Origin: the human T2T-CHM13v2.0 reference genome, Homo sapiens
Assembly (NCBI RefSeq): GCF_009914755.1
Contig: NC_060926.1
Length of the DNA: 64,000 bases
Reading direction: 5' to 3' (one strand)
Shown here: piece after piece, positions 1 through 64,000 of the stretch
Numbering within the stretch: the stretch's first letter is position 1
Layout: each line of letters begins with the position of its first letter
Notes under the pieces: model-generated
The model's database searches: none
What the model was told of the DNA's origin: nothing
The model's input: only the letters and a program-made list of their open reading frames with translations
Translations under genes and position numbers: made by a program

Positions 1-129
1 AGGCATCTGGCTAAAAATCCAGTAAGAAGTCAAGGTGGCAACCTAAAATATATTCAGATTATCTAAAAAGAAGGCAGGAAAAGCAGCATAATGGAACAAC
101 AACAAAAAAGGGTAAAATGGTATATTTAA

Positions 130-2010
130 ACCAAGCCTTATGAATAATTATATTGAATGCTAATGGATAAATACTCCAAATAAAAGTCAAAGATTGATAA
201 TGGAATTAAAAAGCGAGAGACAACTATATGCTTCCTAGAAGAGATGTACTTTGAATGTAAAGACTCAGATGGGTTGATAATAAATGAATGGAAAATATTA
301 TCCCATGAAAACAGTAAGTATAACAAGGCTAGATTTGCTAAATTATTATAAAGTAAAATGGGCTTCATTACAAAGAATATTTCCAGAGACAGAGAGGACA
401 ACTTTATAATAATAAAGGGAATATTTATCAGGAAGACATAGTAATTATAAATGTGTATGTATCTAATAATGGCTCCACAGTACATGAAACAAAAATGGAT
501 AGAACTAAATTGAAAAACAGACAATGTCACAATCATAGTTGAATATTTTAACACCCCTCTGTCAGCAATTGTTAGAACAACTTGGCAAACAGCAAGTAAA
601 TACATAGATAAATGGCAACATCAGCCATTTTGACTGAATTGATGTTTATGGAATACACTTGGAATACATGGTGTTTTCAAATGCTTATGGTAAGTGCAGC
701 AAGACCATATACTGGGACATAAAACAAATCTGCATAAATGAAGAATAAATGAATAAATTAAGAAATTGATTACATATAGTACATAGTTTTTTCCATAGAT
801 TACATATAGTACTTAGCTTTTTCTGTAATTGAATTAAATGACATAAATAACTACTGCGTATGTAGAAAAACTCCAGATGTTTGTAAACCAAACAATTAAA
901 CTGCATATTTTATCCATGGACCACAGAACAAAACAGAGAAGAAATTTATATGTGAAGGTCATTCATGAAGTTAAATCATTGATCTCAATGTTACAAAATT
1001 TTCCTCCTATGTTTTCTTCAAGTAAAATTGTTATAACATTGGGTAGTGAAGAAATTTTAGCTAGGACACTAAGCGCATGAACCATAAAAGAAAAAGAGTG
1101 ATAAATTGGACTTTATTAACATTAAAACCTTCTGCTTTTTGAAGACAACATTAAGAAAATGAAAACACCAGCCATAGACTAGGAGAAAATATTTACACGG
1201 CATGTATCTCACAAAAGACTTTTACTTAGCATAAAGACCCCTTTCAACTCAATAGTAGAAACCAACCAATTAAATATGGATAAAATATTTGAACAGACAC
1301 TTGAACAAAGATATATGCATGGCCAAAAGGAGCTTGAAAGATGTGTAATAACATTAGTCATCAGAGAAATGCCAATTAAAACCACAACAAGATACCACTG
1401 TACATTACTGAAAAGACTTACATAACACTTTGTGGGGTAGTTAGAACTCTCATACAATGCTGGTGGTAATGCAAAATGTCACAACTGCTTTGGAACACAG
1501 GTTGGCATTTTCTTATAAAATTAATCATCAATTGCTTCTCCAGGTATTTAGCCATGAGAAATGAAAGTATATGTCCTCACAAAGAGTTGTACACAAATAC
1601 TTGTGGCTGTTTTATGCATAATAGCTTAAAACTGGAAACAACCCAAATGTCCATCAAAACAAATGAGTGATAAACTGCCATGTATCCCTCTCATGAAATA
1701 ATACTCAACAATAAAAAGTTATGAAACACTGATAAATGCAACAGCATGGATGAATCTCAGACACATTATTGTGAGTTAAAGAAGCCAGGCTGTATGATTC
1801 CATTTAATGGAAATTCTAGAACAGCAAAACTACATTGTAATGACAGAAAGTAGATCACAGATTGATTACAAAATGTTGCAAGGGAATATTTTAGGATGAT
1901 GAACAATTTCTATAATTTGATTTAATAGTGGTTATATAGGTGTATGCATTTGTCAAAACAGGTCACAATACTGAATATGGGTTTTATTCATCTGTCATAT
2001 ACTTCACTAA
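130..2010 (+). mobile_element. Old L1 (L1M-type) remnants: ORF2 endonuclease region (~140-930) juxtaposed to ORF2 C-terminus and 3' UTR (~970-2010)
   Basis: Degenerate matches to L1 EN coding sequence (tttaacacccctctgtcagcaattg) and to the L1 3' region (gataaattggactttattaacattaaaaccttctgc; ggaaacaacccaaatgtccatc). Confidence 0.8.
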
Positions 2011-3044
2011 AGGGAAGAATTCACATGACCAGATTTATTTAGAGCTATACTATTTTAAGATTATCAATATAGACTTGGGTTTCAATATTGATTATTCTAT
2101 GCCACCAGTTTCAGAAGTACAACACAAACTATTCAATTTACCTAATTATTAAGTGGAAAAAATGTAGAACAAATTCCCAATAGGAAATTGCTTAGTGTTC
2201 ACATTCGTTATGAAGTTTACTGCTTTTCTGAAGCAAAATCAAGCTAGTTTTCCCCATATATTTTTGGAAACCTGCATGTAAAAGAAATCCCAAAGTTAAT
2301 GGGGGGAATATACTGTTTAGAGCTCAAGTTGGGGGTACTTTTGACCCTTTGCATTTAACACAGATTATTGATATTGAAAAAATATTTGTTGAATTGAAAT
2401 TTTTCCCCTTTTGTGATTGAGAGTCAACAGAAATAACAAATAGAAAGATAGCTAGGATGAATGTAAAATCTTAACATTTCTTAGCACATGAGACTTGTAT
2501 ATAGAATAGCATAGGTAATTGAAATAAAGTGAAGTATTAATATATGATTTCTAGCAACTTGTGTTAATCAATATAAAAATAGGTAATTAGTAGAATTTAT
2601 TTTAAGTCTGTAAATACTATTTTAAGTAGAATCTATATCTGGTATGGAAGGTAAACTATTGGTCATGTGGCAAAATATTAACATTTGGGGAACTGGGTGA
2701 AGGATATACAGTAAGCCCTTGCTTAAGGTCATCATGAGTAGGTTTTTGGAAACTGACTTGAATCAAGACAGTGTACAACAGGTCCTCAAGTAACATTGCT
2801 TGCTTTAACAATGATGAAGAAAAAAACATGGTTTTGTTATAGAACATTTTGCTTAAAATCTCCTGAATGCAGAGGTTTTTCTTTTTTGAAGAAGCCAAGT
2901 GACCAACAGATTGATCACTGGTGTCTTTGCTGCCTATATGAAAATTTGCATAGCAGAGAAAGTTTTAAAAGCTTAATGGCAGAAGATCCAGAGTCTCAAA
3001 ATTTGCCAAGCATGCTACTAGATGTTGTGGAAAAAATAAAGGCA

Positions 3045-3420
3045 TAAAGCATGGGACTTGCCTTCATGGAATTTTTAATTTAGCCCAGGTCAGAGAAATT
3101 TATGAAACTGTACTTAGCAATACTAGGCCCTTTAAACTACAAATGGATAGCACAGATAAAGATATCCTCTAGTTGCTAAGAAAGGAAGACAATATTTAGG
3201 ACTGAGCAGTCACAGAAGGCTTTGTTCACTAAGGGAGGACTTGAGTTGGAACTTGAACAACAGATAGGGTTTAGATGGAGTGATATAGCATAAGCAAAGG
3301 CAAGGAGACGGGAGAATGTAAGTTGTATTTGGGTCCTTTTGTTGAGGGTAATAGTGAGACTTAGGGAAAAGTAGATTTGAAAAAGTTTTTAAATGACCTA
3401 CCTAGCAAGGATAGGGGATT
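3045..3420 (-). mobile_element. L2-like fragment
   Basis: Degenerate L2 motifs (gccttcatggaattttta; gacttgagttggaacttgaa; agcataagcaaaggcaaggag). Confidence 0.45.
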
Positions 3421-3988
3421 TGGACTGCTCTTCCACTTCTACTGGGAATTATTTATAGATTAAACTTGGAATTTTAAACTTACTGTCATTTGGTACTGAT
3501 TTCAAAAATGAATGCTCTTTTAAGTAGATAATTAAAAAGCGGGGATAGTTCTGCTTTTTGTAGTATTTCTTTGTTCCTTGCTTTGGAAGATCAGTGTGAC
3601 CTGGGTGGGCATCGTTCGATTTGGCTTTAGTGTAGCCAAACAATCACGCACAGGAGAGCTCTGAGCTGGCTTTGATTTATGTATGGAAAAAGCAGCTATC
3701 TGAAAGCGCCTTCAGTGTTTAAAGGAGTAGCCTGGTTGTGTGTCATTTAAAGGGATCCTAGTGACCTTTGGAAGAAGATTATTTGAAACGTGCAGTGACA
3801 AGAATGAGAAGGAAATTTGTTTTTAATAGAAATGACACTCTAGATCCTCTTTGATGATGGTACAGAATTTTCTTTGCTGCTTTTCTGGGGCATGAGGGAA
3901 ATGCCCATACAGTGGGAAATTGCTAGCTGAATAAAATAGTAAGTCCTTCTTAGGTACATATATAGCTTGTCATCATATGAATATTTAC

Positions 3989-4297
<309 letters not shown>

Positions 4298-4717
4298 TAA
4301 TGAATACTTCTCTTTTGTTCTCAAAATATCCTCTTATACACCTTATCAACAATTGCTGAAGAGAATTGATTCTTTAATTTATAAAATATTATAACTATAA
4401 ATAAATATTACTAGAGTTTATTTCACTATTCACAACAGTCATAAAAATATTAAAAGTACATGAAAGATTACATACTTGTAAAAGTTTACTGGCTCAATGA
4501 GTCACCTTTTATAGATTTTGGTCAATGAGAGGTAAGAAATGAGAGAACTTTTCTTAAGACAGGCACACAAATGTTATTTGTAAGTGGTTTCTGGCCTTTG
4601 TTTTGATGTGTAAAAGTGGAAATTCCATCTCATGGATAAGTACATGGTTGCAAATGGCATGAGGTTTTTCAGCAGTGTGCTAATTCTGAATGTGGGGATA
4701 TTCTTTTTTAATTTTTT

Positions 4718-4720
<3 letters not shown>

Positions 4721-4752
<32 letters not shown>

Positions 4753-4869
4753 TAGAGACAGGTCTCCCCATATTGCTCAGGCTGGTCTTGAACTCCTGGG
4801 CTCAAGTGTTCTGCCCATCTCGGCCTCCCAAAGTGCTGGGATTATAGGCGTGAGCCACCACACCCAGCC
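4721..4869 (-). mobile_element. FLAM-type Alu left monomer
   Basis: ~30-nt poly-T followed by a single left arm only. Confidence 0.85.
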
Positions 4870-5029
4870 ATGAAAGCGGGGATTTTTGAATCCACCAACT
4901 TTCTGAGGGCTCTTTTTCAAACCCATTTTGATTTTTAACCAAATACTTATAACTTAGTGAGCTGATATTTCATCAAATTACCACAGTTAATAGAATCCAT
5001 GGTTAAAAATAAGACAGCATTTACAACTA

Positions 5030-5288
5030 TGTAATTCCACATGAAGTACCTGGAGTAGCCAAAATTCATAGAACCAAAAAGCAGAACGGGTTGCCGGGGG
5101 CTGGGGGAAGGGGGATTGGGAGTTGTTTAATGGGTATAGAGTTTCAGCTGCAAGATGAAAGTAGTTCTGGAGACTGGTTGTACAACAATGTGAATGTACT
5201 TAACATTACTGAACTGTGTGTTTAAAAATTGTTAAAATGGTATATTTTATGTTATATGTATTTTACCATAGTTTTTAAAAATTAAAAA
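5030..5288 (+). mobile_element. L1MB-type 3' end
   Basis: tttaatgggtatagagtttcag...gtacaacaatgtgaatgtacttaacattactgaactg is the typical L1MA/MB 3' UTR. Confidence 0.8.
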
Positions 5289-5378
5289 GAGAAAAGCATT
5301 TGTAATAGTGTCAAGAAACATCAAATTCCTAGGAATAAACCTATCAAAAGATTTATGAGATCTCTATACTAAAAATCT

Positions 5379-5681
<303 letters not shown>

Positions 5682-5989
5682 CTATAAAACATAATTAAGA
5701 TAAATTAATGAAGATGTAAATAAACGGAGTGATACGTCTTGTTCGTGACTTCATGTTTTAAAATTTCAAGTCTTTCCAAATTAACCTACATAATTAATAC
5801 AATCCTTAAGAAAGTCCCAGAACTTTAAATTTGTTGTTTTTATTGTTTCTGTTGTTTTTTCGTGAAGCTAAAACTGACTTTGAAATTCATATGGAAATGC
5901 AGAGGACTAAGGATATAGCTCAGGCAGTCTTGAAGAACAGAGCTGGAGGGGAGGACTTCTGTTGTCAGATAGCAAGACCTATTTTAAGA

Positions 5990-6165
5990 CAGTGCTCATC
6001 AAATTGGGGTCCCTGGACCAGCAGCATCAGCGTCACCTGGGAGCTTGTTAGAAATGGAATTTCTCCGGCTCCACCCTAAACCCTGTTCAGTCAGAACCTT
6101 TGAGGTTGGAGCCAAGAACTCTGTGTTTTAACAAGCTCTTGAAGTTATTTTTATGCTCTTTAAAA
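5990..6165. mobile_element. MER5A (hAT-Charlie MITE)
   Basis: ccctggaccagcagcatcagcgtcacctgggagcttgttagaaatg...tgttttaacaagc. Confidence 0.8.
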
Positions 6166-7112
6166 ACACAGAATTAAGACATTTTGACACAAGGAAATAT
6201 AAATCAACCAGTAGTCTAGAAACAGATCCATACATATACAGTTCATGTGATTTATGGCAAAGGTGGAGTTGTAAAACAGTGAGAAAGGATAGACTTTTCA
6301 ATAAATATTACTAGGTAATTTATATACCTCTAGGAAAAATGGGCATCTTACCCCTACATCATACTGTATATAAAACATAATTCCAGATAGATCAAATATA
6401 TAAAAGTGAAAAGCAAAACTATAAAGCTCTTAGAGGATGAATGTAGGAGAACATCTTTGAGACCTTAGGACAGTCACACAGGACAGTAAAGCGCTAACAA
6501 AACAAAAAATGGTACGCTGGACCATAGTTAGCACTTCTTTTTATGAAAAGATACCATTACTGTTGTAAAGCACTTAGACTAGTGCCTGAACAGCACATAG
6601 AATGTGTTATATAAATGTTTATTAAATAAAACTAATAAATAAAATGAACAACAAAACAGCAAAAACAGCAAACTTGTATCGAGAACAAATAAAATTCTGG
6701 TTAGAACCACCGTTGTAGAGGCTTTTGCAGTTGAGTAGTTACTGCATTTTTCTCAGAACAAGAGGCTAACTCTCTAGTCGTCAGCCTTTTGGTAATCTCT
6801 GTTATTTAGGACCAGTTTTAGAGTGAACTGTTCAGAAATTTTCTTAGCATTTCTAAGAAATGAGTATGAATTATTGGAATAAAAATATGAATTATAAGAA
6901 TTAACAACATGTAGTATTTTATATCTTCATAAAAATGTGTCCTTTGGGAGAAATAAATAATTGAAATTAAAGTGTTTACTATAATTAACTATACAGAAAC
7001 ATATCAGAGCCTTTTCATGTGCTAAAATAACCCAGCTTTTGGGAAAAAAATTCTGAAATTTGGGAGCGTGGTATATATGCATACTGGATGCTTCATGCAA
7101 AATATTATTAGT

Positions 7113-7240
7113 AGCCAGGCCTAGTGGCTCATGCCTGTAATCCCGGCACTTTGGGAGGCCAAGACAGGAGGATCACTTGAGGCCAGCAGTTTGAGACCAA
7201 CCTGGGTAACATTGTAAGATCCATCTCTATTAAAAAAAAT
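7113..7240 (+). mobile_element. FLAM-type Alu monomer
   Basis: Single left arm with a short A tail. Confidence 0.85.
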
Positions 7241-7352
7241 AAGAAATTATTAGTGACTTTAAAAAAGTAATGAAATATTACTTTGGGCGTAATTATATTT
7301 CTGTCTTTATATGTTCTGTTTATGTTTTTAGCAACACAAAATTTGAATGTAA

Positions 7353-7669
<317 letters not shown>

Positions 7670-7961
7670 TGCTCTGTCTTTTTAAGGATTTTGACAGTAG
7701 TGGTTTTGTAAAATACATATTTTTTTATATACATAACACAAAATGTACCATCTTAACCATTTTTAAGGGTACAGTTCAGTGGCATTAAGTACATTCACAG
7801 TGTTGTGCAACCATCAGTATTATCAATATGCAGAACTTTTTCAGCTTTCCAAACTCTGTATCCATTAAACAATAACTCCCTTTCTCCCCTCCCTTTAGCC
7901 CTTGCAACTACCATTCTACTTTCTAGCCCTATGAGTTTGACTACTCTAGGTACCTTGTTTA

Positions 7962-8832
<871 letters not shown>

Positions 8833-8922
8833 AATAATTGTTCTTTTGTGACTGACTTCACTCAGCATGGTGTCCTCAAAGTTCATCTGTGTTGTGTATA
8901 TCAGAATGCTATTCCTTTTTAA

Positions 8923-9288
<366 letters not shown>

Positions 9289-9612
9289 TATACCACATTT
9301 TATGATCCATTCCTTCACAAACATTTGAGTTGTTTTTGCCTTTTGGCTATGTGTATAATGCTGCCATGAATATTGGTATGCAAATATCTGACTTCAATTC
9401 TTTCAGGCATGACCCAGAAATGGAATTGCTAAATCATGTGGAATACTATATTTAATTTGGAGATAATTTTTTCTAATGCCTAGATTTACTTTTTTCATAC
9501 AAAGATAGGATAAAGTATCTTCTACAGAATATAGAGCAGTCACTAAAAGTTTTACAGTTCCTGTTATTCCTTGATGTATTTTGTTTTCCACTCAGAGAAT
9601 TAGTGAGTAGCC

Positions 9613-9930
<318 letters not shown>

Positions 9931-10452
9931 CTATGGTAATAGCAAATTATATCAGCTTATATTTAGGTCCATGTATTCAGTTACTCATTGCCTCTTATTA
10001 TCAAGGCTGAAACTCTGTGCTTATTTAACCTCTCAATATGTAAGACACCATTCCAAATCTGATGAGTCACAATTTGGGGTTTTCAACATCTTCTTTTATC
10101 TTTACCAATTTTTGGCATCTGAGCAGTTTAGCTGTTCTTAAGTACTTCTTTCTTACACTTTTACTGAACAGTAAAGAAATGTGTTGATAAGATATTTCAG
10201 TAAATGTGAAGTTTGTAATAATTGCATTTAGCTTAATGTTAAAATAGAAAATAACCAAAATTCAACAAAGATGAACTTATTTTCCCTTCATTACTGCAGA
10301 ATTTTGGAGGTGGTTGGTCAACTTTTAGTCTACATTTTTCTCTTTATGGATAAGACATCTTTAGTCACACAGAGCTTAACCTGCTTATTCAGGGGCACAT
10401 AGATAATGGCTGGGACGGTAGAGGAATTCAAGCTAGTTTAGGAAAGAAAGAA

Positions 10453-10728
10453 TTTTTTTTTTTTTGGAGACAGTTTCACTCTGTCACTCAGGCTGGAGTG
10501 CAGTGGAATGATGTTGGCACACTGCAACCTCTCCCTCCTGGGTTCAAACGATTCTCATACCTCAGCCTCCTGAGTGGCTGGAATTGTAGGTGTGCACTAG
10601 CACGCCCAGTTAATTTTTGTTATTTTTAATAGAGATGGGGTTTCACTGTGTTGGCCAGGCTGGTCTTGAATTCCTGACCTCAAGTGATCTGCCTGCCTCA
10701 GCCCCAAAAGTGGCCACTGTGCCTGGCC
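10453..10728 (-). mobile_element. Alu (S/J, small deletion)
   Basis: Antisense dimer. Confidence 0.9.
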
Positions 10729-10832
10729 AGTAATAATTCATCTTAATTTGTAGATTTTTACAAAGCATGGTAGCACATTATGTTGGTACCTTATTATATT
10801 ATTACTTGCCATGAAGCAAATGGAATATTATG

Positions 10833-11124
10833 ATTATTATTTTTGATACAGGGTCTCACTCTGTTCAGCCCAGACTGGAGTGCAGTAGTGTGATCATGGC
10901 TCACTGCAGCCTTGACCAGACTCAAGTGATCCTTCCACTTCAGCCTCCTGAGTAGTTGGAACTACCTGCACATGCCACCACACCCAGCAAATTTGATAAA
11001 TTTTTTTGTAGAGACAGGGGCTTGCTATGCTGCCCAGACTGATTTCAAACTCCTGGTCTCAAGTGATTCTCCCACTTCAGCCTCCCGAAGTGCTGGGATT
11101 ACAGTTAAGCCATCTCACCCAGCC
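10833..11124 (-). mobile_element. AluJ
   Basis: Antisense dimer with J-type gatcatggctcactgcagccttgac. Confidence 0.9.
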
Positions 11125-11159
11125 ATAAAGTTATTATTATTATTATTATTATTTTTTAG

Positions 11160-11474
<315 letters not shown>

Positions 11475-12894
11475 AAGGAACGTGTTGTCTTAAAGAAAAA
11501 ATATTTTAAGTAGTGTTTAAGTTTCTGAGCTGCATTACAAAAGCCTATATAAACCCCAGATTGCCTAGGTCACAGTAATAAAAGTATTATGTCAGGATAA
11601 CTAGTTATTATTTACAATATTATGTCCTTGGGAGCATATGTTCCCAATTCTATCTAGAGAATGCCCCAAAAAAGAATCTATTAGGTGGATTTTCATGAGC
11701 ACCAGTCACTGTTAGTTTTCATTTCTGTTTCCGAAGAACCACCTTTGTATGCCCTTGTCCCTTTGTAAAAGAAGACAGAAGAAAAGTCTCTTTCTTTGTC
11801 CCTCTTTTTATCCCTTTCTTGCAGTGCACCCAACAGTATGTAAGGCACTAGGAATCAAATAGCTGGGACTTCTGCCCTGGAGGAACCAAACTAGATGCAG
11901 TTATAAAGAATCACTGGATAGAGATGGAGTCACTTAGATGAGGTGGTTGAGAAGGCTCCCTCACAAAGTGGCATTAAGGCCAAGACCTAAATGAGACAGA
12001 GCCAGCCTTGTAGGCATTGGGGTGATCACTTCTCAAGTTCTAAATGGAATGGAATTAAGAGCAGTAACCCCCTACTGGGGGGCGTGGTGAAGACTCTGAA
12101 TTAACTCTATCCAGGTGTTTATGTAGATTATGGCTTGAGCTCTCACCAGCTGGGGTTGGCCTGCTGCTTAGGTAGGTTAGATTGGTGTTCTCTCCATTGC
12201 ATTTGGTTGCTGAAATTTTTTTAAAATGCCATTTTCTAATAAGTCAATAGAGCTTCATAAACCAACATATTTCCTGTTTAGTTTTCTTCTTACTTATCCA
12301 ATGTCCCATATTATGGTCAATTCTTACCTCATCATGGGCAGCAGTGTTTTATAAAATATATTGAATATAGCCTATGTGCAATTGCTCCCTTTCAGAAAGA
12401 CTTTCTCAAGTCTTTATATCTCCCAGCCAAATAGACATCATCACATTCTTCAGTGATGCTATTATCCAGTTAGTTCCTTCTTTAAAGCTTTTCAAATGTC
12501 TGTCAGATTGTATCTTATTTTCAGTATTTAGTGAGAATGTTTTGGTTGACCTTCAAATAAAAATCTTAGGCAAGCCTCTTGTTCTCATACCAGTGTAGAA
12601 AACAGTGTGTCTTTGTTATCTAAGGAAGATATTTCATCCCTTTGCTGTGCAAGCGTTTGGGACAACCTTTTTAAAGGTGAGTTTTAACTCTGACAAGCCC
12701 ATGGGCTGAGCTGGTCTGTGCACTGCACCATTGTTGCTAGCAGAATGATCAGTGTGGTTGGAAGGTGAGCACCGTTGCCCATGCCCACTCCGGAGAGGGA
12801 TTTTCTGTTAAGGGTGAGTGTAAACGCTGGAGGAGGAGAGCTCCTGGAGGGGCCAGATGTGCTTTTCAGTGGGAACTCTCATAGGCTCCATTAA

Positions 12895-13030
12895 GCTTTA
12901 CTTATTCTTACTTACTTAATGCTCCCAACTCTGTGAGAGATGGGAATGCTCCTCCAATTTTAGAGAGGAGGAAAGTGAGACACCCAGGGAGGTCAAGTAA
13001 CTTCCCCAGGTCACTTGGTGGGGCTGGGAT
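12895..13030 (-). mobile_element. MIR
   Basis: ttttagagaggaggaaagtgagacacccagggaggtcaagtaacttccccaggtcac (MIR core). Confidence 0.7.
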
Positions 13031-13233
13031 GCCTCTCAATCTTTCACTCTGCAGACTTTTCCCACTGTTTTACAGAGCCTTTTCCTCAGTACTCTTCCAT
13101 TTTGTTGTCATGGGATTATAGATGATAATCCCTTTAATAAGATGAAAAGAAAATGAAGGCAGTGATGTGACCCGTTATGGGTAGTGGAATCAGTTTTGCA
13201 GATTTACCTAATGAGAAAAGTCTTTTCCTTTGA

Positions 13234-13534
<301 letters not shown>

Positions 13535-13779
13535 TGAAAAGTCTTGAGATCACATTTTATAATAAAATCTGACAAGTAGTGTTGTACATTTTAAAGAATT
13601 AGTTTTTTTAATGTCTTCTCTTTCATATTTTTATAGGTCCATATGCACCTATTATGTTAGTAAATTCATTCTTTTTGTAGATTTAAGTTAATGGAGGCCA
13701 ACGAGATAAGGTTATGCATTAAATCTTGTAAACTATTTCAAGGGGATGAAAATATTTTAATTTGCAAAGTTAATTATAG

Positions 13780-13910
13780 AAGAATAAGATTAGAATATAT
13801 ATTTTATGGGGGCAGGGATCCTGTCTGTTTTGTTTGCTATTCTGTCCTTAGGGCCCAGTATACACTGCCATGTAGGGAGTAGGTGCTCAAGTGAGTTAAT
13901 GAACAAATTT
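13780..13910 (+). mobile_element. L2 3' end
   Basis: ggggcagggatcctgtctgttttgtttgct...gtaggtgctcaag...aatgaa. Confidence 0.65.
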
Positions 13911-14459
13911 CACTAAGGTTCTGTTCTTTTGATTCTTCTCTCTTATTCATGTATTCTTGATGTACTCCTCTTCCTTCACCATCTCCAAGTCCTCTTTTTA
14001 CATTACTCTACTTTCTAATGTTTCTTTGGTAGTATCATCCATGTCCAGGAAGTAGTCATATCTTAATTTAGCTATTTAAATGAGCACAAGTTTATTTAGA
14101 GAAAATGTTATAAAATAATATAAAGGTGTTCTGGGACTTAGGATACTAAGTGTTAGTACCAGCTTTTGCTATTAATAGAGGTGTGAGATTGAGCAGGTAA
14201 TTTAACCTGTTGGTGCTTCATTTTCCTCTTATTGTAAGGGGGTTGGTCTATATTAGAGTTAGTTGGTCTAGATTAGAGGTTAAAAATTCAAGTGCCTATA
14301 GGAGTCAGGCAGGTAATAAAAATGAGTGAAATGAACTGTAAGGAGTCATAGGCTGAAGGACTTCTTGCTAACCTTTAATGAGAGTTTGGAGTTATGAATG
14401 AGTTTGATAAAAGACAAATACTTACTTTATCTTAGCCTAATAGTTCTTAAAGTTGGCTA

Positions 14460-14774
<315 letters not shown>

Positions 14775-15483
14775 TCAGAGATCTGATATACTTTTAGAAT
14801 ACCAAGCTTCCCAGGTACTTCTAATGAGTAGCTAGATTTTCAGTGATTAATTGTACTCTAAGATGTTTTCCAAACCTGACTTTTTGAAACAAGAGAAGGA
14901 CCAAGGGTGGCATCAACTTTCAGATAAATAAACAGGTCTTTCTCCTTTATTTGTGGTAATCTTTACTGAAAGTAATTGTTGTAAATGATCACCGAGACAA
15001 TATCAGATTCCAAGTTGTCATCAAAGAGAGTTTACATTGTGCTCATTATACTAAGGAGTCAGTGTTTATCATAGTACATTTTGTCCCTGTTTTCACTTAT
15101 CCAGTACTTTCATTTTGCTTCCCACTACACTTGTGATCATATTGGATGATTTCTACTATGTTCTCTGGGTAATGGTGGTCACAGCTTTCTCTGGGGTTAG
15201 GTTTCAGTGTGTGCATATTCAGTTTTGATATAGGCCAGTCTTTGTTAAGATGCCCCTTCTAGGAATGCATTTTCATTAAAATTGGAAACTCCCTACCCTA
15301 ACAAATGCCAGAAAGCATTCTCATATGTTTTAGAATGATTTCTGTAATACAAATTGAGAAAAAGAGAACTTTTTGTTAACTGGGAAGATTTTCAAATCTG
15401 TGTTTAACTGTACCCTGATATTTTGGAAGAATTAATTTTGTCCTATTCAGAATGAGATCACCTAGCTTATCTCTTTTCTATGA

Positions 15484-15675
<192 letters not shown>

Positions 15676-15887
15676 TAAGCATACATGTTTGCTATGAATG
15701 AAGGAATGAAATGGCTTACATTTCACTCAAATAATTTGTTACTGTTTAGAGAATAAGTTCTATAATTTAACTTCTTGGTTCCAAAGCCCAGCTCTGTGAC
15801 TTAGCAGCTCTGTGAACTCGGTATTTAACCTCTCCAAACCTCATTTTCATCATCTGTAAAAGAGGTTAATAATAATAACAGCACTTA

Positions 15888-16200
<313 letters not shown>

Positions 16201-16508
16201 TTATGGTGAGCATTAAAAGAGACAATAGAAGAATTAATAAATAAAGATATGCAGCCCCATAGGTATGGGTTGTATAAAGAAGTAAAATTCATCCTGATGC
16301 AAAAAATATTCACTAATGAACTAACCACATGTAAGATTAATCCATATTCAGGTACCGTTCTTCATTTAATGCTAATGTTTATTCCTATCCAGTGAGTCAA
16401 TAGCATTTAGTCTCTTTTACACATTTTCTCTTAAACTATCCATGATGCAAATTTATTACCAAGAAAAATGGAAAATCTTACAATAGATGTAGGATTTCGT
16501 AACGTCAA

Positions 16509-16870
16509 TGTCTTAGTCTGTTTGTGCTGCTACAACAATATACCTGAGACTAGGTAATTTATAAAGTACTGAAATTCATGTTCTCGTAGTTGTAAAGGCT
16601 GGAAAGTCTAAGATCAAGGTGCTGGCAGATTCGGTGTCTGGTAAAGCCTCATTGTTCATGGATGGCACTGTCTAGGTGTTCTCATACGACAGAAGAGTGG
16701 AAGAGAGTGAACTCATCCTTTTACACCATTTTATAAGGGCCAAAGTCCTGCTTATGAGGGCTCTGCCCTCAGGACTTAATAATTTCCTAAACATCCTGCT
16801 GCCTAATACTTTCATATTGGCCATTAAGTTTCAACATATATATTTTGGAGGACACATTCGGACTATAGTA
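16509..16870 (-). mobile_element. MLT1A-type MaLR solo LTR
   Basis: tgtcttagtctgtttgtgctgct...ggaaagtctaagatcaaggtgctggcag...ggacacattcggactatag. Confidence 0.85.
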
Positions 16871-16884
16871 ATTAATGAAAGTGA

Positions 16885-17188
<304 letters not shown>

Positions 17189-17697
17189 AAAAATTTATTT
17201 TTATTTTATAAAAATTTCAAACCTATGTAAAAGTCATAAGAACAGTACGAAGAATTCCCATATAGCCTTCACCGTGAGATCTCGTTTAGGCTTTATCAAC
17301 TTGTCCTCATAACATCCTTTGTAGCACAGGGATCCAAGCCTGGCATTTCACTGTCATGTCCTCTCAGGCTCCTTTATTCCAGAACAATTCCTAGTCCTTT
17401 TTTGACCTTGATGGGTTTGATGCTTTTGAAGATTATGGGCTAGTTATTTTGGAGACTGCCCTTCAGTTTGAGTTTGTCTGATGTTTCCTCATGATTTGAT
17501 TCAGGTCATAGAATTTTGGCTGTCATATTGTAGAAATGATGTAGTACTCTTCTTCCCTCAGGTGGCACATGATGTTCACTTATCCTGTCACTGGGGATGT
17601 TATTTGATCATTCAGTAAGCTTGTGTTTGTGAGATTTCTCCCCAAGTAAAGTTACTCTACTCTTTTCCCATTGTAATTAATAAACATTTTCAGGAAG

Positions 17698-18097
17698 TGA
17701 TATGGTTTGAGTATTTGTTCCCTCCGTATCTCTTGTTGAAATGTGATTCCCATTGTTGGAGATGGGGCCTGGTGGGGGGTGTTGGGGTCACGGGAGGGAG
17801 CAGACCCCTCATGAATATCCTAGTGCCCTCCCCACAGTAATAAGTGACTTGTCCCTCTGTTAGTTCATGTGAGAGCTTGTCTGAGAGAGCCTGGCTTCTC
17901 TTTTGTTTCCTTTCTTGCCATGTGATCCACTTGCTTCCCTTCCCTTCTGCCATGACTATAAGCTTCCTGAGGCTTCATCAGTAGCTGAGGTACATGCTTG
18001 TACAGCCTGCAGAACCATGAGCCAAATAAACATCTTTTCTTTATAAATTACCAAGCCTCAGGTATTCCTTTACAGCAACACAAAACAGATTAACACA
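17698..18097 (+). mobile_element. MSTA/MSTB MaLR solo LTR
   Basis: TG...CA ends, tgatatggtttg start, aataaa signal, 5-bp TSD ggaag/gggag. Confidence 0.9.
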
Positions 18098-18158
18098 GGG
18101 AGTTACTTTGAGACCATCTGGTTTGTCATCTAACTTTCACCCATAGGTTTTAGCATTT

Positions 18159-18218
18159 ATTCTTTTCTTTTTACATTTTTATTTATTTATTTTTTACTTG
18201 CCACTATACTAACGAGGA
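18159..18218 (-). pseudogene. Retroposed 5' fragment (24 nt) of tRNA-Asp(GTC) with A-rich tail
   Basis: Minus strand reads TCCTCGTTAGTATAGTGGCAAGTA, 22/24 identical to the tRNA-Asp-GTC 5' end TCCTCGTTAGTATAGTGGTGAGTA. It is followed by a ~36-nt A-rich tail and flanked by direct repeats aggttttagcattt (18145-18158, 18218-18231). Confidence 0.85.
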
Positions 18219-18245
18219 GGTTTTAGCATTTTAAAAAAATGTATG

Positions 18246-18600
<355 letters not shown>

Positions 18601-18778
18601 TAATTTTCTAATTCCATGATTATTTAATAATTTTTTAAATTGGTATTCTACTGTAAGGAAGAGCTTTCTCTTCTCATTTATTTTTCCATGTATTTATTTA
18701 CTTGATTATGGACTTATGGATTCCTGTTTTATTTTATGGGGTGTAATCTTACATTATCATTCCTTATTTACCTTACTC

Positions 18779-19085
18779 TTTTTTTTTTTTTTTTTTTTTT
18801 TTTTGAGACAGTCTTGCTTTGTCACCCAGACTGGAGTGCTATGACATGATCTCGGCTCACTGCAACCTCTGCTCCCTGGGTTCAAACGATTCTCCTGCCT
18901 CAGCCACCTGAGTAGCTGGGATTACAGGCATGTGCCACCATGCCTTGCTAATTTTTGTATTTTTAGTAGAGACGGGGTTTCACCGTGTTGGCCAGGCTGG
19001 TCTCGAACTCCTGACTTCAAGTTATCTGCCCACCTCAGCCTCCCAAAATGTTGAGATTACAGGCATGAGTCACTGCGCCTGGCCT
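18779..19085 (-). mobile_element. AluS
   Basis: Antisense dimer. Confidence 0.95.
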
Positions 19086-19272
19086 ATCTTATTCTTAATT
19101 TATTATTGTGACAAAATTTTAGCCCATTTGAATAAGTATTAATCATATTATTTGTTGCTGTATTAAAAATAAATCCACAGACAGAATGTTATGATAAAAA
19201 CAGAAGTGGGTTTTCTCTGTCAGAGAATGCTAATTTTAGAACCTCAATATCCATTCTCCCTGCTCCCTCGCC

Positions 19273-19564
<292 letters not shown>

Positions 19565-19574
19565 CCCTTCTTTA

Positions 19575-20293
19575 TTTTAGTAATAGAACCTCCTGAATTT
19601 TATCCAGGCACATGACTTCCTGTCCTCTTTTGCAGGTTGGAGAGGCCAGGTGACTAAGTTGTGAACAGTAGGATGTGGATGAAGTGATATGTACCACTTC
19701 TGGGTCATACCCTTAAAAGGGAATGTGTGCTGTCCTGGCACTTTGTCCCTTCCCATTGGCTGGGAAATCAGGAGAACTGGGCTGCCAGCTTAGACCAGAA
19801 ATGTTTTGAAGGTGGCTGAGCCCTTTTAGCAGTTCTGAGCCATTCATTGTTTTAGTCTATTTTCTGCTGTGATAACAGGGTACCACAGACTGGGTAATTT
19901 ATAAAGAAAAGAAATTTGTTTCTTACAGTTCTGGGGACTTGGGAAGCCCAAGAGCATGGTGTCAGGATGTGATGAGGGTCATCCCCTGGCAGAAGGGTAG
20001 AAGGCAAAAGGAAGTATATGTAAGAGAGAGAGCTCCCTTTTATAACAAAGCCACTTCCATGGTAATTAACCCACTCCCATGGTAACAGCATTAATCCATT
20101 CATGAGGGTAGAGCCCCCACCTCCCACCACTGTTGCATCGGGCACCAAGTTGCCAACACATGAGCTTTTAGAGGACACATTCAAACTATAGCACTGTTGA
20201 ATTTGTAAATGAACGAGAAACAGAATTCTGTCTTGCTCAAGTCTACTTTTTGATCTTTTTGTTATAGCAGTTTAGTCTATATCCTAATTAATA
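19575..20293 (+). mobile_element. Old MLT1 (J/K-like) LTR split by an antisense MSTD/MLT1A LTR at 19848-20193
   Basis: gtgactaagttgtgaacagtaggatgtggatgaagtgat...tttgttatagcag; inner LTR tgttttagtctattttctgctg...ggacacattcaaactatagca. Confidence 0.7.
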
Positions 20294-20950
20294 TTCCCTT
20301 ATTCCAAAGTTTAAAAAAAAACTAATGAAGTATATTTTATTAATTTCTAGAACTAAAAATATTTCTGATGGCCACCTCACTAAGTTTAGGTCGCTCTATT
20401 GATGTTTCTTAGAAATACAAATATTATTCCTTAGGTTTTATATATTCCATAGCTCTGTCCACTGAGAGGGCCTAGAAGCATTTACAGCTCAGTAGCAACA
20501 AGCACATCTAGTGCCAGATTTTATTTTTTAAGTATCATTCTTCAACAAAGGGTAGCAGAGCTCCTTGGATAGATGGCTGGTTTTAGGATTGGGGCAGCTG
20601 GGGCAGGGAAAATGATGAGCCTGGAACATCTTGTAGTGCCAGGAAGTAAGGTAGTACTTAACAACAAAAAAAAAAAGAAATGAGGTATGTCAAAAGGACA
20701 CAGTAGCTAATCTGAAGAGAACCCAGTGGTCAAAGCTAGAACAATTTGAGCAGCAAATTAAATAGTACAGTTGACCCTTGAACAACACTGCTTTGAACTA
20801 TACAGGTTCGCTTATATATGGGTTTTCTTTTGCCTCTGCTATCCATGAGACAGCAAGACCAATTCCTCCTTTTGCTTCTCCTCCTCAGCCTACTCGATGT
20901 TAAGACATTAAGGAGGAAGACCTTTATGGTGATCTACTTCCAGTTAATGA

Positions 20951-21324
<374 letters not shown>

Positions 21325-21371
21325 TCTTTTTTTATTTTTCTAGCTTACTTTATTGTAAGAATGCAGTATAT

Positions 21372-21581
21372 TAAGCTTGTCCAACCCACCTTACTTTGTT
21401 GTTGTTGTTGTTGTTGTTGTGTTTTGTTGTTTTAGGCTTTTAGCAGCCTGAAACCATGGTTTTTTAGTTTCTGTCTCTAATGATAAGTGGAAAAGGGGGA
21501 TGAGGAAGGGGCTTTCTCCTGGCTTAACCAGAAATAGAAACTAAGAACCCATGACTCTATCTGCTCCCTTGGATACCCCTG
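21372..21581 (-). mobile_element. MER107-like hAT MITE with (GTT)n
   Basis: Ends aagcttgtccaac...ttggatacccctg and internal aggcttttagcagcctgaa match the recalled MER107 consensus. Confidence 0.7.
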
Positions 21582-22096
21582 TTGGGTATATAATACATAT
21601 AACATACAAAATATGTGTTAATTGGCTATTTATGTTATCAGTAATGCTTCCAGTCAAGAGTAGACTATTAGTTAAGTTTTTAGGGAGTCAAAAGTCATAT
21701 GCTGATTTGTGACTGCATAGGGGGGTTGGCATCCCAAACCCCACATTGTTCAAGAGTCAACTGTATTTGATTGTAACTCAAAGTATAAGATAAATATACA
21801 TGAGTCCATATTGTTATAAATGAATGATAAACATTGATGAATGATAAATTTTGGATAAATGGAGGAGAGGGGACAAATCTTCCTTACAGTAGAATTCTAA
21901 ATAATTTATGTAAATATATGCCCCTCCAAGAGGTAGAGATTAATACCCCTTAACTGTGAGCTGGACTTAATGACTCACTTCCAAAATACAGAGTATGGAA
22001 AGGGAAAGATGTCAGTTTTACAGTGGAAAAAACTAGCAAACACTACCATAACCTTGTGATTATGGTTAATATCACTGGTGATAAAACTGTTGATAC

Positions 22097-22235
22097 AGGT
22101 TCAGTCTCCCTTATCTGAAATGCTTGGGACCAGAAATGTTTTGGATTTTGGATTGTTTTCAGACTTTGAAATATTTGCATATACGTAATGAGATATTTTG
22201 GGGATGGGACCCAAATCTAAACACAAAATTCATGT
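22097..22235. mobile_element. Tigger4 (Zombi) fragment
   Basis: caggttcagtctcccttatctgaaatgcttgggaccagaa. Confidence 0.75.
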
Positions 22236-22239
22236 TACT

Positions 22240-22510
22240 AGGGTACAACACCTGTTGAAAAGAAATAGAAAGAAGCAGAAGAAAATGTCAATCCGAGGTG
22301 TTGGCTCAGTAGAGCCTACAGTATTCCCCACTTGGCTGTCTCCTTGGGCTGAAATGGCTGGACCTGTCCTCTGCCTTCTCTTCCCTATCACTGGATATGG
22401 GCGGCCTCAGGGGCATGACCTCAGGCTAGGTGCTCTGTAGCTGAGGTGATGCTGAAAAAGCTGATAGTCCGAGGCAGTCTGTTGTCCCCACTCCCACAGC
22501 TGGGCCCCAC
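22240..22510. mobile_element. ERVL-class LTR fragment (LTR16/LTR33-like)
   Basis: gcatgacctcaggctaggtgctctgtagctgagg...cactcccacagctggg. Confidence 0.45.
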
Positions 22511-22729
22511 CGTGTAGAGCAAAGAGGGAAGGTGAAGATGTAGTTGATTAGCATCTTCAATTATGGTGGATTATACCATTGTTTTAAAGTTTATTAAAAA
22601 TTCAGTTTACACTAAAACTGTAAAATGTTGAAATGGCTAAAATATAGTTTATTTAAGGAAATACACATAATACTTTTTTTACATTATGGAAAAAGTTTAA
22701 GTGTCTGTTGTTGTTAAAGCCTCAGCCTT

Positions 22730-22955
22730 CTTTTTTTGTTTGTTTGTATTTGAGATAGGAGGTCTCGCTCTCTCACCCACTCTGGAGTGCGGTGGCATGA
22801 TCTCGGCTCACTGAAACCTCTGTGTCTTGAGTTCAAGTGATTCTCCCATCTCAGCCTCCCGAGTAGCTGGGACTATAGGCATGCACCACCGGCTTAATTT
22901 TTTGTATTTTTAGTAGGGTTGGGGTTTCGCCATGTTGGTCAGGCTAGTTTTGGCC
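22730..22955 (-). mobile_element. Partial Alu
   Basis: Right arm plus part of the left arm. Confidence 0.85.
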
Positions 22956-23147
22956 TTCTTAATAGAAATAGTGCTAGACTACATCACTTATTGATGAAGG
23001 ACATACTGACCTAGAAATAATTTGCCTTTTAGCCATCTCTTTCAGTAACTTTGGCAAATAAAATAACTAGGTCAGCATTCATTTTTCTTTTATAGCAGCA
23101 AATTAAACTAAAAAAGTGAATCTTTTAGGTGTTTATAAGTATATAGC

Positions 23148-23450
23148 TTTTTTTTTTTTTTTTTTTCTGAGATGGAGTCTTGCTCTGTTACCCAGGCTAG
23201 AGTGCAGTGGCGTGATCTCAGCTTGCTGCAACCTCTGCCCTCCCAGGTTCAACCAATTCTCCTACCTCAGCCTCCTGAGTAGCTTGGATTACAGGCATAT
23301 GCCACCACACCTGGCTAATTTTGGTATTTTTAGTAGAGACGGGTGTCACCATGTTGGCCAGGCTGGTGTTGAACTCCTGACCTCAAGTGATCTGCCTGCC
23401 TCAGCCTCCCAAAGTGCTGGGATTACAGACGTGAGCCACCACGCCCAGCC
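23148..23450 (-). mobile_element. AluSx-like
   Basis: Antisense dimer. Confidence 0.95.
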
Positions 23451-23553
23451 TGTATATACCTTTTCAGTTCTAAACCTGCATTTGTGAAGATTATGTTTTT
23501 AGATATCAAATAACAAGAATGTGTTTTGAGTGGGAAACATAGATTTAAAAGAA

Positions 23554-23927
<374 letters not shown>

Positions 23928-24382
23928 TTACTATATTTGGGGTTCGTTCATTTTGCCATTCAAATGCTGCATTATCAAGAGAGTTGCGTAGTCCACTACC
24001 TGTAGAACAGAATTAGACAGTTACTTCTGCCTCCGCAGGGTAGTACTGTAGAAAATTCTCTTTACTTCCCCAACGCAGAAATCTTGGAAATTAGTCAGAT
24101 CATGTGACAGGATGAATGCACAATTTGTCTAAGTTTCTGTCAATGTTGAGGCATTTAGCTCATAATCTGAACTTCTGCCAATTCCCCTGATTCAGAACTT
24201 GATATTACTTTGTTTGTTGAAGTTACTGCATCCCTGAGGAATAAGAGGAAAATGATTTTAAAATTACATGTATATATTAAGACAGTGTTGTGTTTTTTTA
24301 ATTGTTTTAGTTTCTATGAAAATCTGTTCCCTTCCACAGCAGTGTAAAGTGATAAAATGGTAAACTTAAAACTTGAGGAAAA

Positions 24383-24696
<314 letters not shown>

Positions 24697-25272
24697 CTAG
24701 AAAGGACCCCCTTAGGAAAAAGTTTAATCTTGTTCTATTATGTGTTGAGGAAATGCAGGTGTGATGAAGTCAGGTAACCTTGCCCCAGTTTGTCTGGCTA
24801 GTTAGTGACAGTCTGGACTACACAGACTTACATGGTTGCAGGCAGTTACACTGAAGGCTTCAACGGCAAGTCCTAAGGAATGGCAGATTTGGAAGAGATC
24901 TCTAAGTGAGACGTGCCAAACTTGAAAAGAAAATGTTTAATCACAACTAAAGGTAAATAAATCATGATTATAAGATCCACAGAAGAAGAAGAAACTCCAA
25001 GTCGAGGACAATCTATTAAAAACACCCTGTCTTCTGAAATTATTTCAGGCTGCAATTTTTTATTGCATGTTCAAGGCAGTGGTGATGTTAGTGACAATGA
25101 AGAAAATAATGTTTATGGAAACTATTTTAATGGCTATGATTCAGAAGCTGCTTGAAATAAAATAAGATTATATTCTTCAGTAATCATTTACACCCTGCTT
25201 TTCTACCAGTGGAGTATAAAATAGTGTTCTCTATCGTCATTCTGCCTTTCCTTCCGCATCTGATCTAAATTC

Positions 25273-25571
25273 TTTTTTTTTCTTTTTTTTCTTTTTTTAA
25301 ATGAGGCAGAGTCTCACTTTGTCACCCAGGCTGGAGTGCAATGGCATGATCTCGGGACTGCGATCTCCACCTCCTGGGCTCACCTGTTTCTCCTGCCTTA
25401 GCCTCCCAACTACAGGTGTGCGTCACCACGTCTGTCAATTTTTGTATTTTTTATAGAGACAAGGTTTCACCACATTACCCGGGCTGGTCTTGAACTCCTG
25501 GGCTTAAGCTATTCACCTTCCTTCGCCTCCCACAGTGTTGGGATTACAGGCATGAGACACTGCACCCAGCC
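25273..25571 (-). mobile_element. AluJ
   Basis: Diverged dimer with TSD taaattctt. Confidence 0.9.
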
Positions 25572-25624
25572 TTAAATTCTTATATTCAACATTTTATCAG
25601 AAGATCACATCCTTTTCTTTTATA

Positions 25625-25983
25625 TGCTGTGGTTTATGTGCATCTCCCAAAGTTGATGTGGTGGAAACTTAATCCCCAATGCAAAAGTATTGAGAGATGG
25701 CACCTTTAAGAGGTGATTAGGTGATTAATGGATTAATGCCAGTATTTCAGGGGTTAGGTTCCTGATAAAAGAATGAGTTTGGCTTCCTTCCCTCTCTCTC
25801 TCTTGCTCTCACTCTCCCTCTTGTGCCTCTGCCATGGGATGATGCAGCAAGAGGTCTTTTCCAGATGCTGGCCCTTCCATCTTAGACTTCCCCGTCTCCA
25901 GAACTATAAGAAATAAAATCTCTGCTCGTTATAGGTGACCCAATCCTAATATTCTATTACAGCAACACAAAGGGGCTAAAACA
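25625..25983 (+). mobile_element. MSTD/MLT1A MaLR solo LTR
   Basis: tgctgtggttt...gaaacttaatccccaatgc...ccagaactataagaaataaa...ctaaaaca. Confidence 0.85.
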
Positions 25984-26491
25984 TTTTATAATCCAAATGT
26001 GAAGCAAATTAATGGAAACTACATATATTCAAAGGGACCACCTTATTTATGTCCAAAACAAAACATTTTTGAAAAAAAAATTGTGCAAACCAAATTTGTC
26101 ATTGTCTTCTTTCATATCAAACTCCTTTCACATGGTGTTAGATAAACTTAGTTCAGTCTTTGGAGATCAATGTTAGATTGTTTTATGTTTATTACTGAAA
26201 TAATCTTGATAATGAATTTTAATTACTTGGTTACCTCTTACACCTGTTAATTTAAGTCGTGAAGTTCTGTCCCTGTCCAAGCCGTTGTGCCTCTGAAGAT
26301 ATTTGTCCAACAGGAATATTTTTCTTCTTCCTTGGATTTCCAGGAGGACATTGCATTGAATTGGAAATTTGAGATTATTGCAGTTTTCTGTCCCTGAAGT
26401 CTGTTTATACTGCAATTTGACTTTCTTAACTGTGTTAATTAAGTCAGATTTCACAATTTTTAAATGACTTTTTTCCTAGAATATTTGTTCT

Positions 26492-28245
26492 TTTTTTTGA
26501 CTTTTAACTTAGGCTCAGGGGTACATGTGCAAGTTGTTAAGTAGGTAAATTGTGTGTCTCAGGGTTTTGGTGTACAGATTATTTCGTCACTCAGGTAATA
26601 AGCATAGTACCTGATAAGTAATTTTTCAATTCTTAGCTCCTTCCGCTCTCCACCCTCAAGTAGGCCTCAATGTCTGTTGTTCCCTTCTTTGTATCCATGT
26701 GTATCCAACATTTAGCTCCCAATTATAAGTGAGAGTATGCACTATTTGGTTTTCTGTCCTTGCATTAGTTTGCTTAAGTTAATGGCCTCTGGCTCCATCT
26801 TTGTTGCTGCAAAGAACATAATCTTGTTCTTTTTTAGGGTTGCGTAGTATTCCATGGTGTATATGCAGCGCACCCCCGCCCCCCCGCCTTTTTTTTTTTT
26901 TGAGATGGAGTCTCGCTCTGTCGCCCAGGCTGGAGTGCAGTGGTACCATCTCGGCTCACTGAAAGCTCCACCTCCCGGGTTCACACCATTCTCCTGCCTC
27001 AGTCTCCCGAGTATCTGGCACTACAGGAGCCTGCCACCATGCCTGGCTAATTTTTTGTATTTTTAGTAGAGGCAGGGTTTCACCATGTTAGCCAGGATGG
27101 TCTCGATCTCCTGACCTTGTGATCTGCTTACCTCGGCCTCCCAAAGTGCTGGGATTACAGGCGTGAGCCACTGCACCTGGCCAGGCCTACCCCATTTTCT
27201 TTATTTAGTCTACTGTTGATGGGAATTTAGGTTGAGTCCATGCCTTTGCTATTGTGAATAGTGCTGTAATGAACATACACACACATGTGTCTTTATGGTA
27301 GACTGATTTATAATCCTTTGGGTATATAAACAGTAATGAGATTGCTGAGTCTGATGGTAGTTCTGTTTTAAGTTCTTTGAGAAATTGCCAAGCTGCTTTC
27401 CACAATGGCTGAACTAATTTACATTCCCATCAACGGTATGTAAGTGTTCCCTTTTTTCCACAACCTCTTTAGCATGTTATTTTGTGACTTTTTAATACCC
27501 ATTCTGACTATTGTGAGATGGTATCTCATTGTAGTTTTGATTTATATTTCTCCAGTGATTAGTGATGTTAAGCATTTTTTTCATATGCTTGTTGGCTGTG
27601 CATATGTCTTCTTTTGAAAAGTGACTGTTCATGTCCTTTGCCCACTTTTTAATGGGGTTGTTTTTTGTTTTTTGTTTAAGTTCCTTATAGATTATGGATA
27701 TCAGACCTTTGTTGGATGCATTTGCAAATATTTTCTCTCATTTTGTAGGTTGTCTCTTTACTCTGTTGATTGTTTTGTTGTGCAAAAGCTCTTTTGTTTA
27801 ATTTGGTTCCATTTGTCAATTTTTGTTTTTGTTGAAATTGCTTTTGGCATCTTCATCATGGAATCTTTGCCAGTCCCTACATTCAGAATAGTACTTTCTA
27901 GGTTATCTTCCAGGGATCTTATAGTTTTTGGTTTTACATTTAAGTCTTTAATCCATCTTGAGTTGATTTTTGCATATGGGGTAAGAAAGGGGTCCAGTTT
28001 CAGTCTTCTGCATGTGGTTAGCCAGTTATCCCAGCACCATTTGTTGAATAAGGAGTCCTTTCCCCATTGTTTGTTTTTGTCAACTTTCTCAAAGATCACA
28101 TGTTGTAGGTGTGTGGCTCTGTTCCTGGGCTCTCTATTCTGTTCCATTGGTCTGTGTGTCTGTTTTTTGTACCAGTACCATGCTATTTTTGTTTCTGTGG
28201 CCTTGTGGTACAGTTTGAAGTATGATAATGTGATTCCTCCAGCAT
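26492..28245 (-). mobile_element. 5'-truncated L1PA (older, PA13-16-like) with ORF2 C-terminal remnant
   Basis: ORF 27758-28432 contains [26 protein letters not shown]...[12 protein letters not shown]...[19 protein letters not shown]; L1PA 3' UTR; TSD tagaatatttgttct / tagaacatctgttct. Confidence 0.92.
26889..27182 (-). mobile_element. AluY inserted in L1PA
   Basis: Y diagnostics aagctccacctcccgggttcacaccattc and ttagccaggatggtctcgatc. Confidence 0.92.
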
Positions 28246-29438
28246 TAGAACATCTGTTCTCGATACTGTGTAGTTGCATGCATGCTTTGAAGGAGTGGGG
28301 ATTTTTATCATAGTTAATTATGGAGGGAGGAAGACCCAAAATACCATGTTTGTTACCGTTGTGGAGATTATTGCTCCTGTGTGGGCCGAAACATTTCTCT
28401 TTAAAGTTGGTAGTCCTTTCTTTATATGGCACTCATGACCTATCTCATTAATTCTAGTAATGATTAAGGGCATGTCATAATGAAACCCTTGCTTGGAGGA
28501 ATATTAGTCACAGTAATGTACTGTCAGGATTTGTTACACTGAGGCTCGTACTTGTGTTTGAATAATTTGAGAAAGAGGTCCTTTATGTTTGTTTTTTTTT
28601 TTTAATACTGATGGAATTACCACACTCTGCAGGAATTAGATGTAACACCTGGACCAGGTCCACGGTCAGTAGTAGTGAAGTGTGTTTTGTTTTTTTAAAC
28701 TATGTCACTGTTCTTAATTGTTTTAATTATATGAATGATACTGCTCATTATAAAAATATAAGCAATATAGAAGTGGAAAGTAAAAAACAACAGCTTTCTT
28801 TTCCTCTTGCTTGCCTTTCAGTCTCAACAGTTTTTACCTTCTAAACCTCTTTCTATGCGTAAACATAAATATACTTTGACATAAGTGGGATCATCCAGTC
28901 TTCATTGCTTTAAACCTTTTTCCCTCTAAACATAACAGCTTGATCAGCTCTGCATGCCAGTACTTGTGAATCTAGCTCATTCATTCCAGCAGCCATATGT
29001 CACTCTTTTAAATAGAAGTGCTACAACTGATTTAACCAATCCTTTATTTTTTAAAGTGTCCTTTAATTAATATTTTATTTTTAAACTGCATATTACAAAT
29101 TTTAGTACTGCATATAATAAAAAAATTAGTTCACTCAGGAGGATTTTAAATGAAAGATATAAATTCTTCCCCAATTCTGAGTTCATTTTTAGCTATTTCT
29201 TTTTTAGTTGTTATTCTAGTGGTTTCCATTATAACTTTAAATATTACATTTCTTTAATACTTCTGTCTCTTGATTTGTCAACTTTTTAGATAGAATCTGT
29301 TGATTCCACACTATGACTAAGGAAGAAATCAGCACACTTTTCATCTCCTCTTCCATTTTTATGTTATTTTTCAATTGTTGGGGATTGTTACTCTATATTC
29401 TATTGGGTAATTTTTATCATGTATGTTTGTTCTATATG

Positions 29439-30017
29439 TTTTTTTTTTCTTTCAGAGACAGGGTCTTGCTCTGTTTTCCAGGCTGGAGTGCAGTGGTACA
29501 AACATGGCTCACTGTGCAGCCTTGACCTCTTGGACTCAAGTGATCCTCCCACCTCAGCCTCCTCAGTAGCTAGGACCATAGATACCCATCACCATGCCAG
29601 GCTAATTTTTAAGTTTTTTGTAGAGGCAGAGTCTTGCCATGTTGCCCAAGCTGGCCTCAGACTTCTAGGCTCAAGCAGTCCTCCAGCCTTAACCTCCCAA
29701 AGTTTTGGGATTACAAGTGTGAGCCACTACACCTGGCTCAGATTTTTTTTTAATTTTTTTTTTTTTTGAGACAGTCTTACTCTGTCACCCAGGCTGGAGT
29801 GCAGTGGCATGATCACAGCTCACTACAATCTTGAACTCTTGGGCTCAAGTGATCCTCCTGTTTCAGCCCCCCACGCCCAACTAATTTGTAATATTTTTTT
29901 TGAGACAGGGTCCTACTACATTGCCCAGTCTGATCTCAAACTTCTGACCTCAAGTGATACTCCCACCTCAGCCTCCCAAAGTGCTGGGATTACAGGCATG
30001 AGCCACTGTGTCTGGCC
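29439..30017 (-). mobile_element. Two tandem AluJ (29439-29738; 29742-30017, the second with an internal deletion)
   Basis: Two consecutive antisense dimers. Confidence 0.9.
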
Positions 30018-30604
30018 TATATGTTGATTTTTTTAAAACTTCAACCCAATCTTACAGCATTGTAATGATGATGCTGTGAGTGTACTGATTATTGATTATA
30101 CACCAAATGGTGTGATTGGACCCATGGAGAAGGAAATGCAGTGCTCCGTGTCTAAGTGTTTGCCACTTGAAGGAAGCTGTCACAAGAATCAAGGTCCAGG
30201 GGATTCTCCACTGATTTCTTTTTTGCTCTTTGCTGTAGGTCATGGTCAGCTACCACTGCTTCTTTCCTGTTAGTTATTATCTTTCTTGTTTCCTTTTTTT
30301 TTGTATTGCCTCATTGTGTAACTTTTTCACATGAAGAACAAATGTAGTTAAATTTGTGTCTTTGTGAAAAGTATTTTTCCATCATAATTCAGTAGTTTGG
30401 GTGTATAGAATTCTAGTTGCAAAATCATTTTTCTTCAGGACTTTAAATGAAGTCATTACCTCAATATCGTCTGTCATCCAAGTTTGCTAATAAGTATGGC
30501 AGTCTGATTTTTGTCTTGTTTTAAGTTCTTTCTGTTCTTCTTGTTTTGAAATTTTTTAGAATTTTCTCTTTATTTTTGGAATTCTGGATGTATCTAAATT
30601 TGAC

Positions 30605-30815
30605 CATGGGCTCTGGAGTCATGCAGCCTGGTTTCCGATCCCAGCGCTACCATATATTATACCTGCTTATACCTTGGACAAGCTACTGAACCTCTCTATG
30701 CCTCAGTTGCCTCACATAAATAATGGAATAAGTAGAGTTTTTATGAGCATTGTATGAATTAATATTTAGATCAGCATCTCAGGCTGGAAGGGCTTAATAA
30801 ATGTTAGTTGCCATA
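30605..30815 (+). mobile_element. MIR
   Basis: ggctctggagtca...accttggacaagctactgaacctctctatgcctcagtt. Confidence 0.75.
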
Positions 30816-33800
30816 ATTATTATTTCTCTTGCTGGATTATATATTGGGTTATTTAAATATAAGCAATTATGACTCTATAGATGAAACAATTTAATTATAC
30901 TTTAATTAATTATACTTTTTTCTTCATTCTTTAAAAGACTTCTTTATCCAATTCAGTTCTGAATTTGGAATTTTAGTAGAACTATGTGGAGACCTCCCAG
31001 ATCTATCTTCTGTGCCTCTTCTAAGCTGTTTGTCTTTTTGATTGATGTTATAGGAGATTTCTTCCATCTTTTCTCCTGTATTACTAATTTTGACCATTTT
31101 GACCAATTAATAATATTTAGTCCATTCATAAAATTTTTTATTTTGACAATTATTTTTAATTTCCAGTAAATCTGTATTTTTCTGATTGTCCTTTTTCTTA
31201 ATAGTCTTTTGTGTTTTATAGATACAGTATCTCATTTAAATTTATTTGTGCATTATTAATTAGAATTTTAAAAATTATTCCTGTGAATTATCTGTCCTCA
31301 GGTATGACCTGTCTTATATGTTCCTCTTGGCCTTTCTTTTTCATGGGTACTGCTTTTTCTTAAATGGCTGATGATTGCCAAAGCTGATTGTGTTGATAGT
31401 TAGCACAAGTCCCCTCTGTAGCAGTGTGGGTCTCATTGTCTTAGAGGCTTTTCCACTGAAGGCAGGGCTGACTGCAGACTCTGCACTGTGACCAGAGTGT
31501 GGCTAACTAGCAGGCTTCTGTAGGGTTGGCATGGGTCTTCCCTCTAAATCTTCCCCTAAGGCTCTGAACTGGGAATCTGAGGCAACTGGGCACTCTTGCT
31601 GTTATAACAAAGATGCTTCTCTTTTAAAATAAGCCTCACACCTCCTGTTGCTTCATTCTTTCATTCCTTTCCTTCTGAACAGACATGTGAGGTCTGAGAT
31701 AGTATCTCCTAAGTGGTGCAAGAAGGCAGTGTGCTTGACCAAGCCTAGGGGGCAGAGGAGGCATCCAGAGGAGCTGGTAGCAGGATCAAGATCCCAAGTG
31801 AAGAACCACAAACAGAGGATAGAGACCCAGTGAGGAGAACCTCCTCTCAGTATGGTGTCTGAAGCATTGGCCAGTGGTTCTGAGCTATGGAAGTCATAGT
31901 CTGGAATACAGGGTCACCCTCACCAGAGTGACATCCAACAGATGAAGCTGTGCATAGAGCAGTGAACTAAACAATGTATGAGGTATCCTTAGATGGTGCA
32001 CTCAGGGAGGCTGTAAAAGATACAAAAGGCTTTGCAGTGATTAGGAGAGGCACCTAGTCATCAAGAAAAAAGGTCAAAATGTTTAAAGGATGGAATAGCA
32101 GGGTCAGAAAGAGATGCAACAACCCAGATAACAGGTATTGAGGTTGACTATATGGGAAACTTATATTAGCTCTGCATCAAATATATTAACACAGGGCCTC
32201 CTTTTATGGCGTTAGACCAGAGCAAGATCTCAGGTCAAAGCAGCTCATCAGAATTGCCTTCTGCATGTGGTCATAAAGAAGAACATTGGGCAGGAATGCA
32301 GTAGTTTGGGGCAGAGAGCTAGCTTATGAAGATCATCTTAACTTGAGAATAATTAAGGAAGTGTGTGGTTCTCAAAGGGGTGAGATTATGATTGCAAGAA
32401 AGAAGCTAACAGACACAGCTGCAGGAGGTAATATTTAGTTACTCTAAGCTGGAGACAATACAGCATGATCTCAGATGCAGATCTGGGTTTCCCAGTACCC
32501 CAGAGTTTCCCATGAAGACATCCAGGGACAGAGGATGCCTTCCTGTGGAGGCACAGTACCGGAAGCTCCCCTTGGTATTCTCACAGGGGGAAAGGATGGT
32601 TTATGCCCACCTGCCACCTCCCATCCCCCAGCCAAATATTGATCATGAGGGTAAGTCTCCCTCAGCAGCCCAGGCTTCTGACCTGTCTTAGCTCCATTCT
32701 AAATTTTATGAGAGAAGGCTTTCAGAAGTCTAGTTTTATCCTATAGCTAATAATAGTAACATAATACGTGAATTATGTTACTTCAGGATCTTCACTTCTT
32801 AGGTAGACTGCTTCAACACTGCTTACTTTCTCTCCTTACTGCTGACTGGCCTCTCCCCATTCTTATTGGCACCTTCATTGAAAAATCAGCTGACTGTATG
32901 TGTATGGTTTATTTTTGGACTCTGTGTTATCATAGCTATGTTTTAGCATTTATTAATTCTATTATGCTCTATTTGGAAAACTTTCCTTCATAACAGCTAG
33001 AATGTGAGCTTCTTGAGGGGTCAGTTTCTATATTTTACTTATTTTTACATTCTCAAAATGAACACTCAATGGATGTTTGCTAAATGATGAATTAGAAAAA
33101 TAGAATTTTGAATTACTTACTTATTAGCAGGACTAATTGAGAGTTAGCTAAGTTAAAGACTGTGTTTTCATCTGGCACTTTCAATAATCTGAGAGCTGTA
33201 GAGGCCAGCCTTTCTGATATCATTCCAGTCCAAATTTTTAGTGTAGTAACAAGCCCCAATGCCAAAGCTAACAGGAACAGAATAGTCACTGTGATTACAC
33301 TGAGGTCAACATAGGGTAGTAATTCAGTTTGGTTGGTTGTATTTTTTTAAGGGAAGGGAAAAGAGATGAAGCCATGACAGTTTTTCTTATTGGGTTTCCT
33401 AAAAAATAGTGAATTAATGCATAATTCAGTACCCTATGTGCTCCTAAGAAGTAATAAGAGCCTGAAGTTCAAATTAACTCCTTAATTTACCGGAAATATG
33501 TTCACTCTGTATTTTTTAGCATACCAGAAGACAAAGCTTTCCTTTATATTATGAACCGGTCATTTATTCTCTATTAAAGACTACTCTCTCATGTGTTAGC
33601 GTCTCAGAATATTCGTGTGCTCTATTGTATTTTCGCATATCTTCTTCACAGAAGTAAGTTCACATGCATTATACTTGGCAGACTTGGTATTGCCCTTGAT
33701 GTGTAACTATTTGTGTGAGTAGAGAATCTCCAGCTGCCATCATGGAGTCATTAAAGAAGGACTGGGAAGTGGAGTGTAGCACATGATCTAGTCATTTAAG

Positions 33801-34004
33801 CTGACCATGGCTGTATTTGGTTTGCCTAATGAGTGGGTATGGCTTCAAAATTTGAAAAATTACATTTGATTTTATGCTTATTTTCATGCTTATTTTAAAT
33901 CCCCCTAAATGTAAGGTTCTTGTAATGGACAAATAGAATTTAGAGCTTTTCATGACTCTTGACCTTCTGTCTCAGTAAAATTTAAGAATTTTTAAGAACA
34001 GGTC

Positions 34005-34300
34005 GCAATGAGGAGTCATTTAGTTGTAAGGGACAGAAACCCAATTCAAACTGGCCATAGAAAAGGAAATAAATTGGCTATTATAACTGAGAGTTCTAGG
34101 GATATCCCAGTCTCGGAGATAGCTGGATTCAGGGGTTCAAAGAGATCATCAGGCCTTTCTTTTTCTTGCTTTTCCCATCCTCATTCTCATATCTTTGCTT
34201 TTCTCCACCTTCTACAGTATCAGGAAGGTTGTTGTCACAGTAGCACCAGATTTCGTTATCCATAGACTTCACAATCCAAGAGGAAGATAAATCACAAGCT
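34005..34300 (-). mobile_element. Old MLT1 (K-O-like) LTR fragment
   Basis: ttagttgtaagggacagaaacccaattcaaactggc...ctggattcaggggttcaaa. Confidence 0.6.
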
Positions 34301-34344
34301 GCTATGGCCAAGATTGTTAAGCTTCCTCACCTTATCTGGGCTTC

Positions 34345-34650
34345 ACTTTTCTTTCTCTCTCTCTCTTTTTTTTTTTTTTTTTCTTTTAGAGGCAGAGTCT
34401 TGCTGTGTCACCCAGGCTGGAGTACAGTGGAATGATTATAACTCACTGGAGCCTTAAGCTCTGAGGCTCAAGCCATCCTCCTGCCTTTGCCTCCCAAGTA
34501 GTTGGGACTATAGGCACACACAACCATGCCTGGCTAATTTTTTCATTTTTTTAGAGGTGAGATGTTGCTATATTGCCCAGGTTGGTTTTGAACTCCTGGC
34601 CCCAACTTCCCAAAGCACTGGGATTCTAGGTATAAGTCACCGTGCCTAGC
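34345..34650 (-). mobile_element. AluJ inserted in a MIR
   Basis: Dimer with TSD gcttcactttt/gcttcactttc. Confidence 0.9.
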
Positions 34651-35169
34651 AGTGCTTCACTTTCCTTATTGGTAGGGTGGGGATGGCTGTCAAGCCTACC
34701 TCATACCAATGGTGATACTTGTGAAATGCCTGGAATAGTGCTTGGTACATAGTCAATCTTCAATAAACGTTGACTCTTATTATCATCTTCACTTTATAGG
34801 AGGGGAAGTTTAGGTACAAGAATAAGAAAACTGCCGTTCCTTCATAACTGATTAAAAGCAGTCATTACTACCTGGGAAACCTGAACAACATTGAGATAAT
34901 TACAGTGCCTCATGTATAGTACAGCACATGTATAGTGTGCTGGGTCATGCCATCAAGATTTTCACATATCTGAGATATGAACATGTGTCTTTCATTCTAG
35001 CTCTGTATTTCATCTGCATTAATAACTGTGTGCATTTGAAAGTTATTGAAAAGTAGTGTTAGGAGTTGCTCATGTGATTGTAGCTGTGGTTTTATTTGTT
35101 GGAATAATTATAGTTGCTACTGTTTATACAGAGCTGTGTGTAGTTACTGCCATTTAATTAACTGTGTAT

Positions 35170-35360
35170 TGTTACTTTACTGAACACTCATATGCCAGGT
35201 GGTAACTAATCCTAGGGAGGAGTCATTATGTACATTTTTACTGATGAAGAAACTGAGGCACAGAAAGTTTAAATTACTTACCCAAGGTCTCATAGCTGAA
35301 CTAGAGTTCACCCCAGGTCCACCTGATTTAGAAGTCCATGCTTTTATCCACCATGCCCTA
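35170..35360 (-). mobile_element. MIR
   Basis: catttttactgatgaagaaactgaggcacagaaagtttaaattacttacccaaggtc. Confidence 0.75.
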
Positions 35361-36406
35361 CTTTCTAAGGAAGCTATGAGAACTGGCTTACAAAGGAAAC
35401 GTGATATCAGTAGAAGACTGGCATCATCTGGAGGAAAGGAGTGGAATGACCACAGGCAGGAAGAAGTTAATCGAGACTTTTGTGAGAAAGGTTTAGGTTG
35501 CAGAACTCAGTGTCTTAAGGCCTACAATTCAGGTTGAAGGGGAGGGAAATGGAGGGCACACAATCTCAGGACATGGTTCTGTGTGGGAAAAGAACATGCA
35601 AATGGATGAATGAAATTGGCTTCTGATAAGGCCAAGAAAGGGGGCTGCCAAGAGCGACACTGATGGGCTGAATCCAGGATATGAGCTTCCTGAGAATAGA
35701 GGGGTAAAAAATATGCAACGAGTAGCTTATAGGTAAGTGGACAAGTAACACACAATATAAAGGAACCTTTACTAGTGATACTAAAAAAAGCCCTAGAAAG
35801 TTACAGAAAAGTGAAAAGTAGGTAATAATAAAGGAATGTATTAATGGGATGAAGTAAAATGTATTCGCTTAAAGCACACTTTCAAAGGCACTAAATAATA
35901 ACTTTAGTCAGATTCCCAAGGAGGAACAAACTTAAGTTCTTTGGACAAGGTCAGATTACGGTGATTGAATTCATGCTTTAGTTTTCCCTGAGATAACACT
36001 GCGTACATCTTAACATCCTTACGCAGCATTTTCCAAATTTGCTGAACATATGTACCAGCTCTTGGTGGGGGTGGTTAAAATATAGATCTTCAGCCTAGCC
36101 CGCAGAGATTCAGGGTTAGAGTGTTGATTATGGGCATGTTTGGGAAAGGCTGCCTTAAGTAGAGGTGGCCTGTTGTTCTTTAGCATCTCCAGATGTTTTT
36201 CTCTCTCCCCAGGTACACATAGAACAGAGGCCAAACGGGTATACACCAAGCTCTGGGGTACAGTGCTATGATTTAACGGGATGAATGCTAGCAGGAACCT
36301 TTAAGGTGTTATTGAGGGCCAACTCTCTGGGGCCAATTGAAATTGAGCTCACTTAGAATAGGTGCCTTGCATTTGGCTGACACTTACTCATGAAAGTAGT
36401 AGCTAA

Positions 36407-36712
<306 letters not shown>

Positions 36713-36982
36713 GGCATACATAAGCTTTTTTTTTTTTTTTTTTATAGAAAGGATAATACTAAGAGTTTAAAACATTCACTCAGGTTTTAATAATCAATAA
36801 ATATTTGTTATTCTTTGCCCTCATAAAATTTGCAGATTGTAAACAGGGTGACTTGTGCTTTCATTAAGACACTAATGTCTTAAGACACTAAGCAGGGTCC
36901 CCTGGAGAAGTTTTGGGAGAAAATTGGAGGTAGATGGGCTGTAGGGAAGGCATAAGAGCTTGTACTTTTACTAATCCTAAGG

Positions 36983-39900
36983 CAGCAGTTATCAAGTAGG
37001 GCTTGTGGATCCCTGGGAGTCCTTAGGCCATTTCAGAGTGTCCATAGGTCAAAACCATCTTCATAATAAGGGCAGTGAGATATTGTTTGCCTTTTCACTG
37101 TGTTGATATTTGCATATTGGTCCAGAAGCAGTGGAAGGGCAGGGGAGTCAAACTCCTGGCCCCTTTGTCAAAATCAAGGTGGGGCACCAGACTATGGCTA
37201 CCAGACTGTGCTAGTAGTCACTGAATGCCTCACCACCACACAGTTTTTTTTTTTAAGACAGTTGTGTTTAGAAATGTCTTTGATGAAGCAGTAAATATTA
37301 TTTTGTCATCTTTACCCTCAAGAACATGCCTTTTTAAAATTCTATGTGATAAAATGGAAAGTACTTACAAAAAACTTGTGCCACTTGCTAAAGTACAATG
37401 GTTGTCTCAGGAAGAAACTTTTTCCCATGGAACATTATTTTTGCTTGAAAGGACTATTGACAGATGAACTGATTATTCAGACTTGGGTATTTGGTGGAAA
37501 TTCCCCAAAAAATAAATGAAGTAAGTGCATCACTTCAAGGAAAATAATTGACAATATTTGTTACTGTATTAGTCCATTTTCATGCTGCTGATACAGACAT
37601 AGCCAAGACTGGGTAATTTATACAGGAAAAAGGGTATAATGGACTTAGAGTTCCATGTGGCCAAGGAGGCCTCACAATCATGGTGGAAGGCAAGGAGGAG
37701 CAAGTCACATCTTACGTGGATGGCAGCAGACAAAGAGAGAGCTTGCGCAGGGAAACTTCTCTTTATAAAACCATCAGATCTTGTGAAACTTATTCACTAT
37801 CACGAGAACAGCACGGGAAAGAGTTGCCCCACATGATTCAGTTACCTCCCACTGGGTCCCTCCCACAACATGTGGGAATTCAGGATGAGATTTGAGTGGG
37901 GACACAGACAAACCGTATTATTTCACCTCTGGCCCCTTCAAATCTCATGTCCTCACATTTCAAAATCAATCATGCCATCCCAACAGTCCCCCAAAGTCTT
38001 AACTCATTTCAGCATTAACTCAAAAGTCCACATTCCGAAGTCTCATCCAAGACAAGGCAAGTCCCTTCTGCCTATGAGCCTGTAAAATCAAAAACAAGTT
38101 AGTTACATCCTAGATGCAATTGGGGTGCAGGCATTGGGTAAATACAGCCATTCCAAATGGGAGAAATTGACCAAAACAAAGAGGCTATGGGCCCCATGCA
38201 AGTCCGAAATCCAGCGGGGCAATCAAATCTGAAAGCTCCAAAATGATCTCCTTTGACTCCTTGTCACACATCCAGGTCATCCTAATGGAAGAGGTGGGTT
38301 CCCATGGTCTTGGACAGCTCCACCCCTGTGGCTTTGCAGGGTACAGCTTCCCTCCTGTCTGCTTTCATGGGCTGGCATTGAGAGTCTACAGCTTTTCCAG
38401 GCACACGGTGCAAGATGTCAGCGGATTTACCATTCTGGGGTCTGGAGGATGGTGGCCCTCTTCTCACAGCTCCACTAGGCAGTGCCTCAGTAGGGACTCT
38501 GTGTGGTGGCTCCGACCCCACATTTCCCTTCTGCACTGCCCTAGCTGAGGTTCTTCATGACAGCCTGCCCCTGCAGCAAACTTCTGCCTGGACACATAGA
38601 CATTTCCACACATCCTCTGAAATCTAGGCAGAGGTTCTCAAACCTGAGTTCTTGACTTCTGTGCCCTGACAGGCTCAACACCAACAGAAGCTGCCAAGGC
38701 TTGAGGCTTGAGGCTTGCACCCTCTGAAGCCATGGTTCAAGCTCTACATTGGCCTCTTTCAGCCACAGCTGGAATGGCTGGGACACAGGGCACCAAGTCC
38801 CTAGGCTGCACACAGAACAGGGACCCTGGGCCCGGCCCACAAAACCACTCTTTCCTCCTGGGCCTCCGGACCTGTTATTGGAGGGGCTGCTGTGAAGACC
38901 CCTTTCGCCCTGGAGACATTTTCCCCATTGTCTTGGGGATTAACATTCGGCTCCTGGTTACTTATGCAAATTTCTGCAGCTGGCTTGAATTTCTCCTCAG
39001 AAAATGGGATTTTCTTTTCTATCGCATTGGCAGGCTGCAAATTTTCCGAACTTTTATGCTCTGCTTCCCTTATAAAACGGAATGCCTTTAACAGCATCCA
39101 AGTCACCTCTTGAATGCTTTGCTGCTTAGAAGTTTCTTCCACCAGATACCCTAAATCATCTCTCTCAAGTTCAAAGTTCCACACATCTCTAGGGCAGGGG
39201 CAAAATGCCTCTAGTCTCTGTGCTAAAACATAACAAGAGTCACCTTTGCTCTAGTTCCCAACAAGTTCCTCATCTCCATCTGAGACCACCTCAGCCTGAG
39301 TTTCATTGTCCATATCATTATCAGCATTTTGGTCAAAGCCATTCAACAAGTCTGTAAGGAGTTCCAAACTTTCCCACATTTTCCTGTCTTCTTCTAAGCC
39401 CTCCAAACTGTTCCAACTTCTGCCTGTTGCCCAGTTCCAAAGTTGCTTCCACATTTTTGTGTATCTTTCCAGCAGCAACCTACTCTACTGGTACCAATTT
39501 ACTGTGTTAGTCCATTTTCATGCTGCTGATAAAGACATGCCCAAGACTGGGTAATTTACATAGGAAAACGGGGTTTAATGGACTTACAGTTTCACGTGGC
39601 TGGGGAGGCCTCACAATCATGGTGGAAGGCAAGGAGCAGCAAGTCACATCTTACATGGATGGCAGCAGTCAAAGAAAGAGAGCTTTTGCAGGGGAACTCC
39701 ACTTTATAAAACCATAAGATCCTGTGAGATTTATTCACAGTCACGAGAACAGCACAGGAAAAACTTGCCCCCGTGATTCAATTACCTCCCACCGGGTCCC
39801 TCCCACAACATGTGGGAATTCAAGATGAGATTTGGGTGGGGATGCAGCCAAACCATATCAGTTACCAATGATAAAATTTTGAACTTCCAAGAAAAAAATG

Positions 39901-40721
39901 AGAGTTTCGGAAAACCTCTATCTGCAACTATGAACTTCATAGCTTCCTAATATTTTAAATATTGAGACAAGATTTTTCTGATGAGATTGTGGTGATATTA
40001 ATGCATGTAGTTTTAAATTTTTTTGTGAAATGTGTCCACATTGGGAAGATCAGCTCATTTTCCAAAAAACTAGTGCATGATGTTACACAATCAGTATTCA
40101 AAGTCGAGACTGACCAGTGAGTACTTTCTTGTTTGTTTTTAGACCAGTGGATTTTACTATAACAGAGTATTTAATGTAACAAAGAAAGGTTCATTGATAG
40201 GATTTCAAATTCCACATTACAAATAACCTTTAAGAAACCAGCATCTGTTGAATTTTGGTGTAGTATCAAATAATAATATCCACAATTAACTGAAAAAGCT
40301 ACTAACATACTCTTTCCCTGTTCAATTACCTATCTGTGTGAGGACAGATTTCCTCCATAAACTTCAAACAAAATATTATATTGCAACAGATTGACTGCAG
40401 AAGCAGATCTGAGGATCTAGCTATCATCTATTATGCCATACATTAAAGAGATTTGCAGAATTGTTAAGATGATGCCACTCTTTTCAAGACTTTTTGTTTT
40501 GTTTTGTTTTGGAAAAGGTAGTTGTTTTTTATAAAGCATGCTATTTTTGTTAATGTCATAGATTTTTCTTTTTAAATGAATTAATGAACATTTAAATTTT
40601 CCTGTTTTTATTTCTAATATGATAAATATTGATGGATTATAACTTACAGAAAGAAAAGCTTCGAGTCCCTTAATAATTTATAAGAGTTTAAAGGGGTCTT
40701 GGAAACAGAAGGTTGAACTGC
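36983..40721. mobile_element. Charlie1a-type hAT DNA transposon split by THE1
   Basis: Start cagcagttatcaag...ggtcaaaaccatcttcataata; internal cagacttgggtatttgg and aacagattgactgcagaagcagat; end aaggggtcttggaaacagaaggttgaactg. Confidence 0.8.
37565..39860 (-). mobile_element. Full-length THE1 (A/B-type) MaLR provirus: 3' LTR 37565-37920, internal 37921-39502, 5' LTR 39503-39860
   Basis: Two ~357-bp direct-repeat LTRs; perfect 5-bp TSD gttac; PBS-like gtaaattggtacca; fragmented MaLR ORF (WNFELERDDLGYLVEETSKQQSIQ). Confidence 0.95.
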
Positions 40722-40763
40722 TCACCCAAAGTGTGACTGATTAAGGGGACGGCTGCATGATAG

Positions 40764-41095
<332 letters not shown>

Positions 41096-41751
41096 AGGAC
41101 TGCCTCTTAAAGTTCATCTTTTCAGCCTGTAATCACAAAAAGAGGATCTAGGTTCTCCCATCTCCCATTAGTAGACCCAGTTCCTACCAACCCATACCCT
41201 AAAGTCTGTCGTTTCTGGGGCAGAAGCAATAACTGAGCATCTCCTTGATCAGGCCACACCCTGTCTCCCATATTTTTGGATTTATGTGTAAATAAGACAG
41301 TTAAATAGAGTTCTCAGTATTTTTCCAATGAGAAGCTGCTTTCAATTTTGACACATCTGACATTGATCACATAGTTTTACAGAAGGTTTTAATAAAGTTG
41401 CCAACTGTGGTCTTTGGAGTCTGACAGGCTCACCTATTTCATCGCCTTATGACTTTGGGCAAGTCATTTTTATCTCTCACAGCAACAGTGTTCTATGTAT
41501 GAGGAAAGACTGGGTTCACAATAAGTTTAATGATGGTGTTGATACTTACTAGGTGTGTTAACAGTTTTAATTGTTATTCTCCCTGTTCCCATTGGCAATT
41601 TTCTTGGGCTTGGAGGTTTGAGATGGCAATGAGCTTGACTAGTCTATTTGTAAATTACAGCTGAATTGACTGCAGACTCCTGTTAGAGAAAGCTGTTTGG
41701 CTCAACTGTTGGATTATATACATATTTTTATAATAAATTCCATCTTCCTAT

Positions 41752-41773
41752 ACACACACACACACACACACAC
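41752..41773. repeat. (CA)n microsatellite, ~11 units
   Basis: Direct read. Confidence 0.9.
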
Positions 41774-43340
41774 GTACAAAGATTGCACAGCAAAGCCAGC
41801 ATAAAGTGATATGGCATATGATCAGTCATAACTTTTAGATTATCAGCTAATTTCTACCTGACCCTTCAAAAAGCCAATGAACACGTAGATGTCATGCTAG
41901 TGAGAATGGATAGCTTTCAGGAAAAGGGTAGGTCCTTTGGGACTATCTCTATTCTTTTGAAAACGTGTGCCATACTTTTAGATGAGAACATATAAATAAG
42001 TCTAAATCATACCAGACATTTTTCAGAATTGTCCTTTTTTACTAAATCATTCTCCATGTGCTAATTTTAAAATGTAGTTTTGATCTTCTCTAGTTTTTTT
42101 CTGGGAAATTCCTTCTCTGTTGAAAACAGAGCATTGAAAGGAGAGGGGACATCATTGCTTTCTTGGGTTTTATTCCCCATTCCATAGAGATATCCCTTGA
42201 CCTGTGACACTGTGGCTCCTGGAAGATTTGGGAATTGTTATTGCATGGGGTTAGGGGGTCTTTATGCACAAATACATATTCTCAAAGGACACTGAAAGTA
42301 TAAATGTCTTTAGGCGGAGTTAGGGAGTAAATGGCATTAAAAGGGAGTCTTAAAACTTGAAAACAGTCTCATATCACAGTAGTCCATGCAACATGAAGTC
42401 ACCTCTGGTATATCCAGCCCCTACTTCTGGACCGCGCCCCAGGGGCCTCCTCTCTCTCTGCTTGTTACCTTTTACGTTTATTCACATCTCTTCAGTCATC
42501 CACCTAGAGTAGACTGTCTTGCTTCAAACTGCCCTTAATGATTGGTTTAGGGTATATTTGCTTCTTCTCCCCCTGTCTCCATTTTTGACATTATCATCTT
42601 TCCTTAAAGACCACCTCCTCATACCACTTTTTACTTATGACTAAGCCCTAAAATTAATGAAATTTAGAAACTGGAAAGAGAAAATGGGTAAGTGCAAGGG
42701 TAGGACACACTGCTTTGGAGACCATTTACCTAAATTTCTGGGCGTGTGTGAAAGCTTGCGAGGTACTTCTATCTCATGGAGCACATTGTTTATATTCGCA
42801 TTCATGCACATAAATACCTCAATAGTAGTGAGGCTTCACGTGCATTCAGTCCCATTCTCACAGTACCTGACATTCTTCCATTGTCTTCTTCCAGGCTATT
42901 TGGGCACATGGTTTGCTTCTAATGAATGTACCTAATACTTGTGTTCGGCTTAAAATTAATCAACAAACCTTCTGAAATGCTTGAAGTAAAACAAAATACT
43001 CTTTTGATAAAGCCATACTCCTAGACCATTGAAAACACAAGTATTGTTCAAAAAATCATCTCATAGAAAAATGCCATTGTAGTTAAACTACTTGCTTGCT
43101 GGGGATAGAACAAGGACATAATCCAAGTGGCTTCACTTGCCGTCACTGATTTTCTTCCATTTATTGTGCCTGTAAAGGACTCAGGTTTGGTTGAATATGA
43201 TGGAATTATTTCAGATTGCGTTGCTAGAAATAATCCTGGTCTGAAAAACCTAGACATGCACTATAACAATGTCCCTGTCTTTTTAGTAAATTAGCAAATT
43301 AAAAAAAAAAAGAGCACTTTGGATCCAGTAGAGGAAGTAG

Positions 43341-43698
<358 letters not shown>

Positions 43699-43844
43699 TA
43701 ATGTTCTTAGTTTTCGTTGATAGTTAAATTTTATGTAGATGGTTGTCATGCATAAGGCAGGAAGAAATATTTTCTGTGCAGGAGTGAAAATAGGCTAGAG
43801 TTCCGTTTCGTGTGTATGTGTGGGGTTTTTTTTGTGTTTTTGTT

Positions 43845-44415
43845 CCTTTGTTTCTTTGTTTTTTGAGACAGAGTCTCACTCTGTTGCCTAGGTTGCAGTG
43901 CATTGGTGCAATCACGGCTCACTGCAACCTCCGCCTCCTGGGCTCAAGTGATTCTCATGCCTCAGCCTCAGCTGGGATTACAGGCATGCACCACCATGCC
44001 CGGCTAATTTTTGTATTTTTAGTAGACACGGGGTTTCACCATGTTGGCCAGGCTGGTCTCGAATTCCTGATCCGCCTGCCTCAGCCTCCCAAAATGCTGG
44101 GATTACAGGCGTGAGCCACTGTGCCTGGCCCCTTTTTTTCCTTCTGAGACAGGGCTTGCTCTGTCACCCAGGCAGGAGTGCAGTGGCACAAACCTAGCTC
44201 ACTGCAGCCTTGACCTCCTTGGGCTCAAGTGATCCTCCTGCTTCAGCCTCGTAAATAGCTGGGCCCATGGGCACGTGCCACCAACCCTGGCTATTTTTTA
44301 ACGATTTTTTTGTGGAGATGTGGTCTTACCATGTTGCCCAGGCTGGTCTTGAACTCCAGGGCTCAAGTGATCTTCCTACTTTGGCCTCCCAAAGTGCTTG
44401 GGGTGGCACCCAACC
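43845..44415 (-). mobile_element. Tandem AluS (43845-44130) and AluJ (44133-44415)
   Basis: Two consecutive antisense dimers. Confidence 0.92.
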
Positions 44416-45369
44416 TAGAGTTCTGTTTTTGATCTTTATCATGCATATGGCTTAATCAGGTTTTTGTATGGGGGCTTATTCATGGCATTCAGGTCAAATG
44501 AGTGTTGGTTCTCTGCACTGTCTTTAGTGGTCTTTGCCATTTTGGAGAGTATCCGAGAGTTGTAAGAGACACTTAAAAACTCCAAAAGTATCTGAGAGTA
44601 TCTGAAATACATAATAAATGTGTTTATTAGTAAATGAGGAAATATTTACTGAGTACCTAATATGCTTTAGCTAGTTTTAGTAACTATAGCCAACAACCAT
44701 GAGTTTTTTGAAAATTAATTTTTTGCATGTTATTAGGTGTTAGTAATAGTAAATTTTACAATGTTGCTTTTGTTTTTATTATTAATGGAGAGCATTAGTT
44801 ATTTTTTCTTTCCAAAAAAAACTGAATTGATAAAAAAGTATCCCTTCTCTATGAAGTAATTTGTTCTCCTTTTATGAAGTAACTCAGTGATCTCTTTATT
44901 TATGTATTGTAACCATATGTATGCAGCCAGAAGTTATTCTTCTCTACCCTCCCTCCCACAACTAAACAGCTTTGGGCAGCAGCATGCAATCTTTTTGCTA
45001 TTAAGTTTCTATGAAGTGAGGCCAGAAAGCTTTAAACATATTTTGACCAAGATGGTTTAGGAGTCTGGTTATGTCTCAGTTTGCTCTGACTGACTTGACT
45101 GAATAACATCTTGGATTGTCAACGAAGTGTTGTGTAATGTGTGTTTTCTCACACTTGAGCTCATACCACAAGATATTCTTAGGCTAATAAATGTATCTCC
45201 CAGCCAGTGTAAAATAGAGAACTTTCAATTTAGGAGAAGCCTCCCTGCTCAGAAACTGGTCTCCCTGTCTTAGATTTTTACCAGGACATGGTAGATTGCC
45301 GTCCTTTTTTTTTCTCCTGAGGCTTGGACTTGCTCCCTTTTTTACTATTTTTTGAAATTTTCCATTTAA

Positions 45370-45590
45370 AAAATTAATTTTGTAAAAATTTTAAACAGTT
45401 TCCAAGTTACCAAAAAGTTGCAAGAACAGTGCAACTGTCTTTTGCATCCCGAAGTTTTGGAGAGTAAGTTGCCAACATGGTGCTTCATCATCCTCAAATA
45501 TGAGAACGACATTCTCCTACATAACCCAGTATGCATAATAACATCAGGAAATTAACATTGACTTTTCACTACCGTCTAATCCTCATAAGA
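45370..45590 (-). mobile_element. L1MC-type 3' fragment
   Basis: aaaagttgcaagaacagt; gacattctcctacataacc; caggaaattaacattga. Confidence 0.6.
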
Positions 45591-46579
45591 GAGGCCTGTG
45601 AAAACTAGTCAACTGGCAAAAAAAGAAAATTTGAGTACTGCATTGTAGAAAAAAGATCATGATAATTCTCAGTTGAGAGTAGGTATAAGTGTATAATACC
45701 AGAAAAATATGTACACTTAATGTAAACTGAATGGCAAATGAAGAGGCAGGAGAAAATGATCATGATAATGGGGCTGCTGTCCACATGCTTCTCTAGCAAT
45801 CCCACAATGTGTCTTCATTCGCTTTGATGCTGAATACATGAGCTCTTCTATGACGAATCATTTGACCACTGAATAGCTCCAGCTTTGAGTTTGCAGTTGG
45901 CCCTGGTACCTTGTCTCAAAGTCAGCTATTTTGGTCTTGTTGGTCTGCTTCTTGATGTAGCTTCTGAGAGTTTAGTTATTCAGTACCATTGTAGAAATTT
46001 CAGTACATCAGAGGGATTCTTTCATGTATGTGGGTTGCAGCTGCCCACTGCACTGTATAGATGGTCTCACATGAGTGAATGTCCAGCCTTATTGCTCTGT
46101 TGCTGAAGAGTGAGAGAACTTGCTCTCTGTGATCAAATAGGCTACTTTTTCCTTTCATTTTATTCCTGAGCAAATAATCCTACATAGAGTTCTTCATGTA
46201 ATTTTTCTCTGATTTATATTATAAAGTGCCATGGTCAAAGTGGCATTATGTTGTGAAATAGATAAGCTAAAGAACAGTTCTTCATAGAAGAAGTAAAAAG
46301 GCTTATCAATAAGGCTAGCTCTTTGAAAGAACTATTATAGGAAATTAAAACTTTTTCTGGTAAGTTTTTAATGTACATGTTTATGTAAATGTGGATTAGG
46401 TTTAAAGTTTTTTGAACATTTAAAGAAATTCGAGAAAAAATTCACACATCCTATCACCTTATCAAAATGACTTAAGTTCTTTGTTGTTTATATGTGCATT
46501 TGTATAACTATTACAATAAGGACTTATTTATATTATAAGTTATACATATAGATTCTGATTGTGATATATGTCCTTTAAG

Positions 46580-46675
46580 GCTCTTGCAGACCAATTTGAA
46601 GATAAAACTACATCTGTATTGGAACGCCTGAAGATTTTCTATTGCTGTCAAGTACCACCTCACTGGGCCATTCAG
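46580..46675 (+). CDS. TTC27: TTC27 internal coding exon (96 nt, phase 0-0; probably exon 11), [32 protein letters not shown]
   Basis: Acceptor tcctttaAG, donor CAG|gtattt, 32 open codons continuing the TTC27 peptide. Confidence 0.95.
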
Positions 46676-46952
46676 GTATTTCTGTTGTTTGTCATTGGGT
46701 ATGGAAATCACTTGGCATTAGAAAGGTAAATGCATTATAAATTGATGATTTTAATTTATGTTTGAATTTTCAAATATTTTGCTAAAGATAATAAATGTAT
46801 CTGCCTGGGAATTGCTAACTACTTCAAATTGCTATTTTGATTAAAGTGATATTAGACTCATAAAACATTTTTAAAATAATTTAAAATCTTATGAAATAGA
46901 ATCCTAGAAATAAAATAATAGAATCATAAATGCTTGCATTTTGAAAGTAACT

Positions 46953-47126
46953 TCTTTTTTTTTAAGGGATGAGGTCTTGCTTTACTGTACAGGTTGGAGT
47001 GCTGTGGCGATTCACGGGTGTGATCATTGTGCATTACAGCCTTGAAGCCCTGGGCTTAAGCAATCACTCTTGCCTCCAGCCTCCTGAGCAGCTGGGACTA
47101 CAGATGTGCACTACCATGCCTGGCTT
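46953..47126 (-). mobile_element. FAM (fossil Alu monomer)
   Basis: Single monomer retaining the 7SL-derived segment gtggcgattcacgggtgtgatc, which dimeric Alus lack. Confidence 0.8.
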
Positions 47127-49445
47127 TGAAATAATTTCTTATATTAAAATTATTTTAAGGACTTTCTGCCAAAGAAGGAACCTTTTAAACAAGTTGTTTA
47201 CAAAAAGCAAAAGAAAGCATTTATTTGGTATACTTTAAGTTGTGAGATACACATGACTACTCTCCTCTTTCTGAGGCTATGAGAATACCTACTGTAGCTC
47301 CTAATGGCACATGGTGGAGTGGGGATTCTGGCCCCTTGTCTACATGGTTCTCCTGTATTATAGGTGTAGTTCCCTATTTTGTAAAATTTTAGCACTGAAA
47401 ATAACTTAAGACACCTGACCCAGTTTCTTAATGTTACAGAGGAGAAATTGAGGCTCGGTGCAATTAGTTTTCTGGTGTTGATCACCCAATCTACATGAAC
47501 TAGGTTTCTAGTTTCCTCACTTTTAATCTATCTCTTTTCCTTAGCTTTTCATTGGGTTGAAATTATACCAGCTAATAACAACCAACTTTTACTGCATACT
47601 TAATATGATGCATATATTTTATTCTGCATTCCACACATATTCTCTTATTTTATTGCAACAATTTTTAAAAATATCTGTTTTACACGTGAGGAAGCTAAGT
47701 CACAGAGAGGTTAAGTGGAGTCAGATGGAGCCAGCCAGGGGATTACAGATGATTTATCTACTATTGTTATTTTAATCAGTTTTCTGTCCTCTCTTTCATG
47801 GATCATACACATAGGTAGTGAGTTAGAAACATAAATGCCAACCCACCATCCAATCGTTTAAAATCCCCATTATAAGACTTCTTAAAGTAGGTTATATTCT
47901 TAAACACAGGGTGAACTAGGAGGTTTATTGTGCATTGGAGTTCAGTTTACATATTGAAGGAATCTCAATAAAACATATGCAAGTAAAAAAGCTTTATGAT
48001 ATCTCAAAAGGAATAGCTTCTTCATCAAGAATGTGTTAACAGCTGGAATTTTTTAGTGTGTTTTTGACTCTGATCTGTGAAATTGGTTAGGTGCTTTATA
48101 TTATGTGGTTTGATGGATAAACATTTCAGACTGAGCTGTTATGACAAAATGTGTCTATTGAGGGTGTTGCTTTTTATCTTTTTCTGAACAGAAACATTAG
48201 GAAACAAATACTGTTCAAACTGAATTTAGGCCAAATGCTTATCTGCCTAGGAAGCTGTAGATTTCAGGATCTTCAGGCAGTTAGATAAGGATCATTTTTC
48301 ATTAAGACGTTAATTACTTTTTCTTGCATCATGGGGACTATCTTTGTGTATTATTTTAAAGATTGAGAAATAACAGAACAGTTTATTATACAAAGAGAAT
48401 TAGTCTCTACTTTGCTACTAACTAGCCATATCATCTTGGATGTCATCAACTTTCTTCATCTGTTAAATGAAGATATTGTACTGCTCACTGCATAAGCACC
48501 AAGATTTATTCCAGCTCTCACATGCCATGGGCAGTTTTTGAAAATGTCCAATTATATTCTCTAAAATAGCCAGATTCTCCTGTATTCCATGGGTTACTGA
48601 TGTATTGGATCATTCTCATTATTTATTTTGATAATCTGTAGCTTATAATTTTTAGGCATATTTCTGATATTATCAGTCCTAGATTTTTCTGGACTTAACT
48701 CTTAAATATGTGTTGAATTTTCAGAGTAGTAAAAGTATACTTAAGAGAGAACAACACAGCTCTCTCTAATATGAAACTACACTTTATTCTGACCTTACCT
48801 ACTTTTTTAAATCTTTAAATTTTTTTTCCCTTTGTGCAGGTGTTAACACTTATAAACCACAATATATTTATTTTTAAATATGTTTAACTTTCACTGACCT
48901 TAACTCAGTTTGCTCTATTTTTTATCTGCCAGGGACTGGGAAATTAGGTAGCAAAGTTTGTTAGAATGTGCTTGAAATAAATCTAAGTAGCTTTGAGTGA
49001 GAAAGAGCTAGATATGCCCTTCTGAATAAAATTCAGCAGGGCTAATGCATAGATTTTATGTCATCTCTATTGACTGCTCAGAGTTTTAAAAATTAATTTA
49101 TTGGATCTCAGCCTCATAAGTTAGAGATTGTTATATACAGAGTGTCTAGGTAAAAAAGAAATATTTATTTTTGCTTTTTAAGTTCTTAGAGAAAATTTGT
49201 ATATATTTAGCATTTTCAACAAAAAAATTGTTCTTTAATTCCTTATACCCTATAAAGAGGCTTGTTTTCTAAAGTAAAGGTATGTATTGAATTATTACAA
49301 ACTTCTAAATAGTACAGATTGTAGAATTTATACATTTATTACAATAAGCAGACCCCTAAAAAGGCAGATTAGGTATACCTGCAAGTGAAACAGGAATCTC
49401 TTTTTACACCAAGAAGTATTAATTATTTTAACTTGATTTTTCTAG

Positions 49446-49586
<141 letters not shown>

Positions 49587-50473
49587 TGATGTACTGGTGA
49601 GAGCCTTCCCTCTGGGAGCATCTTCTCACTTGTTTTGTTTTTCAAACCCACTTTTGCCAATATTCACTTATATTCCTTTTTTCACTTTTTTTCCAGAAAA
49701 CTTTTAAATGTTTTCTCTGATTTCCACTGGGGCAGATTTTTACAAAATTTCTAAGAAAGACTAACAAGAGCTTTGAAGACGTGGGATTTTGATTTCTTTC
49801 CTTTACTCACCTTCTCCCTTAGGATGACTTCAAAGCGAAATATTTGGAATCATTTTAATGATTGCTGGGTTGCCTGATGATCAGATGCTGTGGGCCTCAA
49901 TGGAGGTTCCCTAGGAGAGAGGGTGAGAGCAGCTGGGTTGGTCTTTAAAAGAAAATCCAAAGGGTGTGACGACACCTCTTGAGGCAGAAGAGTTGTCAAG
50001 TGTGTAATGCACATTTAATTCTACCCTTAAATTGGGCCAGGAGGGAAAATGTTGCAATATTTGCATCTGTTATTTGTCTGTTGTTTTTTTCCCCTCATAC
50101 ATGAACAGAATTTTAAGAAGAATAAGGGGCTCTGCATTGTAAGTCACTTTAAAAACTGACACATTGAAATCATATGTTAAATTTTGGATTAAAAATTTAA
50201 AAGACTTAAGTTGAGTACATAAGCAAGCAGAGTAAAGCCCACAAATTGGATCATTTATACCTACAGTCAACCTTTTGCCATCACCCTAAAAAAGAGCAAT
50301 AGTGGTTCAAGCATGTGTTTTTCTTAAATACCTTCCTAAGTATGTCTATTTTAGATTAATAGTGAAAGTTGCATTTCTTTCACTAATCAGTTAATGGCAG
50401 TGAAGGTCTTTGAATTGTATTGACTTAAGGAGAAACCAGAATAAGAACAAAGTTTTACTGTGGAAGATTATCG

Positions 50474-50773
50474 ACTGGGCATGGTGGTTCACACTTGTAA
50501 TCCTAACACCTCGAGAAGCTGAGGTGGGAAGATCGCTTGAGCCCAGGAGTTCAAGACCAGCCTGGGCAACCAAGTAAGACCCCATCTCTACAAAAAAACA
50601 AAATTAAAAAATAAAAAATTAGCTGGGTGTAGTGGTGCATGCCTGTAATTCTAGTTACTTGGGAGACTGAGGGAGGATGATCACTTGGGCCTGGGAGGTT
50701 AAGGCTACAGTGAGTTGTGATCATGCCACCGCACTGCAGCCTAGACGACACAGTGAGACCCTATCTCAAAAAA
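50474..50773 (+). mobile_element. AluJ
   Basis: Sense dimer with J-type gcttgagcccaggagttc and gaggatgatcacttg. Confidence 0.92.
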
Positions 50774-50914
50774 ATATTGATAGAGTTATAATATTTTTAT
50801 CCTGGAAAAGAACCCCATAAACATCCATTCTAGCTCCCTCCTTTTGTAAATGAGGAAAGGTTTCCCTTATGATTTGCTTCAGATCACAAGCTGGTTATTG
50901 ACTCTTTACTTGCG

Positions 50915-51160
50915 AGGTAGTATGGCATGGTGGCTAAAAGCATATAGCCTCTGGTCTCTGGCTGCCGGTAGTCAAATGCCAGCCTGCTTCATGCTAGCTT
51001 TGTGATGTTGGACAAGTTGCTTTAATCTTCCTTGTCTTAGTTCCCTCATCTGGAAGCACTTAATCTATTTGCCTTATAGGTTTTTGTAAGATAATATATG
51101 TAAAGTACGTACTCTAGTGCTTACCTCATAATGTGACATGAGTGCTTGCTGCCATTACTT
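50915..51160 (+). mobile_element. MIR
   Basis: gtagtatggcatggtggctaaaagc...gtgatgttggacaagttgc...gttccctcatctg. Confidence 0.7.
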
Positions 51161-51161
51161 G

Positions 51162-51819
51162 CTGTGATTCTACGAGATGTTTTTTCTTCATATTTTAATA
51201 TCTCTAAAATTGGAATGTATTTAACAATTGATGGCATCTTCCATTTGCTCTAATTCAGGTGGCTGTCCTGTCAGGTTGTCCATACCTGTGCATGTGAAAG
51301 CTAATGATAGCTACATTTAGGCCACCATTTCAGTTGAGTTGTGGACAAGGTGTCAGCACTACGTATGTTGTGTTTAATTGCCATTTAAAATATCTTCAAA
51401 AGGATTTCATTATGATTTGGCACTGAAACAAAAAGTTATTGAATACAGAGAAAAAGACAGAACCAAATTAGAGAAATGAAAATTTAGTATTACTGAAATA
51501 AACATTTGCCATCAGATAAATCATCACAATTCCATTTACTTTTCTTTAAAAGCAGCAACCAAGTGCTTTATGAGAGTCAAGAAAGAAGGATACCCAAAAG
51601 TAGATGAAGCTTTGTTTTGTACTGAGATGTATGAAGAAAGGTTGTCATTTAAAATGTCAAGCAACGTATTGAAGGCAGGAAGAACTGCCAAATTTTTCTG
51701 AATAGACTGAAAAAAATCAAAGCAAACAAGAGGCATTAGATTATAATTAAAAGCATTTTTTCTTTCTTTAACAGAGTTTGTCTTACAACTGATAGCATCT
51801 CAAATTTGATGAAATATAG
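51162..51819. mobile_element. Kanga1/MER104-family (TcMar-Tc2) DNA transposon remnant
   Basis: attttaatatctctaaaattggaatg...acaattgatggcatctt at the left end; tcttacaactgatagcatctcaaatttgatgaaatatag at the right end. Confidence 0.65.
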
Positions 51820-53372
51820 TCATGTATTTCTTCAGCGACTTAAATATCTTTTTAGTGCCCGTTGTCTGACACTAAAGTAGTACTCAGATGTTTGTTTAAC
51901 AAAGGAATGAATGGATGAATGAATATCTTGACTTCCAGTCTGATGTAGTTCCCATTGCATCATTCTTTACTGTGCTAGTCTTTTTACACTGGCCAAGAAA
52001 TAAGTAATAACTTTATATAAAAATATGGTAGTTTTTGAAATAATAATATTTGAAATAAGCAAGTTGGTAAATCACAAATGCTCAAAGCATATTTTAGAAT
52101 ATTAATTTAATTATTTTTAGAAAGTATGGAAAGATGAGACTTTCCTTAATTGCAGGAGAAAAAACATAATGAATCCATCCCCTTCAGAGAAGGGATTTGA
52201 CTGTCCCCCTAAGTAGTTGTGATGATTATTATTTTTTTAAATGTGCACATGACCTTGTAAGAATTGTGTGTAATAATGACAAATGCTTCTGTTTCTAAAT
52301 CCTCTAGAAAATGTGCATATTTAAAATTTTAGAAATGTATAGTCATTTACTTTGTCTTAAGTTTTTTGTGAGTTTTAGCCAAACACCCCCCAAAATCTTG
52401 ATCTTAAAAGTTGATTTTAGTATTTTATTTAACCCATAAAAGACCTCCTTTACCTGTTTTTCTTATGCTATATTTGCAGATTTTTTAAACCATAGACCCT
52501 AAAAAGTTTTGCTGCAATTTAGAAGCAAATGTTTTATTTCTAAAACAGCTGATACTCTTTTGGTATTTGGTCATGTGCCAGTAGCTGTCACCACATTTTG
52601 ATTTAACTAGAAGTCTGTGAAATTTTAATCCTTGCATTTAATGCTTAATTGGCATAATTTATTTTTAAAAGGCAAATTTGGAGAAATGTTTAATTCTAAT
52701 TATTGTGTTCTGGTGCTCATGTTTACATCCCGGTGTTGTAGGGTCTCAGAAATTCTAGCTTAGAAACTACCGGCATACATTCTTGTTATTTAATGACCAT
52801 AGGCAAAATAGCTAAGATTAATTTTGCTCGACCTTGGTATCAGAACTGGTTCTCATCTGTTAGCATTTAGTATTTAAAGGTTATCCGACCCACTTACAGC
52901 AATTTCCCCTAGCTGATAGATGTATTCTTATTTTGTTGAGCAAATTTGGTTCCTAAATGAGAGACAAAGACTGAGGGTGAGGGGTTAGGGATAGATAAGG
53001 GTTGGGACCTCTCTTGTTTTCTCTTGTTTCAAGGAAGCAAGGCTTCCCTGAGATTACATGGTCCTATCTTTTATTATGCTACATTTGCAGATCATTGTAA
53101 TCATGGACTCTTAAAAAGATTTCCTTTAAATTGTAAGTTAATGTTGTATTTCTAAAACAGCTAAGACTTTTTTAGCAATTGGTTTGGATTTCCTGTTTTG
53201 GGGGCTTTTTTTTTTTTCTATCATAGAGATTCTTTATACAGTTTAAAAGATTTTCCCAGAAGTTCTTTCCTCAAACTATAGCCAGAATAGTCTTCCTAAA
53301 GACAAATCTGCCATTCTCACCCCAAGTAACTTCTCTCTGTTTCCAGGGTTAAGTCTGAGCTGTTTCGAATGA

Positions 53373-53819
<447 letters not shown>

Positions 53820-54114
53820 TAATAGCTTGAATTAAAGTACTTGTAAGTTCTTGATTTTGTAGCGCCGTCTCACTTCAGACCTTTGTAATTGTTGTCTGTC
53901 TAGAACGTTTGTCTTCTTTCAGCTAACTGCTACTTATTCTTTAGGAGATTGCTTTCTACAGAGAGCCTTCCCAGATACTTTCCTCCCACATTTGGTGGTA
54001 CCATCCACCTGTGTACTCCTATGGCACCCAAACTACTCTGGTACCCCATTTGTTGGCTCATCTGATCTACTAAATGTAAGCTGCTTAAGAACCAGACCTG
54101 TGTCAACAGCTGTT

Positions 54115-54444
<330 letters not shown>

Positions 54445-57400
54445 CAGCTGTTGCCCCAGAACCTGGCAAAGTTTTGGCATGTAGCAAGAAGTCAATCATA
54501 TTTGCTGCATGAGTAACTAGTAAGTGATCACTCAATAGTTATCTCATTGAAGCAATCTCCATGTAGGACACTCCTTATGGATGACTGCATGTGGCAGAAG
54601 ATACCCCTCCAACCACTGCCTTACTCTTCTCTCTCCAAAAACAAATTATGAGATTCCCCCACTCCCATTTGAACCTTCTAACTTTAGGAGTAGAAATAGG
54701 AACAAACCTTAAAGAATTTTGATTCTTGCTCAGTAAATGCTAAGGAAACTGTGAGCATATTATTATGTAATGCTATCTTTTGAGGGCCTTATATGTACTG
54801 CATTCTTTATATAATTATTTTATAATTGTCATATGCTATTCATAACAACCCACAAAATATGGATTGTTTTCATCACTTTACTGATTAGCATTACTAAGTG
54901 GCAGTTTTGGAATATGAGCTCAGACCTTTATTTCCTTTAAAGCCAGCACCCATTTCCCCACAACTGCCTCCCATCATGGTTATTGTTAATCCCTTAAAAA
55001 TTGGATATTAGCTTTGTAAGTTAAAACCTGTTGTGCTCACTTGATTGAGAAAAATAGGCAAAATAATGGAAAATACTCTATAAATTGGTAATGCAAATAA
55101 GAGATGATCAACTAATTGAATAATAAAGCCTGTTTTTAATTACTCTGTTTCATCTTGGACCTGGAGTATTTATGTTGGCAAGTAACCTTTAAAAAAATCA
55201 AGCCAGAGCATGGTGTTGTCACACATATAACTGTGAAAAACAATTAGTGAACATTTGGCTCCATGAGAGAGTAAGTAGGAGTAGACACCACTACACAGAA
55301 GTGTAGCTGGGAGTGTCTGATGGGTGGGGCAAAGTGTTTTGCACTTGTCACCTCTCAGCTGCTGCTCATAGAATAAGAATTTAGACTAGGAGTAAATTGC
55401 CATTCTGCTAAAAGGGTTGTTCTTGGTGAGAGTGAAACGTGCTTTGGAGTTCTGTCAGCTGTGCCCCTGTCATCTTTATGTACTGTATTGAGGACGTAGA
55501 GCACCTTTCAGTGGTCAGTCTCCCTGTCATTGAGAAACAGCCTCTACAATAGAATCAGAATCCATTTTTTGCTCTCTGCTTCAAGGTAGAAGGCTAGAAT
55601 TAGACTATGGCCAATGTTTTGTGAGTCCCTTGTGTGTGTGTGCGCACACACTTTTTAAAAATTTTTTTTAATCCTAAAGCTATTGTCAAGATGCCAAATC
55701 TGGCTAATTGGGGAACCTTAAATTCTTAGCCTGCTTTTTCTCCATTCCCTTGGAGCAAACCTGTATTTATTAAGTCTAATTTTGCTCTTCATGTGGTCCT
55801 CAAAGATACTCTTCATAGTTGGTGCCATCTCTGGGTCTAGAGCTTATTTTTTTCCCCTTCATTTTTTACGTGGAGGGCTTCCTATAGTTGTTGGTCTGCC
55901 AATTTCCCTTCCTAATATACTGACCAGATGCAAGGTCAGACAAGAACCACTCTTATCACACATTAGAATTTTAATTCTTTCCATTAATTCACAAAATTTC
56001 CGCTAATTCACAAAGTTAAGGCACAGATCACAGCCAAAAAGGGTAGTTTCATTCCTTCTCACTCAATTATGAATAACTTTCCTGAAATATTTTGTCTACC
56101 TTTTCACTGGAGGCTCAACTTAATTTTTCACCCATATTCTTTACCCCAAACCCAAGGCTTCATCCCTGACAGAGTGCTTCCTGGAATCCTAGTGGTGCTT
56201 AGGGTAGGATCTTCTCTCCCACAAATCTCAAATTTCCCATATAACAACTTGCAGAAAAACCATATCATCATAAATATAAATGAGCCCCAATATAGCAGGT
56301 TTTCAATATATTAGTTCCTTTTCTTGCACATACCTGAAATTCTCAGTTCTCAACACTGGACTGTTCTATCGCAAAATACACCATCAGGATGGGGAACCCC
56401 TCAAATACCCAAAATCCCCCTTCAGGCCATCAGTTTTGCTTCTCTGTGTTTATAGTCCTAAGAAGAGTTGCTTCCTAGTTCTCATCATTTGGTTAGAAGG
56501 GCATGTGAAATTCAGATTCTGCTATATGACCTCTCTATTCACTAGGGTAAATTTTTGTTAGATCTCTCCTAATTTAGTCATGTAGTGATACTCAGTATTG
56601 ATTTCAGCTAGAGTGTGTCACCTAAAGGAGTTCTCCTGTCGTTCCCAAATGTGAAGGATCTTTTATGTTTCTGTTTAGTATCTGAAGGACCTTAGAAAAT
56701 ACCATTAGCCCTTTGTGACTTTAGTATTAGTTCCAGTTGAGTTCATCCAATGTTTATAGACTACCTACTGTTTGCTGGGTAAGAATATTCCAAAGATGAC
56801 TAATAGACAAACTTACTACAAACACAGTTATAGTCCGATATGATAGATACACATGAGCAAATATTTTAGTATGACAGTGCTAAGATAAAAGTATGTACAG
56901 ATTCCAAATTCTATGTGGCTCTCATATTTACAGCTACATAATTCTTTCTCTGCTGTCCTGCTCTAAAGCAGTGATCTCCTTGGTTTGTATCTTGCATAGA
57001 TTCCTTTCTGAGATTTTTAGGACTCCTGTGATTTTCCACACTTTTAATAAAAAATCCAATGTTTGGTGGAAATTAGCCTTATGTGGAAAAATTTAGTTTT
57101 GATCTTCTACTATTAGTAATTTTTTTCTCTTTGACCTCACTTTCTTGATTCTTCTTGGCTAAGTTCTGTAATCATCTATTTAATGTTGACAACAGCAATT
57201 TTTCTGTTTTTGGAGAAACTACACAGTTGACCAGTGTGATTATTTATGGAAAATATTAATGTTCCTAGAAGCTCTTTCAAGTCCCCTCTTCCTAGAGGTA
57301 GGGCAACCTCAAGTGTCTTGCTTTCCAGTCTGGTTTTCTAATGGAAGGAGTTGAGGAAGAAGATAAACAGTTTAGGGCTTACTGCTTCTTTCAACCTCTC

Positions 57401-57522
57401 TGAGGTAGGTAAGCCAAAAATGAAGAAGAAACTCTCAAAATGTTAGTTTAGCTTGTTCATGGTCATTCATTTAGTAAGTAGATTTGACATTTGAAATATC
57501 TGATTAAAAGCACATACATCCA

Positions 57523-57871
<349 letters not shown>

Positions 57872-57899
57872 CTATAGACTAGATTATGCAACACAATTT

Positions 57900-58320
57900 T
57901 TTAGTAATATGTTAAAACTATTTTGGTTGTAAAATAATTAACACATACTAGCTTAGGCAAAAAAGGATATTTTATTGGTTCTTGCTACTGAAAATTCTAG
58001 TAGACTTCGCATGAGAGCTCTTCCAGGGGCTCAGATGATATCATCAGGACTTTTTAGCTCTCTCCCTGAGGCAGACATGATGGCCACAGGAAGCCCAAGT
58101 TTAGTAATCTCAGTGGAAAAATACAGTCAATTCCACACCTCTAAAGAACGATTCAGTGGAAGACTGAAGGGCTTGAGTCATGTGCCTTCTGCCATCTCAT
58201 CTGATAGGAACTACCTGGACCACACATGAAGTGGGTTTTCCTCAGGGAAGAGGAGTTTAATTTTCAGAAGATCAGGGAAGGGATGCTGAGCAGGAAAAAA
58301 GCAACTGTGATGTCCACTGT
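57900..58320 (-). mobile_element. Old MLT1 LTR fragment
   Basis: ggttgtaaaataattaacacatactagcttaggcaaaaaagg...gggcttgagtcatgtgcc. Confidence 0.5.
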
Positions 58321-58346
58321 GGGGTGGGAGTTTAATGACCTAAATC

Positions 58347-58665
58347 TGAAGTTGCAAACTGGCAGCTTATGGGTGAATATAGGCCAGAGAGACAGTTTTT
58401 TTTTGCCTAACTCAGTATTTTGAAAAAAAAATAATAATAAATAAATATTTTAAGGATACTTCATCTTAAAAAATCTAGACTTCTTGGCCTCTCTTAAAGA
58501 GTTTAAAGATGTGGAAACACTGAGCAGCCAGAGTCTCATGTTGGTGTCCTAACTGGCTGGAGCTAAGCAGTGGCTCTTTCCTTTGGATGCTCATCTACCA
58601 GCCCACTATATTCATCTCAAAAATTGGCAAGCATCTCTGGGCAATTTAGGGTATGACCTTTGCTC
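58347..58665. mobile_element. MER102-type hAT element
   Basis: agttgcaaactggcag...aaatctagacttcttggcctctctt...gatgtggaaacactg...ggctggagctaagcagtggct. Confidence 0.65.
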
Positions 58666-59030
58666 TAAATAGTGCAGGTTTCCCTGGTCAAGTAAACAGC
58701 ATGTTACTCCGGTTATAATTACAAGTTCTGCTTGAGTCTTGGCCAACTTAGTTTTGTGCTGAGATAGTCATTGCCAAAAAAAAGTATTAAAATTAATAAT
58801 TAGTTGTGTGGAATTACTATAGATTGTTGAAACAGCTTAGATTTGTATGTATGTGGAGCGGGGGTAATGATCTTTGGGGTTTGCATCTGAAAAGATTCTT
58901 GCAAGCGCTGCAGGTTCATTGCAACCAGTTGCCCATTTAAATATGTTTTTTTTGTTTGGGGAATGTATTTTTATTATTTTTAATAGACATTTAGATATAA
59001 AGTTTCTTGCATCCTATAAGAATGCACATC

Positions 59031-59340
<310 letters not shown>

Positions 59341-60028
59341 GAATGCACATCTGTATATTCCCATGGGGAAATAGTAACCAATAGCCAGAAATTCTAAAGC
59401 TTTTGCATTCTGTGAAGATTTATGGCCATTCACATTTTGATATTGCAGAAGTGATGTTATGTAGGCCCTGGTACTTTATTTATGTTCACTGGGCACATCT
59501 TTTGTAGCTCATTATTTGGTAATAAATTATGTAAATTGAGTGGATAAGTGGAGGAAGACAGAGAAAACAGAACATTTTGGAAAGAGTGAAGAAGACTGAG
59601 GAATGCAATATGACTAGCTGAAGAAAGGAAATACTGCCAGCATTGCCCTTGGGAAAGATAATTTTGTTGGCAGAAAGAAGAGGTATAAGATCTCAGGGAG
59701 AAAGAATTAACTTATCTAACACAAAAATGTGGGATAGAATTTGAGGAAAGAAGAGGTCAGTTCAGACCAAGCAGGGTGACTGCTCTAGTGTTTCTCACCT
59801 TCTCTGGAAAGTTACACACTCTGGCCCTTCAGACCCATCTTGCAGTTAATAGAATATCCAGAACTGATGTTGGGTAGCAACAAGTTACACACCATCTATT
59901 ATGTTCCTCATTCTTAAAAGAGTTGTGGTGGGTGGGAGTTGGTGGAGGAAATATATGAAATCCTGAGTACCCTAGCATTTCCAAATGTGAAGATTTTCCT
60001 GATTATGATTTCATTTTTCATTTGTATA

Positions 60029-60376
60029 CAGATGCTTCTTGACTTACAATGGGGTTACCTCCCAACAAACCCATCGTAAGTTGAAAATAATTGTAAATCT
60101 AAAATGCATTTAATACCCCTAACTTACTGAACATCATAGTTTAGCCTATTCTACCTTAAATGTGCTCAAAATACATTAGCTTAAAGTTGAGCAAAATAAT
60201 GTAACACAAAACCTATTTTGTAATAAAGTGTTCTGTATCTTATACAGTTTAAAGTGAAAAGCAGAATGATTATATGGGTACTTGATGTACAGTTTCTACC
60301 AAATGTGTATTGCTATTGTACCATTGTAAATTTAAAAAATTGTATGTCAGACCATCGTTAAGTTGGGAACTGTTTA
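60029..60376. mobile_element. MER47A (TcMar-Tigger)
   Basis: cagatgcttcttgacttacaatggggttac...accatcgttaagttgggaac with TA flanks. Confidence 0.8.
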
Positions 60377-60574
60377 TATTTATTTTGTCTTCTTTGCAAT
60401 GGTTGCAGAATACTAGGTATTAAACTCTGGTAAATCATCACAATCTATACTATAGTATAGTTTGAAGTAGAATAAATATTTGTAGAATGGTGTTTTTAAC
60501 CAAGCAGATTCTTTGAGAATATGATTTGATGTCTGAGCCTTGGATCCTGTTTTCAGCGTAGGATACCTGGGGAG

Positions 60575-62410
<1,836 letters not shown>

Positions 62411-62699
62411 TCTGCCTGTGGAATAGTGTTGAAGCTAGAATCAAGTTCCTGCTTTTTAACTTAGTGTTTCTTGGGTTTTGGGTGGCCAATTGACTAAGAA
62501 ATCTAAGCTTTTATTTCTTTCTCTCAAAAATGGGCATGTTAATATATACTACTTGGAATTATTGTAGGGATTACATGAGATCATGCATTTAAGAATCAAC
62601 TGGATAAAAGCTAACCTATATGTTACTACCAAATGGAAGGATACATAAGTTCAAAAGGTAGAAATGGGAAAAAAAAAAGATTTTATCACTTAGGCCTGT

Positions 62700-63295
62700 T
62701 TTATGGAAGCAGAGCCACTTTGAGTATTTTAGAGAATAAGTGGTTTACTAAAGGAGTTGAATCTTAACACAAATGTGAGAAGAGCTGGGGAAATGAAGGT
62801 ATGGAAGAGGGAATCAGAAGATCAAGGCAAGAATCATTGACTAGTCCACTTGAAACATTGGCACAAGTGGGTAAGTCAGAACTTAAGGTAAATCCAAGAA
62901 GCCAAATACTTTCAGACATTGAAATGGGACCATGAAGCAGGGGCTTGCGGAGGGATCTGTGGACAACCATTATATCTATATAGCTATTAACCCTGTGAGT
63001 CCACACAGCAAATGTCTCAGGGGCCTGGGGATGCTATAGGTCAGCAGAGCCAGCAGTTGGAAGGACAAGGTATACACACAGAGCATGGGTTCTGGGATCT
63101 GCAGAGCATCTCCACATCTTGTTTGTTACCATATTAGACCATGACAACTTTCCAAGAGTAAAGGCTGTTGCTTCACTTCTGCCTTTGAAATCCTTGATAG
63201 GTTCTCCTATGATGAACTCTAACATGAAATCAGAAGGAAAAGGGATTTTAGGAAACAGTTTCCAGTTTAAGCAAGTTGACATAGCATAATCCAGT
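62700..63295. mobile_element. Probable old ERVL/MaLR-class LTR
   Basis: gaagcagagccact...ggaaaagggattttaggaaacagtttccagtttaagcaagttgaca resembles old LTR termini; family not determined. Confidence 0.35.
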
Positions 63296-64000
63296 ACATA
63301 TGACTATGCAAGGGTTTAGTTGTTTAACTTGGGAATTTACTTATTTGGAAAGTAGCAACATACTAGCAGGTACAGATTATTCCATAGATTGTGTTTCATA
63401 AAGAAGAGTTTCTGACATGGGGAAACTTTAAAATTTCTTCAAACGGGGGTTTAGATATTGAAGCATTCTTACAACATATAAAGTTAAATATTTAATTTAA
63501 CAAACCTTGATTTGTTTAATAGATGAATTCCTTAGGGGTGATACATCAAATGGATTTTTATAAATTCAACATTTCCCTAATAACAAGTATTAATACCAGC
63601 TATATGATAATTTTTAATTGGTTTTCAGTTGACATTGGCACAGAAGTTTTTTAAATCTTAGTTTGTGTTTTGTTAGCATGATGTCATCAAGGCCATGGGA
63701 TGGTGAGACAATCAAAGTCATTGCAGATTAAATTATATCATAAAGTCCATGTGGTTCTGAGGCAAGATAGGACAAGCATACTTCTCTCTGTGCTGGTAAA
63801 AGGCTGCTATATCTGGTGTTGTCTGGTTATTGTGTAGAGAATAGCACATTTGCTGTATCAGTACCCTGCTTCCCATGTAATGATTTATTCCAGCAAAGAG
63901 ATCATGTCCAGAACAGTAGCTGTAATCAGAGCCACCACTATGTTAAGTTTATCATAATCCATGACATTTTCCAGGACCCATTTTTGTTCTGCTCAGTTTA

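What the first reader, a model, noticed from the sequence alone, without database searches (positions are those of the whole stretch)
18145..18232. Retroposed, polyadenylated 5' tRNA-Asp(GTC) fragment (a genomic 'fossil' 5'-tRF) with L1 hallmarks
Seen, on the minus strand: tttt|aaaatgctaaaacc - TCCTCGTTAGTATAGTGGCAAGTA - ~36-nt A-rich tail - aaatgctaaaacct. Established: TCCTCGTTAGTATAGTGGTGAGTA is the 5' end of vertebrate tRNA-Asp(GTC). A 13-14-bp TSD plus a TT/AAAA site is the signature of L1 target-primed reverse transcription. The insert starts exactly at mature tRNA nucleotide 1 and stops just after the D-loop (~nt 24), the size class of 5'-tRFs. Unlike ordinary 5'-truncated retrocopies, it is 3'-truncated yet carries an A tail. 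Inference: a cleaved or trimmed tRNA 5' fragment was oligoadenylated (decay intermediate) in the germline and captured by L1. The two mismatches fall at D-loop positions 19-20, compatible with later mutation or misincorporation at dihydrouridine. It lies antisense in the TTC27 pre-mRNA, so the intron carries an 18-nt perfect complement to 5'-tRF-Asp-GTC. It is probably too short to be annotated by standard tools.
Basis: partly seen in the sequence, partly recalled or inferred. Interest (0 to 1): 0.85.

Follow-up and report, generated by a model that had tools for sequence, protein, structure and literature searches.

The report
Retrocopy of an A-tailed tRNA-Asp fragment
A 24-base copy of the start of the aspartate transfer RNA, with an A-rich tail and duplicated flanks, was pasted into a TTC27 intron by the LINE-1 copying machinery; it is an inert fossil, but one of a recurrent set of such copies.

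Summary
On the minus strand, 18145-18232 reads: 14-nt repeat AAATGCTAAAACCT, tRNA-Asp(GTC) nt 1-24 (nt 1-18 exact, CA for TG at 19-20), a 36-nt tail (75% A), then the same 14-mer. A T7/AAAA site lies upstream. These are the marks of LINE-1 target-primed reverse transcription.

It is not a tRNA gene. The flank and the whole element occur once in the genome.

Under a strict rule, a D-arm end plus an A tail was found at 12 of 29 dispersed Asp loci, 4 of 16 further Asp loci and 8 of 20 Glu loci, but 0 of 20 Gly-TCC loci. End points cluster at nt 22-26.

The tail's origin is unresolved. It could be an oligoadenylated 5' fragment recruited by L1 (favoured), or an early template switch from another RNA's poly(A).

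Both models are already in print for snRNA pseudogenes, including 3'-truncated ones (PMC4476161). So this is a new member of a known kind, of moderate interest. No empty orthologous site could be checked.

The parts
18232..18239 (-). L1 endonuclease-type target context. Read in insert orientation: TTTTTTT (18239-18233), then A (18232), directly before the 5' copy of the duplication (TT/AAAA type).
   Evidence: Read directly. The TT/AAAA consensus is as quoted in PMC5322556 (passage seen).
18218..18231 (-). 5' copy of the target site duplication, AAATGCTAAAACCT. Its last T (18218) coincides with tRNA nt 1.
   Evidence: family D7, 14 of 14 identical; only two exact copies in the window.
18195..18218 (-). 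tRNA-Asp(GTC) nt 1-24. The 18-mer of nt 1-18 is exact (18201-18218). nt 19-24 read CAAGTA where the gene has TGAGTA (18195-18200). This covers the acceptor 5' strand and the D-arm up to the 3' strand of the D-stem.
   Evidence: Reference sequences. Extension alignment ends at nt 24. No tRNA gene called here (ARAGORN; Rfam).
18159..18194 (-). A-rich tail of 36 nt (75% A), lying inside the duplication and therefore part of the inserted material.
18145..18158 (-). 3' copy of the target site duplication, AAATGCTAAAACCT.

Best explanation
Shown: the element is a retrocopy made by LINE-1 target-primed reverse transcription. Its template RNA was nt 1 to about 24 of 5'-processed tRNA-Asp(GTC), followed directly by a 3' A tail.

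Inferred sequence of events:
1. L1 endonuclease nicked a TTTTTTT/AAAA site.
2. The T-rich DNA end primed on the A tail.
3. Reverse transcriptase copied the tail and the 24 tRNA bases, running off at the RNA's 5' end.
4. Repair produced the 13-14-bp target site duplication.

Inferred and favoured: the template was a free 5' fragment ending in the 3' strand of the D-stem, in the tRF-5b size class of 22-24 nt. It had been oligoadenylated by nuclear RNA surveillance and was then recruited by ORF2p through its A tail. This is the model proposed in print for poly(A)-extended and 3'-truncated snRNA pseudogenes.

My own suggestion is that the D-arm hairpin, as the last stable structure met by 3'-to-5' decay, sets the nt 22-26 end points.

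Today the copy is an inert intronic fossil. It has no tRNA fold, and it lacks the T-arm, where the pol III B box lies (established knowledge). No function is shown.
For: Window anatomy:
- 14 of 14 duplication flanking the tRNA nt 1-24 plus 36-nt tail, with a T7/AAAA site.
- No leader or trailer sequence of any tRNA-Asp gene (one search shows the gene flanks).
- The flank and the whole element are each found only at this place in the genome.

Recurrence:
- The 18-mer has 33 exact sites; 30 are tRNA-Asp genes and 3 are not.
- There are 26 one-mismatch sites, where I calculate about 5 by chance. Most carry CpG-decay changes.
- Strict rule (homology ends at or before nt 28, and at least 8 A in 10 nt within 3 nt): 12 of 29 Asp loci with up to 1 mismatch, 4 of 16 selected 2-mismatch Asp loci, 8 of 20 Glu loci, 0 of 20 Gly-TCC loci.
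- Fisher tests: p = 3.6e-4 (Asp, 12 of 26 events after collapsing four chrY copies) and p = 3.3e-3 (Glu), each against Gly.
- End points. Asp loci with up to 1 mismatch: 18, 18, 22, 23, 23, 24, 24, 24, 24, 25, 25, 26. Glu: 22, 22, 23, 23, 23, 24, 25, 26.
- Flanking duplications pass a score cut-off at 13 of 31 short loci, against 3 of 62 control segments. Examples: L028 18 of 20 with a pure A tail of 15-16 nt, L035 16 of 17, L116 18 of 19.
- Where a duplication is clear, copies start at mature nt 1 with 0-2 extra bases.

Why direct polyadenylation is favoured over a template switch:
- None of the 24 copies that pass the strict rule has recognisable L1 or Alu 3' sequence between the fragment and the tail (read by eye).
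- The published tRNA/LINE-1 chimeras number only 21, carry half tRNAs (1-37 nt) and are mostly antisense to the L1 (PMC13174262 and its preprint, passages).
- The same reasoning was used for U1/poly(A) pseudogenes in PMC4476161.
- The tRF-5b size class of 22-24 nt is from PMC7941233.
Against: - No empty orthologous site was seen, because no primate genome is on hand.
- No tool here can show that an A-tailed Asp fragment exists as an RNA.
- Noll et al. 2015 looked for oligo(A) at truncation sites of 5S rRNA and U2 retrocopies. They found no convincing signal and favoured internal priming (PMC5322556).
- One locus, L117, may be Asp nt 1-18 fused to the last ~27 nt of an Alu plus A7. That would be a sense template-switch product with a D-loop junction. 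It is a 2-mismatch hit with ambiguous duplications and may be chance.
- Several junctions carry 1-2 extra G or T bases (L064, L069, L079, L032, L116). This fits either mixed tailing or non-templated addition at a template jump.
- Gly-TCC has a similar D-loop sequence but gave 0 of 20 such copies, which the model does not explain.
- The window copy and L031 share CA at nt 19-20 and a similar start to the tail. This hints at a shared source variant rather than two fully independent events.
Confidence: 0.55

Rival explanations
1. Early template switch. L1 reverse transcriptase started on the poly(A) tail of an L1, Alu or mRNA template. While still in the tail, it jumped to tRNA-Asp or to a 5' fragment of it, and copied that to its 5' end. 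The tail would then belong to another RNA, and the element would be a minimal chimera.
For: - This model is in print for U6/poly(A) and U6atac/poly(A) pseudogenes (PMC4476161).
- tRNA/LINE-1 chimeras exist.
- A snoRNA-Alu chimera is ascribed to template switching (PMC1802619).
- L117 may be an Asp nt 1-18 / Alu 3' end chimera.
- Extra G or T bases at several junctions resemble non-templated additions at jumps.
Against: - Of the 24 strict-rule copies, none shows L1 or Alu 3' sequence before the tail, read by eye. L117, the possible exception, did not pass the rule. Switching would therefore have to occur almost always inside the tail.
- Published tRNA/L1 chimeras are mostly antisense and carry half tRNAs, not D-arm fragments.
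- An end-to-end jump still needs an acceptor whose 3' end lies at nt 22-26, so a 5' fragment is needed in this model too.
Confidence: 0.3
2. RNA ligation before retroposition. A 5' tRNA fragment with a 2',3'-cyclic phosphate end was joined by the tRNA ligase to the 5'-OH end of a poly(A) remnant, and the ligated RNA was then copied by L1. This follows the ligation model for U6/L1 chimeras, which I recall from memory; no paper on it was read here.
For: Only by analogy. The anatomy (fragment joined directly to a tail) does not exclude it. The search for 'RNA ligation' in PMC4476161 gave 0 occurrences.
Against: - It needs 5'-OH ends generated inside poly(A) tracts, for which I know no source.
- It would be expected to give many junctions with non-A sequence, and none was seen among the strict-rule copies.
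Confidence: 0.07
3. A tailless retropseudogene of the Schmitz/Noll type, primed internally on the tRNA, that happened to land in a pre-existing A-rich tract. Alternatively, a chance 18-mer match beside an A-rich microsatellite.
For: - Tailless 5' tRNA copies are common in this genome: 18 of 20 Gly-TCC loci and 9 of 29 Asp loci end in the anticodon loop with no tail.
- A few D-arm copies are followed directly by a duplication that starts with A's (L107, L111).
Against: - In the window, the 36-nt tail lies between the two copies of the duplication and is absent from the 5' side. It was therefore inserted, not pre-existing.
- Chance is excluded by an exact 18-mer (expected 0.02 per window even with 3 mismatches; reversed control 1 against 33 genome-wide) that abuts a 14 of 14 repeat.
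Confidence: 0.04

Closest known systems
Poly(A)-extended snRNA processed pseudogenes, including 3'-truncated ones (Doucet et al. 2015, PMC4476161; section 'Polyadenylated snRNA' read)
   Same: - A small RNA that is not normally polyadenylated, followed directly by a poly(A) or A-rich tract.
- Flanked by target site duplications, with an L1-type cleavage site.
- Five of the published cases are 3'-truncated (2 U1, 1 U5, 2 U6).
- The same two models apply: early template switch from an L1 poly(A), or recruitment of RNA polyadenylated by nuclear surveillance.
   Different: - The source is a tRNA, not an snRNA.
- The copied part is only about 22-26 nt.
- The truncation point recurs, in the 3' strand of the D-stem, across many independent insertions of two tRNA families.
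Tailless retropseudogenes of tRNAs and other small RNAs (Schmitz et al. 2004, not held here; Noll et al. 2015, PMC5322556, passages)
   Same: - 5'-complete, 3'-truncated tRNA copies with target site duplications, made by L1.
- Many examples were seen here: copies ending in the anticodon loop for Gly-TCC, Asp, Glu and Ser.
   Different: - Tailless copies lack an A tail by definition. [quoted passage not shown]
- The window element has a 36-nt tail inside the duplication and ends in the D-stem.
- Noll's screen set a minimum length of 30 nt, and looked for oligo(A) at truncation sites only for 5S and U2.
tRNA/LINE-1 chimeric insertions (Cell Genomics 2026, PMC13174262, and its preprint; passages)
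   Same: A truncated tRNA 5' part is carried into the genome in one L1 event with target site duplications. The authors also suggest that the tRNA was cleaved before reverse transcription.
   Different: Those 21 loci carry L1 sequence and half tRNAs (about 1-37 nt), mostly antisense to the L1, and are ascribed to twin priming. Here there is no L1 sequence, the fragment ends in the D-arm, and it lies in sense orientation to its own tail.
Box H/ACA snoRNA retrogenes (PMC1802619, passages)
   Same: Small-RNA retrocopies with a poly(A) tail, a T2A4 target site and duplications. In some, an Alu was later inserted between the retrogene and the 3' duplication, as at L100, L101 and L102 here.
   Different: The snoRNA copies are full length or shortened at the 5' end, not 3'-truncated.
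'Partial tRNA sequences' outside tRNA space, noted by tRF mappers (Telonis et al. 2015, PMC4694795, passages)
   Same: That paper recognises that short 5' tRNA sequences occur at non-tRNA loci and confound tRF mapping.
   Different: In the passages seen, it gives no account of tails, duplications or how the copies arose.

Membership tests
L1-mediated (target-primed) retrocopy / processed retropseudogene | Target site duplication flanking the insert | tested here: met
   14 of 14 identical, at 18145-18158 and 18218-18231. Control upstream segments gave at most 9 nt with 1 mismatch.
L1-mediated (target-primed) retrocopy / processed retropseudogene | 3' A-rich tail lying inside the duplication | tested here: met
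   36 nt, 75% A, at 18159-18194.
L1-mediated (target-primed) retrocopy / processed retropseudogene | TT/AAAA-type endonuclease site at the 5' edge of the duplication | tested here: met
   TTTTTTT/AAAATG read. The consensus is as quoted in PMC5322556.
L1-mediated (target-primed) retrocopy / processed retropseudogene | Copy of a processed RNA, without the source gene's flanks | tested here: met
   Starts at mature nt 1. No gene leader or trailer (compare the gene flanks).
L1-mediated (target-primed) retrocopy / processed retropseudogene | Empty orthologous site in an outgroup | not testable with these tools
   No primate genomes are held. The flank is single-copy in this genome, so there is no paralogous empty site.
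Tailless retropseudogenes (Schmitz 2004 / Noll 2015) | 5'-complete, 3'-truncated small-RNA copy with a duplication | tested here: met
   nt 1-24 of 72.
Tailless retropseudogenes (Schmitz 2004 / Noll 2015) | No oligo(A) tail, with the duplication directly abutting the truncation point | tested here: not met
   A 36-nt A-rich tail separates the tRNA part from the 3' duplication.
Chimeric L1 insertions (U6/L1 type; tRNA/LINE-1) | L1, Alu or mRNA sequence between the small RNA and the tail, within one pair of duplications | tested here: not met
   Only A-rich sequence lies between nt 24 and the 3' duplication. A whole-element search finds only itself.
Poly(A)-extended (3'-truncated) small-RNA pseudogenes (PMC4476161) | Small non-polyadenylated RNA, full length or 3'-truncated, followed directly by a poly(A) or A-rich tract, with duplications and an L1-type site | tested here: met
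   The family is described for snRNAs only.
Functional tRNA gene or tRNA-derived SINE | Cloverleaf with an anticodon; internal A and B boxes; amplification from a master copy | tested here: not met
   ARAGORN finds 0 genes in the window. No tRNA match in Rfam at E up to 10. The fragment stops at nt 24, before the T-arm where the B box lies (established knowledge). The element plus tail has no other copy.
tRF-5b (5' tRNA fragment of 22-24 nt) | Starts at mature nt 1 and ends at nt 22-24 in the D-arm | tested here: met
   The genomic copy spans nt 1-24. The size class is from PMC7941233.
tRF-5b (5' tRNA fragment of 22-24 nt) | Existed as a free RNA species, here with an A tail | not testable with these tools

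The most novel reading that the evidence does not exclude
A-tailed D-arm fragments of tRNA-Asp and tRNA-Glu are a so far uncatalogued class of L1 retrocopies. There are dozens in the human genome, inserted over a long period.

They would be a genomic fossil record of oligoadenylated tRF-5b-size decay intermediates in the germline. They would show that ORF2p can use templates with as little as ~22-26 nt of non-A sequence. They would also supply, for tRNAs, the 'oligo(A) at the truncation site' signal that was sought but not found for 5S rRNA and U2.
Probability: 0.4. Interest if true: 0.6.

Novelty: new member of a known kind. Interest (0 to 1): 0.42.

Why it matters
For this locus, very little: it is an inert 88-bp fossil in an intron.

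For the class, four points:
- It extends the published idea that L1 can pick up surveillance-tagged, truncated small RNAs from snRNAs to tRNA fragments.
- It gives a sequence-only readout of which tRNA 5' fragments were present with A tails in germline cells. Asp and Glu were; Gly-TCC, Trp, Ser-AGA, Gln-TTG and initiator Met were not among the loci examined.
- It shows that about 24 nt of unique sequence is enough for a retrocopy.
- It flags loci that make short Asp and Glu 5'-tRF reads ambiguous in mapping.

The 18-nt complement to the tRNA-Asp 5' end in the TTC27 pre-mRNA is real. There is no evidence that it does anything.

Tried and rejected
- tRNA gene or pseudogene: ARAGORN found 0 genes in the window. 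Rfam at E up to 10 gave only Alu-related SRP and microRNA hits nearby, and no tRNA.
- Part of a repeat consensus or host L1: the flank 18090-18160 and the element 18140-18240 each match only themselves in the genome. That search skips simple repeats.
- Paralogous empty site: none, for the same reason.
- Tailless copy in a pre-existing A tract: rejected, because the tail lies inside the duplication.
- Dihydrouridine misreading at nt 19-20: 11 of 23 short against 3 of 14 long copies differ from TG, p = 0.17. The TT variants match an extant isodecoder gene (L030). Several 'TA' and 'GA' cases are simply fragments that end at nt 18-19.
- The class in other tRNAs: Gly-TCC gave 0 of 20. Trp had 7 hits, all called tRNA-Trp genes. 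Ser-AGA had 14 hits: 12 exact matches in tRNA clusters (11 checked with ARAGORN; one was called Phe) plus 2 tailless copies. Gln-TTG (12 hits) and initiator Met (13 hits) showed a few tailless or unclear copies and no clear A-tailed one.
- 3'-anchored control: the last 18 nt of tRNA-Asp have 30 exact sites and only 3 one-mismatch sites. The word holds two CpGs, so old copies are under-detected and the asymmetry is not clean.
- Two-mismatch hits of the Asp 18-mer are mostly chance: 137 against 134 for the reversed control. I therefore fetched only 16 of them, chosen for CpG-type changes. Four of these looked like chance or other repeats (L104, L113, L117, L119).
- Schmitz et al. 2004: not held. 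Whether that paper shows D-arm truncations with A-rich 3' sides remains unchecked.
- Literature searches for this class returned no paper describing A-tailed tRNA D-arm retrocopies. Supplementary tables of PMC5322556 and PMC13174262 were not opened and could list such loci.

Full report
**1. What is in the sequence**

Read on the minus strand, 18239-18145 runs as follows:
- TTTTTTT, then A;
- AAATGCTAAAACCT;
- (T)CCTCGTTAGTATAGTGG CAAGTA;
- a 36-nt A-rich tract;
- AAATGCTAAAACCT.

The two 14-mers (18218-18231 and 18145-18158) are identical (family D7). They are the only exact copies in the window. With up to 1 mismatch there are 3 matches, against a mean of 0.13 in 100 shuffles, and none of the 100 shuffles reached 3.

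The 18-mer at 18201-18218 is unique in the window even with 3 mismatches allowed; 0.02 are expected. The tail (18159-18194) is 75% A. Base 18218 serves both as the last T of the repeat and as tRNA nt 1.

**2. Identity of the 24-mer**

[quoted passage not shown] The window matches its nt 1-18 exactly and nt 21-24 as well. It has CA where the tRNA has TG at nt 19-20.

The window's own genome could be searched:
- The 18-mer occurs 33 times, against 1 for the reversed control.
- Thirty of the 33 continue as full tRNA-Asp(GTC) genes. ARAGORN called tRNA-Asp(GTC) in every gene locus it was run on (8 loci).
- The genes include a tandem array on contig 1 with a ~7.4-kb period (22 sites), which also carries Gly-TCC, Glu-CTC and Leu-CAG genes.

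At the window locus there is no tRNA gene and no Rfam tRNA match at E up to 10.

**3. Surroundings**

- An Alu lies at about 18268-18547 on the minus strand (SRP-family hits). Its A-rich end abuts the T7 run.
- On the other side, the + strand up to about 18100 looks to me like the end of a MaLR-type LTR. This is recall only, with no library to test it.
- The 71 bases 18090-18160 and the 101 bases 18140-18240 each match only this place in the genome.
- The hub's table puts the site in a TTC27 intron, antisense to the gene.

**4. It is one of a class**

Three of the 33 exact sites are not genes:
- the window;
- L028: an 18 of 20 duplication, Asp nt 1-26, and a pure A tail of 15-16 nt;
- L027: nt 1-23, a short A-rich stretch, then an Alu.

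With one mismatch there are 26 more sites, where I calculate about 5 by chance. Most carry CpG-decay changes at nt 5-6. At two mismatches the hits are mostly chance: 137 against 134 for the control.

I fetched all 26 one-mismatch sites, the 3 exact sites that had no locus, and 16 two-mismatch sites chosen for CpG-type changes. I classified them by a fixed rule: extension alignment to the gene, with 'D-arm + A' meaning that homology ends at or before nt 28 and at least 8 of 10 bases are A within 3 nt.

| Set | D-arm + A | D-arm, rule not met | Anticodon loop, no tail | Anticodon loop, A-rich start | Full length | Other |
|---|---|---|---|---|---|---|
| Asp, up to 1 mismatch (29 loci; 26 events after collapsing four chrY copies) | 12 | 5 | 9 | 0 | 3 | 0 |
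| Asp, 2-mismatch subset (16 loci) | 4 | 6 | 4 | 0 | 2 | 0 |
| Glu, 20 exact-match loci outside the arrays (picked, fetched) | 8 | 6 | 5 | 1 | 0 | 0 |
| Gly-TCC, 20 loci | 0 | 0 | 18 | 0 | 0 | 2 |

Further points:
- Of the 5 Asp loci that miss the rule, 4 have degenerate A-rich tails. One of them, L035, has a 16 of 17 duplication.
- Of the 6 in the 2-mismatch subset that miss the rule, 4 looked like chance matches or other repeats.
- Asp against Gly gives p = 3.6e-4; Glu against Gly gives p = 3.3e-3.
- End points of the strict class are 18, 18, 22, 23, 23, 24, 24, 24, 24, 25, 25, 26 for Asp loci with up to 1 mismatch, and 22, 22, 23, 23, 23, 24, 25, 26 for Glu. These fall in the 3' strand of the D-stem.
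- An ungapped duplication finder passes 13 of 31 short loci, against 3 of 62 control segments. It misses duplications with indels, such as L101 and L102, which were read by eye.
- At L100, L101 and L102 an Alu sits inside the tail and the duplication follows the Alu. The same arrangement is reported for snoRNA retrogenes (PMC1802619).
- Where duplications are clear, copies begin at mature nt 1 with 0-2 extra bases. By contrast, some tailless Glu copies carry a 7-8-nt leader (L060, L061, L073).
- The CpG at nt 5-6 is intact in some copies and decayed in others, so the insertions span a long period. This is inference.

**5. Specificity**

Dispersed 5' copies are numerous for Asp, Glu and Gly-TCC but few for the other tRNAs tried:

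| tRNA | Hits | What they are |
|---|---|---|
| Glu | 115 with up to 1 mismatch (control 4) | genes plus many dispersed copies |
| Gly-TCC | 61 (control 0) | genes plus many dispersed copies |
| Trp | 7 | all called tRNA-Trp genes |
| Ser-AGA | 14 | 12 exact matches in tRNA clusters (11 checked with ARAGORN; one called Phe) plus 2 tailless copies |
| Gln-TTG | 12 | a few tailless or unclear copies |
| Initiator Met | 13 | a few tailless or unclear copies |

The last 18 nt of tRNA-Asp have 30 exact sites and only 3 one-mismatch sites. That word holds two CpGs, so the comparison is biased.

**6. Mechanism**

Shown: an insert bounded by a duplication, carrying its own A tail, at a TT/AAAA-type site, starting at the mature 5' end of a tRNA. 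That is the anatomy of L1 target-primed reverse transcription. The tail was part of what was reverse transcribed, because it lies inside the duplication.

Inferred: how a 24-nt tRNA piece came to be joined to a tail. Doucet et al. 2015 (PMC4476161, section read) describe the same anatomy for snRNAs, including five 3'-truncated cases, and set out two models:
- an early template switch from the poly(A) of an L1 RNA;
- direct recruitment of RNAs polyadenylated by nuclear surveillance.

They favour the second model for U1, because U1/L1 chimeras are absent. The same reasoning applies here:
- None of the 24 strict-rule copies has L1 or Alu 3' sequence before the tail.
- The published tRNA/LINE-1 chimeras are few (21), carry half tRNAs and are mostly antisense.

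I therefore favour an oligoadenylated 5' fragment (0.55) over a template switch (0.3).

Both models need an RNA 3' end at nt 22-26, unless the switch was internal. The copies are therefore probably fossils of fragments in the tRF-5b size class (22-24 nt; PMC7941233). My suggestion that the D-arm hairpin halts 3'-to-5' decay and is then re-adenylated is inference only.

Evidence against my reading:
- Noll et al. 2015 found no oligo(A) at truncation sites for 5S and U2 and prefer internal priming. Their screen required at least 30 nt.
- L117 may be a sense Asp/Alu chimera.
- Some junctions carry 1-2 extra G or T bases.
- Gly-TCC gave none of this class.

**7. The two mismatches**

Differences from TG at nt 19-20 occur in 11 of 23 short copies and 3 of 14 long copies (p = 0.17).
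- The TT variants match an extant isodecoder gene (L030).
- For Glu, the C at nt 19 matches a Glu-TTC isodecoder whose fragment is listed in PMC10878346.
- No extant gene among the exact-match sites has CA.

The window copy and L031 share CA and a similar start to the tail. That remains unexplained.

**8. Novelty and verdict**

The element is an ordinary product of a known process, acting on an unusual template. It is a new member, from tRNA, of the known kind 'poly(A)-extended, 3'-truncated small-RNA retropseudogenes'.

My literature searches found no description of A-tailed tRNA D-arm retrocopies. However, Schmitz 2004 could not be read and no supplementary tables were opened.

No function is indicated. 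The decisive test for this locus, an empty site in another primate, could not be run.

Noticed in passing
window 18268-18547 (minus strand): An Alu element, seen as two Metazoa_SRP sub-threshold hits plus Alu-derived microRNA-family hits. Its A-rich end abuts the T7 run used as the insertion site. It appears to lack about the first 10 bases.
   Followed up: partly
window ~17900-18100 (+ strand): The sequence looks to me like the 3' end of a MaLR-type LTR. This is recall only; no repeat library was available to test it.
   Followed up: no
window 18779-18800 (minus strand): A run of 22 A's, presumably the tail of another retroelement. The hub lists 18769-19107 as masked.
   Followed up: no
L001-L022 (G000 contig 1, 160.58-160.73 Mb): A tandem array with a period of about 7.4 kb and 22 sites of the Asp 18-mer. 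Each unit checked carries tRNA-Asp-GTC, Gly-TCC and Leu-CAG, and most also carry Glu-CTC. The first unit's Asp gene has C for T just 5' of the anticodon.
   Followed up: partly
L031 (G000 contig 1, 51382215, + strand) compared with window 18159-18200: A second A-tailed Asp copy shares the window's CA at nt 19-20 and a near-identical start to the tail, although its flanks differ. This may reflect a shared lost isodecoder, secondary copying, or coincidence.
   Followed up: partly
L117 (G000 contig 5, 20498662, minus strand): An 18-mer two mismatches away from Asp nt 1-18 is joined directly to the last ~27 nt of an Alu plus A7. There is a possible TGG microhomology at the junction, judged against my recalled Alu sequence. 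It may be a sense template-switch chimera or a chance match beside a severely 5'-truncated Alu. The duplications are ambiguous.
   Followed up: partly
L073 (G000 contig 6, 101009636, minus strand): A Glu copy (nt 1-25) with an 8-nt 5' leader, inserted into what I recognise as the middle A-rich linker of an Alu. The linker sequence is duplicated on both sides.
   Followed up: no
L053-L056 (G000 contig 24, 24.02-25.66 Mb): Four identical copies, in inverted pairs, of one tailless Asp 5' half. It ends in the anticodon loop and is flanked by the duplication AAATTATG. This is one insertion later duplicated with its surroundings.
   Followed up: no
L080-L099 (Gly-TCC sample): Eighteen of 20 dispersed Gly-TCC 5' copies stop at nt 35-39, in or just before the CCAA of the anticodon loop. 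They are followed at once by a duplication that often begins with A's. This is a very uniform tailless class.
   Followed up: partly
L149 and L150 (G000 contigs 8 and 15): The same Gln-like 18-mer with identical flanks occurs on two chromosomes, so this is a duplicated segment rather than two insertions.
   Followed up: no
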